DNA from: a virus | DNA length: 14,378 nt | Direction: 5' to 3' (one strand) | Virus genome (UHGV): UHGV-2151295 | Shown: piece after piece, positions 1-14,378 of the stretch | How positions within the stretch are numbered: the stretch's first letter is position 1 | How the letters are laid out: each line of letters starts with the position of its first letter | Program-made: the position numbers and the translations under genes | The notes under the pieces: generated by a model | Databases searched by the model: none | Told to the model about the DNA's origin: nothing | What the model saw: the letters and a program-made list of their open reading frames with translations, nothing else

Positions 1-105
1 CTTGCCACCACCCCGCAGAACGGGCATTCCCTGCTCCTGCCAGTTCTGAATGGTACGGATACTCGCACCGAAAATGTCAGCCAGCTGCTTTTTGTTGACT
101 TCCAT
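1..105 (-). CDS. nu1: Terminase small subunit Nu1, N-terminal 35 codons (gene continues beyond left edge of window)
   Basis: Reverse-complement translation from ATG at 105..103 gives MEVNKKQLADIFGASIRTIQNWQEQGMPVLRGGGK, which I recognise as the lambda Nu1 N-terminus (winged-helix cosB-binding domain). Truncated by the window edge. Confidence 0.9.
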   Translation of the reverse strand, partial: MEVNKKQLADIFGASIRTIQNWQEQGMPVLRGGGK

Positions 106-119
106 TGTTCATTCCACGG

Positions 120-300
120 ACAAAAACAGAGAAAGGAAACGACAGAGGCCAAAAAGCTCGTTTTCAGCACCTGTCGTTTCCTTTCTTTTCATAGGGTGTT
201 TTAAATAAAAACATTAGGTTACGGCGAAGAAGAACGGAAACGCCTTAAACCGGAAAATTTTCATAAATAGCGAAAACCCGCGCGCCTTCCGCCCCGTGAG
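120..300. other. cos region (cosB plus cosN-equivalent at about 283..294)
   Basis: Sequence between the Nu1 start and position 282 matches, in reverse complement, the lambda left-end leader (CGCGGGTTTTCGCTATTTATGAAAATTTTCCGGTTTAAGGCG...) with a few substitutions. The 12 nt where lambda has its cohesive end read GGGCGGAAGGCG here on the minus strand. Confidence 0.7.
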
Positions 301-442
301 AGCTCAGGTCATCAGAAGGACCCACATTAAAGGCAGAATATTCACTCTGATATTACGCATTGTTTTGCTTTTGTAGATTCGCAATTTACGGTAAAAATCC
401 TTTTGCTATTTCTTCGTACCATAAATGCACAGGAGTATCTTA

Positions 443-763
443 ATGTCCATAAAGGTATTCAGAAGTGACCTTCAGACTGAGAGTGAATCAGACTATCGTA
501 ATTGGCTTGGCGATAATCCAGACGGATATGTTGTCAATGCATTGAAGCGAACCAGAGGTAAAGGTAATAAATCTGACGAACGCTTTACCAGAATCCATAG
601 AGCATCTTGCAAAACGATTAATCCCCTGAAACGCAAGATCGATAAAACAGGATTCACAACTGGAGATTATCAAAAAATATGCTCAACCAACTTCCTCAAT
701 GTTGAAAATGAAGCAAAGAAAATGACAGGTCTGACGAGCATCATCAAATGTCGATGCATCTAA
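443..763 (+). CDS. Hypothetical protein, 106 aa, Lys/Arg-rich, at the bor locus
   Basis: ORF track 425..763; AGGAG at 431..435 sits 7 nt upstream of ATG 443, so 443 is the likelier start. AT-rich. Same orientation as lambda bor but the sequence is not Bor (no lipoprotein signal). No family recognised. Confidence 0.45.
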   Translation: MSIKVFRSDLQTESESDYRNWLGDNPDGYVVNALKRTRGKGNKSDERFTRIHRASCKTINPLKRKIDKTGFTTGDYQKICSTNFLNVENEAKKMTGLTSIIKCRCI

Positions 764-980
764 AGCGTCCTGTAATTAACATGTTCAAAACACTCTCCGG
801 GTGACCGCTAATGCTGTTGTCAGCCAAAAACTCTACGTTTCGATTATGTCAATTTTGCACCGCCCGATGCCGATAAATGCGAAAATCCGGCGACTATGTA
901 GCGTAATCAAATCAACGAGATACCACTTTCATGAAATAATTATCATCTGTCAGTTCAATATCAATGTTGAGAGAGAATAA

Positions 981-1133
981 ATGAGAGGAATGCCAAGAGG
1001 AAGTCGAGGACAGAGGGCTGTCCAGTCAACAGCAAGAAGAGCAAGACGATCAAATGCCAGCCATTCTGACCAATTAGGATGCCTGGCACTAATCATCTTT
1101 GGCCTGATATTTATCTATTTCATGGCTAATTAG
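981..1133 (+). CDS. Putative small membrane protein, 50 aa (Arg-rich N-terminus, C-terminal hydrophobic helix)
   Basis: Translated by hand: MRGMPRGSRGQRAVQSTARRARRSNASHSDQLGCLALIIFGLIFIYFMAN, stop TAG at 1131..1133. Purine-rich GAGAGAGA upstream of the ATG. Below the ORF-track size cutoff. Uses many rare Arg codons (AGA/AGG/CGA), so it may not be expressed. Confidence 0.3.
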   Translation: MRGMPRGSRGQRAVQSTARRARRSNASHSDQLGCLALIIFGLIFIYFMAN

Positions 1134-1143
1134 CAAAGATTGC

Positions 1144-1422
1144 TCATCTTACACACTGCGTTCGAATGTATTGCTGCAAGCCTCGGATCATTTTATCACT
1201 GGTTTCAATCCGCTTTCTAAGGGTGAAATAATCCCGTTGAGCGGTGTCAGTAAGTCTGGGGCTGGCGCCATCATCCACGCCGGAGGCGGCGGTGATTTTA
1301 TGCATGTCGGGACAGACTGCATTGAAGCGCAGCCGCTTACGCCCAGCAGAAACATCAGCACGTAGACTTTCGATAACCTGCTCATTGCTGCCCCCACAAA
1401 CAGACTTCACGCTCAATCTCAC
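1144..1422 (-). CDS. rz: Spanin inner-membrane subunit Rz-like, apparently N-terminally short (92 aa, GTG start)
   Basis: C-terminal 70 aa ([15 protein letters not shown]...[18 protein letters not shown]...) align to lambda Rz. The frame has an in-frame TGA at 1431..1429, so the ORF cannot extend to encode the N-terminal TM anchor of a 153-aa Rz. Confidence 0.65.
1188..1385 (-). CDS. rz1: Spanin outer-membrane lipoprotein Rz1 (embedded in Rz, +1 frame)
   Basis: [19 protein letters not shown] lipobox followed by the proline-rich [13 protein letters not shown]...TPLNGIISP motif characteristic of lambda Rz1. ATG at 1385..1383 overlaps the endolysin stop. Confidence 0.7.
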
Positions 1423-1696
1423 GGCGAGTCATCAGCCCTTTCCATTGCTTACCGCCAGCGTATGTCCAGCGACGTAGCTGGTCACATGCGCCTTTGATAT
1501 CGCCCTGGTTTATTTTGCGAAGAAGCGTCGATGTTCTGAAATTGCCAGCACCCACGTTGTAGACGAACGAGTAAAGAGCGCCGCGCGTTGTTTCCGGTAT
1601 ATCGACTTTGATGTACGGGTTAATTTGTCTGGCGACCGTGGCAAGGTCTTTATTCAGGAGGGCTTTGCATTCTGCTTCGGTATACGTTTTAGATGG
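1382..1696 (-). pseudogene. Endolysin remnant: C-terminal about 104 codons of a GH24 (T4-lysozyme-like, R21/RrrD-type) lysozyme, with no start codon and no catalytic N-terminus
   Basis: Minus-strand translation [104 protein letters not shown]. It is in the same frame as ren and begins 2 codons after the ren TGA (1699..1697). The N-terminal about 60 aa that carry the catalytic Glu/Asp/Thr triad in this family are absent. Confidence 0.7.
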
Positions 1697-1987
1697 TCAT
1701 CTTTTAACTCCATATACTGCCAATACCCGTTTCATCGCGGCACTCTGGCGACACTCCTTAAAAATCAGGTTCGTGCTCATCTTTCCTTCCCGTTCTTCCC
1801 TGGTAGCAAACCGGTAATACACCGTTCGCCAGACCTTACCTTCGATAACCAGAAGACCTGCCCGTGCCATTTTAGCCGCGGCCTGATTTATGCTGGTTAC
1901 TGTTGCGCCTGTTAGCGCGGCAACGTCCGGCGCACAGAAGCTATTATGCGTCCCCAGGTAATGAATAATTGCCTCTTTGCCCGTCAT
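1697..1987 (-). CDS. ren: Ren protein (Rex-exclusion resistance), 96 aa
   Basis: Translation MTGKEAIIHYLGTHNSFCAPDVAALTGATVTSINQAAAKMARAG... recognised as lambda Ren; lies directly downstream of P as in lambda. Confidence 0.85.
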   Translation of the reverse strand: MTGKEAIIHYLGTHNSFCAPDVAALTGATVTSINQAAAKMARAGLLVIEGKVWRTVYYRFATREEREGKMSTNLIFKECRQSAAMKRVLAVYGVKR

Positions 1988-2685
1988 ACACTTGCTCCTT
2001 TCAGTCCGAACTTAGCTTTGATTTCTGCGATCTTCGCCAGAGCCTGTGCACGATTTAGAGGTCTACCGCCCATGACAGGAAGTTGTTTTACTGGTTCAGG
2101 GATCGCCTCACCACGGTTAATTCTCGCAGTCATATGGACAAGCTCATCTGCGGCCTTACGGCGTAATTCCGCATCAGTAAGCGCATTGGCCCGCATGTTC
2201 TGATACAGGTTGGTAATCAGCCAGTAGTGCGCGTTTGATTTCCACGGATAAGACTCCGCATCCGGATACAGGCCTCGCTTCCGGCAATACTCGTAAACCA
2301 TATCAACCAGCTCGCTGACGTTTGGCAGTCCGGCGGTAACGGATGCTTCTTCCCGGCACCATGCAACAAACTGCCCGGGTGATGGCAGAAATGGTCGATT
2401 CTGCCGACGGGCTACGCGCATTCCTGCGTTAACCTGTTCCATCGTGGTGATCCCGTTTTCCCGGAAAGCCAGCACCCACTGGCGGCGGATTTCGTTCAGT
2501 TCGTTCTGGTCCCGGTTAGCTAGGCTCGCCGGGAAAGTTGCCAGTAACTGGCTGAACACACCATTGATGATCTGCGCTACCTGTTGTACCTGCGGCTTTT
2601 CGTCGTACTGTTCCGGCATGTTGTTGGCGATCCGACGCATCTGCTCACGGTCAAAGTTAACCATCTGTGCGGCGATGTTTTTCAT
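1984..2685 (-). CDS. P: Replication protein P (DnaB helicase loader), 233 aa
   Basis: Translation MKNIAAQMVNFDREQMRRIANNMPEQYDEKPQVQQVAQIINGVF... recognised as near-identical to lambda P; 4-nt overlap with O stop. Confidence 0.95.
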   Translation of the reverse strand: MKNIAAQMVNFDREQMRRIANNMPEQYDEKPQVQQVAQIINGVFSQLLATFPASLANRDQNELNEIRRQWVLAFRENGITTMEQVNAGMRVARRQNRPFLPSPGQFVAWCREEASVTAGLPNVSELVDMVYEYCRKRGLYPDAESYPWKSNAHYWLITNLYQNMRANALTDAELRRKAADELVHMTARINRGEAIPEPVKQLPVMGGRPLNRAQALAKIAEIKAKFGLKGASV

Positions 2686-3581
2686 AAATCCACCCCGTAA
2701 ATCCAGTCAGTGTTTGTCAGGTCGAGTTTTGGTTTGCTGGCTGTCACGCCTGCCTGTTGCTTGTTACGGTTGATTTCGAGCTGGGTCCACTTGTCGCGGA
2801 GTTTGGCCGGACTCAGCACGTTACCGGACCAGAAGTTGTCCTGGCAGGCCCAGCGGAAAAGCACACACATATCGCGGTGGTTACGTCCGTCACGTTCACG
2901 CATCAGGCGGATATCGTTAGCCCACCCAGCAAAATTCGGTTTTCTGGCTGATGGCGCGATGGTCTTCACCATGTCAAACATCCACTCTGCGGCGGTCAGG
3001 TCTTCTGCTGTTCCCCACTTGCTGCCGCTCTGAATTGCAGCATCCGGTTTAACCACAGAAAGATCGTTTTCTGGCTGGTAAGAGGATTCGCCAGAATTCT
3101 CGGACGAATAATCTTTTCTTTTTTCTTTTGTAATAGTGTCTTTTGTGTCCCCCTGTTTTGAGGGATAGCAATCCCCCAATTTGAGGGATGTTTTATCCCT
3201 CGTTTTAGGGGATTTTCCCTCGTTTTGAGGGATACACCATTCTGAGATGTTTTTATTTGGTCCAAACATGCCGCCTTGCTGCTTGATAATATTCATTCTG
3301 ACGAGTTCTAACTTGGCTTCATTGCACCGTTTGACAGGTAACTTTGTAATCTCGCTAAGTTGAGAATCGGTGATTCTGTCCATTGGTTTATTCCACCCAT
3401 AGGTTTTACGCAGAATGGCAAGCAGCACTTTAAACTGTCGCTTGGTCAGATCTGCGCCCGAATAAGCCTCAAGCAGCATATTTGATAGTCTGGCGTAACC
3501 ATCATCGAGATCTGCCACATTACGCTCCTGTCCGGCAAAGTTACCTCTGCCGAAGTTGAGTATTTTTGCTGTATTTGTCAT
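2682..3581 (-). CDS. O: Replication initiator protein O, 299 aa
   Basis: Translation MTNTAKILNFGRGNFAGQERNVADLDDGYARLSNMLLEAYSGADLTKRQFKVLLAIL... recognised as lambda O; contains the ori iterons internally. Confidence 0.95.
   Translation of the reverse strand: MTNTAKILNFGRGNFAGQERNVADLDDGYARLSNMLLEAYSGADLTKRQFKVLLAILRKTYGWNKPMDRITDSQLSEITKLPVKRCNEAKLELVRMNIIKQQGGMFGPNKNISEWCIPQNEGKSPKTRDKTSLKLGDCYPSKQGDTKDTITKEKRKDYSSENSGESSYQPENDLSVVKPDAAIQSGSKWGTAEDLTAAEWMFDMVKTIAPSARKPNFAGWANDIRLMRERDGRNHRDMCVLFRWACQDNFWSGNVLSPAKLRDKWTQLEINRNKQQAGVTASKPKLDLTNTDWIYGVDL
3090..3240. repeat. ori-lambda: four about 18-bp O-binding iterons (about 3155..3236) plus adjacent AT-rich unwinding region (about 3090..3150)
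   Basis: Seen directly: tandem copies of ATCCCTCAAAAC/TCCCTCGTTTTAGGGGA-type inverted-repeat iterons (tccccctgttttgaggga, atcccccaatttgaggga, atccctcgttttagggga, ttccctcgttttgaggga), preceded by an A/T-rich tract inside the O coding sequence. Confidence 0.85.
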
Positions 3582-3591
3582 AATGACTCCT

Positions 3592-3668
3592 GTTGATAGA
3601 TCCAGTAATGACCTCAGAACTCCATCTGGATTTGTTCAGAACGCTCGGTTGCCGCCGGGCGTTTTTTA
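3592..3668 (+). ncRNA. oop: OOP antisense RNA (about 77 nt), antisense to the 3' end of cII
   Basis: Sequence gttgatagatccagtaatgacctcagaactccatctggatttgttcagaacgctcggttgccgccgggcgtttttt matches my recollection of lambda OOP RNA; ends in a GC-rich hairpin plus T6 terminator at 3662..3667. Confidence 0.7.
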
Positions 3669-3907
3669 TTGGTGAGAATCGCAGCAACTTGTCGCGCCAA
3701 TCGAGCCATGTCGTCGTCAACGACCCCCCATTCAAGAACAGCAAGCAGCATTGAGAACTTTGGAATCCAGTCTCTCTTCCACCTGCTGATCTGCGACTTA
3801 TCAACTCCTACAGCTTCCGCTGTCTTCTCAGTTCCAAGCATTGCGATTTTGTTAAGCAACGCACTCTCGATTCGTAGAGCCTCGTTGCGTTTGTTTGCAC
3901 GAACCAT
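3614..3907 (-). CDS. cII: Transcriptional activator CII, 97 aa
   Basis: Translation from the internal Met of ORF 3614..3967: MVRANKRNEALRIESALLNKIAMLGTEKTAEAVGVDKSQISRWKRDWIPKFSMLLAVLEWGVVDDDMARLARQVAAILTNKKRPAATERSEQIQMEF, recognised as lambda CII. The upstream extension of the ORF is spurious. Confidence 0.95.
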   Translation of the reverse strand: MVRANKRNEALRIESALLNKIAMLGTEKTAEAVGVDKSQISRWKRDWIPKFSMLLAVLEWGVVDDDMARLARQVAAILTNKKRPAATERSEQIQMEF

Positions 3908-3984
3908 ATGTAAGTATTTCCTTAGATAACAATTGATTGAATGTATGCAAATAAATGCATACACCATAGGTGTGGTTTAATTTG

Positions 3985-3999
3985 ATGCCCTTTTTCAGG
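3985..3999 (-). promoter_or_regulatory. nutR boxB hairpin (N-utilisation site, between cro and cII)
   Basis: Minus-strand sequence GCCCTGAAAAAGGGC: a 5-bp GC stem with a GAAAA-type loop, the canonical lambda boxB-right. Confidence 0.7.
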
Positions 4000-4025
4000 G
4001 CTGGGATGTGTAAGAGCGGGGTTAT

Positions 4026-4235
<210 letters not shown>

Positions 4236-4252
4236 TTAGTACATGCAACTAT

Positions 4253-4316
4253 TATCACCGCTAGAGGTAAAATAGTCAACACGCACGGTGTTAGATATTT
4301 ATCCCTTGCGGTGATA
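4253..4316. promoter_or_regulatory. Right operator oR1 (4253..4269), oR2 (4277..4293), oR3 (4300..4316) with divergent pR (toward cro, -) and pRM (toward cI, +)
   Basis: Three 17-bp partially palindromic TATCACCGC-type operators seen directly: tatcaccgctagaggta, caacacgcacggtgtta, tatcccttgcggtgata. pR -35 TTGACT and -10 GATAAT are visible on the minus strand. Confidence 0.85.
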
Positions 4317-4323
4317 GATTTAA

Positions 4324-5040
<717 letters not shown>

Positions 5041-5071
5041 TTGTTTTATTTTTCACGTAATAGGATGATTT

Positions 5072-5833
5072 ATGACACAGTTTCAACTTGCATTAATCGC
5101 TAGAGAAGTTGATGGAGAAGTCATCCATCTTCGCACCAAAGACGGATACATCAATGCCACCGCGATGTGCAAGTCTGCGGGGAAGCTACTTGCTGACTAT
5201 ACACGACTAAAAACAACACAAGATTTTTTTGATGAATTATCACGCGATATGGGGATTCCCATATCGGAGTTAATTCAATCATTTAAAGGCGGAAGAGCAG
5301 AGAATCAAGGGACTTGGGTTCATCCAGACATCGCAATTAATTTAGCTCAGTGGCTATCTCCAAAATTTGCAGTGCAAGTATCGAGATGGGTGCGTGAGTG
5401 GATGTCAGGTGAAAGAGCGCCTGCCGAACTCCCTATCCACCTTAAGCGGTATATGACAAACCGAGGCAGAGTTCCTCATACGCACTTTTCTATGCTTAAT
5501 GAACTGACGTTTAACTTGGTTGCGCCACTTGAACAGGCCGGATATACGCTGCCAGAAAAAATGGTCCCTGATATTTCAGAGGGTAGGGTTTTCTCGCAAT
5601 GGCTCCGTGACAACCGGGGGGTTGAGCCGAAGACATTCCCAACATATAACCATGAGTACCCAGATGGCCGGACATTCCCGGTACGTCTATACCCAAACGA
5701 ATATCTTGCAGATTTCAAACAACACTTCAACGAAGTGTGGCTGCCTCAGTACGCTCCTAAATATTTTGCTGAACGAGACCAAAGGGCATTGACGTTGATT
5801 GAGAAAATCATGCTACCTGACCTTGATTCCTAA
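5072..5833 (+). CDS. KilA-N domain protein, 253 aa, occupying the rexA/rexB position downstream of cI; candidate BstA-like abortive-infection/exclusion protein
   Basis: N-terminal about 110 aa carry the KilA-N signature (DGYINATAMCKSAGKLLADYTRLKTTQDF...ENQGTWVHPDIAINLAQWLSPKFAVQVSRWV). C-terminal about 140 aa have no fold I recognise. Same strand as cI, 31 bp downstream, followed by a strong terminator; no rexA or rexB is present. Confidence 0.8.
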   Translation: MTQFQLALIAREVDGEVIHLRTKDGYINATAMCKSAGKLLADYTRLKTTQDFFDELSRDMGIPISELIQSFKGGRAENQGTWVHPDIAINLAQWLSPKFAVQVSRWVREWMSGERAPAELPIHLKRYMTNRGRVPHTHFSMLNELTFNLVAPLEQAGYTLPEKMVPDISEGRVFSQWLRDNRGVEPKTFPTYNHEYPDGRTFPVRLYPNEYLADFKQHFNEVWLPQYAPKYFAERDQRALTLIEKIMLPDLDS

Positions 5834-5841
5834 ATGTTATT

Positions 5842-5867
5842 CCCGGCCACAGAGCCGGGTTTTCTTT
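5842..5867 (+). terminator. Rho-independent terminator ending the cI operon (timm-equivalent)
   Basis: CCCGGC(cacaga)GCCGGG hairpin followed by TTTTCTTT, 9 bp after the stop of the KilA-N gene. Confidence 0.6.
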
Positions 5868-6024
5868 GCCTCACGATCCCCCTCACCCAAGAACACATAA
5901 CCAATTGTATTTATTTGGAAATTAATAGATACAACTCACTAAACATCGCAATTCAGATCTCTCGATCACCTTCCCAATCCACACAACCCTGCAAAAAATA
6001 AATCTATATAAAAAACATACAGAT

Positions 6025-6090
6025 AACCATCTGCGGTGATAAATTATCTCTGGCGGTGTTGACATAAATACCACTGGCGGTGATACTAAG
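6025..6090 (+). promoter_or_regulatory. Left operator oL3 (6025..6041), oL2 (6045..6061), oL1 (6069..6085) and promoter pL (-35 TTGACA 6059..6064, -10 GATACT 6082..6087)
   Basis: Seen directly: ...atctgcggtgataaattatctctggcggtgttgacataaataccactggcggtgatact, the classic lambda pL/oL arrangement; oL1 taccactggcggtgata is identical to lambda oL1 as I recall it. Confidence 0.9.
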
Positions 6091-6126
6091 CACATCAGCA
6101 GGACGCACTGACCACCATGAAGGTGA

Positions 6127-6157
6127 CGCTCTTAAAAATTTAGCCCTGAAGAAGGGC
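6127..6157 (+). promoter_or_regulatory. nutL (boxA CGCTCTTAA about 6127..6135; boxB GCCCTGAAGAAGGGC 6143..6157)
   Basis: Canonical boxB hairpin with GAAGA loop downstream of pL, preceded by a boxA-like CGCTCTTA. Confidence 0.8.
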
Positions 6158-6267
6158 AGCATTCAAAGCAGAAGGCTTTGAGTAGCGCGAAATGCAGCTG
6201 CAAGACAGCAACCGTGGAGATAAGCATCACGGCGCGTTACTCAAAGCTAACTGGCAGGAGAATCCAG

Positions 6268-6591
6268 ATGGATGCACAAACACGCCGCCGCGAACGTCGC
6301 GCAGAGAAACAGGCTCAATGGAAAGCAGCAAATCCCCTGTTGGTTGGGGTAAGCGCAAAACCAGTTAACCGCCCTATTCTCTCGCTGAATCGCAAACCGA
6401 AATCACGAGTAGAAAGCGCACTAAATCCGATAGACCTTACAGTGCTGGCTGAATACCACGAACAGATTGAAAGCAACCTGCAACGTATTGAGCGCAAGAA
6501 TCAGCGCACATGGTACAGCAAGCCTGGCGAACGCGGCATAACATGCAGTGGACGCCAGAAAATTAAGGGAAAATCGATTCCTCTTACCTAG
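6268..6591 (+). CDS. N: Antiterminator N, 107 aa
   Basis: Translation from the internal ATG of ORF 6178..6591: MDAQTRRRERRAEKQAQWKAANPLLVGVSAKPVNRPILSLNRKPKSRVESALNPIDLTVLAEYH... recognised as lambda N (Arg-rich boxB-binding motif at the N-terminus). The upstream ORF extension begins at a TTG and is rejected. Confidence 0.9.
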   Translation: MDAQTRRRERRAEKQAQWKAANPLLVGVSAKPVNRPILSLNRKPKSRVESALNPIDLTVLAEYHEQIESNLQRIERKNQRTWYSKPGERGITCSGRQKIKGKSIPLT

Positions 6592-7146
6592 TTACTTAGA
6601 TATTGGCCTTGGCTTTATCTCAATATTATATGGATCATAGCTGGCAACTAATTCAGTCCAGTAAATATCCTCAATAGGGAATAATATATGCTTCCCGTTC
6701 CATCGGGAAAAAGTTTTGTTCAACACACCAAGCTCAATCAACTCACTAATGTATGGGAATTGTTTTGATGTAACCACATACTTCCTGCCTTCATTAAGGG
6801 CTGCGCACAAAACCATAGATTGCTCTTCTGTAAGGTTTTGAATTACTGATCGCACTTTATCGTTTTGCATCTTAATGCGTTTTCTTAGCTTAAATCGCTT
6901 ATATCTGGCGCTGGCAATAGCTGATAATCGATGCACATTAATTGCTAGCGAAAATGCAAGAGCAAAGACGAAAACATGCCACACATGAGGAATACCGATT
7001 CTCTCATTAACATATTCAGGCCAGTTATCTGGGCTTAAAAGCAGAAGTCCAACCCAGATAACGATCATATACATGGTTCTCTCCAGAGGTTCATTACTGA
7101 ACACTCGTCCGAGAATAACGAGTGGATCCATTTCTATACTCATCAA
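6592..7146 (-). CDS. sieB: Superinfection exclusion protein SieB, 184 aa (membrane protein)
   Basis: Translation MMSIEMDPLVILGRVFSNEPLERTMYMIVIWVGLLLLSPDNWPEYVNERIG... recognised as lambda SieB; convergent with N as in lambda. Confidence 0.9.
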   Translation of the reverse strand: MMSIEMDPLVILGRVFSNEPLERTMYMIVIWVGLLLLSPDNWPEYVNERIGIPHVWHVFVFALAFSLAINVHRLSAIASARYKRFKLRKRIKMQNDKVRSVIQNLTEEQSMVLCAALNEGRKYVVTSKQFPYISELIELGVLNKTFSRWNGKHILFPIEDIYWTELVASYDPYNIEIKPRPISK

Positions 7147-7270
7147 ACTGTAGGGGTTGTAATAGTTTATCCGATTTCTCGCTGTAGGGGTACACGAGAA
7201 CCACCGAGCCTGATGTGGTTAAAAGACAGGCACAATCTTTACTACCGCAATCCACTATTTAAGGTGATAT

Positions 7271-7357
7271 ATGGAAGAAGAATTTGAAGAGTTCGAAGAG
7301 CATCCTCAGGATGTGATGGAACAATACCAGGACTATCCGTATGACTACGACTATTGA
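7271..7357 (+). CDS. Small acidic ORF (lambda orf28-like), 28 aa
   Basis: ATG 7271, translation MEEEFEEFEEHPQDVMEQYQDYPYDYDY, stop TGA 7355..7357, overlapping the ral start; corresponds to the small ORF upstream of ral in lambda. Confidence 0.55.
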   Translation: MEEEFEEFEEHPQDVMEQYQDYPYDYDY

Positions 7358-7541
7358 TAAAAATCAATGGTGTGGACAATTCAAGCGATGCAATGGATGC
7401 AAGCTGCAATCGGAATGCATGGTTAAGCCTGAAGAAATGTTTCCTGTAATGGAAGACGGGAAATATGTCGATAAATGGGCAATACGAACGACGGCAATGA
7501 TTGCCAGAGAACTTGGTAAACAGAACAACAAAGCTGCCTGA
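7341..7541 (+). CDS. ral: Restriction alleviation protein Ral, 66 aa
   Basis: Translation MTTTIDKNQWCGQFKRCNGCKLQSECMVKPEEMFPVMEDGKYVDKWAIRTTAMIARELGKQNNKAA recognised as lambda Ral. Confidence 0.9.
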   Translation: MTTTIDKNQWCGQFKRCNGCKLQSECMVKPEEMFPVMEDGKYVDKWAIRTTAMIARELGKQNNKAA

Positions 7542-7677
7542 TAGTGGCCTTTATTTTTGGCATAAATAACAGAATAAACACTGCACTGTGTATTCATTCC
7601 AACGAGTGAATACACGGAGCAATGTCGCTCGTAACTAAACAGGAGCCGACTTGTTCTGATTATTGGAAATCTTCTTT

Positions 7678-7703
7678 GCCCTCCAGTGTGAGGGCGATTT
7701 TTT
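7678..7703 (+). terminator. Rho-independent terminator in the pL operon (tL2-like), just upstream of ea10
   Basis: GCCCTC(cagtgtg)GAGGGC hairpin followed by GATTTTTT. Confidence 0.5.
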
Positions 7704-7723
7704 ATCTATGAGGATATGAATAG

Positions 7724-8092
7724 ATGTCAAACATCAAAAAATACATCATTGATTACGACTGGAAAGCATCAATAGAAATTGAAATCGACCATGACGTAAT
7801 GACAGAGGAAAAACTTCACCAGATTAATAATTTCTGGTCAGACTCTGAATACCGACTCAATAAACACGGCTCTGTATTAAATGCTGTATTAATCATGCTG
7901 GCGCAACATGCTCTGCTTATCGCAATTTCAAGCGACTTAAATGCATATGGTGTTGTGTGTGAGTTCGACTGGAATGATGGAAATGGTCAGGAAGGATGGC
8001 CTCCAATGGATGGTAGCGAAGGAATAAGAATTACCGATATCGATACATCAGGAATATTTGATTCAGATGATATGACTATCAAGGCCGCCTGA
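7724..8092 (+). CDS. ea10: Ea10 protein, 122 aa
   Basis: Translation MSNIKKYIIDYDWKASIEIEIDHDVMTEEKLHQINNFWSDSEYRLNKHG... recognised as lambda Ea10. Confidence 0.85.
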   Translation: MSNIKKYIIDYDWKASIEIEIDHDVMTEEKLHQINNFWSDSEYRLNKHGSVLNAVLIMLAQHALLIAISSDLNAYGVVCEFDWNDGNGQEGWPPMDGSEGIRITDIDTSGIFDSDDMTIKAA

Positions 8093-8164
8093 GTGCGGCT
8101 TTACCGCATACCAATAACGCTTCACTCGAGGCGTTTTTCGTTATGTATAAATAAGGAGCACACC

Positions 8165-8329
8165 ATGCAATATGCCATTGCAGGGTGGCCTGTTGCTGGC
8201 TGCCCTTCCGAATCTTTACTTGAACGAATCACCCGTAAATTACGTGACGGATGGAAACGCCTTATCGACATACTTAATCAGCCAGGAGTCCCAAAGAATG
8301 GATCAAACACTTATGGCTATCCAGACTAA
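8165..8329 (+). CDS. cIII: CIII protein (FtsH/HflB inhibitor that stabilises CII), 54 aa
   Basis: ATG 8165; translation [54 protein letters not shown] recognised as lambda CIII. Confidence 0.9.
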   Translation: MQYAIAGWPVAGCPSESLLERITRKLRDGWKRLIDILNQPGVPKNGSNTYGYPD

Positions 8330-8441
8330 ATTCACTATCGCCACTTTTATTGGCGATGAAAAGATGTTTCGTGAAGCCGTCGACGCTTATAAAAAATGGA
8401 TATTAATGCTGAAACTGAGATCAAGCAAAAGCATTCACTAA
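8298..8441 (+). CDS. kil: Kil (host-killing, FtsZ inhibitor), 47 aa
   Basis: Internal Met of ORF 8172..8441: [47 protein letters not shown] recognised as lambda Kil; overlaps the cIII 3' end and gam 5' end as in lambda. Confidence 0.85.
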
Positions 8442-8812
8442 CCCCCTTTCCTGTTTTCCTAATCAGCCTGGCATTTCGCGGGCGATATTTTCACAGCTAT
8501 TTCAGGAGTTCAGCCATGAACGCTTATTACATTCAGGATCGTCTTGAGGCTCAGAGCTGGGCGCGTCACTACCAGCAGATCGCCCGTGAAGAGAAAGAGG
8601 CAGAACTGGCAGACGACATGGAAAAAGGCCTGCCCCAGCACCTGTTTGAATCGCTATGCATCGATCATTTGCAACGCCACGGGGCCAGCAAAAAAGCCAT
8701 TACCCGTGCGTTTGATGACGATGTTGAGTTTCAGGAGCGCATGGCAGAACACATCCGGTACATGGTTGAAACCATTGCTCACCACCAGGTTGATATTGAT
8801 TCAGAGGTATAA
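8396..8812 (+). CDS. gam: Gam (RecBCD inhibitor), 138 aa long form; GamS would start at the MNAYYIQ Met near 8516
   Basis: Translation [68 protein letters not shown]... recognised as lambda Gam. Confidence 0.9.
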
Positions 8813-8817
8813 AACGG

Positions 8818-9603
8818 ATGAGTACAGCACTCGCAACGCTGGCAGGGAAGCTGGCTGAACGTGTCGGCATGGATTCTGTCGACCCACAGGAACTGATCAC
8901 CACTCTTCGCCAGACGGCATTTAAAGGCGATGCCAGCGATGCGCAGTTCATCGCATTGCTGATCGTCGCCAACCAGTACGGCCTTAATCCGTGGACGAAA
9001 GAAATTTACGCCTTTCCTGACAAGCAGAACGGCATCGTTCCGGTGGTGGGCGTTGATGGCTGGTCCCGCATCATCAATGAAAACCAGCAGTTTGATGGCA
9101 TGGACTTTGAGCAGGACAATGAATCCTGTACATGCCGGATTTACCGCAAGGACCGCAATCATCCGATCTGCGTTACCGAATGGATGGATGAATGCCGCCG
9201 CGAACCATTCAAAACCCGCGAAGGCAGAGAAATCACGGGGCCGTGGCAGTCGCATCCTAAACGGATGTTACGGCATAAAGCCATGATTCAGTGTGCCCGT
9301 CTCGCCTTCGGATTTGCTGGTATCTATGACAAGGATGAAGCCGAGCGCATTGTCGAAAATACCGCATACACTGCAGAACGTCAGCCGGAACGCGACATCA
9401 CTCCGGTTAACGATGAAACCATGCAGGAGATTAACACTCTGCTGATCGCCCTGGATAAAACATGGGATGACGACTTATTGCCGCTCTGTTCCCAGATATT
9501 TCGCCGCGACATTCGAGCATCGTCAGAACTGACACAGGCCGAAGCAGTGAAAGCTCTTGGATTCCTGAAACAGAAAGCCACTGAGCAGAAGGTGGCAGCA
9601 TGA
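8818..9603 (+). CDS. bet: Bet (Red-beta single-strand annealing protein), 261 aa
   Basis: Translation [59 protein letters not shown]... recognised as lambda Bet. Confidence 0.95.
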
Positions 9604-10280
9604 CACCGGACATTATACTGCAGCGTACCGGGATCGACGTGAGAGCTGTCGAACAGGGGGATGATGCGTGGCACAAATTACGGCTCGGCGTCATCACCGC
9701 TTCAGAAGTTCACAATGTGATAGCAAAACCCCGCTCCGGAAAGAAATGGCCTGACATGAAAATGTCCTACTTCCACACCCTGCTTGCCGAGGTTTGCACC
9801 GGTGTGGCTCCGGAAGTTAACGCTAAGGCGCTGGCCTGGGGAAAACAGTACGAGAACGACGCCAGAGCCCTGTTTGAGTTTACTTCCGGCGTGAATGTTA
9901 CTGAATCCCCGATCATCTATCGCGACGAAAGTATGCGCACCGCCTGCTCTCCCGATGGTTTATGCAGTGACGGCAATGGCCTTGAGCTGAAATGCCCGTT
10001 TACCTCCCGGGATTTCATGAAGTTCCGGCTCGGTGGTTTCGAGGCCATAAAGTCGGCTTACATGGCCCAGGTGCAGTACAGCATGTGGGTGACACGAAAA
10101 GATGCCTGGTACTTTGCCAACTATGACCCGCGCATGAAGCGTGAAGGCCTGCATTATGTCGTGGTTGAGCGGGATGAAAATTACATGGCGAGTTTTGACG
10201 AGATGGTGCCGGAGTTCATCGAAAAAATGGACGAGGCACTGGCTGAAATTGGTTTTGTATTTGGGGAGCAATGGCGATGA
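9600..10280 (+). CDS. exo: Exo (Red-alpha 5'-3' exonuclease), 226 aa
   Basis: Translation [68 protein letters not shown]... recognised as lambda Exo; 4-nt overlap with bet. Confidence 0.95.
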
Positions 10281-10459
10281 AGCATCCTCACGATAATATC
10301 CGGGTAGGCGCGATCACTTTCGTCTACTCCGTTACAAAGCGAGGCTGGGTATTTCCCGGTCTTTCTGTTATCCGAAATCCACTGAAAGCACAGCGGCTGG
10401 CTGAAGAGATAAATAATAAACGAGGGGCTGTATGCACAAAGCATCTCCTGTTGAATTAA
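10271..10459 (+). CDS. Small protein, lambda orf60a-like, 62 aa
   Basis: [55 protein letters not shown]... in the position and orientation of lambda orf60a, immediately after exo. Confidence 0.55.
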
Positions 10460-10623
10460 GAACGAGTATCGAGATGGCACATAGCCTCGCTCAAATTGGA
10501 GTCAGGTTTGTGCCAATACCAGTAGAAACAGACGAAGAATTTCATACGTTAGCCGCATCCCTTTCACAAAAGCTGGAAATGATGGCGGCGAAAGCAGAAG
10601 CAAACGAGAGAGACCCGGCATGA
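10432..10623 (+). CDS. Small protein, lambda orf63-like, 63 aa
   Basis: [66 protein letters not shown]; position and sequence as I recall for lambda orf63. Confidence 0.6.
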   Translation: MHKASPVELRTSIEMAHSLAQIGVRFVPIPVETDEEFHTLAASLSQKLEMMAAKAEANERDPA

Positions 10624-10699
10624 CAACAACAGAATGCATTTTTCTGGCAGCGGGCTTCATATTCTGTGTGCTTATGCTTGCCGACATGGGACTTGTTCA

Positions 10700-10915
10700 A
10701 TGACACCTCAGCAAGAAAACGCCCTTCGCAGCATTGCCCGTCAGGCTAATTCTGAAATCAAAAATGCCAGACAGCAGTTTCCGGATAAAAACGTCGATGA
10801 CATTTGCCGTAGCGTACTGAAGAAGCACCGCGAAACGGTAGCGCTGATGGGATTCACACCGACTCATTTAAGCCTGGCGATCGGCATGTTAAACGGCGTC
10901 TTTAAGGAACGGTGA
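10700..10915 (+). CDS. Small protein, lambda orf61-like, about 71 aa
   Basis: Internal Met of ORF 10634..10915: MTPQQENALRSIARQANSEIKNARQQFPDKNVDDICRSVLKKHRETVALMGFTPTHLSLAIGMLNGVFKER. The upstream extension is unlikely. Confidence 0.55.
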   Translation: MTPQQENALRSIARQANSEIKNARQQFPDKNVDDICRSVLKKHRETVALMGFTPTHLSLAIGMLNGVFKER

Positions 10916-11013
10916 ACATGAAAAGCAAAATCATCAGGGAGCTACAGGCTCCTTTTTTATTGTTCGCATTCACCCTCAAGCGTATTAACCAACAATTCAG
11001 GGATTAATGAAAG

Positions 11014-11232
11014 ATGGCAGACATCATTGATTCAGCATCAGAAATCGAAGAATTACAGCGCAATACAGCAATAAAAATGCGTCGTCTGAACCACCAGGCT
11101 ATATCTGCCACTCATTGTTGTGAGTGTGGCGATCCGATAGATGAACTAAGACGTCTGGCCGTTCAGGGTTGTCGGACTTGTGCAAGTTGCCAGGAGGAGA
11201 TCGAACTTAAGAACAAACAATGGGGATTGTGA
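11014..11232 (+). CDS. TraR/DksA-family C4 zinc-finger protein, 72 aa
   Basis: Translation MADIIDSASEIEELQRNTAIKMRRLNHQAISATHCCECGDPIDELRRLAVQGCRTCASCQEEIELKNKQWGL: an N-terminal helix followed by paired CxxC motifs (C-x2-C ... C-x2-C-x2-C), typical of the short phage TraR-like members of the DksA family. Confidence 0.7.
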   Translation: MADIIDSASEIEELQRNTAIKMRRLNHQAISATHCCECGDPIDELRRLAVQGCRTCASCQEEIELKNKQWGL

Positions 11233-11279
11233 TGGCCTCAAAGCAGCAAATTTCAACATCGTCCAACTGAGGTGTAAAA

Positions 11280-11558
11280 ATGTTCAGAATCATTTTTCCT
11301 AACACCTGGTACGTCGACCACCACGGCACTCCCTGCAAAATCCTGCGTTCTACCCACAACAAAGTTCACTACATCCGAAAAGGCAGAACATGTATCGCCA
11401 GCATGTTCCGCTTTAATCATGACTTTGAACCTGTGAATAAAGCTGATGCAGATCGGATAGCAGAAGAGATCGAAACGGCAGAACACATTAAGAAGTTACG
11501 TGACATGCGTTCAAAAAGCAGAGGTAACCATGGAATCATACAGCCTCACACTCGATGA
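11280..11558 (+). CDS. Hypothetical protein, 92 aa, upstream of xis
   Basis: ORF with a GAGGTG Shine-Dalgarno 8 nt upstream of ATG 11280; no recognisable domain. The 3' end overlaps the xis start in another frame. Confidence 0.45.
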   Translation: MFRIIFPNTWYVDHHGTPCKILRSTHNKVHYIRKGRTCIASMFRFNHDFEPVNKADADRIAEEIETAEHIKKLRDMRSKSRGNHGIIQPHTR

Positions 11559-11880
11559 GGCCTGTCAGTTTCTCAAGATATCCAGACCTACCGCTACCAA
11601 CTGGATACGAACAGGCCGCCTACAGGCAACACGCAAAGACCCCACTAAACCAAAATCTCCTTACCTCACAACGCGACAAGCCTGCATTGCGGCGCTTCAG
11701 TCTCCGCTGCATACTATCAAGGTGAGCGCGGGTGATGGCATAACAGAGGAAAGAAAATGTCACTCTTCCGCAGAGGTGAAATATGGTACGCCAGTTTCAC
11801 ATTGCCGAACGGTAAAAGATTTAAACAGTCTCTTGGAACAAAGGACAAAAGGCAGGCGACAGAACTCCATGACAAGCTAA
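11530..11880 (+). CDS. xis: Excisionase Xis, P22-type, 116 aa
   Basis: Internal Met of ORF 11500..11880: [50 protein letters not shown]... recognised as near-identical to P22 Xis; 3' end overlaps the int start by about 124 nt. Confidence 0.85.
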
Positions 11881-12920
11881 AGGCTGAAGCATGGCGGGTC
11901 AGCAAACTTGGTGAAATACCTGATATAACGTTCGAGGAAGCGTGTGTCAGGTGGCTTGAAGAGAAAGCACATAAAAAATCACTGGACGATGACAAAAGCC
12001 GGATCGGATTCTGGCTTCAACATTTCGCAGGAATGCAACTAAGAGACATTACTGAATCAAAAATTTATTCAGCAATGCAGAAAATGACGAACCGGCGTCA
12101 TGAGGAAAACTGGAAACTCAGGGCAGAAGCATGCAGAAAAAAAGGGAAACCTGTTCCAGAATACACGCCAAAACCAGCGTCCGTTGCAACGAAGGCTACG
12201 CATCTTTCATTTATAAAGGCTCTGCTAAGAGCCGCAGAGCGTGAATGGAAAATGCTGGATAAGGCACCAATTATTAAAGTGCCTCAACCAAAGAATAAAC
12301 GGATCCGCTGGCTGGAGCCCCATGAAGCACAAAGGCTGATTGATGAATGTCCGGAGCCATTAAAGTCTGTTGTTGAATTTGCACTGGCAACAGGCTTAAG
12401 ACGCTCGAACATCATCAACCTTGAATGGCAACAAATAGATATGCAGCGCCGGGTGGCATGGATAAACCCGGAAGAGAGTAAATCAAACCGCGCAATTGGC
12501 GTTGCGCTGAATGATACTGCATGTCGCGTATTGAAAAAACAAATCGGGAATCATCACCGTTGGGTATTTGTGTACAAGGAAAGCTGTACCAAACCAGACG
12601 GAACGAAAGCGCCAACAGTAAGGAAGATGCGGTATGACGCAAACACAGCCTGGAAAGCGGCGCTGAGACGGGCTGGTATTGATGATTTCAGATTTCACGA
12701 CTTGAGACACACTTGGGCAAGTTGGCTGGTTCAAGCCGGAGTCCCGTTGTCAGTGTTACAGGAAATGGGAGGCTGGGAGTCTATCGAAATGGTTCGTCGA
12801 TATGCTCACCTTGCACCTAATCACCTTACCGAACACGCACGGCAAATAGACTCGATCCTAAACCCATCGGTCCCAAATTTGTCCCAGTCAAAAAATAAGG
12901 AAGGTACTAATGATGTGTAA
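11757..12920 (+). CDS. int: Tyrosine integrase, P22-type (thrW-targeting), 387 aa
   Basis: Translation [53 protein letters not shown]... recognised as P22 Int; conserved R...HxxR...Y catalytic box ([13 protein letters not shown]...MVRRYAHL) present. Stop 4 bp from the tRNA 3' end. Confidence 0.95.
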
Positions 12921-12924
12921 CTTA

Positions 12925-12970
12925 TTGATTTAAATGGTGCCGATAATAGGAGTCGAACCTACGACCTTCG
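12925..12970. other. Prophage attachment site (int-proximal att core, overlapping the 3' half of tRNA-Thr)
   Basis: Inference: the integrase gene ends 4 bp from the tRNA CCA end, and P22-type integrases recombine within the anticodon-to-3' portion of thrW. The exact core boundaries cannot be set without the second att copy, which is outside the window. Confidence 0.45.
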
Positions 12971-13000
12971 CATTACGAATGCGCTGCTCTACCAACTGAG
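12925..13000 (-). tRNA. thrW: tRNA-Thr (anticodon CGU), 76 nt including encoded CCA
   Basis: Minus-strand sequence GCCGATATAGCTCAGTTGGTAGAGCAGCGCATTCGTAATGCGAAGGTCGTAGGTTCGACTCCTATTATCGGCACCA folds as a cloverleaf by eye: 7-bp acceptor stem, GTTCGACTC T-arm, anticodon loop TTCGTAA giving anticodon CGT. Confidence 0.9.
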
Positions 13001-13124
13001 CTATATCGGCCCTGAAAGGACATGTTCACGAACGTGAATCACGGTGGACAAGGTTAAAACTAACCGGGCGATGCGTCAATGGCCTTGTGAATCAAATGGC
13101 TACTTTTGCATCACCCGGTTTTAT

Positions 13125-14378
13125 TTACGCACGAATGGTGTAATCACCAATGCCGATCCACTTGTAAGTGGTCAGTGCTTCCAGCCCCATTGGGCCACGT
13201 GCGTGCAGTTTTTGTGTGCTTACCGCCACTTCCGCACCCAGTCCAAACTGGCCGCCGTCGGTAAAACGCGTAGAGGCGTTAACGTAAACAGCGGACGAAT
13301 CCACTTCGTTAACAAAACGCTGGGCGTTGCGCATATCGCGGGTCAGGATCGCATCGGAGTGTTGCGTGCCGTGTTCACGAATATGGGCGATGGCATCGTC
13401 AAGATCGCTGACGATTTTGACGTTCAAATCTAATGACAGAAACTCATCGTCATACTCTTCGGCTTTAACCGCCACCACCTTCGCGGGGCCTGCCTGCAAC
13501 TGTGTCAGCGCAGCTGCATCTGCGTGTAATGTCACGCCGCTTTCCGCCATTTGTTTGCTTAATACGGGCAGGAAGCTATCGGCGATGTTTTTATTCACCA
13601 GCAACGTTTCTACCGTATTACATGTGCTCGGACGCTGAGTTTTGGCGTTGACGATCACTTTTAATGCTTCAGCGATCTCTGCACTTTCATCAACGTAAAT
13701 ATGGCATACGCCTATACCACCTGTGATCACCGGGATCGTCGACTGTTCGCGGCACAGTTTATGCAAACCAGCGCCACCACGCGGGATCAGCATGTCGATG
13801 TATTTATCCATACGCAGCATTTCACTGACCAGCGCACGGTCAGGATTATCAATCGCCTGCACGGCACCCGCCGGTAAGCCGCAGGATTTCAGGGCGTCCT
13901 GAATCACCGCCACCGTTGCAGCGTTAGTGCGACACGTTTCTTTGCCACCGCGCAGGATCACCGCATTACCGGTTTTCAGGCACAGCGAAGCGACATCAAC
14001 CGTCACGTTCGGGCGCGCTTCATAAATCACGCCAATAACCCCCAGCGGTACGCGACGACGCTCAAGACGCAGGCCGCTGTCCAGTACGCCGCCATCGATT
14101 ACCTGCCCCACCGGATCGGCGAGGTTGCACACCTGACGTACATCGTCGGCAATGCCTTTCAGCCGTGCGGGCGTCAGTGCCAGACGGTCAAGCATCGCTT
14201 CGCTAAGGCCATTGGCTCGCGCGTCAGCAACATCCTGGGCGTTAGCGTTGAGGATGATTTCGCTTTGTGCTTCCAGTTCATCGGCGATTTTTTCCAGCAC
14301 GCGATTTTTTTCGCGGCTGGAGAGTTGCGCTAATTTATACGAGGCTTGCTTCGCGGCAATGCCCATTTGTTCCAGCAT
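13125..14378 (-). CDS. proA: Gamma-glutamyl phosphate reductase ProA, 417 aa, start codon at the window edge
   Basis: Translation [66 protein letters not shown]... recognised as enterobacterial ProA; the proA-thrW adjacency matches the E. coli chromosome. Confidence 0.95.

Follow-up and report, generated by a model that had tools for sequence, protein, structure and literature searches.

The interval between cos and Rz in the window, that is, the whole 14,378-nt stretch of DNA analysed here, carries a genuine gene under purifying selection (ORF-A, 443..763, + strand), whose product is a stand-alone member of an undescribed His/Cys domain family. The evidence supports the interval as cargo, a 'moron' module that accompanies the right end of lambdoid prophages. 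Its best explanation, to which we give about an even chance, is that ORF-A would be a prophage-made nucleic-acid recognition protein acting in conflict.

We delimited the interval by its flanking phage genes. On the left, positions 1..105 hold, on the − strand, the N-terminal 35 codons of a Nu1/NohD-type small terminase gene (tblastn with NohD of locus L001 placed residues 1-35 at 105..1 with 100% identity). This − strand fragment (105..1) is the start of the late/packaging operon. The cosN region and the left edge of the shared module follow at 278..300, where the − strand reads ...ACGGGGCGGAAGGCGCGCGGGTTTTCGC; from its likeness to lambda cos we take this segment to contain cosN, at about 278-289, and in copies adjoining a different (DUF1441-type) small terminase the homology starts at 278. 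On the right, tblastn recognised Rz at 1147..1374 (− strand) through residues 72-147 only, and the shared module reaches 1375 by its homology limits. The 'Rz' that bounds the interval is a C-terminal fragment only. From cosN to the Rz stop at 1144, the interval spans about 860 bp, and the prophage around it is defective. The Rz/lysozyme-ren junction of the window occurs in none of the complete RefSeq E. coli genomes. A preliminary description had portrayed this interval as AT-rich, devoid of bor and occupied by two ORFs in the bor orientation. Indeed, GC content is 40.2% in 300..1143 versus 47.8% in the rest of the window, a composition that differs from that of the neighbouring phage genes, and two ORFs with ATG starts (443..763 and 981..1133, hereafter ORF-A and ORF-B, of 106 and 50 codons) lie on the + strand, opposite to the − strand Nu1 and Rz fragments. 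Bor is likewise absent, since a tblastn search with the lambda Bor sequence gave no match in the window at E<0.5. Megablast/blastn searches of 50,697 phage records with either 300..1143 or 764..1143 also yielded no match. That either ORF is Bor or a fragment of a known lambda right-end ORF was rejected on the lack of both sequence similarity and nucleotide matches in phage records. A scan of positions 1..2000 against Rfam at E<=1 returned only sub-threshold and biologically implausible matches (weak, spurious eukaryotic ones).

ORF-A consists of an ATG-initiated frame of 106 codons plus stop and encodes a basic soluble protein (pI 9.66, GRAVY −0.81, no N-terminal hydrophobic segment) recorded as WP_000025003.1, 'hypothetical protein'. 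Both its Lys/Arg-rich character (21 K+R in 106 residues) and its good Shine-Dalgarno (SD) sequence had been recognised correctly: AGGAG at 431..435 (+ strand) lies at 7-nt spacing from the ATG and forms an anti-SD duplex with a dG of −6.9 kcal/mol, which places it in the best 8% among all ATGs in the window. A longer version starting at the in-frame ATG at 425 was rejected, because this codon lacks an SD (dG +0.6) and every homologue begins at the position equivalent to 443. These homologues, 24 in number, nearly all 106 aa long and 58-69% identical to ORF-A, come from other Enterobacteriaceae (Klebsiella, Citrobacter, Leclercia, Raoultella, Cedecea and Pseudescherichia), and at the DNA level homology to the loci of other genera is restricted to 452..761. 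In the comparison with homologues, pS is saturated (0.72-0.82) while pN is just 0.22-0.26, hence a dN/dS of about 0.1. Within E. coli we scored three synonymous and two non-synonymous changes, one of the latter being R47C at an otherwise invariant residue. The existence of homologues and the purifying selection that they reveal thus set ORF-A beyond a chance reading frame. We found no mention of WP_000025003 in the literature, and a search on lambdoid morons gave general background only.

The distribution of the module fits cargo. It is carried by 54 of 5426 complete E. coli genomes, and ORF-A occurs in a single one of the 50,697 phage records. The slot is constant: ORF-A always lies between the Rz/lysis genes and the small terminase gene, in the opposite orientation to them, and homologues in other genera keep both position and strand. 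The adjoining terminases are of at least four types (Nu1, DUF1441, Terminase_2 and HNH+Terminase_4), and the module has been swapped as a block among prophages with different terminases. Together with the distinct composition and the patchy occurrence, this exchange corroborates the earlier proposal of a cargo locus in the bor slot. ORF-A is also intact in decayed prophages, that of the window included. The accompanying claim of an own promoter, for which 340..440 had been singled out, is supported for several ORF-A homologues but not for the window copy. Loci L003, L009 and L015 have a strong sigma-70 promoter (TTGCCA-16-TATATT, 10/12) that ends 26-29 nt upstream of the ATG; at the matching position, L006 carries TG-n-TATAAT. 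Upstream of the window ORF-A this promoter is not recognisably conserved, and 340..440 contains no consensus sigma-70 promoter on the + strand (best, 7/12 matches). No + strand terminator was found for the window ORF-A at consensus thresholds; in relatives a hairpin followed by a T-run, terminator-like in − strand reading, lies just 3' of the ORF-A homologue. The lysis-terminase junction of L006-L008 also houses a Tad2-like anti-defence gene (PF11195). Opposite strand and own promoter are the usual layout of lysogen-expressed morons; ORF-A would be made from its own promoter, apart from the late operon and, we infer, probably in the lysogen, at which the survival of an intact ORF-A in defective prophages hints indirectly.

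To place ORF-A in a family, we compared it with models and profiles. No Pfam, PHROG, NCBIfam or PADLOC model matched it (Pfam, NCBIfam and PADLOC also at E<=1), and ORF-A, ORF-B and a third frame at 801..980 yielded no significant family, only two PHROGs (E 0.2-0.3), both without an assigned function. A profile search with ORF-A retrieved 247 cluster representatives (50% identity) at E<=1e-3, with E-values to fused, multidomain members down to 2e-9 (whole library). Residues Y18, W21, G28, H52, C56, K78, C80, C103 and C105 are conserved in stand-alone and fused members alike; across 50-60 distant members the W, G, H and K do not vary, the Y and Cys residues are at least 90% conserved, and all family motifs, i.e., Y..WL..NP.GFV.N, (L/I)HRAxCxxI, FT..Y.K.C and CxxC or CxC, are found in ORF-A. 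Given this conservation of His and Cys residues, H52, C56, C80, C103 and C105 probably hold a zinc ion. In other bacteria the ORF-A-like domain stands N-terminal to a McrA-type HNH nuclease: a scan of 42 multidomain members gave 15 matches to Pfam HNH and eight to HNH_2, along with NOV_C, Pkinase, YgjP-like and HTH domains. The HNH parts of these fusions match positions 174-258 of 277, that is, the C-terminal part, of the PADLOC Type IV model mREase_IV. For the N-terminal regions of these fusions we obtained no Pfam or PADLOC match. Giant Ser/Thr kinases and a Swt1-like HEPN protein are among the genomic neighbours of family members. The fused relatives belong to distant phyla (Planctomycetes, Chloroflexi, Actinomycetes), no enterobacterial enzyme with an ORF-A-like domain appeared among those found, and the wider family is mostly non-phage. 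This His/Cys family and its McrA-type HNH fusions had been missed in the preliminary description. Two stand-alone relatives bear the JGI label '5-methylcytosine-specific restriction protein A'. At three phage loci the ORF-A homologue is arranged head-to-head with a 287-aa protein with a C-terminal HNH domain; a hidden ORF-A-like domain in this neighbour was considered and rejected (hhalign probability 0.1%). The AlphaFold2 model of ORF-A is confident (pLDDT 86.5, pTM 0.80). A sequence profile search of the PDB returned nothing at E<=10, and Foldseek with the model found no significant fold match in the PDB (best E 0.4), its best E in BFVD being 0.77. The remote homology search advocated earlier uncovered a wide domain family for ORF-A but neither a solved fold for it nor a homologue of ORF-B.

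McrA-type enzymes pick their DNA target with an N-terminal module. Since the ORF-A domain takes the N-terminal place in the McrA-type fusions, a recognition protein is the most likely identity of ORF-A. It would be a non-catalytic nucleic-acid (DNA) recognition protein, binding for instance incoming or modified DNA, and its arena would be phage-phage or phage-host conflict; both the DNA binding and the conflict role we infer. A role in virion production would be unlikely. The partner domains of the family (kinase, peptidase, HTH) fit a protein- or ligand-sensing role equally well. ORF-B stands outside the conserved unit as a lineage-restricted candidate.

We assessed ORF-B (981..1133, + strand) separately, as a candidate 50-aa tail-anchored membrane peptide. 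Its shape is as previously claimed, with an Arg-rich N-terminus (8 Arg in the first 23 residues) and a hydrophobic C-terminal stretch, LALIIFGLIFIYFMA, whose 15-residue Kyte-Doolittle mean reaches 2.8. The SD sequence is moderate (dG −5.5), and a candidate extended −10 element (TGaAATAAT, 932..940, + strand), which a lenient consensus scan detected and a stricter one missed, lies 41 nt upstream and might drive it. A promoter-like site on the − strand (964->936) points away from ORF-B. We give ORF-B an evenly balanced chance of being a real, translated gene. In its favour, it is intact in 16 of 16 copies representing 10 haplotypes, with neither indel nor stop, next to a spacer that does have an indel. 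Its substitution pattern is non-random: of six variable sites, five fall on third positions and are synonymous, and the remaining one is the conservative change F40V; the probability of at least 5/6 synonymous sites is 0.004-0.009, or roughly 0.02-0.05 allowing for the six frames inspected, and no other frame over ORF-B fits the substitution pattern. The antisense ORFs 950..1096 and 961..1089 were rejected as the true frame, as two variable sites lie outside it and one haplotype has a nonsense change in this wobble-aligned antisense frame. The spacer itself (764..980, + strand) displays no coding sign, as its seven variable sites follow no period-3 pattern and a 1-bp indel at 833 occurs in two haplotypes; it has no homology outside the E. 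coli module. An ORF at 801..980 shares the frame of ORF-B and is separated from it by one TAA. That both are remnants of a decayed longer gene was rejected on the absence of a coding signal and the presence of the indel.

Just as plausible, however, is that ORF-B is a chance ORF, that 764..1143 is a non-coding AT-rich spacer or decayed cargo and that the locus has a single gene. When 764..1143 is shuffled, 24% of the resulting sequences contain an ATG ORF of 50 aa or longer, so length alone is not significant. ORF-B is confined to the E. coli module, where its copies are at least 98% identical; no homologue emerged among 5.8 billion proteins or in JGI metagenomes, and IMG/VR contains near-identical copies only. 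PGAP never annotated ORF-B in any of the 54 genomes, and nothing similar lies 3' of the ORF-A homologues in nine loci from other genera. The in-frame neighbour at 801..980, one stop away and bearing the indel, looks like decayed sequence, and a strict-consensus promoter for ORF-B is absent. Against this reading stand the almost entirely synonymous variation, the intactness of the frame beside an indel-containing spacer, and the combination of ATG, moderate SD and possible extended −10.

Our preferred account of ORF-A as a recognition protein has to be weighed against other functions. An unlikely one is that ORF-A serves as an anti-defence decoy or competitor, that is, a phage-made copy of the sensing or targeting domain of host McrA-type HNH nucleases and other effectors, which would compete for their DNA sites or ligand and thereby shield the phage on infection or induction, not benefit the lysogen. 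This would agree with the many HNH nucleases and other fused effectors in which the domain forms the N-terminal module, with the absence of a catalytic domain from ORF-A and with the Tad2-like PF11195 gene at the lysis-terminase junction of L006-L008. On the other hand, ORF-A is oriented opposite to the late operon, with a constitutive-looking promoter in relatives; the fused relatives belong to distant phyla, and an enterobacterial enzyme with the domain was not among them. Moreover, ORF-A is kept intact in defective prophages unable to make phage, which suggests that the host and not the phage gains from it.

We hold it very unlikely that ORF-A and ORF-B form a two-gene abortive-infection or toxin-antitoxin-like pair, in which a membrane-acting ORF-B would be under the control of a nucleic-acid-binding ORF-A. 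The two frames lie on the same strand, 217 nt apart with no terminator between them, they always occur together in the E. coli module, and ORF-B resembles small membrane toxins in size and in its single hydrophobic helix. However, the idea of a pair, implicit in the preliminary description, does not withstand comparison across genera, as the ORF-A homologues in every other genus stand without an ORF-B-like partner and the two are nowhere else conserved together. In addition, we detected neither an antisense RNA family nor an Rfam match, the helix of ORF-B is C-terminal after a long Arg-rich tail, unlike the arrangement known from classic type I toxins, and translation of ORF-B is itself uncertain. 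The labels 'small membrane toxin' and 'exclusion function' attached to the locus earlier are guesses.

Slimmer still is the prospect that ORF-A is a phage-internal regulator or accessory factor, acting in packaging at cos or in transcription into the packaging operon, rather than a conflict gene: its small size, basic character and invariable location directly upstream of the small terminase gene across genera would suit such a role, but ORF-A adjoins four mechanistically different packaging systems, both cos and pac, and lies on the opposite strand. Most lambdoid phages lack it (it occurs in 1 of 50,697 phage records and in 1% of E. coli genomes), it survives where the packaging genes are pseudogenes, and its wider family is mostly non-phage.

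Lambdoid prophages are known for the lysogenic-conversion, exclusion and anti-defence genes that morons bring into their lysis-terminase junction. The ORF-A family is absent from Pfam, NCBIfam, PHROGs and PADLOC, yet widespread, with 247 representatives, and its domain recurs at the N-terminus of McrA-type HNH nucleases and of other proteins from conflict systems. The 106-aa stand-alone E. coli version offers an easy entry point to the target of the domain. If real, ORF-B would exemplify small membrane proteins that are very young, restricted to one lineage and overlooked by standard annotation; should neither ORF have a measurable effect, the locus is another hypothetical prophage gene. In a more speculative and, taken as a whole, rather improbable version, ORF-A would be the first member, and one amenable to experiment, of a new zinc-dependent recognition domain with which bacteria of many kinds direct HNH nucleases, kinases and further effectors to foreign nucleic acid; lambdoid prophages of Enterobacteriaceae would employ a nuclease-free copy as a new type of superinfection-exclusion factor or as an anti-restriction decoy, and the E. 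coli lineage might have added ORF-B as a de novo tail-anchored membrane partner.

Among known systems, prophage single-helix peptides and type I toxins invite comparison with ORF-B, which shares with them a length of about 50 residues, one hydrophobic helix and a location in AT-rich prophage cargo. It differs in that this helix closes the peptide, preceded by an Arg-rich segment of 30 residues, and, with respect to type I toxins, in that we found no antisense RNA, Rfam family or homologues for the candidate. ORF-A resembles the stand-alone sensor or binding domains that phages and prophages carry as exclusion or anti-defence factors, such as the Tad2-like protein of L006-L008, in being small single-domain cargo in a variable phage junction and homologous to a module inside larger defence proteins, but neither its sequence nor its fold relates it to Tad2 or any other PADLOC-modelled protein. 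The bor/Rz-cos cargo region of lambda is the classic lambdoid moron. Like bor, ORF-A sits between the lysis genes and cos/Nu1, runs against the direction of the late operon, is AT-richer than its surroundings, occurs in only some related phages and, in relatives, has its own promoter. Unlike Bor, which is a lipoprotein, it is soluble, basic and Cys/His-containing; it has no similarity to Bor, matches no Pfam family and lacks an N-terminal hydrophobic segment, all of which set it apart from the Bor lipoprotein family. As for McrA-family Type IV enzymes, ORF-A cannot be a nuclease, being without an HNH domain: no model matches it and 106 aa are too short to accommodate one. The likeness resides in its distant relatives, where the same domain forms an N-terminal accessory part followed by a C-terminal HNH, and the ORF-A-like domain, homologous to the N-terminal domain of many HNH fusions, may recognise modified DNA.

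Both plus-strand ORFs of the preliminary description were found exactly where it had placed them, ORF-A at 443..763 (106 codons) and ORF-B at 981..1133 (50 codons), and the ~860-bp interval from cos to the Rz stop that holds them is indeed AT-rich (40.2% GC vs. 47.8% in the rest of the window). The ORF-A start codon follows, at a distance of 7 nt, a Shine-Dalgarno sequence as good as proposed (AGGAG; anti-SD dG −6.9, a value in the top 8% for ATGs of the window), and the predicted protein is Lys/Arg-rich, as described (21 K+R in 106 aa, pI 9.66), with four Cys and one His. Neither ORF is Bor; lambda Bor has no counterpart in the window. Apart from two single-residue variants, all E. coli copies of ORF-A inspected carry the RefSeq label WP_000025003.1, "hypothetical protein", and no paper mentions this accession. 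A search of 5.8 billion proteins retrieved 24 relatives from Klebsiella, Citrobacter, Leclercia, Raoultella, Cedecea, and Pseudescherichia, nearly all of 106 aa and 58–69% identical, and the family alignment contains 35 invariant columns, including H52, C56, C80, C103, and C105. Comparison of ORF-A with seven homologues yielded saturated pS values (0.72–0.82) and low pN (0.22–0.26), which implies a dN/dS of ~0.1, while nucleotide homology to the loci of other genera is limited to 452..761, i.e., the coding region. Collectively, these data indicate that ORF-A is a real, conserved, and selected gene, and very probably a real cargo gene of this family.

The late and packaging genes of this lambdoid prophage occupy the minus strand. 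To the left of the interval lie the 35 N-terminal codons of a small terminase gene of the Nu1/NohD type (105..1) and the cos region (around 270–300, the minus strand reading ...ACGGGGCGGAAGGCGCGCGGGTTTTCGCTATTTATG...). The cosN cohesive-end sequence at ~278–289 is GGGCGGAAGGCG, to be compared with GGGCGGCGACCT in lambda; positions 283–288 are different again in module copies adjoining a DUF1441-type small terminase. An imperfect inverted repeat between cos and Nu1 (124–191, GAAAGGAAACGACAG...CTGTCGTTTCCTTTC), which caused spurious microRNA matches in Rfam, presumably represents the terminase-binding cosB repeats. On the other side, the lysis cassette (1144–1700, minus strand) is a wreck, of which only residues 72–147 of Rz (1374..1147) and 64–165 of an RrrD-type lysozyme (1385–1690) survive. 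The lysozyme remnant directly adjoins the ren stop (1697), which indicates that holin, Q, and the nin region were deleted from the window; this junction is absent from all complete RefSeq E. coli genomes.

All loci recovered have the ORF-A homologue on the opposite strand, with the lysis cassette (holin, lysozyme, Rz/Phage_lysis) to one side and the small terminase gene to the other, and the packaging module beside it varies by locus (Nu1/NohD, DUF1441, Terminase_2, or HNH plus Terminase_4). The 844-bp interval is present at ≥98% identity in 54 of 5426 complete E. coli genomes, where the homology block extends from cosN (278) into Rz (1375), whatever terminase is found at the left. Among 50,697 deposited phage genomes, a single one, of a Klebsiella phage, encodes a homologue. 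Directly upstream of the homologue, three related loci (L003, 5947–5974; L009, 5944–5971; L015, equivalent position) carry a strong sigma-70-type promoter, TTGCCA-16-TATATT (10/12 matches), and a fourth, L006, has TG-n-TATAAT at the equivalent position; in all four the −10 element ends 26–29 nt before the ATG and is followed by GGAG. This promoter has been kept across genera although synonymous sites within the gene are saturated. L003 and L009 further display, 50–60 nt past the stop, a GC-rich hairpin (AACCGCCTCCGGGCGGTT) with a T-run, reading on the minus strand. Neither element is retained in the E. coli copy, where each has been lost or replaced: no plus-strand promoter or terminator reached the tool's thresholds in the window, and the best promoter match in a lenient scan was only 7/12. 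A promoter-like TTGATA-17-AATTAT on the minus strand (936–964) points towards the ORF-A 3′ end and overlaps, in the AT-rich spacer, a possible plus-strand extended −10 upstream of ORF-B (TGaAATAAT, 932..940).

ORF-A remains intact in strain NT1F10, though its terminase, portal, and lysozyme genes are pseudogenes, in isolate F138, where the small terminase is truncated, and in the window, beside the Rz and lysozyme remnants. Such retention through prophage decay fits a gene that works for the host and not for virion production. Taken as a whole, the unit has the look of a moron, as the preliminary description proposed. Selection on ORF-A, its fixed cargo slot, and a dedicated promoter in relatives are all shown. 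In loci L006–L008, the space between Rz and the homologue holds a Tad2-like (PF11195) gene (6769–7044, minus strand), so the lysis-terminase junction also collects anti-defence cargo. These three loci are metagenome-derived, and their ORF-A homologue is the protein that NCBI names for Raoultella planticola.

No model in Pfam, NCBIfam, or PADLOC matched ORF-A, its sole PHROG match was PHROG 3622 (unknown function, E 0.32), and the family profile retrieved none of the PDB sequences; none of the curated libraries searched describes the cargo family. A set of 1.84 billion cluster representatives, searched exhaustively with an HMM, yielded 247 proteins at E ≤ 1e-3, most of them stand-alone and of about 95–110 aa; about one in three of the 150 best matches reaches at least 150 aa, with the domain usually N-terminal. 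The family signature comprises, in order, Y..WL..NP.GFV.N, (L/I)HRAxCxxI, FT..Y.K.C, and CxxC, the latter being CxC in the enterobacterial phage subfamily. In stand-alone and fused members alike, W, G, H, and K never vary, and conservation of Y and Cys is at least 90%. A Pfam scan of 42 multidomain members revealed HNH in 15, HNH_2 in 8, NOV_C in 2, and, in single members, a protein kinase, a YgjP-like metallopeptidase, HTH_3/HTH_31, or DUF6998. The HNH part is C-terminal to the ORF-A-like domain, which itself matches nothing, and aligns with positions 174–258 of the 277-position PADLOC model "Type IV methyl-directed restriction enzyme", a stretch that corresponds to a McrA-type HNH. Database names are all "hypothetical", except for two stand-alone members labeled "5-methylcytosine-specific restriction protein A" by JGI.

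Neighbours of stand-alone members include a Swt1-like HEPN protein and an integrase, and in two Micromonospora genomes the gene lies immediately downstream of a giant Ser/Thr kinase of 1000–1300 aa (L024, 49–3123; L027, 8–3883). In P0130, a distant relative, the ORF-A-like domain is fused C-terminally to a kinase. Three phage loci, from Leclercia and two metagenomes, encode, head-to-head with their ORF-A homologue, a protein of 287 aa whose C-terminal domain is a McrA-like HNH, together with a MazG-like gene (minus strand; L036, 1731–2913; L037, 1724–2909; L039, 1723–2905), the pair being upstream of the small terminase gene where the contig includes the latter (L039). An ORF-A-like N-terminus in the 287-aa protein was ruled out.

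ORF-A is a stand-alone copy of a domain placed where McrA-type nucleases and other effectors carry a targeting or sensing module. We propose that its five conserved His/Cys residues would hold zinc, that the basic protein would bind nucleic acid and be produced in the lysogen, and that it may take part in conflicts between phages or between phage and host, by the exclusion or marking of incoming DNA or by shielding DNA. The chances of this whole statement, from selected cargo gene to conflict role, are roughly even; that ORF-A is a DNA-recognition protein is somewhat less likely than not, and a new zinc-dependent nucleic-acid reader domain, deployed by prophages without its nuclease, is improbable. 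The main functional rival, an anti-defence decoy, is favoured by the kinship of ORF-A with effector sensor domains and by the Tad2-like gene in the same hot spot, but the strand, the type of promoter, and the persistence of the gene in dead prophages argue against it, and it is doubtful. ORF-A is unlikely to have a packaging or regulatory role, given its presence next to four unrelated packaging systems and its absence from most lambdoid phages.

As for ORF-B, its Arg-rich N-terminus (eight Arg among residues 1–23) and C-terminal hydrophobic stretch (LALIIFGLIFIYFMAN) were confirmed, and its Shine-Dalgarno is moderate (dG −5.5). It is confined to the E. coli module, in the same 54 genomes as the interval, where PGAP annotates nothing, and six IMG/VR contigs contain it at 98% protein identity; no homologues were found among 5.8 billion proteins or in JGI metagenomes. 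Shuffling of 764..1143 yields an ATG ORF of 50 codons or more in 24% of cases. ORF-B is intact throughout 16 copies (10 haplotypes), and of its six variable sites, five are synonymous changes at third positions and the sixth is F40V in the hydrophobic helix (P for at least five of six synonymous, 0.004–0.009, according to the transition bias assumed). Other frames hold three synonymous changes at most, and the wobble-aligned antisense frame was discarded as it acquires a nonsense change. This pattern looks coding-like, but with six sites and six inspected frames the signal is no more than suggestive. The spacer (764..980) has seven variable sites without period-3 pattern and a 1-bp indel at 833 (two haplotypes), which argues against coding by a 59-codon GTG ORF (801–980, plus strand) in the ORF-B frame, separated from it by a single TAA (978–980). 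Translation of ORF-B as a tail-anchored peptide is about a coin toss. None of nine loci from other genera has an ORF-B-like peptide downstream of the ORF-A homologue; apart from adjacency, no functional tie joins the two.

Lambdoid morons are a well-known kind of feature, and by its architecture the locus is one that occupies the bor slot. By similarity it does not belong to the Bor family. ORF-B is akin to small prophage membrane peptides in size and hydrophobicity only. ORF-A is no Type IV restriction enzyme, as it lacks an HNH domain; it shares homology with the non-catalytic module that many McrA-type HNH proteins carry at their N-terminus.

Follow-up and report, generated by a model that had tools for sequence, protein, structure and literature searches.

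A probable natural right-half allele of the lambda-type cohesive end site in a defective thrW prophage

Lambda-like phages have been defined by the Feiss laboratory as phages whose 12-base 5' ends are similar to those of lambda (PMC4669245). The 7-bp cosQ signal is highly conserved across these phages, as are the CG pairs at both nicks (PMC4669245). Differences at bp 7-12 of cosN are common in nature, with N15 and phiD326 departing from lambda at positions 9 and 12, and Gifsy-1 at positions 8, 9 and 11 (PMC4669245). Mutations of bp 7-12 have a minimal phenotype, as the right half of cosN adjoins the cosB-anchored terminase, and lambda terminase does not discriminate between the cosN sequences of lambda and N15, giving equal yields with both (PMC4669245). 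A 2-bp mismatch between the two chromosome ends, as in the lambda/N15 combination, reduces viability by a factor of about four, with the two alleles segregating in the progeny (PMC4669245). The N15 allele, read directly from its record, is GGGCGGCGTCCG. The putative cosN of mEp213/LLS has been inferred as GGGCGGCGCGCT, with changes at bp 9 and 10 (PMC12315714).

The window, which is the entire 14,378-nucleotide stretch analyzed (UHGV virus genome UHGV-2151295), contains a site of this kind. The site shares with the lambda cos (J02459) the cosQ heptamer, ACG followed by GGGCGG, the CG nick flanks, bp 13-70, the R3, R2 and R1 elements and the Nu1 N-terminus. The window differs from lambda at cosN bp 7-10 and 12, in a 22-nt spacer and in the sequence upstream of cosQ, which is unrelated to the lambda right end. 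As in N15/phiD326 and Gifsy-1, the left half, the CG pairs and cosQ are conserved and the changes are confined to bp 7-12. Unlike N15 with two changes from lambda and Gifsy-1 with three, the window allele has five, and it is thus further from lambda than any allele tested experimentally (N15, two changes). N15 and Gifsy-1 also have cosB specificities of their own, whereas the window allele sits on a cosB of lambda specificity. The mEp213/LLS cosN is likewise an inferred right-half allele of a lambdoid coliphage, and both it and the window cosN have 8 of 16 symmetric positions. However, the hexamers differ and the head and terminase genes of mEp213/LLS are only distantly related to those of lambda. 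The prophage DLP12 (E. coli K-12, upstream of nohD) resembles the window in having a lambda-type cos and a Nu1 homologue in a defective prophage, and relatives of the window carry nohD and rrrD annotations. In contrast to the window, DLP12 has the canonical GGGCGGCGACCT, a lambda-like left flank and another integration site, the window prophage being located at thrW near proA.

Judged by its sequence, the window allele is part of the natural right-half cosN polymorphism already reported for lambda-like phages. A scan for sites with cosQ and GGGCGG but a base other than C at bp 7 recovered many further alleles, including GGGCGGGAGCGT, GGGCGGGAGCGG, GGGCGGGCGGCG and GGGCGGGAGGCG, the last being one base away from the window allele. 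Right halves found on other cosB types were GAGCGT, GAGCGG, GCGGCG, GAGGCG, GAAGCG, TAGACG, AAGCGT and AGACCG, several of which are only 1-2 bases away from AAGGCG.

Organization of the variant cohesive end site

The minus strand of the window at 294..283 reads GGGCGGAAGGCG, and the lambda counterpart reads GGGCGGCGACCT (alignment to lambda bp 1-12 of J02459). The two sequences are identical at 7 of 12 bp, among them all of bp 1-6 (GGGCGG). They differ at bp 7, 8, 9, 10 and 12, and C at bp 11 is common to both. A previous sequence-only reading had contrasted a hexamer AAGGCG with CGACCT in lambda, and the alignment confirms this contrast with five of six bases differing. The lambda reference J02459 does not share the window bases at this position. 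The order on the minus strand of the window is GGGTCCT-(22 nt)-ACG, GGGCGGAAGGCG and CGCGGGTTTTCGCTATTTATGAAAATTTTCC, compared to GGGTCCT-(23 nt)-ACG, GGGCGGCGACCT and CGCGGGTTTTCGC in lambda. To the right of the window cosN, CGCGGGTTTTCGC is followed by the remainder of a lambda-type cosB, with no difference from lambda over bp 13-70. To the left, the match to lambda is limited to ACG and the cosQ heptamer, the remaining flank is not lambda-like, and megablast homology to lambda-like phages ends at window 297. The lambda-like flanks described in the sequence-only reading are hence accurate for the right side, but on the left side only for ACG and cosQ. The same reading had described Nu1 as lambda-like, and all 35 codons in the window indeed translate as in lambda.

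The differences in the right half are clustered. Outside the hexamer, nine substitutions and one indel were found in 289 aligned columns (3.5%), and the cos region is otherwise about 96% lambda-like. Five changes within a single hexamer against this background have a binomial probability of ~3e-7, or ~8e-5 when all hexamer positions are allowed for, which points to a block difference rather than to scattered decay. The rotational symmetry of the 16-bp cosN covers 8 of 16 positions in the window and 10 of 16 in lambda. The window cosN keeps the symmetric flanks and the genetically important G2/C11, loses pairs 3/10 and 6/7, and gains pair 4/9. The GC content of the overhang is 10/12 in both the variant and lambda, with nearest-neighbor free energies of -17.8 and -18.2 kcal/mol, respectively.

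The hexamer AAGGCG is also found at lambda bp 49-54, at the start of R3 (TTAAGGCGTTTCC), so that the window has copies at 241..246 and 283..288, 42 bp apart. The second copy could be due to chance, since a 6-mer would recur at random within 200 bp about one time in ten. Immediately right of variant cosN sites, bases 16 and 18 are not fixed: in place of CGCGGG, strain c1-17 has CGCAGG and four IMG/VR loci (L200, L229, L235 and L238) have CGCGGA.

Table 1. Features of the cos region and of the adjacent lysis genes in the window.
Feature	Position	Strand	Basis
cosN cohesive-end position, 12 bp	283..294	-	lambda alignment; nick positions inferred from lambda
cosN variable right half (bp 7-12), AAGGCG vs lambda CGACCT	283..288	-	lambda alignment
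CG at top-strand nick, conserved; preceding A (297) also kept	295..296	-	lambda alignment
CG at bottom-strand nick (lambda bp 13-14), conserved	281..282	-	lambda alignment
cosQ GGGTCCT, packaging-termination signal; 22 nt upstream of cosN vs 23 nt in lambda	317..323	-	lambda alignment
cosB R3 (GGCGTTTCCGTTCTTC), identical to lambda bp 51-66	229..244	-	lambda alignment
R3-R2 interval, position of lambda IHF site I1; 5 substitutions (lambda bp 71, 73, 78, 97, 103)	189..228	-	alignment
cosB R2, inverted copy of R motif, identical to lambda	173..188	-	alignment
cosB R1, identical to lambda, 1 bp nearer cosN	128..143	-	alignment
Nu1 (nohD-like small terminase subunit), first 35 codons; runs off window	1..105	-	Pfam Phage_Nu1, E = 5e-18
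rrrD endolysin 3' fragment (3' 310 nt; 3' third), fused to end of ren (1697..1987)	1378..1691	-	comparison with 2018-10-2CC
Rz-type lysis gene, truncated to 92 aa (147 aa in intact relatives)	1144..1422	-	~200 bp internal deletion at 1375/1378

The elements surrounding cosN follow the lambda arrangement (Table 1). Both CG nick flanks and cosQ are in place, and the R repeats of cosB follow at the fixed distance, with R3 starting at bp 51, R2 at bp 107 and R1 at bp 152, before the Nu1 ATG at bp 190. Within R3, lambda bp 55-63 contact the small terminase subunit (PMC9026076). The slight displacement of R1 is due to a 1-bp gap at lambda bp 138, which recurs in each of the six non-lambda sequences in the alignment, K-12 DLP12 and PhiR46_1 among them. 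In the R3-R2 interval, the changes at bp 71, 73 and 97 recur in other aligned variant-cos records, and those at bp 78 and 103 are private to the window copy in this alignment. Nu1 residues 1-35, including the helix-turn-helix, are identical to lambda Nu1. Both the R sites and the Nu1 recognition helix are thus those of the lambda packaging specificity (cosB-lambda/Nu1-lambda). Taken by its elements, window 128..323 holds an entire lambda-type cohesive end site with cosQ, cosN and cosB, followed by the Nu1 start.

The shorter cosQ spacer is not specific to the window. A 22-nt spacer between cosQ and cosN was found in 27 of 86 variant sites compared to 1 of 114 canonical sites (Fisher P ~1e-10), although the sites are not phylogenetically independent and two flank families alone account for the effect (IMG/VR loci L003-L079). 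The 22-nt spacer is also the norm in the GGGCGGGAGCGT cos family, the commonest of the other right-half families.

State of the prophage carrying the site

The prophage is located at thrW (tRNA-Thr, 12935..13010) beside proA (13125..14378), and the entire window was found in no complete E. coli genome. A search of genome contigs for the ren/rrrD deletion junction likewise gave no match. Integrase, exo/bet, the repressor region, O, P and ren are retained. Compared to strain 2018-10-2CC, a 2.76-kb deletion with its junction at 1690/1691 (corresponding to 9566..12322 of the 2018-10-2CC locus) has removed ninB-ninG, Q, two tRNAs, the holin and the 5' end of rrrD. The Rz-type gene is affected too, with SF-468 and H10407 having about 200 bp more than the window at 1375/1378. 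The window hence lacks the gene set of an active lambdoid prophage, with no Q, no holin and a truncated Rz, and the structural genes lie outside the window. Having lost Q, the holin and lysis genes, the prophage can neither activate its late genes nor bring about lysis. Late genes are not expressible, and the window copy of cos is therefore not currently under selection. In the absence of Q, this copy is usable only by a helper with lambda packaging specificity.

The cos region is closely matched in the prophage of SF-468. Across window 1-1375, a single base differs between the two (position 374, outside cos), and the whole window cos is identical to the SF-468 cos, including the substitutions in the R3-R2 interval. 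The annotation of the SF-468 prophage lists an uninterrupted lambda-like gene set of exo-bet-gam, repressor, O, P, ren, nin genes, Q, holin, endolysin and Rz, together with Nu1, the large terminase subunit, portal, protease, D, E and tail genes. The sole pseudogene in this prophage is an ea22-like gene. As the match is base for base, the window cos equals that of a phage that appears intact.

Between Rz and cos, a 112-codon open reading frame on the opposite strand (425..763, plus strand) occupies a typical moron position. A shorter form of this reading frame is annotated in the relatives SF-468 and c1-17 as a hypothetical protein (WP_000025003.1), and no Pfam or PHROG match was found for it. 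The product of a 50-codon open reading frame (981..1133, plus strand) is arginine-rich at the N-terminus and hydrophobic at the C-terminus (MRGMPRGSRGQRAV...LIIFGLIFIYFMAN), resembles a small membrane peptide and has no PHROG match. In the early region, about 400 bp (7705..8106, from the N/sieB side to the cIII/kil side) are absent from the closest relative, the 2018-10-2CC locus, which is otherwise 99% identical on both sides.

Distribution of the allele and linkage to terminase genes

Of 5,426 complete E. coli genomes, 155 contain the allele with its lambda-type cosB flank, as detected at 166 places by a 36-mer matching solely through the variant bases. For the canonical 36-mer, the numbers are 7,405 places in 4,097 of these genomes, and the variant represents about 2% of the lambda-type cos sites of the species. 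Among viral contigs of IMG/VR, 77 contain the exact string GGGCGGAAGGCGCGCGGGTTTTCGC. A degenerate scan gave, in its first 120 loci, 112 canonical sites, seven variant sites (~6%) and one GGGCGGCGACCG. A scan of viral contigs with the 16-mer (CG, the 12-mer and CG) returned mostly chance matches in GC-rich contigs without cosQ. The same scan added only five further real cos sites, all with a lambda-like cosB, and did not find the allele on any non-lambda cosB type. A sequencing artifact was ruled out, as the same sequence is present in hundreds of independent assemblies.

The 12-mer is conserved in varied surroundings. Across 79 variant sites (the 77 IMG/VR contigs, PhiR46_1 and the window), the 12-mer is invariant over 32 different 45-nt left flanks, ACG precedes cosN, and cosQ is located at 22-23 nt in all but a few. 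The allele is also found in the phage records PhiR46_1 (PV340565.1, with ECOR13 in the host field) and YDC107_1 (CP025712.1, genus Ravinvirus), neither of which is linearized at cos. Judging by the host field of its record, PhiR46_1 may be a plaque-forming isolate. More generally, allele carriers appear to be functional phages based on database records and gene intactness. Plasmids are overrepresented among carriers, with 16 of 166 variant places compared to 19 of 7,405 canonical places in complete E. coli genomes, an approximately 40-fold enrichment. Among the matches listed, plasmids with the variant are 46-68 kb in size. The one plasmid examined in detail, pAH01-1 (46.9 kb), proved to be a phage-plasmid resembling N15, in which a RepA-type replication gene is accompanied by a complete, uninterrupted lambda-like head and tail module.

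The allele is mostly linked to complete terminase genes. Among 45 variant loci with at least 2.7 kb of downstream sequence, 40 encode a full-length large terminase subunit (641-642 codons, uninterrupted), and 38 of these 40 are at least 95% identical to lambda gpA. The corresponding fraction of full-length large subunits in the canonical set is 41 of 58. Identity to gpA reaches 638/641 in PhiR46_1, 636/641 in pAH01-1 and 634/641 in SF-468. Small subunits accompanying the variant form at least two haplotypes, with identities to the lambda protein of 93% and 98-99%.

The terminase does not co-vary with the cosN allele. No large-subunit position is fixed between alleles in a comparison of 38 variant-linked and 32 canonical-linked lambda-type large subunits, and co-variation of this subunit with the allele was rejected on these grounds. 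The majority residue differs at two positions only (185 D/E and 459 V/I), both of which are polymorphic within each group. Identical copies of four large-subunit proteins were found with both alleles, and so were one 178-nt cosB haplotype and six 40-nt left-flank haplotypes. Finding both alleles on identical DNA flanks and with identical large subunits indicates that the hexamer was exchanged as a unit and that the same terminase serves both. On identical flanks, the breakpoints fall exactly at the nick sites, and the homology break in the window falls at the left edge of cosN. One possible explanation is that alleles are exchanged through occasional packaging between heteroallelic cos sites, followed by segregation from mismatched ends, as demonstrated by the Feiss laboratory for lambda/N15. 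Short-patch conversion would also fit the presence of both alleles on identical flanks.

Interpretation of the variant and loci with repeated sites

The cosN of the window very probably carries a natural, functional allele of the lambda-type cos, GGGCGGAAGGCG, rather than damage from decay. The allele looks selected, not broken, as far as the sequences indicate. The analysis establishes the sequence, conservation pattern and distribution of the allele, its link to intact terminases and the absence of terminase co-variation, and the nick positions, cleavage by the terminase and the sequence of the overhangs are inferred from lambda. By analogy with lambda, the Nu1 small subunit and IHF would bind R3-I1-R2-R1 and thereby position two gpA-type endonuclease centers on cosN. 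The nicks would be placed 12 bp apart, beside the two conserved CG pairs, leaving virion DNA with predicted 12-nt 5' overhangs of GGGCGGAAGGCG at the left end and CGCCTTCCGCCC at the right end. The terminating cut would be directed by cosQ. The right half of cosN adjoins the cosB-anchored enzyme, hence nicking there should be insensitive to sequence and a lambda-type terminase should cut both alleles. The sole requirement would be that both chromosome ends come from the same allele in order to anneal. The allele is in circulation in E. coli, in lambda-like prophages as well as in N15-like phage-plasmids, and would have been inherited by the window prophage. This prophage would have lost its late-gene regulator and lysis genes later, leaving an intact cos copy that would need a helper phage.

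The sequence-only reading favored a nicking site inactivated by mutation, with the hexamer as damage in a dying prophage. The prophage is clearly defective, given the deletion of Q, nin genes, the holin and the rrrD 5' end as well as the internal deletion in Rz, and five clustered changes with the loss of two symmetric base pairs look drastic. However, the same 12-mer recurs in 155 genomes and 77 viral contigs, on 32 flanks and with a conserved cosQ. Full-length terminase genes are at least as frequent beside the variant as beside the canonical allele (40/45 and 41/58, respectively). The allele is also found in phage records and intact phage-plasmids, and the window copy equals that of the apparently intact SF-468 prophage. 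Random hits on five of six adjacent bases would not spare every functionally critical base around them, and published genetics indicates that bp 7-12 tolerate change (PMC4669245). Mutational damage is thus the least probable of the readings weighed here. The suspected decay is real for the prophage, as shown by the ren/rrrD deletion and the Rz truncation, but cos was left untouched. The other option raised in the sequence-only reading, a different cohesive-end sequence, is the one that the wide spread of the allele, its varied flanks and the conserved cosQ support. At the level of sequence records, other lambdoid phages do share exactly this cosN.

The variant could alternatively represent a packaging specificity of its own, which would require a matching, altered large subunit and remain uncut by the lambda-type enzyme. 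Five differences beside the bottom-strand nick could in principle call for a changed endonuclease, and the variant-linked small subunits do fall into at least two haplotypes. Such co-adaptation is nonetheless improbable, given that no large-subunit residue is fixed, that four identical proteins, one cosB haplotype and six left-flank haplotypes occur with both alleles, and that R3, R2 and R1 equal those of lambda. The lack of cosN specificity of lambda terminase toward the N15 allele points in the same direction (PMC4669245). A different cut geometry, for example a displaced bottom-strand nick producing an overhang other than the 12-mer, is slightly less probable still. The distance from cosN to R3, which sets the nick position, is unchanged with R3 starting at bp 51, and both CG nick flanks are in the lambda register. 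N15 also has a G at bp 12, as in the window, and its record annotates a 12-base 5' extension.

If the window carries a natural allele, the allele might also act as a cohesive-end compatibility group, partly isolating its carriers genetically from the commoner canonical prophages in the same cells. We regard this extension as doubtful. All carriers would share a single terminase specificity, and variant and canonical ends, matching at 7 of 12 positions, should rarely cyclize. Rare heteroallelic packaging resolved by replication would then explain why both alleles are found on identical flanks.

The consequences of a natural allele are modest. A departure from the textbook lambda sticky end is no proof of a dead cos site, and pipelines that locate cos by the canonical 12-mer will overlook roughly 2% of the E. 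coli sites of lambda type. The five-substitution allele extends the documented rule that bp 7-12 are free to vary and that GGGCGG, the CG nick flanks and cosQ are fixed. The defective thrW prophage appears to keep a cos open to cleavage by a lambda-type phage, whether resident or infecting. Such a helper cut could start packaging toward the structural genes and the neighboring chromosome. Beyond annotation, the finding is of little importance; it is real but ordinary.

Repeated cos sites were observed in some IMG/VR prophage contigs (L279, L262, L295 and L303), with two or three directly oriented copies of cosQ-cosN spaced about 2.45 kb from one another. Where there are two sites, their cosN alleles agree, one of the three sites in L262 differs at bp 12, and the flanks on the cosB side differ. 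The interval in L279 (11142..13624) contains genes for a major capsid protein resembling lambda gpE (Pfam Phage_cap_E, E = 9e-50) and for a decoration protein resembling gpD. The multi-cos cassette in L279 may be of a satellite type, located just upstream of a phage cos.

Follow-up and report, generated by a model that had tools for sequence, protein, structure and literature searches.

The laboratory allele nin5 of lambda starts at the boundary between ren and tR2, removes tR2 and the nin genes, and ends before Q. Q, pR', S, R and Rz remain in this phage, which is viable and grows independently of N. The prophage analyzed here lies in a viral DNA of 14,378 nt (UHGV virus genome UHGV-2151295, hereafter 'the window'). 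It resembles nin5 in the left end of its deletion at the ren/tR2 boundary, and in that the downstream genes have been moved directly behind O-P-ren. It is not of the nin5 type, however, as the loss continues through Q, the late promoter region, the holin gene and the 63 endolysin codons at the 5' end of R, and Rz also suffered a deletion.

Loss of lytic functions through deletion is likewise found in the integrated cryptic lambdoid prophages of K-12 (DLP12, Rac and Qin) and in 'grounded' prophages (PMC6379469, PMC7918800). DLP12 lacks most early genes but retains Q, holin, RrrD, Rz and nohD; the element in the window is roughly its reciprocal. Unlike the K-12 remnants, which are old and widespread, the allele in the window is rare and near-identical to intact relatives. 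Discrete strain-specific defects are also carried by the defective prophages of O157 Sakai, which may nonetheless respond to induction, replicate and interact with other prophages in the same cell (PMC2669165). These defects were catalogued and experimentally tested, whereas the window prophage is known from sequence alone.

The trapped lambda fragment of Y836 (cIII-cI857-O-P-ren) also contains the immunity and replication genes through ren and nothing downstream (PMC3640518). On induction, this cIII-ren fragment kills the host by replication from oriLambda, and P is itself lethal (PMC3640518). Unlike Y836, which is without int, xis, kil and both att sites, the window prophage keeps these and also cos/Nu1, and excision and possibly packaging would therefore still be open to it. 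For lysis, the comparison is the SAR endolysin (RrrD, or R of phage 21) with Rz/Rz1 (PMC9239132, PMC6139136), and the remnants in the window belong to the same families (PF00959, PF03245 and PF06085). Of this set, only Rz1 is complete in the window, where the lysozyme is reduced to its last 102 residues, which are non-catalytic, and Rz to its C-terminal half.

The prophage is of the lambda-like type and is sited beside E. coli proA. The window is very probably the right arm of a lambda-type prophage at thrW, with the Cro/oR, N/nut and O-P-ren of lambda. The integration site, thrW, is a tRNA-Thr(CGU) gene on the minus strand (12935..13010), identified by Rfam and by sequence, and proA (13125-14378, minus strand) lies beyond it. 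The tyrosine integrase gene (PF00589; 11802-12920, plus strand) adjoins this tRNA gene, as expected at the att site of a lambdoid prophage. Two annotated and apparently complete prophages, L001 and L026, have the same thrW site and integrase as the window. A Shigella Sf-type serotype-converting phage, which uses thrW too, was ruled out. The integrase stop at 12920 is only 14 nt from thrW at 12935, and therefore the gtr genes have no space.

The other end of the window contains the first 35 codons of Nu1, the lambda-type small terminase subunit (1..105, minus strand), which was read from the sequence (ATGGAAGTCAACAAAAAGCAG...). Homologues in L026, L002 and L029 are annotated as DNA-packaging protein or as PF07471 Phage_Nu1. 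The window and all contigs with the deletion allele end inside Nu1, and the prophage beyond Nu1 is outside the window. The cosN 12-mer (283..294, minus strand) is GGGCGGAAGGCG, a natural variant of the lambda sequence GGGCGGCGACCT, and a lambda-like cosB is next to it. Positions 1-700 of the window were found whole in 36 complete E. coli genomes, with 98.6-99.9% identity. The unusual 12-mer is common to these 36 genomes, including the apparently complete SF-468 prophage, and it was therefore ruled out as a further lesion. Between Rz and cos is an ORF of 106 aa (443..763, plus strand), which is convergent with the pR/late transcript. It is recorded as WP_000025003.1 'hypothetical protein' in L004 and L026, and it gave no match in Pfam, PHROG or PADLOC.

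All 22 early CDS were free of stops and indels, in agreement with the original prediction of an apparently intact immunity, replication, Red and int/xis set. P (1984-2685) and O (2682-3581), both on the minus strand, aligned to lambda without gaps and with 98.7% identity. The same identity was obtained when the window from 4267 to 1690 was aligned with lambda 38000-40577. The minus strand also contains cII (3614-3907), the boxB of nutR (3987-4001), cro (4026-4226), whose product is identical to lambda Cro, and a pR-like promoter (4279-4251), which a consensus scan read as TTGACT-17-GATAAT.

On the plus strand, the cI repressor gene (4327-5040, with the domains HTH_3 and Peptidase_S24) is followed by a gene for a BstA-like KilA-N protein (5072-5833). 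For the same protein, other entries record PF26567 BstA_C. According to the annotation of a relative and an intact CDS in the window, sieB is also present. The boxB of nutL (6143-6157) and an intact N antiterminator gene (6268-6591) are on the same strand. The boxB elements at nutR (minus strand) and nutL (plus strand) have the exact lambda sequence, with 0 such matches expected by chance. The window thus has both the CI/Cro switch with a divergent pR and the N gene with nutL and nutR that are typical of a lambdoid prophage. Further along the plus strand (8165..12920) are cIII, kil, gam, bet, exo, small ORFs, an HTH_17 excisionase-like gene and the integrase gene, all of which are intact. Rfam identified a Lambda_thermo RNA element at 8152-8210. 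This cIII thermometer and thrW were the only RNA elements found by Rfam, which gave none at the joint.

The first joint, J1, is at 1690..1691 on the minus strand, 7 nt past the ren stop (lambda coordinate 40577), where the sequence is fused to the boundary between codons 63 and 64 of R. Only the dinucleotide TA is common to both sides. Intact ren (1697..1987, minus strand) matched PHROG 142 'Ren-like exclusion protein' (E=5e-42), and its product showed 0 differences from that of L001 over 96 aa. Its TGA-C stop is in frame with the R remnant. The minus-strand translation of 1382-1990 gave the 96 aa of Ren, the TGA at 1699-1697, two codons, and 102 lysozyme residues ending in VCLWGQQ*.

The position of J1 was obtained by BLAST against L001, in which window 1690-7705 corresponded to 6323-12338 and window 1378-1691 to 3252-3565. 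The DNA lost at J1 amounts to 2,757-2,758 nt in comparison with L001, L032 and L034 (2,758 in L032 and L034), and to about 6.5 kb in comparison with L026. On the lysozyme side, window 1691..1374 was 100% identical to L032 and L034 over 318 nt. On the early side, these two relatives were 99.87% identical to the window. A third, L033, showed 1 mismatch in 11,274 nt (window 12963..1690), after which it continued with ren-ninB-dam-ninG-Q-holin.

At the position of J1, the near-identical intact prophages have ninB-(dam)-ninG-Q-holin-5'R, preceded by a tR2-type terminator. The hairpin and T-run of this terminator are 19 nt into the missing segment. The interval with Q and the late promoter/terminator region is gone in comparison with L001, L032, L033 and L034. 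Searches of the window by tblastn gave nothing significant with four Q families and three holin families, nor with the ninB/D/E/F/G/H/X, rusA, dam, PAPS reductase and Metallophos proteins. A look-up with the exact P protein yielded nothing but intact ren-ninB arrangements. The Rz-cos-Nu1 module of the window was found in L026 with 99.93% identity. L001 and L026 share the thrW site and integrase and L026 also has this module, which places both sides of the joint in one phage type.

The endolysin remnant (1382..1690, minus strand) consists of codons 64-165 and the stop of a 165-aa lysozyme of the RrrD/R21 type. The RrrD of L001, likewise 165 aa long, agreed with all 102 residues of the remnant at its positions 64-165 (100% identity, tblastn E=5.8e-68). 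The remnant matched Pfam Phage_lysozyme PF00959 at positions 34-125 of 125 only (E=4e-33), as expected of a member of the SAR endolysin family with the T4-lysozyme fold. The catalytic motif of this family is defined as E-X8-D-X5-T (PMC9239132). In the intact 165-aa relative the motif (E35/D44/T50) precedes residue 64, the first of the remnant. The SAR domain and the start codon are gone with residues 1-63, and the sole in-frame start is an internal GTG, which would give 57 aa. This 57-aa lysozyme ORF is on record solely in unrelated broken or contig-edge lysozyme genes, none of them with J1 or J2.

The original prediction had placed a deletion joint here, at coordinates that proved right, with nin genes, Q, pR', holin and tR2 missing, and with an endolysin that lacks its start codon and catalytic N-terminus. 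The alignments to lambda and the intact relatives and the tblastn results in the window bear this out, and the SAR domain is to be added to the losses. The same prediction treated Rz as present and overlooked a second lesion in it.

This second joint, J2 (1374..1375, minus strand), is 314 nt from J1. Here 202 nt of Rz have been deleted, and TA is again common to both sides. With the breakpoint marked by a slash, the parental left side reads ATGAGCAGGTTA/ACCGCG (L032) and the right side GCGACTA/TCGAAAGTC (L026), and the window reads ATGAGCAGGTTATCGAAAGTC. The remnant of Rz, the i-spanin (1144..1374, minus strand), contains only the C-terminal approximately 76 codons, out of frame with the Rz start codon. 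It matched positions 52-125 of 126 of Pfam Phage_lysis PF03245, and aligned to residues 72-145 of the L001 Rz. It does not have the N-terminal transmembrane domain and full periplasmic domain of an i-spanin, which this frameshifting deletion destroyed.

The ORF of Rz1, the o-spanin lipoprotein, is complete (1188..1385, minus strand; 65 aa; Pfam Rz1 PF06085, E=6e-13). It is an embedded +1 frame lipoprotein with the lipobox LLGVSGC, as expected of an o-spanin. Because of the 202-nt deletion, this ORF now starts at the Rz ATG (MSRL followed by the Rz1 sequence); the native Rz1 frame is seen in L004. Exact-sequence look-ups of the 65-aa and 69-aa versions of Rz1 and of the 92-aa Rz frame gave no record.

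Both joints are seamless, without IS sequence or target duplication, which ruled out an IS-mediated deletion. Homologous or Red-mediated recombination between repeats was ruled out by the 2 nt that are all each joint has in common.

The deletion allele was found in none of 5,426 complete E. coli genomes, in which no place covered at least 80% of the ren-to-R query, and the same was true of 50,697 phage records. The exact J1 and J2 k-mers were absent from the GTDB representative genomes, the JGI metagenomes and IMG/VR (2.9 million viral contigs). The allele was recovered by looking up the rarer exact O protein. J1 and J2 were both present in two ENA metagenome assemblies (L029 and L035), which matched the window at 100% identity for 7.6 and 11.0 kb, though these two may share a sample, come from related samples or be the window's own source. 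They are MEGAHIT-style contigs with k=127 and k=119 under separate analysis accessions. From these results, the joints are probably real and the allele is rare.

We consider it very likely that the locus represents recent, rare and ordinary prophage decay by two illegitimate deletions, which would leave a defective, Q-less prophage unable to lyse. The element is integrated and lacks lytic-growth genes that its intact relatives have, as expected of a defective (cryptic) prophage. The two deletions, with 2-nt microhomology and with neither IS element nor repeat, have both hit the late-control/lysis block. The one at J1 took away the tR2-type terminator, the nin genes, Q and its late promoter/terminator region, the holin, and, from the lysozyme, the SAR domain together with the catalytic motif. 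The one at J2 took 202 nt of Rz and killed the i-spanin, leaving the Rz1 lipoprotein alone, read from the Rz start codon. In the resulting defective prophage, the genes for repression, the SOS-cleavable repressor, N antitermination, excision, Red and replication are all intact.

On cleavage of CI, the pR transcript, modified by N at nutR, would be expected to proceed through cro-cII-O-P-ren. It would then cross the remnants of R and Rz and cos, and enter Nu1 and the late genes, whose expression would thus be N-dependent and not Q-dependent. This prediction draws on general knowledge of N antitermination. A simple consensus scan of the minus strand between ren and Nu1 detected no terminator-like site. 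The earlier claim that pR reads into the Rz/cos/Nu1 region is thus plausible, but it stands as a prediction and not as an observation. The convergent ORF at 443-763 could hold back such read-through, as could Rho-dependent termination within the untranslated remnants.

The prophage's own genes would be unable to lyse the cell, and the phage would therefore be a dead end unless a co-resident lambdoid prophage provides the lysis functions. Replication from oriLambda, P and Kil would nonetheless probably kill the induced cell. Even without Q and the lysis functions, an induced host would probably not be spared, since O/P replication, like P itself, is lethal (PMC3640518).

One observation counts against two independent deletions. 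The lesions are 314 nt apart and the 12.7-kb early region is otherwise undamaged, which two independent random events would seldom produce. One complex event, or selection against lysis functions, may have been at work instead.

It is rather unlikely that the joints have an origin other than two simple intramolecular deletions. In this alternative, two different co-resident lambdoid prophages would have undergone illegitimate exchange, or one complex template switch would have made the joints. By exchange, an L032-type phage (Terminase_2 packaging) would have been joined at J2 to an SF-468-type late arm (lambda Nu1/A). Such an origin would account for the switch of the nearest relative at J2, from L032/L034 (1691..1374, 100%) to L026 (1375..1, 99.93%), the latter stretch being only 91% identical to the 3' end of the L032 Rz and unrelated past it. 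It would also fit the 314-nt spacing of the joints, the TA at both, and the break of the contigs in Nu1, a hint that the sample contained a second late region of the lambda type. On the other hand, lambdoid mosaicism suffices for the switch, as L004 has the R 3' part and the Rz-to-cos part in one prophage (approximately 99.4%). All pieces have the order and orientation that they would have in one normal phage genome, and either packaging module occurs in thrW prophages with the same integrase.

The original prediction favored a domesticated or cryptic prophage kept for lysogen-expressed functions. On the domestication reading, selection would have favored losing Q and lysis, and the functions kept would be CI immunity, the BstA-like abortive-infection protein and SieB. 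Domestication now appears improbable. Both lesions are in the lysis/late-control block with the 22 early genes untouched, and lysogen-expressed defense genes are present, with that for the BstA-like protein directly after cI, plus sieB. The allele also came from gut metagenome assemblies, which implies a carrier at assemblable abundance in vivo. However, the vertical conservation expected of a domesticated prophage was not seen, as the allele is in the two ENA assemblies only and in none of the complete E. coli genomes, GTDB representatives, JGI metagenomes or IMG/VR contigs. Divergence from L033, on which selection on the kept genes would be judged, is essentially nil (1 mismatch in 11.3 kb), which leaves no time for selection to be detectable. 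We found no sign of lineage-wide retention or selection. Furthermore, the intact L001 and L032-L034 hold the same defense genes, so the deletion is unneeded for them, and the killing by O, P and Kil that remains makes a benefit to the host doubtful (PMC3640518).

Transmission with a helper has a similarly low probability. Late genes would be expressed from pR under N, a co-resident lambdoid prophage would provide holin, endolysin, spanin and possibly Q, and particles would be released. Cos, the start of Nu1, N/nut, O/P and int/xis are intact, and the genome has been shortened, not lengthened, so it is packageable in principle. Defective prophages of O157 have been induced, packaged and even transferred via prophage-prophage interactions (PMC2669165). 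Against this, it presupposes both intact late genes and a helper, and the allele is missing from the 2.9 million IMG/VR contigs and the 50,697 phage records.

It is very improbable that the double lesion is a rewiring, whether selected or coupled by mechanism, that made the prophage non-lytic. In such an element, pR/N would drive packaging and late genes without Q, and only Rz1, re-fused to the Rz start, would survive. It would last in gut E. coli either by carrying immunity and BstA defense while being proof against lysis, or by producing particles that need a co-resident prophage for their release. A chimeric contig with an intact true locus is most improbable of all: lambdoid prophages are rich in repeats, and the Logan assembly of ERR912043 breaks within P at window 2071, a sign of graph branching nearby, but the joints have only 2 nt in common, so that a de Bruijn path across them needs reads containing them, and both recur in the k=127 and k=119 contigs with 100% identity to the window.

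Decay by two deletions thus remains the preferred reading, and its main consequence is for annotation, outside which its importance is small. This thrW prophage is to be annotated as defective, with no Q, holin, active endolysin or i-spanin, despite its perfect-looking early half. 'Intact-looking' prophage calls made from early-region gene content can mislead, and small leftovers, the 57-aa lysozyme ORF and the Rz1 ORF among them, end up being annotated as genes. The exact breakpoints and the near-identical intact sister alleles make a clean natural pair in which to study a lambdoid prophage without late control and lysis.

Translation of the minus strand over window 1382-1990 gave Ren, a TGA stop, Pro-Ser, the sequence KTYTEAECK...VCLWGQQ and a second stop. 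L001, the thrW prophage of E. coli 2018-10-2CC, was used as the reference for the breakpoints of this joint (J1). Ren (96 aa) was identical to the L001 ren product, and the 102 residues past Pro-Ser were residues 64-165 of the L001 RrrD lysozyme (165 aa) at 100% identity. The original prediction, that the ren stop is fused to mid-endolysin, was thus correct in both description and coordinates.

The ren-side alignment paired L001 6323-12338 with window 1690-7705 (99.5%, gap-free) and the lysozyme-side alignment paired L001 3252-3565 with window 1378-1691; they overlapped at the dinucleotide TA at 1690/1691. Across the breakpoint (slash), the ren-side parent reads GACCATCTA/CATCAC and the lysozyme-side parent CCCGGTA/AAACGTATACC; the window has GACCATCTAAAACGTATACC. 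The ren-side breakpoint corresponds to lambda coordinate 40577, 7 nt past the ren stop. This stop (TGA followed by C; 1697-1699, minus) is in frame with the lysozyme remnant (1385-1696, minus), an agreement expected by chance in one case out of three. Any read-through would produce a Ren-Pro-Ser-'R fusion about 200 aa long, which is probably meaningless.

The endolysin remnant has no ATG, and its sole in-frame start is an internal GTG that opens a 57-aa ORF. It covers positions 34-125 of the 125 in Pfam Phage_lysozyme, of which the full-length protein covers 3-125. The N-terminal domain of the intact lysozyme, rich in glycine and alanine, and its E35-X8-D44-X5-T50 all fall within the missing part; E-X8-D-X5-T is the canonical lysozyme motif (PMC9239132). 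In several further E. coli assemblies (L005-L014), gene calling treated the 57-aa C-terminal ORF as a gene of its own, at contig edges or where rrrD-type genes were split, frameshifted or truncated. Independent damage to RrrD-type lysozyme appears common.

The L001 counterpart of the J1 gap was 2,757 nt long and contained ninB, ninE, ninF, ninG, Q, two tRNA genes, a class II holin gene and rrrD codons 1-63. In L032, a contig with the intact arrangement, a hairpin with a T-run lies 19 nt inside the missing segment, its stem identical to the lambda terminator after ren; the gene order ren-tR2 is known (PMC3640518). In tblastn searches of the window, Q (4 families), holin (3 families), the lambda-type transglycosylase and 11 nin-region proteins gave no significant match. 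The predicted loss of the nin genes, Q, the holin and the catalytic part of the endolysin was borne out by their absence here and their presence in L001 at J1. The classical nin5 deletion spares Q and the lysis genes; J1 resembles it at the left endpoint but runs on through Q, the holin and 63 codons of the endolysin. DLP12, the K-12 remnant, is nearly the reciprocal, keeping Q, holin, RrrD, Rz and nohD with most early genes lost (PMC7918800).

A second lesion, J2, overlooked in the original prediction, is located in Rz. Directly past the lysozyme stop the window has ATGAGCAGGTTATCGAAAGTC, and intact relatives have ATGAGCAGGTTA/ACCGCG at the Rz start and GCGACTA/TCGAAAGTC about 200 nt further on. 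At J2 (window 1374/1375, within Rz/Rz1, 1144-1385, minus), 202 nt of Rz were lost, with only the bases TA shared. Because the lost length is not divisible by three, translation from the Rz ATG has shifted to the embedded +1 frame, and its product is MSRL fused to the complete Rz1 lipoprotein (PF06085); the native Rz1 start in L004, another prophage relative, is MLTRLSKVY... What is left of the Rz frame covers only positions 52-125 of PF03245, and the transmembrane N-terminus is gone. Two-component spanins need this part of the i-spanin (PMC6139136). The window had lost Q, the late promoter region and the tR2-type terminator, and of the lysis functions the holin, the endolysin active site and the i-spanin. 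As a result of the J1 and J2 losses, the prophage codes for no holin, active endolysin or i-spanin.

A J1-spanning query found no place with at least 80% coverage among 5,426 complete E. coli genomes, of which 4,673 matched one or other half, nor among 50,697 phage records. No exact k-mer of J1 or J2 was found in GTDB representative genomes, JGI metagenomes or IMG/VR. Look-up of the exact O protein of the window recovered nine contigs. Two ENA metagenome contigs carried both joints, at 100% identity to the window over 7,581 and 10,960 nt: ERZ918205 (run ERR912043, labelled human gut metagenome; k127) and ERZ27256446 (k119). This suggested that the deletion is real in public data, or at least assembler-independent.

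Three other contigs (L032, L033 and L034) had the intact arrangement. L033 (DRR275218; Logan DRR275218_155) had a single base difference from window 12963-1690 (11,274 nt) and then continued with ren-ninB-dam-ninG-Q-holin. L032 and L034 were 99.87% identical on the early side and 100% over the lysozyme remnant plus the beginning of Rz (318 nt), the two parts being 2,758 nt apart. Judged by these near-identical sisters and by the absences, the allele is rare and arose very recently compared with its intact sister phages. It is new to complete-genome collections as an allele; as an object it is a defective lambdoid prophage. Two probable coincidences were seen: L033 from thrW to holin is also 14,378 nt, a different stretch from the window, and the window runs from a codon boundary of Nu1 precisely to the proA start codon. 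In the Logan assembly of ERR912043, a conservative one, the contig (L030, ERR912043_10719) ended inside P at window 2071, and all deletion-allele contigs broke inside Nu1. These breaks suggest other lambdoid sequences with the same P and Nu1 in the same sample.

Window 1375-1 was 99.93% identical to L026, the thrW prophage of strain SF-468. L026 shares its integrase protein with L001 and combines a full Q-holin-RrrD-Rz block with a lambda-type Nu1/A/head/tail arm. L032 was identical to the window up to J2 and had another packaging module, its Rz 3' end being only 91% identical. The nearest relative thus changes at J2, where affinity to L032 ends and affinity to L026 begins. On sequence grounds, intramolecular deletion is the simplest reading, because segment order and orientation are those of one normal lambdoid genome. 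Ordinary mosaicism, then deletion at J2, could explain the change of relative, and both J2 flanks were found in the single L004 prophage at about 99.4%. Alternatively, J2 itself may have arisen by out-of-register exchange with a second prophage. A single complex event may have made both joints, which are 314 nt apart.

The cosN cohesive-end 12-mer (283-294) was GGGCGGAAGGCG. Nine relatives had the lambda cosN sequence GGGCGGCGACCT, and L004 had GGGCGGGAGCGT. The cos region (cosN and 295-330 examined) was hybrid, L004-like before cosN and lambda-like on the cosB/Nu1 side. It is found in 36 complete E. coli genomes at 98.6-99.9% identity and is therefore a natural variant. A 106-aa ORF (443-763, plus; WP_000025003.1, 'hypothetical'), oriented convergently to the late transcript, separates Rz from cos. 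It was conserved in L004, L026 and the two ENA contigs, and had no Pfam, PHROG or PADLOC match.

Outside proA (13125-14378, minus) and the tRNA-Thr(CGU) gene thrW (12935-13010, minus) on its right side, the window is one arm of a lambdoid prophage. From the repressor outward, the minus strand carries a pR-like promoter, cro, nutR boxB, cII, O, P, ren, J1, cos and Nu1 codons 1-35. The plus strand carries cI, the KilA-N/BstA-like gene, nutL boxB, N, ral, an ea10-like gene, cIII, kil, gam, bet and exo, then several small ORFs, an HTH_17 excisionase-like gene and a tyrosine integrase gene adjoining thrW. Lambda 38000-40577 matched window 4267-1690 at 98.7% identity without gaps, Cro did not differ from lambda Cro, and both boxB sequences were exact. 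By sequence, the immunity and replication block is practically that of lambda.

All 22 L001 prophage CDS from ren to int mapped to the window without indels or internal stops, each with 0-2 amino-acid differences, which upheld the claim of an intact early gene set. Kept were genes for repression, including an SOS-cleavable repressor, N/nut antitermination, excision, Red recombination and O/P replication. A 400-nt segment (7706-8105), missing from L001 and L002 and present in L015-L024 and L032-L035, encodes a 122-aa DUF2528 protein (7724-8092, plus; PHROG 646) at the position of lambda ea10. Ral was 66 aa, versus 59 aa in L001. The cIII thermoregulator element was complete (Rfam Lambda_thermo, 8152-8210, plus; 88.5 bits).

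Lysogen-expressed functions carried were CI immunity, SieB and the 253-aa KilA-N/BstA-like protein (5072-5833, plus; PHROG 6287, E=2e-82; PADLOC BstA, E=2.5e-20; Pfam BstA_C on record). Its gene lies directly 3' of cI, where lambda has rexAB; ren is kept though rexAB is absent. In lambda, ren protects against Rex exclusion. Domestication for such functions, as originally proposed, was unsupported, though not refuted, because intact relatives share the same genes, the allele is rare, and it is too young for selection to have left a signal. The sole, mild oddity was that both lesions fell in the lysis block of an element undamaged elsewhere. By our estimate, a second deletion placed at random in the window would fall this near the first with a chance of roughly 4% (2 x 320 / 14,378). 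The original observation was therefore confirmed and extended by J2, and its interpretation stood in part, without domestication. The feature is a recent deletion of an ordinary kind that inactivated the prophage; lambdoid prophages commonly carry strain-specific defects (PMC2669165; PMC6379469).

A simple scan of the minus strand from ren to Nu1 found no terminator-like sites. From established lambda biology, the N-modified pR transcript would on induction run through ren straight into the remnants, cos and Nu1. Because of this, late-gene expression would be N-dependent and Q-independent, and probably weaker than from a Q-activated late promoter. The prophage's own genes would be unable to lyse the cell. 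Host survival is unlikely; when a lambda cIII-ren fragment is trapped, its replication from oriLambda kills the host, and P alone is lethal (PMC3640518). Kil is likewise intact in the window. The defective prophage pool of O157 Sakai provides a precedent for supply of functions by co-resident prophages (PMC2669165), and the Nu1 breaks of all deletion-allele contigs hint that the sample contains a further lambda-type late region. The phage would be a dead end unless lysis functions come from a co-resident lambdoid prophage.

Follow-up and report, generated by a model that had tools for sequence, protein, structure and literature searches.

The region between ren and the packaging gene of the UHGV virus genome UHGV-2151295 contains a short open reading frame (ORF) with homology to the spanin Rz, and raises the question of whether an Rz without a membrane anchor represents a gene of unusual design or the remnant of a conventional one. 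Rz is a type II inner-membrane protein that has one transmembrane domain (TMD) at its N-terminus, which serves as its anchor and is followed by two periplasmic coiled coils, while the gene for Rz1, an outer-membrane lipoprotein, lies within Rz in the +1 frame (PMC5295617). In the lambda protein the N-terminal TMD comprises residues 1-24 and the first coiled coil (CC1) residues 27-87, and nonsense mutations in Rz abolish lysis everywhere but at the last residue (PMC5295617). Knockout of either Rz or Rz1 results in an absolute lysis defect (PMC6139136). The original prediction for this locus left a choice between decay of the whole lysis cassette and a different spanin architecture. The window referred to throughout is the entire stretch of DNA that was analysed, 14,378 nucleotides in length.

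The window represents the early region of a lambda-like prophage with lambda immunity, in which the following features provide the setting of the Rz-like frame:

First 105 bases, minus strand: 5′ start of a packaging gene, the counterpart of which is annotated as "DNA-packaging protein" in left-arm relatives
1697..1987, minus strand: ren, 96 aa, intact in the ORF list and annotated as "protein ren" in two related prophages (L003 and L005)
1984-2685, minus strand: P
2682-3581, minus strand: O
Minus strand: cII, followed by O, P and ren when reading from right to left
4251..4279, minus strand: pR-like promoter (TTGACT-17-GATAAT), from a promoter scan
4327-5040, plus strand: cI
Plus strand, besides cI: genes for a KilA-N protein, N, cIII, gam, bet, exo, an excisionase-like HTH protein and the integrase
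11757-12920, plus strand: integrase, a 387-aa ORF encoding a DLP12-IntD-like tyrosine integrase
12935-13010: tRNA-Thr(CGT), located after the integrase, with the host gene proA next

The integrase abuts tRNA-Thr(CGT) next to proA (11757-13010), which places the prophage at thrW, the tRNA-Thr site beside proA. Related prophages can be observed at the proA/thrW site in several complete E. coli genomes. The Rz/Rz1 remnant is located between ren, the final early gene ahead of a large deletion, and the packaging gene. Neither Q nor a late-promoter region is left in the window, and in the promoter scan the upstream coding-strand site that most resembles a promoter is the pR-like one at 4279-4251, so the lysis remnant is without a late promoter of its own.

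Additional genes in the window can be compared with their counterparts in related prophages. A 112-aa ORF (425-763, plus strand) lies opposite the lysis-gene strand, between Rz and the packaging gene. Neither Pfam nor PHROG gives a match for this ORF; its last 106 aa are 100% identical to a "hypothetical protein" (WP_000025003.1) found at the same position in relatives. A 253-aa KilA-N domain protein is encoded immediately downstream of cI (5072-5833, plus strand), in the same order as in L003 and L005, at the place of rexA/rexB in lambda itself. Between sieB and cIII, a 122-aa gene of unknown function (7724-8092, plus strand; DUF2528, phrog_646) is present in the window, whereas this interval in L003 and L005 harbors an annotated ral gene.

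The Rz-like frame and the features that overlap it are as follows:

1144..1422, minus strand: 92-aa ORF, with a GTG start at 1422-1420 and an in-frame TGA at 1431-1429, two codons upstream
1144..1374, minus strand: Rz C-terminal remnant, codons I72-R147 plus stop, delimited by PF03245, PHROG 13 and alignment
1375..1422, minus strand: 5′ extension of the 92-aa ORF, its first 16 residues, not Rz
1374..1385, minus strand: ancestral Rz start and codons 1-4 (MSRL), with the ATG at 1385-1383, from alignment to intact Rz genes
1382..1691, minus strand: endolysin remnant R′, codons 64-165 plus stop of an RrrD/phage-21-type SAR endolysin

The 92-aa ORF is the sole open frame with Rz homology, and both the sequence and the ORF list agree with the GTG and the upstream TGA given in the original prediction. 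Residues 17-90 correspond to profile positions 51-125 of 126 in the Pfam Rz family (PF03245; e-value: 7.5e-27), while residues 15-91 correspond to positions 77-153 of 154 in PHROG 13 (e-value: 3.9e-32). The homology to the Rz periplasmic domain thus extends over the C-terminal part of the profiles only. The original prediction had likewise aligned only the C-terminal part, which it put at about 70 aa; the true Rz sequence comprises 76 residues (I72-R147 of the intact protein). It had also described the first 20 residues as hydrophilic, which holds as far as the lack of a transmembrane segment is concerned, but missed that the first 16 are not Rz and consist of the out-of-frame 3′ end of the endolysin together with Rz codons 1-4. 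Similarly, the ORF does open at the GTG as predicted, but this codon is located inside R′ and no Shine-Dalgarno-like motif occurs 5-12 nt before it (upstream 20 nt: GAAAGGGCTGATGACTCGCC). GTG 1422 is a mechanical ORF boundary rather than a gene start, the ancestral Rz start being the ATG at 1385-1383, which had been overlooked. The remnant has no in-frame start and ribosome-binding site of its own directly after the endolysin, and the C-terminal 76 codons of Rz are orphaned, with no credible start, export or anchor signal. A further family, PHROG 2934 (63 positions, "unknown function"), matches residues 30-91 of the ORF (e-value: 2.5e-23); it looks like a family made up of short ORFs that phage records place within Rz genes or derive from pieces of them.

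As the original prediction had stated, the 92-aa product contains no transmembrane segment. Its Kyte-Doolittle maximum over 19 residues is 0.38, whereas the TMD of the intact homologue (147 aa; MSRLTAIISALVICIIVCLSWAV...) reaches 2.63, and the single N-terminal TMD (type II, N-in/C-out) of an i-spanin is absent. The possibility had been raised that a TMD might be encoded in one of the three frames of 1385..1700, or might be restored upstream once a sequencing error had been corrected. All coding-strand frames of this interval are hydrophilic by the same scale, with no stretch above 0.65, which indicates that the TM-coding DNA is physically absent and not hidden by a frameshift, and that a single-base correction would be unable to restore the anchor. 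The sole hydrophobic stretch in 1385-1700 (Kyte-Doolittle value: 1.89) lies antisense to the endolysin remnant and has no bearing on Rz.

The fate of the missing DNA becomes apparent when the window is aligned with the intact cassettes of E. coli EN-1077 (L001; NZ_CP159209.1) and SF-468 (L002). Relative to both, the window has a single clean gap 12 bases after the Rz ATG, with flanks that are identical or nearly so:

1373..1374, minus strand: Rz deletion junction, from three-way DNA alignment and offset arithmetic, with TA microhomology at 1375-1374

The gap is exactly 202 bp, as the sequence TATCGAAAG lies at an offset from the ATG of 212 in the intact genes and 10 in the window, and both EN-1077 and SF-468 contain an exact match to the 230 nt that extend from the junction as far as the stop of Rz. 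With the 202 bp, Rz codons 5-71 of 147, encoding the TMD and most of CC1, and the native Rz1 ATG were lost, so that the complete series of coiled-coil 1, linker and coiled-coil 2 is no longer encoded; judged by the domain limits of lambda Rz, most of CC1 would be gone. Since 202 = 3x67+1, reading from the Rz start is shifted by +1, into the Rz1 frame. The start itself has survived: the ATG at 1385-1383 overlaps the endolysin stop TGA at 1384-1382, and a GGGGG Shine-Dalgarno-like run is found 6-10 nt upstream of it. From the published data on Rz we infer that a fragment without the TMD, most of CC1 and an export signal would be unable to act as an i-spanin.

In the intact relatives, the deleted segment lies between imperfect direct repeats, TAAC(C)GCGA(T/C)TATC. 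Slippage between these 14-nt repeats was considered as the origin of the gap, but no hybrid repeat copy is found at the junction and a join at the TA microhomology fits better. In EN-1077 a 92-bp insert (positions 2807-2902 of L001) separates the rrrD stop from the Rz start and encodes an unannotated hydrophobic peptide of 31 aa (MSMICFFMAALLAFNGNDAWPWFLAVGVLMS), with ATGA stop/start overlaps at both ends; this insert is missing from both the window and SF-468. Derivation from an EN-1077-like ancestor would need a more complex event, and an ancestor in which Rz directly abuts R, as in SF-468, is simpler.

A separate and larger deletion has affected the genes upstream of Rz:

1690..1691, minus strand: large-deletion junction, with a 2-nt TA microhomology, joining the sequence after the ren stop to endolysin codon 63/64

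The ren-side match to L003 (strain 2018-10-2CC), which occupies the same proA/thrW site, ends at base 1690, and the match to rrrD begins at 1691. Relatives at the same site or with the same left arm carry the order ninB...Q...holin...rrrD...Rz between ren and the packaging genes. In L003, ren and rrrD are separated by ninB, ninE, ninF, ninG, Q, two tRNAs and a class II holin gene, and in L005 by ninB, a methyltransferase gene, ninE, NinX, rusA, ylcG, quuD, a porin gene and essD. None of these genes, nin, Q and holin included, is present in the window, which also lacks the late-promoter region and endolysin residues 1-63. R′ is nearly identical in DNA sequence to the 3′ 62% of rrrD, the gene of the phage 21 R/RrrD type of SAR endolysin, and differs from it in the absence of residues 1-63 and the start codon; the remnant lies in frame behind the ren stop. 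It aligns to codons 64-165 of the 165-aa RrrD of EN-1077 and covers only positions 33-125 of 125 in the Pfam profile PF00959. Neither the N-terminal SAR domain nor the catalytic Glu/Asp/Thr of a SAR endolysin is retained, as R′ lacks both the hydrophobic SAR-type N-terminal segment and residues E35, D44 and T50 of RrrD, the equivalents of the catalytic triad in phage 21 R. The original prediction had noted that the endolysin is truncated and the holin missing, and both are borne out by the profile match and the comparison with intact relatives, and the decay of the lysis cassette that it proposed is visible there as deletions of 202 bp and of several kilobases.

The embedded gene has fared differently from Rz:

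1188..1385, minus strand: Rz1 o-spanin ORF, 65 aa, recognized by PF06085, PHROG 3198 and a lipobox rule

From the Rz ATG at 1385, translation would pass through MSRL into the Rz1 frame, giving an N-terminus MSRLSKV... versus MLTRLSKV... in the intact relatives, where the native Rz1 ATG lies within the 202-bp segment deleted here. Residues 19-57 of the 65-aa product match PF06085 (e-value: 6.4e-13), which corresponds to the proline-rich mature domain, and the product also matches PHROG 3198 (e-value: 1.4e-22). A PROSITE-style lipobox rule is passed by this product (Cys19) and by Rz1 of the intact relatives, predicting a lipoprotein signal peptide in each, while products from the downstream alternative starts (GTG at V9, ATG at M11) fail it. 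The DNA encoding mature Rz1 is identical to that of EN-1077 and SF-468. The profile match and the predicted lipobox thus agree with the original prediction that the embedded Rz1 is intact, and it appears to have taken over the translation start of Rz. No cognate i-spanin accompanies it, the window containing no intact Rz. The 65-aa product was also considered as a u-spanin of the phage T1 gp11 type, with which it shares an N-terminal lipoprotein signal (PMC6139136), but it has no C-terminal TMD, its Kyte-Doolittle maximum over 19 residues being confined to the signal peptide, and it is plainly an Rz1 homologue (PF06085).

The short form of Rz was sought in other phages and genomes. A megablast search with positions 900-2100 against complete E. 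coli genomes returned thousands of matches to the arrangement "lysozyme RrrD | lysis protein", and every listed match falls into two pieces that together span about 202 or 294 bases more than the query. With a 171-nt query spanning the junction (megablast against 5,426 complete E. coli genomes), the top-ranked matches listed are likewise all split by 202 or 294 extra bases. The same split is seen in the isolated phages listed among the matches, including SfI, 4A7, 1W, 3W, phage 2851 and several Stx phages. Exact junction patterns gave no hits in GTDB representative genomes, JGI metagenome contigs or IMG/VR, and exact-protein look-ups of the 92-aa, 65-aa and 69-aa products found nothing. In the collections searched, the short Rz is therefore private to UHGV-2151295 and not a recurrent architecture, and its reality rests on one assembly. 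In none of the listed relatives, whether phages or E. coli prophages, is the 202-bp segment missing, and all encode a complete Rz of 147 aa with a strong TMD at the N-terminus. This argues against the different spanin architecture offered as an alternative in the original prediction, for which the same short form would have been expected in a functional phage; it is absent among the phage matches listed.

Among the closest known systems is the lambdoid Rz/Rz1 pair (lambda; the RrrD-cassette "lysis protein" of the WP_096310287.1/WP_060710347.1 type; PF03245, PF06085). The C-terminal 76 codons of Rz and mature Rz1 are the same DNA in the window as in EN-1077 and SF-468, and the arrangement is also shared, with the pair directly after the endolysin, an ATGA stop/start overlap and Rz1 in the +1 frame. 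The window differs in that Rz codons 5-71 are gone and the Rz start reads into Rz1, so that no i-spanin is possible. A parallel for the decayed state is provided by the Rac prophage of E. coli K-12 (L004), where rzpR is annotated as a pseudogene and rzoR is intact, directly downstream of the replication genes ydaU/ydaV/ydaW. Both are defective lambdoid prophages in which a large deletion has brought the replication region up against the final part of the lysis cassette, leaving Rz dead and Rz1 open, and the window shows the features of a cryptic-prophage lysis remnant of this type: a disabled Rz and an intact Rz1 joined to early or replication genes, with neither holin nor Q. In Rac, however, the Rz start and about seven first codons were removed by the large deletion itself and the TMD-coding DNA is still in frame, whereas in the window the large deletion ends in the endolysin and the separate 202-bp deletion takes the TMD-coding DNA; the sequences are homologous only and do not represent the same allele. 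The Rac TMD-coding sequence (ISALVICIVVCLSWGV...; positions 5202-5645 of L004) lies in frame upstream of the rzpR pseudogene, has no start codon and overlaps the 3′ end of ydaW in another frame.

Three readings compete with decay of the cassette. Were the 92-aa protein a true alternative spanin, it would be an anchor-less, soluble Rz working together with Rz1, in keeping with a frame that stays open over 92 codons, with C-terminal 76 residues identical to those of a functional-looking Rz, and with the match to the short-ORF family PHROG 2934. We give this reading scarcely any credence. The short form amounts to a 202-bp gap relative to every listed relative, with no listed phage or genome possessing it, and the ORF begins with 16 residues of mostly out-of-frame endolysin sequence at a GTG that has no Shine-Dalgarno motif. 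With neither signal peptide nor TMD the product would remain cytoplasmic. Rz requires its membrane anchor and both coiled coils (PMC5295617), and the holin and endolysin have been destroyed too. An assembly or sequencing artefact, with an intact Rz in the real genome, would account for a junction found nowhere else in the collections searched, and the direct repeats flanking the deleted segment in the intact relatives offer a possible cause. These repeats are, however, only about 14 nt long and imperfect, and the clean loss of 202 bp of unique sequence is atypical of read-level or assembler error. The independent multi-kilobase deletion in the same cassette also shows real decay, and even with Rz restored the cassette would still have no holin, Q or active endolysin. 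An artefact is accordingly quite unlikely.

Alternatively, the deletion may have turned Rz1 into a gene that stands alone and is maintained by selection, a domesticated outer-membrane lipoprotein expressed from the Rz initiation site, with Rz itself dispensable. Several observations point in this direction: the lost Rz1 ATG has been replaced in frame by the Rz ATG and its Shine-Dalgarno sequence; the new N-terminus keeps a basic n-region and passes the lipobox rule, which products of internal starts farther downstream would not pass; the intact relatives carry exactly the same DNA for mature Rz1; and K-12 Rac similarly keeps rzoR intact beside a dead rzpR. A deletion would nevertheless end in this frame by chance in one case out of three, a recent deletion may be enough to explain the identical tail, and conservation cannot be demonstrated for a unique allele. 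The promoter scan found no dedicated promoter, and to our knowledge no function has been demonstrated for an o-spanin without an i-spanin partner. Selection for such a gene is therefore improbable, and we see an equally slim chance that the locus has become, by chance or selection, a stand-alone o-spanin gene with a rebuilt valid lipoprotein signal, possibly retained by the host, with transcription from pR following the loss of Q and the nin terminators. The intact Rz1 with its complete predicted signal peptide leaves room for selection on Rz1; the transfer of the start codon together with a valid lipoprotein signal is most simply a one-in-three coincidence of frame.

The region is thus very probably the wreck of a standard lambdoid lysis cassette, with holin, SAR endolysin and embedded Rz/Rz1, produced by two illegitimate deletions at short microhomologies. 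The sequence itself shows the two deletions and that the TMD-coding DNA is gone while the Rz1 frame is intact. The larger deletion, of several kilobases (1691/1690), fused the end of ren to endolysin codon 64. With it went the nin genes, the Q antiterminator, the late promoter and the holin, as well as the endolysin's SAR anchor and catalytic residues. The 202-bp deletion (1374/1373) took Rz codons 5-71 and moved the surviving Rz start into the +1 frame, that of Rz1. An i-spanin could then no longer be made, and the Rz ribosome-binding site and ATG would now give a near-native Rz1 lipoprotein precursor, provided that the region is transcribed by read-through from pR. In the absence of holin, endolysin and i-spanin, the prophage would be unable to lyse its host. 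We infer that the remnant has no function and that any expression would come by way of pR, and the 92-aa feature is best described, from its sequence, as an Rz pseudogene fragment left by ordinary gene decay in a cryptic lambdoid prophage without Q and holin.

The locus opens nothing biologically new and does not address an open question; its interest lies in annotation and in the fate of embedded genes. Neither spanin nor "endopeptidase Rz" is an appropriate name for the 92-aa ORF, the GTG start of which is an artefact of ORF calling, and the real surviving gene is the 65-aa Rz1 read from 1385. In annotation, the prophage is to be treated as lysis-defective and lacking Q, and hence as cryptic. 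For embedded genes under deletion, the locus provides a case in which a +1-shifting loss in the outer gene appears to have given its start codon to the inner gene.

Follow-up and report, generated by a model that had tools for sequence, protein, structure and literature searches.

The locus raises the question of which protein takes the place of rexA and rexB behind a lambda cI gene, and whether its gene carries an element by which the phage could recognise its own DNA. The window, i.e., the whole stretch of 14,378 nucleotides that was analysed, contains a cI gene whose product is 100% identical to RefSeq WP_001274755.1, and the DNA up to and including base 5041 is 98.7% identical to that of lambda. 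Because the similarity to lambda breaks off at 5041 and is regained from 5842 on, the 800 bp in between can be considered a substitute for the rexAB segment, which measures 1401 bp in lambda. Homology to L019, a prophage with a gene of the BstA-Ec type, likewise ends at 5040/5041 and is back at 5842. The cassette comprises a 30-nt leader, one ORF and 8 nt past the stop codon. An earlier note on this DNA had described the lambda character of cI, the absence of rexA and rexB and a 253-aa ORF on the cI strand, 31 bp past the cI stop, all of which the comparison bears out. The elements of the locus are the following.

4327..5040, + strand: cI repressor gene of lambda immunity (ORF list; DNA and protein comparison)
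5042..5841, + strand: 800-bp cassette replacing the lambda rexA-rexB segment (DNA comparison)
5062..5065, + strand: Shine-Dalgarno sequence AGGA, 6 nt before the ATG (sequence)
5072..5833, + strand: short-form bstA-like gene, 253 aa plus stop, ATG start (RefSeq WP_000191544.1, 'KilA-N domain-containing protein')
5842..5869, + strand: intrinsic terminator closing the cI operon (stem and T run)
6059..6087, + strand: pL promoter TTGACA-17-GATACT, at the far edge of the slot

The ORF is a single gene in the exact place of rexAB within the cI operon, with lambda homology on both flanks, as the earlier note had placed it. The interval between the cI stop and the ATG measures exactly 31 nt (5041-5071), and its + strand showed nothing resembling a promoter or a terminator. 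The ORF stops 8 nt before the terminator, whose stem (5842-5859, CCCGGC/GCCGGG, six G-C pairs) is followed by TTTTCTTT. This terminator, correctly announced as preceding oL/pL, is part of the flank shared with lambda, where it directly follows rexB, and not of the inserted cassette; it is also common to other cassette variants. In such an arrangement, cI would be the first gene of a lysogenic transcription unit that would include the ORF, and the two genes are probably co-expressed from pRM in the lysogen. The encoded protein is under strong purifying selection (dN/dS about 0.03). An identical gene is carried by phage PhiR5_2, for which the literature searched yielded no paper; this carriage is consistent with a gene that does not block its own carrier, a stated host alone being no proof of plaque growth. 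The 31-nt leader is shared by alleles that are 96-99% identical and located behind other repressors, and partly by Proteus and Rouxiella alleles. AGGAT is conserved among repressor-adjacent alleles, and since only this motif and a T-rich run persist, nothing can be claimed for the leader beyond the ribosome site.

The protein divides into two regions.

5108..5407, + strand: region coding for the KilA-N domain, residues 13-112 (Pfam PF04383)
5429..5782, + strand: region coding for the BstA C-terminal domain, residues 120-237 (PADLOC, BLASTP and PF26567 of the homologues)

The KilA-N signature noticed earlier by eye is recovered by Pfam PF04383 on residues 13-112 (E 8.2e-27, 93.6 bits for a cut-off of 23.8), which is the sole Pfam match of the protein. 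The C-terminal half, which had been thought to match nothing recognisable, aligns with the BstA C-terminal domain, which takes up about residues 156-307 of BstA-BTP1. The PADLOC BstA model matches residues 120-237 at profile positions 149-271 (E 2.5e-20; 42% of the model length, all in its C-half), and BLASTP against residues 171-302 of BstA-BTP1 gives 29% identity in the same domain (E 5e-15). Alignment of the ORF protein with BstA-BTP1 by hhalign reaches a probability of 97.8%. The profile phrog_6287, 'BstA abortive infection system, replication inhibitor', is matched over residues 1-252 (E 1.8e-82), and by BstA-BTP1 as well (E 2e-150); because the 253 aa are spread over positions 6-301 of the 304 in the profile, about 50 of these positions must be absent from the protein. 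Homologues at 56-87% identity carry both PF04383 and PF26567 'BstA_C'; the Pfam copy used for the ORF search was one without the PF26567 model. The motifs VPDIS-G, H-x-YPD and YP-E of the C-domain are common to the ORF protein and BstA-BTP1. The Pfam, PADLOC, PHROG and NCBIfam matches include no Rex family, which disposes of a diverged RexA or RexB, and no KilA-C, ANT or Bro C-terminus was detected, the C-half matching BstA models instead. The identity to experimentally tested BstA proteins, 22-29%, is confined to the C-domain, and the N-domains are unalignable pairwise. The model of the N-domain matches the DNA-binding domains of Mbp1 and PCG2 (Foldseek probability 1.00 and 0.98); by sequence, solved structures return only weak Mbp1 matches (phmmer E 0.04). 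For the BstA_C fold, no relative was found among solved structures or viral models. The comparisons support the view that the ORF encodes a divergent, short-form member of the BstA family, as the earlier note had suspected, and a defence phenotype acting by abortive infection would be expected of it by analogy.

The function of the BstA family and of its anti-BstA element, aba, has been established by Owen et al. 2021 (PMC8585504). In that work, BstA proteins only about 40% identical to one another act alike, and aba acts as DNA that is effective at high copy, pUC18-aba having acted in trans on BstA-BTP1 (PMC8585504). For BstA-Ec from E. coli NCTC10963, defence has been demonstrated by experiment, and the protein has a cognate aba of its own (PMC8585504). 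Like the ORF protein, BstA-BTP1 from the Salmonella prophage BTP1 combines an N-terminal domain of KilA-N type with a homologous BstA C-domain, and its gene lies directly after the prophage repressor, before N and on the repressor's strand. The two proteins differ in length (253 aa for the ORF protein, 307 for BstA-BTP1) and in the N-domain, which is a canonical Pfam KilA-N in the former and has no Pfam match in the latter. The BstA-Ec type shares the slot, the flanks and the terminator with the ORF, and the cI proteins of the two loci are 100% identical. This type is nevertheless a long form (301 aa, 42% identical to BstA-BTP1) whose C-domain is 22% identical to that of the ORF protein (E 3e-5), and its leader is 86 nt long, compared with 31 nt for the ORF. 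Lambda RexA/RexB occupy the identical position in the same transcription unit (cI, cargo, terminator, then oL/pL) and have no sequence relationship to the ORF protein, which is one soluble two-domain protein rather than two proteins. Rex consists of a sensor and a membrane channel. RexA/RexB is also established as an abortive-infection exclusion system expressed by the lysogen (PMC8585504).

The arrangement is less novel than the earlier note implied. The use of the cI-N slot by both bstA and rexAB had already been pointed out (Owen et al. 2021, PMC8585504). In E. coli O178:H19 2012C-4431, an identical cI is already followed, in this slot, by a gene of the tested BstA-Ec type (WP_000026554.1), so that the placement is not new. 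The ORF gene itself is also found in the slot behind other repressors, namely in E. coli H6, in Enterobacter and in a Proteus phage. In the BstA family, a position downstream of the prophage repressor, presumably with a shared promoter, is frequent but not universal. Across the short-form family, repressor adjacency is exceptional: Peptidase_S24 occurs in 2 of 74 upstream neighbours, and most relatives outside Enterobacterales do not adjoin a repressor.

The earlier note further proposed that an aba element might lie in the 5' part of the ORF. In BTP1, aba is 63 bp long and extends over the start codon, with terminal CCCGCC direct repeats, 57 bp apart, on which it depends. Around the ATG of the ORF, neither CCCGCC nor 6-mer or 5-mer direct repeats nor near-repeats at 25-100 nt spacing were found; no direct repeat of at least 5 nt spans the ATG at 40-75 nt spacing, and there is no similarity to aba-BTP1. 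Repeats at the start codon are fewer than in shuffles, and the repeat search rules out a BTP1-style aba, with terminal direct repeats over the start codon, in the ORF. The BstA-Ec type has an ATCCCT direct repeat at -34/+24 that is reminiscent of aba-BTP1. In place of such repeats, the 5' part of the ORF contains a different conserved element.

5245..5266, unstranded: 22-bp palindrome CGATATGGGGATTCCCATATCG, 10 of 11 pairs, candidate cis-acting DNA or RNA element

This palindrome, 174 nt from the start of the ORF and within the part that encodes the KilA-N domain, covers the last base of codon 58 together with codons 59-65 (D-M-G-I-P-I-S). The whole window contains no other copy within 3 mismatches. 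Like aba, it is short, lies within the bstA locus and overlaps coding sequence; it differs in being a 22-bp dyad, the BTP1 locus having CCCGCC direct repeats and no palindrome, and the ORF an internal palindrome and no such repeats. Since aba and the palindrome both vary between alleles, both could be cognate-specific.

The palindrome is under selection at the nucleic-acid level. Synonymous divergence (pS) falls to 0.32-0.42 at codons 51-80, compared with about 0.85 elsewhere. Many phyla are represented among the alleles, and 49 of the 85 keep at least 8 of the 11 pairs, the palindrome being perfect in 21; its symmetry is maintained by compensatory changes, some of which alter the amino acid. 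Paired cells amount to 93.9%, whereas shuffles give 78.2% and none of 500 reaches the observed value; the covariation score is 0.394 versus 0.127, and slid controls lie at 28-48%. The codon for Pro63 illustrates the constraint: every one of the 35 alleles with G as the last base of codon 60 uses CCC, and every one of the 14 with C there uses CCG. The centre covaries as well: GGA-ATT is replaced jointly by GGT-ATA, and the core reads GATATC in one allele. The version with a GGGAATTCCC core is perfect, and CGAAACGGGAATTCCCGTTTCG and CGATATCGGAATTCCGATATCG are variants of its arms. In the protein, the segment encoded by the palindrome forms the end of a helix and a turn in the structure model (helix 47-60, coil 61-63), and residues 57-63 fall in a gap of the Mbp1 alignment. 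Overall, the palindrome offers a clean case of nucleic-acid selection over-riding the amino-acid sequence of a protein.

The palindrome is absent from long BstA genes, including the BstA-Ec type, and from a whole subclade, and, unlike aba, it also occurs in KilA-N genes that have other C-termini and no BstA_C. Identical copies stand alone in non-coding DNA of unrelated phages and beside hok/sok, and one copy (L118) has been lengthened to a 30-bp palindrome. A further sequence, AAAAACGGGAATTCCCGTTTTT in contigs of the L103 type, resembles an ordinary bidirectional terminator and was not counted as a copy. The palindrome is also retained in transposase-adjacent alleles and in chromosomal settings, which counts against an immunity role because lytic self-immunity has no obvious use there. 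Palindrome-bearing and other unique proteins stand at 41:4 in viral contigs and at 49:36 in species genomes; this enrichment is suggestive only, being confounded by the over-sampling of E. coli and the choice of query. In the literature searched, neither the palindrome sequence nor KilA-N palindromes gave any relevant match, and no binding site for such a KilA-N domain was found; within the reach of these searches, the element appears to be new. If the protein has a cognate cis-element, the palindrome is the obvious candidate, and it may serve as a self-immunity or a control site.

Put together, these observations favour a model, judged reasonably probable, in which a BstA protein co-transcribed with cI aborts superinfection and the palindrome is a double-stranded DNA site for a dimer of the protein's own KilA-N domain. 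The lysogen would make the protein constitutively, from the maintenance promoter together with cI. On the analogy of the tested BstA proteins, its KilA-N domain would engage the DNA of a superinfecting phage while this DNA replicates, and its BstA_C domain would block replication of that DNA, so that the infection would be aborted and the cell lost. The palindrome, most likely bound as double-stranded DNA by the KilA-N dimer, could then act as a recognition tag equivalent to aba, titrating or silencing the protein while the carrier phage replicates; alternatively, it could be an autoregulatory operator.

A more far-reaching version, which can be put forward tentatively at best, extends this model to the copies found elsewhere. 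A large clade of KilA-N genes would carry the dyad site of their own domain within the part that encodes it. In short BstA genes, this site would have become a self tag that turns defence off on the carrier replicon, with arms varying for allele-specific recognition and dragging residues 59-60 and 64-65 along. Stand-alone copies, such as those by hok/sok in lambdoid prophages of E. coli, would represent immunity decoys acquired by capture; if so, free palindromes in other phages would amount to an anti-defence device.

It is rather unlikely that the protein is a BstA defence protein whose palindrome works as an mRNA hairpin (9-bp stem, 4-nt loop) and not as a DNA immunity site. Such a hairpin would control translation, ribosome pausing or the stability of the transcript of a potentially toxic protein. 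An independent RNAalifold prediction returns the same 9-bp stem, with compensation at 7 of its 9 pairs, and the hairpin in the window folds at -20.8 kcal/mol (z = -4.2). The pair 10-13, just inside the stem, is G-T (G-U in RNA) in 9-10 alleles. Covariation of the stem is explained equally well by RNA, and control of expression would still be useful in the non-phage contexts in which the palindrome is retained. However, the symmetry continues through the centre, as the paired GGA-ATT/GGT-ATA changes and the GATATC core illustrate, where a hairpin loop needs none. Arm mismatches are for the most part A-A or C-A, not G-U. The identical copies in non-coding phage DNA and by hok/sok, together with the 30-bp extension, also argue against a hairpin, and no known RNA family (Rfam) is matched at 5000-5900. 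An outer RNA helix (5230-5239 with 5271-5281), predicted for the window, is not conserved in the alignment.

It is less likely still that the protein serves in defence in a manner unlike BstA-BTP1, either by a route other than abortive infection or without a cognate immunity element. The swapped-in KilA-N domain would then provide another trigger or target, and the palindrome would be an operator only or have another role. The N-domains that resist pairwise alignment, the lack of a Pfam KilA-N match in BstA-BTP1 and the missing phrog_6287 positions are compatible with this possibility, as are the position of most non-Enterobacterales relatives away from repressors and the existence of a palindrome-free subclade. 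Against it stand the hallmark motifs of the C-domain shared with BstA-BTP1, the like action of tested BstA proteins as divergent as noted above, and the common slot and cI of the BstA-Ec type. A role outside defence, as a KilA-N regulator, an antirepressor, a host-killing protein of the phage life cycle or a selfish passenger, is very improbable: the KilA-N region alone matches PHROG 129 'transcriptional regulator', the records of relatives speak of DNA-binding or regulator proteins and some alleles lie by transposases or hokD, but co-transcription with cI would make an antirepressor or a killer self-defeating in the lysogen, the C-domain is BstA_C and not KilA-C or ANT, the best full-length match is the BstA PHROG, and the slot is the classic one for exclusion genes (rexAB, bstA).

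To our knowledge, how BstA distinguishes self from non-self DNA is unsolved, and only one aba element has been mapped. Identification of the gene is in itself routine, and the palindrome is the more valuable result. Evolution has delimited a 22-bp site and supplied natural variants of its arms, which makes three questions directly testable: whether the protein binds it, whether recognition is allele-specific and whether free copies in other phages neutralise defence. A prophage of lambda immunity that many E. coli genomes contain can now be counted among the BstA carriers, and rexAB, long bstA and short bstA are seen to replace one another as exact cassettes between cI and the terminator. Elsewhere, some alleles adjoin IS1595-type and other transposases, and others are located in the nin region beside hokD. 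Relatives are named as DNA-binding or regulator proteins in RefSeq and in phage records, and some adjoin an MmeI-type R-M system or an Abi_C gene.

The bstA-like gene under study occupies a lambda-type early region whose orientation in the window is opposite to that of the lambda map. Its main features are the following:

4279-4251, - strand: pR
4327-5040, + strand: cI
5072-5833, + strand: the bstA-like ORF, 253 aa, with AGGA six bases 5′ of the ATG
5842-5859: terminator stem, followed by a T run; conserved flank 3′ of rexB in lambda, outside the cassette
6059-6087, + strand: pL
6178-6591, + strand: ORF within which N lies

The ATG lies 31 nt past the cI stop, where the earlier note had placed it. 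In pairwise comparison, the window is 98.7% identical to lambda up to base 5041, and homology returns at 5842. As homology is interrupted over 5042-5841, the single-ORF cassette there is an exact substitution for the 1401-bp rexA-rexB segment of lambda, in agreement with the replacement proposed in that note. The terminator that was described as closing the ORF is real, but it belongs to the flank shared with lambda and not to the cassette. Promoter-like or terminator-like sites were not found on the + strand between cI and the ORF, so that co-transcription with cI, like that of rexAB, is the natural reading. Directly past N, an ORF on the opposite strand (6592-7146, -) has a counterpart in the matching E. 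coli D5 prophage, listed in RefSeq as "superinfection exclusion B family protein"; if it is that gene, the region would hold a second exclusion gene. At the right end of the window, an integrase-sized ORF (11757-12920, +) is followed by a chromosomal gene (13125-14378, -). Matching genomes carry tyrosine recombinase and proA annotations under this stretch, placing the integrated prophage beside proA.

Taken as a gene, the ORF adds one ordinary member to an established family, in a slot already described. A profile search recovers the KilA-N signature recognised earlier in its N-terminal part as a canonical domain at residues 13-112 (PF04383, E 8.2e-27). The C-terminal part, previously said to match nothing recognisable, is matched by BstA models: residues 120-237 are hit by PADLOC BstA (E 2.5e-20), BLASTP aligns residues 133-251 with residues 171-302 of the Salmonella phage BTP1 BstA (29% identity, E 5e-15), and a 36-sequence profile aligns with BstA-BTP1 at a probability of 97.8%. 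The full protein resembles PHROG 6287 ("BstA abortive infection system, replication inhibitor"; E 1.8e-82), to which BstA-BTP1 is also assigned, and in homologues at 56-87% identity the precomputed Pfam annotation combines PF04383 with PF26567 (named BstA_C). The BstA-like reading is thus supported as far as homology and gene organisation go. No NCBIfam model matches the 253-aa protein, and its RefSeq entry, WP_000191544.1, is labelled just "KilA-N domain-containing protein". In the predicted structure, two domains are resolved with confidence (pLDDT 88 overall and 91 over the C-domain). The predicted N-domain resembles the Mbp1/APSES DNA-binding domain; for the C-domain, no relative was found among solved structures or viral models. 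A dN/dS of about 0.03 indicates strong purifying selection.

The protein is about 50 residues shorter than BstA-BTP1 and the BstA-Ec type, the characterised long proteins of Salmonella and E. coli prophages, which are 42% identical to each other over their full length. Its N-domain is a textbook KilA-N domain, whereas BstA-BTP1 is without a Pfam hit, and the two N-domains give no pairwise alignment. Identity to the BstA-Ec type is 22% and confined to the C-domain. Given this shorter length, differing N-domain and low identity, we refer to it as a short form of the BstA family; short homologues, and homologues matching the C-terminal region only, are mentioned in Owen et al. 2021 (PMC8585504). 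A short-form BstA defence gene made with cI in the lysogen would best explain the ORF. BstA proteins abort infection by blocking phage DNA replication, and a cognate DNA element of the carrier phage lifts this effect (Owen et al. 2021, PMC8585504), two behaviours that may be transferred to the short form by homology only. What sets the gene apart as a new variant is its short architecture and, above all, a covarying palindrome inside its coding sequence, of which the long BTP1 and Ec-type genes are devoid.

Synonymous divergence among five alleles, in a sliding window, falls from about 0.85 to 0.32-0.42 at codons 51-80. The palindrome lies there, extending from the third base of codon 58 through codon 65. 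Counted over 85 alleles, taken from species genomes and from other loci, symmetric pairs show a bimodal distribution: 49 alleles keep 8-11 of 11 pairs (21 of them perfectly) and 36 have 0-7, near the roughly 3 expected by chance. Among the symmetric alleles, the sequence changes while the symmetry is retained:

5245-5266, window allele: CGATATGGGGATTCCCATATCG, encoding D-M-G-I-P-I-S
symmetric allele: CGAAACGGGAATTCCCGTTTCG, E-T-G-I-P-V-S
symmetric allele: CGTTATGGGAATTCCCATAACG, V-M..I-T
symmetric allele: CGATATCGGAATTCCGATATCG, D-I..I-S
symmetric allele: CGATGCCGGAATTCCGGCATCG, D-A..A-S
symmetric allele: GTCTGCGGGAATTCCCGCAGAC, S-A..A-D
symmetric allele of viral contigs: GGAAACGGGATATCCCGTTTCC, Pro replaced by Ser

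In the 49 alleles, 93.9% of cells are paired, a percentage inflated by their choice for at least 8 pairs, against 78.2% after shuffling (0/500 shuffles as high) and 28-48% in slid controls. Cells altered on both sides number 60 for 13.9 expected, and the covariation score is 0.394 versus 0.127. Neither the bimodality nor the perfect 22-mers can be a product of this choice of alleles: any one sequence would reach 8/11 pairs or more by chance with a probability of about 0.001. Random synonymous recoding of each allele leaves 7.0 pairs versus the 10.1 observed, and the third base of the Pro63 codon is C in 35/35 alleles with codon 60 ending in G and G in 14/14 ending in C. This coupling and the recoding deficit show that the nucleic acid is under selection, the protein sequence being dragged along. 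In the predicted model, the encoded segment falls where a helix (47-60) ends in a turn (coil 61-63), and it aligns to a gap in Mbp1, which suggests that the fold is permissive at this point.

DNA is what KilA-N/APSES domains bind, and dyad symmetry is well suited to recognition by a dimer. The palindrome combines a constant core with variable arms, as a cognate recognition site would look. On these grounds, we favour a candidate DNA site bound by the protein itself, which could serve as an aba-like tag (aba being the anti-BstA self-immunity element), an operator, or both. The main rival, in which the palindrome acts as an mRNA hairpin, would fit the frequent G-T at pair 10-13 and the retention of the palindrome next to transposases; however, the symmetry runs through the centre, arm mismatches show no G-U bias, and non-coding copies are found. 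The short architecture and the covarying, putatively self-bound site provide a concrete, testable way into BstA self-recognition and the binding targets of KilA-N domains.

The earlier note expected an aba in the 5′ part of the ORF. The 63-bp aba-BTP1 straddles the start of the gene, with 29 nt before it and 34 nt inside, and requires terminal CCCGCC direct repeats (Owen et al. 2021, PMC8585504). CCCGCC is absent from the window, and 5-6 nt direct repeats spanning the ATG at aba-like spacing were not found, such repeats being fewer than in shuffles. The 31-nt leader moves with the gene behind different repressors, more distant alleles keeping only the ribosome site and a T-rich run. With neither repeat and a weakly conserved leader, a BTP1-style aba is not evident from the sequence; what the ORF does contain is the palindrome at 5245-5266. 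At a BstA-Ec-type locus (L019, reverse complement), an ATCCCT direct repeat at -34 and +24 of the ATG, with 58-bp spacing, mirrors the CCCGCC repeats of aba-BTP1 at -28 and +29, and may mark the aba of BstA-Ec.

The palindrome is single-copy in the window and is missing from a short-form "A-Q-T-G-L-P-E-Q" subclade that takes in aceK-linked Stenotrophomonas and MmeI-linked Enterobacterales alleles. At least 120 IMG/VR contigs contain an exact match to the 20-mer GATATGGGAATTCCCATATC. Among the matches listed, it lies inside full-length relatives in 16/120 contigs, at the same place in KilA-N proteins with unmatched C-termini in 10/120 (identity down to 42-48%), and outside any relative of the 253-aa protein in 94/120; the palindrome is linked to the KilA-N domain rather than to BstA_C. 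Of these 94, 78 form one site family adjoining hok/sok of E. coli lambdoid prophages, and the remaining stand-alone contexts are mutually unrelated, again among the matches listed. The stand-alone perfect copy CGATATGGGAATTCCCATATCG (viral contig L104, 2659-2680, and 77 similar viral contigs among the matches listed) is about 47 nt from hok/sok and, in our own reading, 12 nt past the stop of a ~34-aa hydrophobic ORF on the other strand. A 201-nt hok-side segment is present in 672/5,426 E. coli genomes, a count of the segment and not of palindromes confirmed in each copy. Because 10/14 flanking bases match a nin-region allele, the hok/sok-side palindrome could be a remnant of a nin-region KilA-N gene, or else an independent site. 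In one viral contig (L102), the window-type gene and the hok-side palindrome occur together, separated by 5.6 kb. Neither an Rfam family nor, in the literature searched, a report corresponding to the palindrome sequence was found. Palindrome-bearing alleles account for 41/45 unique proteins in viral contigs versus 49/85 in species genomes, which fits a role tied to replicating elements, although sampling confounds the comparison. Other arrangements include a copy extended to 30 bp (L118, around 4929), two different arm variants separated by 36 bp, each in frame within one 435-aa ORF on a GC-rich contig (L165, 13856-13913), and a KilA-N gene with a second imperfect palindrome 42 bp from the first (L196, 3239-3302).

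The cI-adjacent slot is a known hotspot, according to the statement in Owen et al. 2021 (PMC8585504) that cites Degnan et al. 2007. Phage PhiR5_2 carries an identical gene, and 139/5,426 complete E. coli genomes hold a copy with query coverage of at least 80%. In a prophage of E. coli O178:H19 strain 2012C-4431 (L019, NZ_CP024289.1 380500-386500), a BstA-Ec-type long gene (2336-3241, -, within L019; WP_000026554.1, 42% identical to BstA-BTP1) is flanked by N and by a cI whose protein is 100% identical to that of the window, with the same flanks and terminator; rexAB, long bstA and short bstA are thus alternative cassettes on one immunity backbone. E. coli H6, an Enterobacter MAG and a Proteus phage likewise have the short form, each behind a repressor other than this cI. 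The 96% identical H6 copy (L008, 3030-3791) follows an XRE-type repressor that differs from cI; its annotation as two ORFs makes a frameshifted pseudogene probable, and window homology there starts 27 nt inside the end of the repressor gene. Another allele (WP_000200358.1, 257 aa, 86% protein identity; L005 3001-3774, L007 2968-3741) has its own upstream sequence and no adjoining repressor; it is carried by other lambdoid prophages of E. coli, where it neighbours hokD in the nin region.

Outside Enterobacterales (loci L022-L101), a 250-aa protein 53-60% identical to the E. coli protein occurs in Verrucomicrobiota, Bacteroidota, Planctomycetota, Spirochaetia, Nitrospirota, Armatimonadota, CPR bacteria and others. 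Such conservation across phyla is unusual and would imply wide horizontal transfer and a very constrained function. A repressor seldom adjoins these genes (Peptidase_S24 in 2/74 upstream neighbours); among the neighbouring genes are an MmeI-type restriction-modification gene, an Abi_C gene, aceK and, at ten loci, transposases. In these ten species genomes, from several phyla, a transposase-like gene lies immediately 5′, on the same strand in nine. Pfam matches among upstream neighbours include IS1595-type (6) and IS1-type (4) transposases. The loci fall into two clusters:

cluster 1: L062, L068, L083, L091, L093, L100
cluster 2: L067, L070, L073, L078

This position immediately downstream of transposase-like genes suggests that the gene travels as an insertion-sequence passenger.

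Follow-up and report, generated by a model that had tools for sequence, protein, structure and literature searches.

A lambdoid prophage at Escherichia coli thrW joining a lambda-type early region to a P22/Sf-type integration module

Introduction

The Shigella flexneri phage SfI (NC_027339/JX509734) was described in 2013 as a "mosaic phage" whose early half is lambda-like. It integrates into thrW beside proA, and its block of lambda homology starts at lambda coordinate 30,418 (Table 1 of PMC3636060). A lambda early region coupled to a P22/Sf-type thrW integrase is thus already known, and belongs to an ordinary, previously documented kind of patchwork. Salmonella phage P22 (NC_002371) uses the same 46-bp att core as SfI. 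Beyond these phages, the same integration module is carried by E. coli phage phi458 (OP434518) and by the thrW prophage of E. coli 2018-10-2CC (NZ_AP027899.1), while the Nesevirus phages ev243 and 2G7b share part of it.

Here, we analyzed a 14,378-nt stretch of DNA, referred to below as the window. We consider it very probable that the window covers the int-side half of a lambdoid prophage that sits in E. coli thrW beside proA, and that this prophage is a patchwork of modules.

Results

Two blocks of the window were aligned with lambda (NC_001416). The first (1690-5041, minus strand) corresponded to lambda 40577-37226 without gaps over 3352 nt at 98.7% identity and contained ren, P, O, cII, and cro on the minus strand, oR, and cI on the plus strand. 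CII and Cro were 100% identical to the lambda proteins at the amino acid level, and Ren, P, O, and CI were 99%, 99.1%, 99.7%, and 99.6% identical, respectively. The second block (6242-11209, plus strand) corresponded to lambda 35386-30418 at 98.3% identity over 4969 nt and contained N, sieB (on the minus strand), ral, ea10, cIII, kil, gam, bet, exo, orf60a, orf63, orf61, and orf73. N shared 98% amino acid identity with lambda N across residues 19-132. Overall, the immunity, N/nut, O/P, and Red regions and the exo-xis genes through orf73 were 98-99% identical to lambda, and each protein from ren to orf73 shared 89-100% amino acid identity with its lambda homologue, which bears out the lambda-type gene content and order proposed in an earlier note on this DNA. 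Five of the six 17-mer operators (oL1-3, oR2, and oR3) were identical to those of lambda, oR1 carried a single G-to-A change, and nutL and nutR were the same at every base. The CI/Cro specificity, operators, N with its nut sites, and O/P predicted from these alignments place the prophage in the imm-lambda group. SfI likewise carries lambda-type cI/cro/cII/O/P/ren and Red genes (97-98% DNA identity), but its N region differs from that of the window.

An Rfam search of the window detected the cIII thermometer (Lambda_thermo, 8152-8210) and thrW, and nothing else. The orf61 gene (10634-10915, plus strand; PHROG 303, E 2.8e-35) was a full-length, unsplit homologue, whereas in the lambda reference an extra A in an A-run shifts the frame and splits the ORF; truncation of lambda Orf61 has already been noted (PMC8614690). 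In the RefSeq annotation of identical DNA, this gene starts at 10700 and encodes 71 aa. Promoter and terminator sites in 10800-13200 were no more frequent than in shuffled sequence, and the sole notable site was a terminator-like hairpin at 10936-10954 that is also present in lambda.

In contrast to lambda, the window was without rexAB, ea22, ea8.5, orf55, lambda xis/int, and the lambda attP. A tblastn search of the window with RexA and RexB returned no match. The place of rexA-rexB, which SfI retains, was occupied by a KilA-N/BstA-like gene (5072-5833, plus strand) that starts 32 nt past the cI stop codon and encodes 253 aa. The protein matched Pfam KilA-N over residues 13-112 (E 8e-27), PHROG 6287 "BstA abortive infection" over residues 1-252 (E 1.8e-82), and PADLOC BstA over residues 120-237 (E 2.5e-20). 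We see in this gene next to cI a plausible cargo for defence against phages. The 2018-10-2CC prophage, which was 99.2% identical to the window over 88% of its length, carries the BstA-like gene as well.

The att core (12935-12980) comprised 46 bp, TGGTGCCGATAATAGGAGTCGAACCTACGACCTTCGCATTACGAAT, and was equal to the 3' end of thrW; this copy, supplied by the phage, marks the int-proximal junction between prophage and host (attL by the lambda convention). The same 46 bp were found in P22, SfI, phi458, and Salmonella phage ABTNLsp11242 and match the published SfI attP core, and the homology of the window to SfI, P22, and phi458 ended in each case at 12980. The att arm adjoining int overlapped the 3' end of int. 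ARAGORN and Rfam (tRNA, 71.8 bits) identified an intact thrW, tRNA-Thr(CGU), at 12935-13010 on the minus strand. It was followed by host proA (13125-14378, minus strand), whose ORF fills the rest of the window and which is annotated as proA in matching E. coli genomes. The reported location of the prophage in tRNA-Thr(CGU) beside proA was thereby confirmed. Because the phage and the thrW 3' end share an identical core, insertion would leave an intact tRNA gene by way of the phage copy.

Only one core was present; a further copy was sought throughout the window and none was found, the window ending inside Nu1 and the far prophage end lying beyond it. The 2018-10-2CC prophage has att cores at both ends; in this closest genome the second 46-bp core is perfect, has the same orientation as the first at a distance of 41.7 kb, and is not part of a whole tRNA. 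In Shigella Sf phages and P22 the int-xis-attP module is always linked to gtr genes, and SfI carries them beside attP; it could thus be supposed that this phage converts the O-antigen serotype like SfI and P22, with gtrABC beside attP at the far end. However, the E. coli relative that shares this module has, at its far end, genes for an AraC-family regulator and a GIY-YIG protein together with an IS remnant, and no gtr, and we regard serotype conversion as improbable here.

At the opposite end, the first 282 positions corresponded to lambda 13-295 at 96.5% identity, and positions 1-330 (minus strand) comprised the 5' end of Nu1 (1-105), cosB, and a variant cosN, whose 12-nt cohesive end is GGGCGGAAGGCG compared with GGGCGGCGACCT in lambda. 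This cosB/Nu1 region is lambda-like, unlike in SfI, which has SfV-like myovirus structural genes and a different cos, and in 2018-10-2CC, whose prophage has another terminase and head-tail set, not of the lambda cos/Nu1 type, and is without ea10.

Between the cos end and ren, two deletions were recognized. The larger one was located at 1690, where a 3' fragment of a GH24 (RrrD-type) lysozyme gene (1382-1690, minus strand; positions 34-125 of 125 of Pfam PF00959) abuts the ren stop codon. Compared with NZ_AP027899.1, 2,757 bp containing ninB, ninE, ninF, ninG, Q, two tRNAs, the holin gene, and the 5' end of the lysozyme gene are gone. The PF00959 match upheld the description of the remnant as a GH24 lysozyme rather than the lambda R transglycosylase and, with it, the presence of a non-lambda lysis module on this side of the prophage. 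The second deletion (200 bp, at 1375) removed the first ~70 codons of the Rz spanin gene, leaving its 3' part (1144-1375, minus strand; Pfam Phage_lysis positions 51-125 of 126). Its limits are given by E. coli SF-468, in which window 1-1375 corresponds to L012 2501-3875 and window 1374-1691 to L012 4076-4393. In contrast to the window, the nin-Q-lysis region is complete in SfI, phi458, and 2018-10-2CC.

An exact 55-nt pattern across the ren/lysozyme joint had no match in GTDB species representatives, IMG/VR, or JGI metagenomes, and none of the complete E. coli genomes spanned the joint. Because the 1690 joint occurs in none of these collections, as would be the case for a mis-assembly, an error of assembly there or at 1375 may be suspected from the sequence alone. 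If so, or if the joints were harmless variants, the prophage could be intact and inducible, and its immunity, replication, Red, and int/xis genes are indeed all intact. However, both joints are clean, and their flanks match relatives at 96-99.9% right up to the breakpoints. Internally deleted thrW prophages also exist in finished genomes, such as PK8276. Moreover, lambda-type late transcription or lysis is impossible without Q, a holin, and a complete endolysin. An intact prophage is therefore very unlikely, and we favor the reading that the deletions are real and that lytic growth is defective.

The integration side of the window contained three genes. The first (11280-11558, plus strand) encodes a 92-aa protein of unknown function. 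It had been listed simply as an unknown ORF; the ORF is present, but its family can be assigned, namely Pfam DUF4222 (PF13973, E 1.9e-19; PHROG 285). The protein shared 97.8% amino acid identity with SfI gp30, and a 74%-identical copy was located upstream of int in the P22-like phage ABTNLsp11242; neither lambda nor P22 itself had a counterpart. The second gene, xis (11530-11880, plus strand), encodes a P22-type excisionase of 116 aa (Pfam HTH_17; PHROG 2907, E 8e-52) that was identical to P22 Xis at 102 of 116 residues (87.9%) and shared 98.3% identity with SfI Xis. It overlapped the third gene, int (11757-12920, plus strand), by 124 nt, with identical geometry in P22. The 387-aa Int is a tyrosine recombinase of the P22/Sf thrW type and matched Pfam PF00589 at full length (E 3e-48). 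It was identical to P22 Int at 348 of 387 residues (89.9%), compared with 99.2% identity to SfI Int and 24% to lambda Int, and its catalytic set (R215, K242, H314, R317, W340, and Y349, aligned to the catalytic residues of lambda Int) was complete. By homology, both proteins are probably functional and their genes probably expressed. An orthologous Int, an overlapping Xis, and a thrW core beside proA together point to an integration module of the P22/Sf thrW type.

As to the origin of this module, xis and int of P22 are orthologous to those of the window and overlap in the same way, the P22 core is identical, and P22 int likewise ends ~15 nt from it. It might thus be thought that the module was recently taken directly from P22, and xis and int had been called near-identical to those of that phage. 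This was an overstatement. DNA identity to P22 over 11513-12980 was 80.9% and fell to 67-79% over most of int, whereas the xis/int DNA of SfI, SfII, SfIV, and SfV of S. flexneri and of E. coli phi458 was 97-99% identical to that of the window; phi458 reached 99.3% across 11210-12980. In addition, P22 has eaC upstream of xis instead of the DUF4222 gene, and its immC/immI, genes 18/12, erf/abc, and pac headful system have no counterpart in the window. A direct P22 source was rejected on these identity values and is extremely improbable. Since the nearest Sf phages and phi458 themselves carry P22-type thrW integrases, the check for a closer lineage outside the P22 type left the assignment unchanged, and the joining of a P22-family xis-int-attP module to a lambda-type immunity, replication, and Red region stands.

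The position of the joint was determined from the boundary of the blast block and base-by-base alignment. It lay at 11209/11210 (lambda coordinate 30418), within a gene (11014-11232, plus strand) for a 72-aa zinc-finger protein of the TraR/DksA family (Pfam PF01258, zf-dskA_traR, E 1.7e-8, 34.7 bits against a cut-off of 24.9; PHROG 54), 23 nt upstream of its stop codon. As the lambda homology runs to 11209 inside this gene, the TraR-like gene belongs to the lambda part of the mosaic; it is orf73 of lambda itself, which is left without annotation in NC_001416. The protein was identical to that of lambda ORF 30392-30613 at 64 of 72 residues, and all but two of the differences were within the last 12 residues, past the joint. 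The earlier note had the zinc-finger gene and the 92-aa ORF replacing lambda ea8.5/ea22; the second half of this claim holds, and the first does not. Past 11209, the DUF4222 gene, xis, int, and the 46-bp att core follow in that order, and only these three genes stand in for lambda ea22-ea8.5-xis-int. In a test of whether the 11209 joint arose by recombination within a traR-like gene shared with P22-like phages, the TraR gene of Salmonella phage ABTNLsp11242 proved too diverged to tell, giving no blastn match over orf73.

The translation of orf73 contains a C4 zinc finger (CxxC-x17-CxxC; C35-x2-C38 and C56-x2-C59) and the same N-terminus as lambda Orf73 (MADIIDSAS), with acidic D3 and D6 present; the phage-yield effect of lambda Orf73 is lost in D3A and D6A variants (PMC9239242). 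RNA polymerase binding and inhibition of rRNA promoters have been shown biochemically for the lambda protein (PMC9239242), from which the one encoded here differs in its last 12 residues.

SfI shares orf73, the DUF4222 gene, xis, int, and attP with the window at 98.1% identity over 10718-12980, including the breakpoint at 30,418, the identical core, and the position in thrW next to proA, although SfI has extra genes between orf60a and orf73. The segment 10950-13120 was present in one piece (at least 80%) in 171 of 5,426 complete E. coli genomes, once at 100% identity, and all 5,426 had some match to the window. A chimeric assembly from two prophages, for which nothing specific speaks beyond the general fact that mosaic joints can look like chimeras, was rejected and is next to impossible at the lambda/P22-type junction, because the same joint recurs in these 171 independent finished genomes as well as in two phage isolates, SfI and phi458.

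ev243 and 2G7b matched the window at 87-100% (30-nt bins) from exo through orf73 and the DUF4222 gene to about codon 80 of xis. From ~11790 on, in contrast, their int was ~70% identical in DNA (72% in amino acids), and their att core corresponded to the 3' end of a different tRNA. This divergence of int and att core past ~11790 indicates that the xis/int overlap holds one more joint.

Discussion

The prophage combines two main modules. The first is a lambda-type early region with cI/cro and oL/oR, N and its nut sites, O/P, Red, and the exo-xis genes to orf73. The second is a DUF4222-xis-int-attP integration unit of the P22/Shigella Sf type, attached at lambda 30,418 (window 11209/11210). Further swaps have put the BstA-like defence gene in place of rexAB and brought in the GH24 lysis cassette. 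The BstA-like gene and the two late/lysis deletions distinguish the window from SfI. The joint between the lambda and Sf-type modules was inherited and is older than the source strain, being common to SfI, phi458, and ~3% of complete E. coli genomes. By analogy with the P22 and SfI systems, Int would exchange strands inside the 46-bp core common to the phage and the thrW 3' end, and Xis together with Int would run the reaction backwards. Lytic growth is very probably defective, the deletions having taken nin-Q-holin and the 5' ends of the lysozyme and Rz genes.

The window is a textbook case of module exchange among lambdoid phages, and its importance lies mostly in correct annotation. We recommend the name lambda orf73 (TraR family) for the zinc-finger gene and, for the integrase, the label SfI/P22-type, specific for thrW. 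A flag as defective is also warranted for the prophage, which lacks Q and the holin and has neither a complete endolysin nor a complete Rz. More tentatively, and with considerable doubt on our part, the xis/int overlap near 11790 might be a recurrent exchange point, the same orf73-DUF4222-xis left part being joined to a thrW-type integrase here and to one for another tRNA in ev243/2G7b, and a related, equally doubtful idea is that the host keeps a lysis-dead prophage as a carrier of the BstA-like gene. If the overlap is a recurrent exchange point, a single N-terminal DNA-binding part of Xis would serve diverged integrases.

Gene content of the prophage end

Everything to the left of 12980 is phage DNA. 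The only tRNA gene found in the window by ARAGORN, tRNA-Thr(CGU) (thrW, 12935-13010, minus strand), is followed on its right by the proA ORF (13125-14378), identified from the annotation of matching E. coli genomes; all complete E. coli genomes searched (5,426/5,426) matched the window. From the left end, the 5' end of Nu1 and cos (1-330) are followed by a 112-aa ORF (425-763), a 5'-truncated Rz (1144-1375), the 3' fragment of a GH24 lysozyme gene (1382-1690), ren-P-O-cII-cro on the minus strand, cI, and a KilA-N/BstA-like gene. Rightward of the latter lie N, sieB, ral, ea10, cIII, kil, gam, bet, and exo, then orf60a, orf63, orf61, and orf73, with the DUF4222 gene, xis, int, and the att core as the rightmost phage elements. 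The earlier note had interpreted this arrangement as a mosaic of a lambda-type early region joined to P22-type int/xis at thrW. The observation was largely correct and its headline interpretation holds, but the joint was mis-described and the identity to P22 overstated.

Lambda-derived early region

Blast comparison with lambda revealed two long collinear blocks, 1690-5041 (lambda 40577-37226, 98.7%, gapless) and 6242-11209 (lambda 35386-30418, 98.3%), and a 91% patch covering oL/pL at 5842-6180. CII, Cro, SieB, Ral, Ea10, and CIII were 100% identical to the lambda proteins, followed by O (99.7%), CI and Bet (99.6% each), P (99.1%), and Exo and Gam (approximately 97%). oL1-3, oR2, oR3, nutL, and nutR were also identical to lambda. 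Together, the blocks, proteins, and sites confirm that the immunity, replication, and Red functions are of lambda type. The cIII thermometer RNA element was present. Among the six operators, only oR1 (4253-4269) differed, by one G-to-A change (TACCTCTAGCGGTGATA vs. TACCTCTGGCGGTGATA in lambda). When the lambda proteins were compared with the window, RexA, RexB, Ea22, Ea8.5, Orf55, lambda Xis and Int, and NinB had no counterpart.

The place of lambda rexA/rexB is taken by a gene directly downstream of cI (5072-5833, plus strand), which encodes a 253-aa KilA-N protein strongly matching abortive-infection proteins of the BstA family (PHROG 6287, E 1.8e-82; PADLOC BstA, E 2.5e-20). Prophage defence by this family has been described (PMC8585504), and the protein is likely to be anti-phage defence cargo expressed in the lysogen. 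E. coli 2018-10-2CC (NZ_AP027899.1), whose thrW prophage is otherwise the closest, also carries the gene there. That prophage lacks the ea10 region (7706-8105), which is as in lambda in the window, so that the two differ in this small module too.

orf61 (10634-10915, plus strand; PHROG 303) is full length in the window. In the alignment, one extra A in the lambda reference, in the A-run near 10768, breaks the gene into two, orf61 and a 60-codon ORF that lacks annotation; the truncated state of lambda Orf61 has been remarked on (PMC8614690).

The joint lies inside orf73

Base-by-base alignment showed near-perfect identity to lambda up to 11209 (lambda 30418) and unrelated sequence beyond, placing the joint within the ORF at 11014-11232, 23 nt short of its stop codon. 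This ORF matches Pfam PF01258 (34.7 bits; cut-off 24.9), and lambda 30392-30613 holds the same zinc-finger ORF, which is not annotated in NC_001416; the gene, lambda orf73, encodes a homologue of TraR by which host transcription is reprogrammed (PMC9239242). The window and lambda proteins are identical at 64/72 positions, and all but two of the differences fall in the last 12 residues, past the joint. The zinc-finger gene therefore belongs to the lambda side and replaces nothing, so the proposal that a TraR/DksA-like gene had displaced lambda genes was not borne out. Instead, lambda ea22-ea8.5-orf55-xis-int is replaced by the DUF4222 gene and P22-type xis and int.

Integration module

Homology to P22 began at 11513, 17 nt upstream of the xis start codon, and continued to 12980, with a DNA identity of 80.9% (86-91% in xis and the int 5' end, 67-84% in the remainder of int). 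At the protein level, Int was 89.9% (348/387) and Xis 87.9% (102/116) identical to P22, vs. 24% for Int against lambda Int; on alignment, the two did not prove closer to a non-P22 lineage. As in P22, xis (116 aa) overlaps int (387 aa) by 124 nt, and the int stop codon lies 14 nt from the 46-bp core. Both frames are intact, and the Int catalytic residues R215, K242, H314, R317, W340, and Y349 are all present. The module is thus P22-type but not "near-identical to P22", as had been stated, because its nearest relatives are much closer: E. coli phage phi458 (99.3% DNA identity), Shigella flexneri phage SfI (98.7% DNA; Int 99.2% and Xis 98.3% aa), and SfIV, SfV, and SfII (97-98% DNA).

The 92-aa ORF upstream of xis encodes a DUF4222 protein (Pfam; PHROG 285) with no match in lambda or in P22 itself; the P22-like Salmonella phage ABTNLsp11242 carries a diverged copy and a traR-like gene upstream of int. 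In ev243/2G7b-type phages, orf73, the DUF4222 gene, and the first ~80 xis codons are 87-100% identical to the window (30-nt bins), whereas past ~11790 int is only ~70% identical (72% aa) and another tRNA provides the 3' end that serves as att core. The drop in identity and the different tRNA core reveal one more joint where xis and int overlap (~11790), which marks a point of exchange within the integration module.

Attachment site

All phage homology ends at 12980, and 12935-12980 is the 3' 46 nt of thrW, indicating that the phage supplies the tRNA 3' end and thrW stays intact. This core is identical in P22, SfI, phi458, and ABTNLsp11242 and exactly matches the published SfI attP/attL/attR core (PMC3636060). 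The window, which ends in Nu1, contains one copy only. In NZ_AP027899.1, the closest finished genome (99.2% identity across 88% of the window), all 46 bp of the core recur without mismatch 41.7 kb from the first copy and in the same orientation; this second copy is outside any whole tRNA, and the sequence diverges directly after it. The thrW integration model predicts such an arrangement, which supports the model by analogy for the prophage in the window. From what is known of recombination in lambda, P22, and SfI, Int would recombine attP with thrW inside the 46-bp identity and Xis would direct excision. The leftward early transcript would express int and xis, and here would also carry orf73 and the DUF4222 gene.

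Late region and cos

The late region carries two damaging deletions. The one at 1690 brings the ren stop (1697) up against lysozyme codon ~64 and amounts to 2,757 bp in comparison with NZ_AP027899.1, comprising ninB, ninE, ninF, ninG, Q, two tRNAs, the holin, and the first ~63 GH24 codons at the lysozyme 5' end. This joint was found in 0/5,426 E. coli genomes and was absent from GTDB representatives, IMG/VR, and JGI metagenomes. At 1375, 200 bp are gone relative to E. coli SF-468, including the first ~70 Rz codons and the last lysozyme codons, and Rz1 is probably also affected. Identity to SF-468 was 99.93% on the left and 95.9% on the right, implying that 1375 is a mosaic boundary as well. 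Neither late transcription nor lysis should be possible for this prophage. The thrW prophage of strain PK8276 has still more extensive deletions.

Lambda content had been proposed to begin at cos. This was true of cosB and the Nu1 5' end (1-282; lambda 13-295, 96.5%), but the 12-nt cohesive-end sequence in cosN (~283-300) is GGGCGGAAGGCG vs. lambda GGGCGGCGACCT, and beyond cosN the DNA as far as ren is non-lambda. The variant cos also occurs in several E. coli prophages (>99% identity). The 425-763 ORF, at the lambda bor/moron position, is on the plus strand, whereas the late genes are on the other; the SF-468 annotation lists its product as a hypothetical protein, and Pfam, PHROG, and PADLOC gave no match.

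Prevalence of the architecture

SfI inserts into thrW beside proA, shares its attP core with SfII, SfV, SfX, and P22, and has been termed "a mosaic phage" with a lambda-like early and regulatory half (PMC3636060). Its lambda homology block begins at 30,418 (Table 1 of PMC3636060), the same breakpoint as in the window. The segment orf73-DUF4222-xis-int-thrW (10950-13120) was found in one piece in 171/5,426 complete E. coli genomes, one of which matched it at 100% identity. The SfI precedent and this frequency indicate that the joint is old and inherited rather than an event of this strain, and the lambda/P22-type architecture is an ordinary one that was already known.
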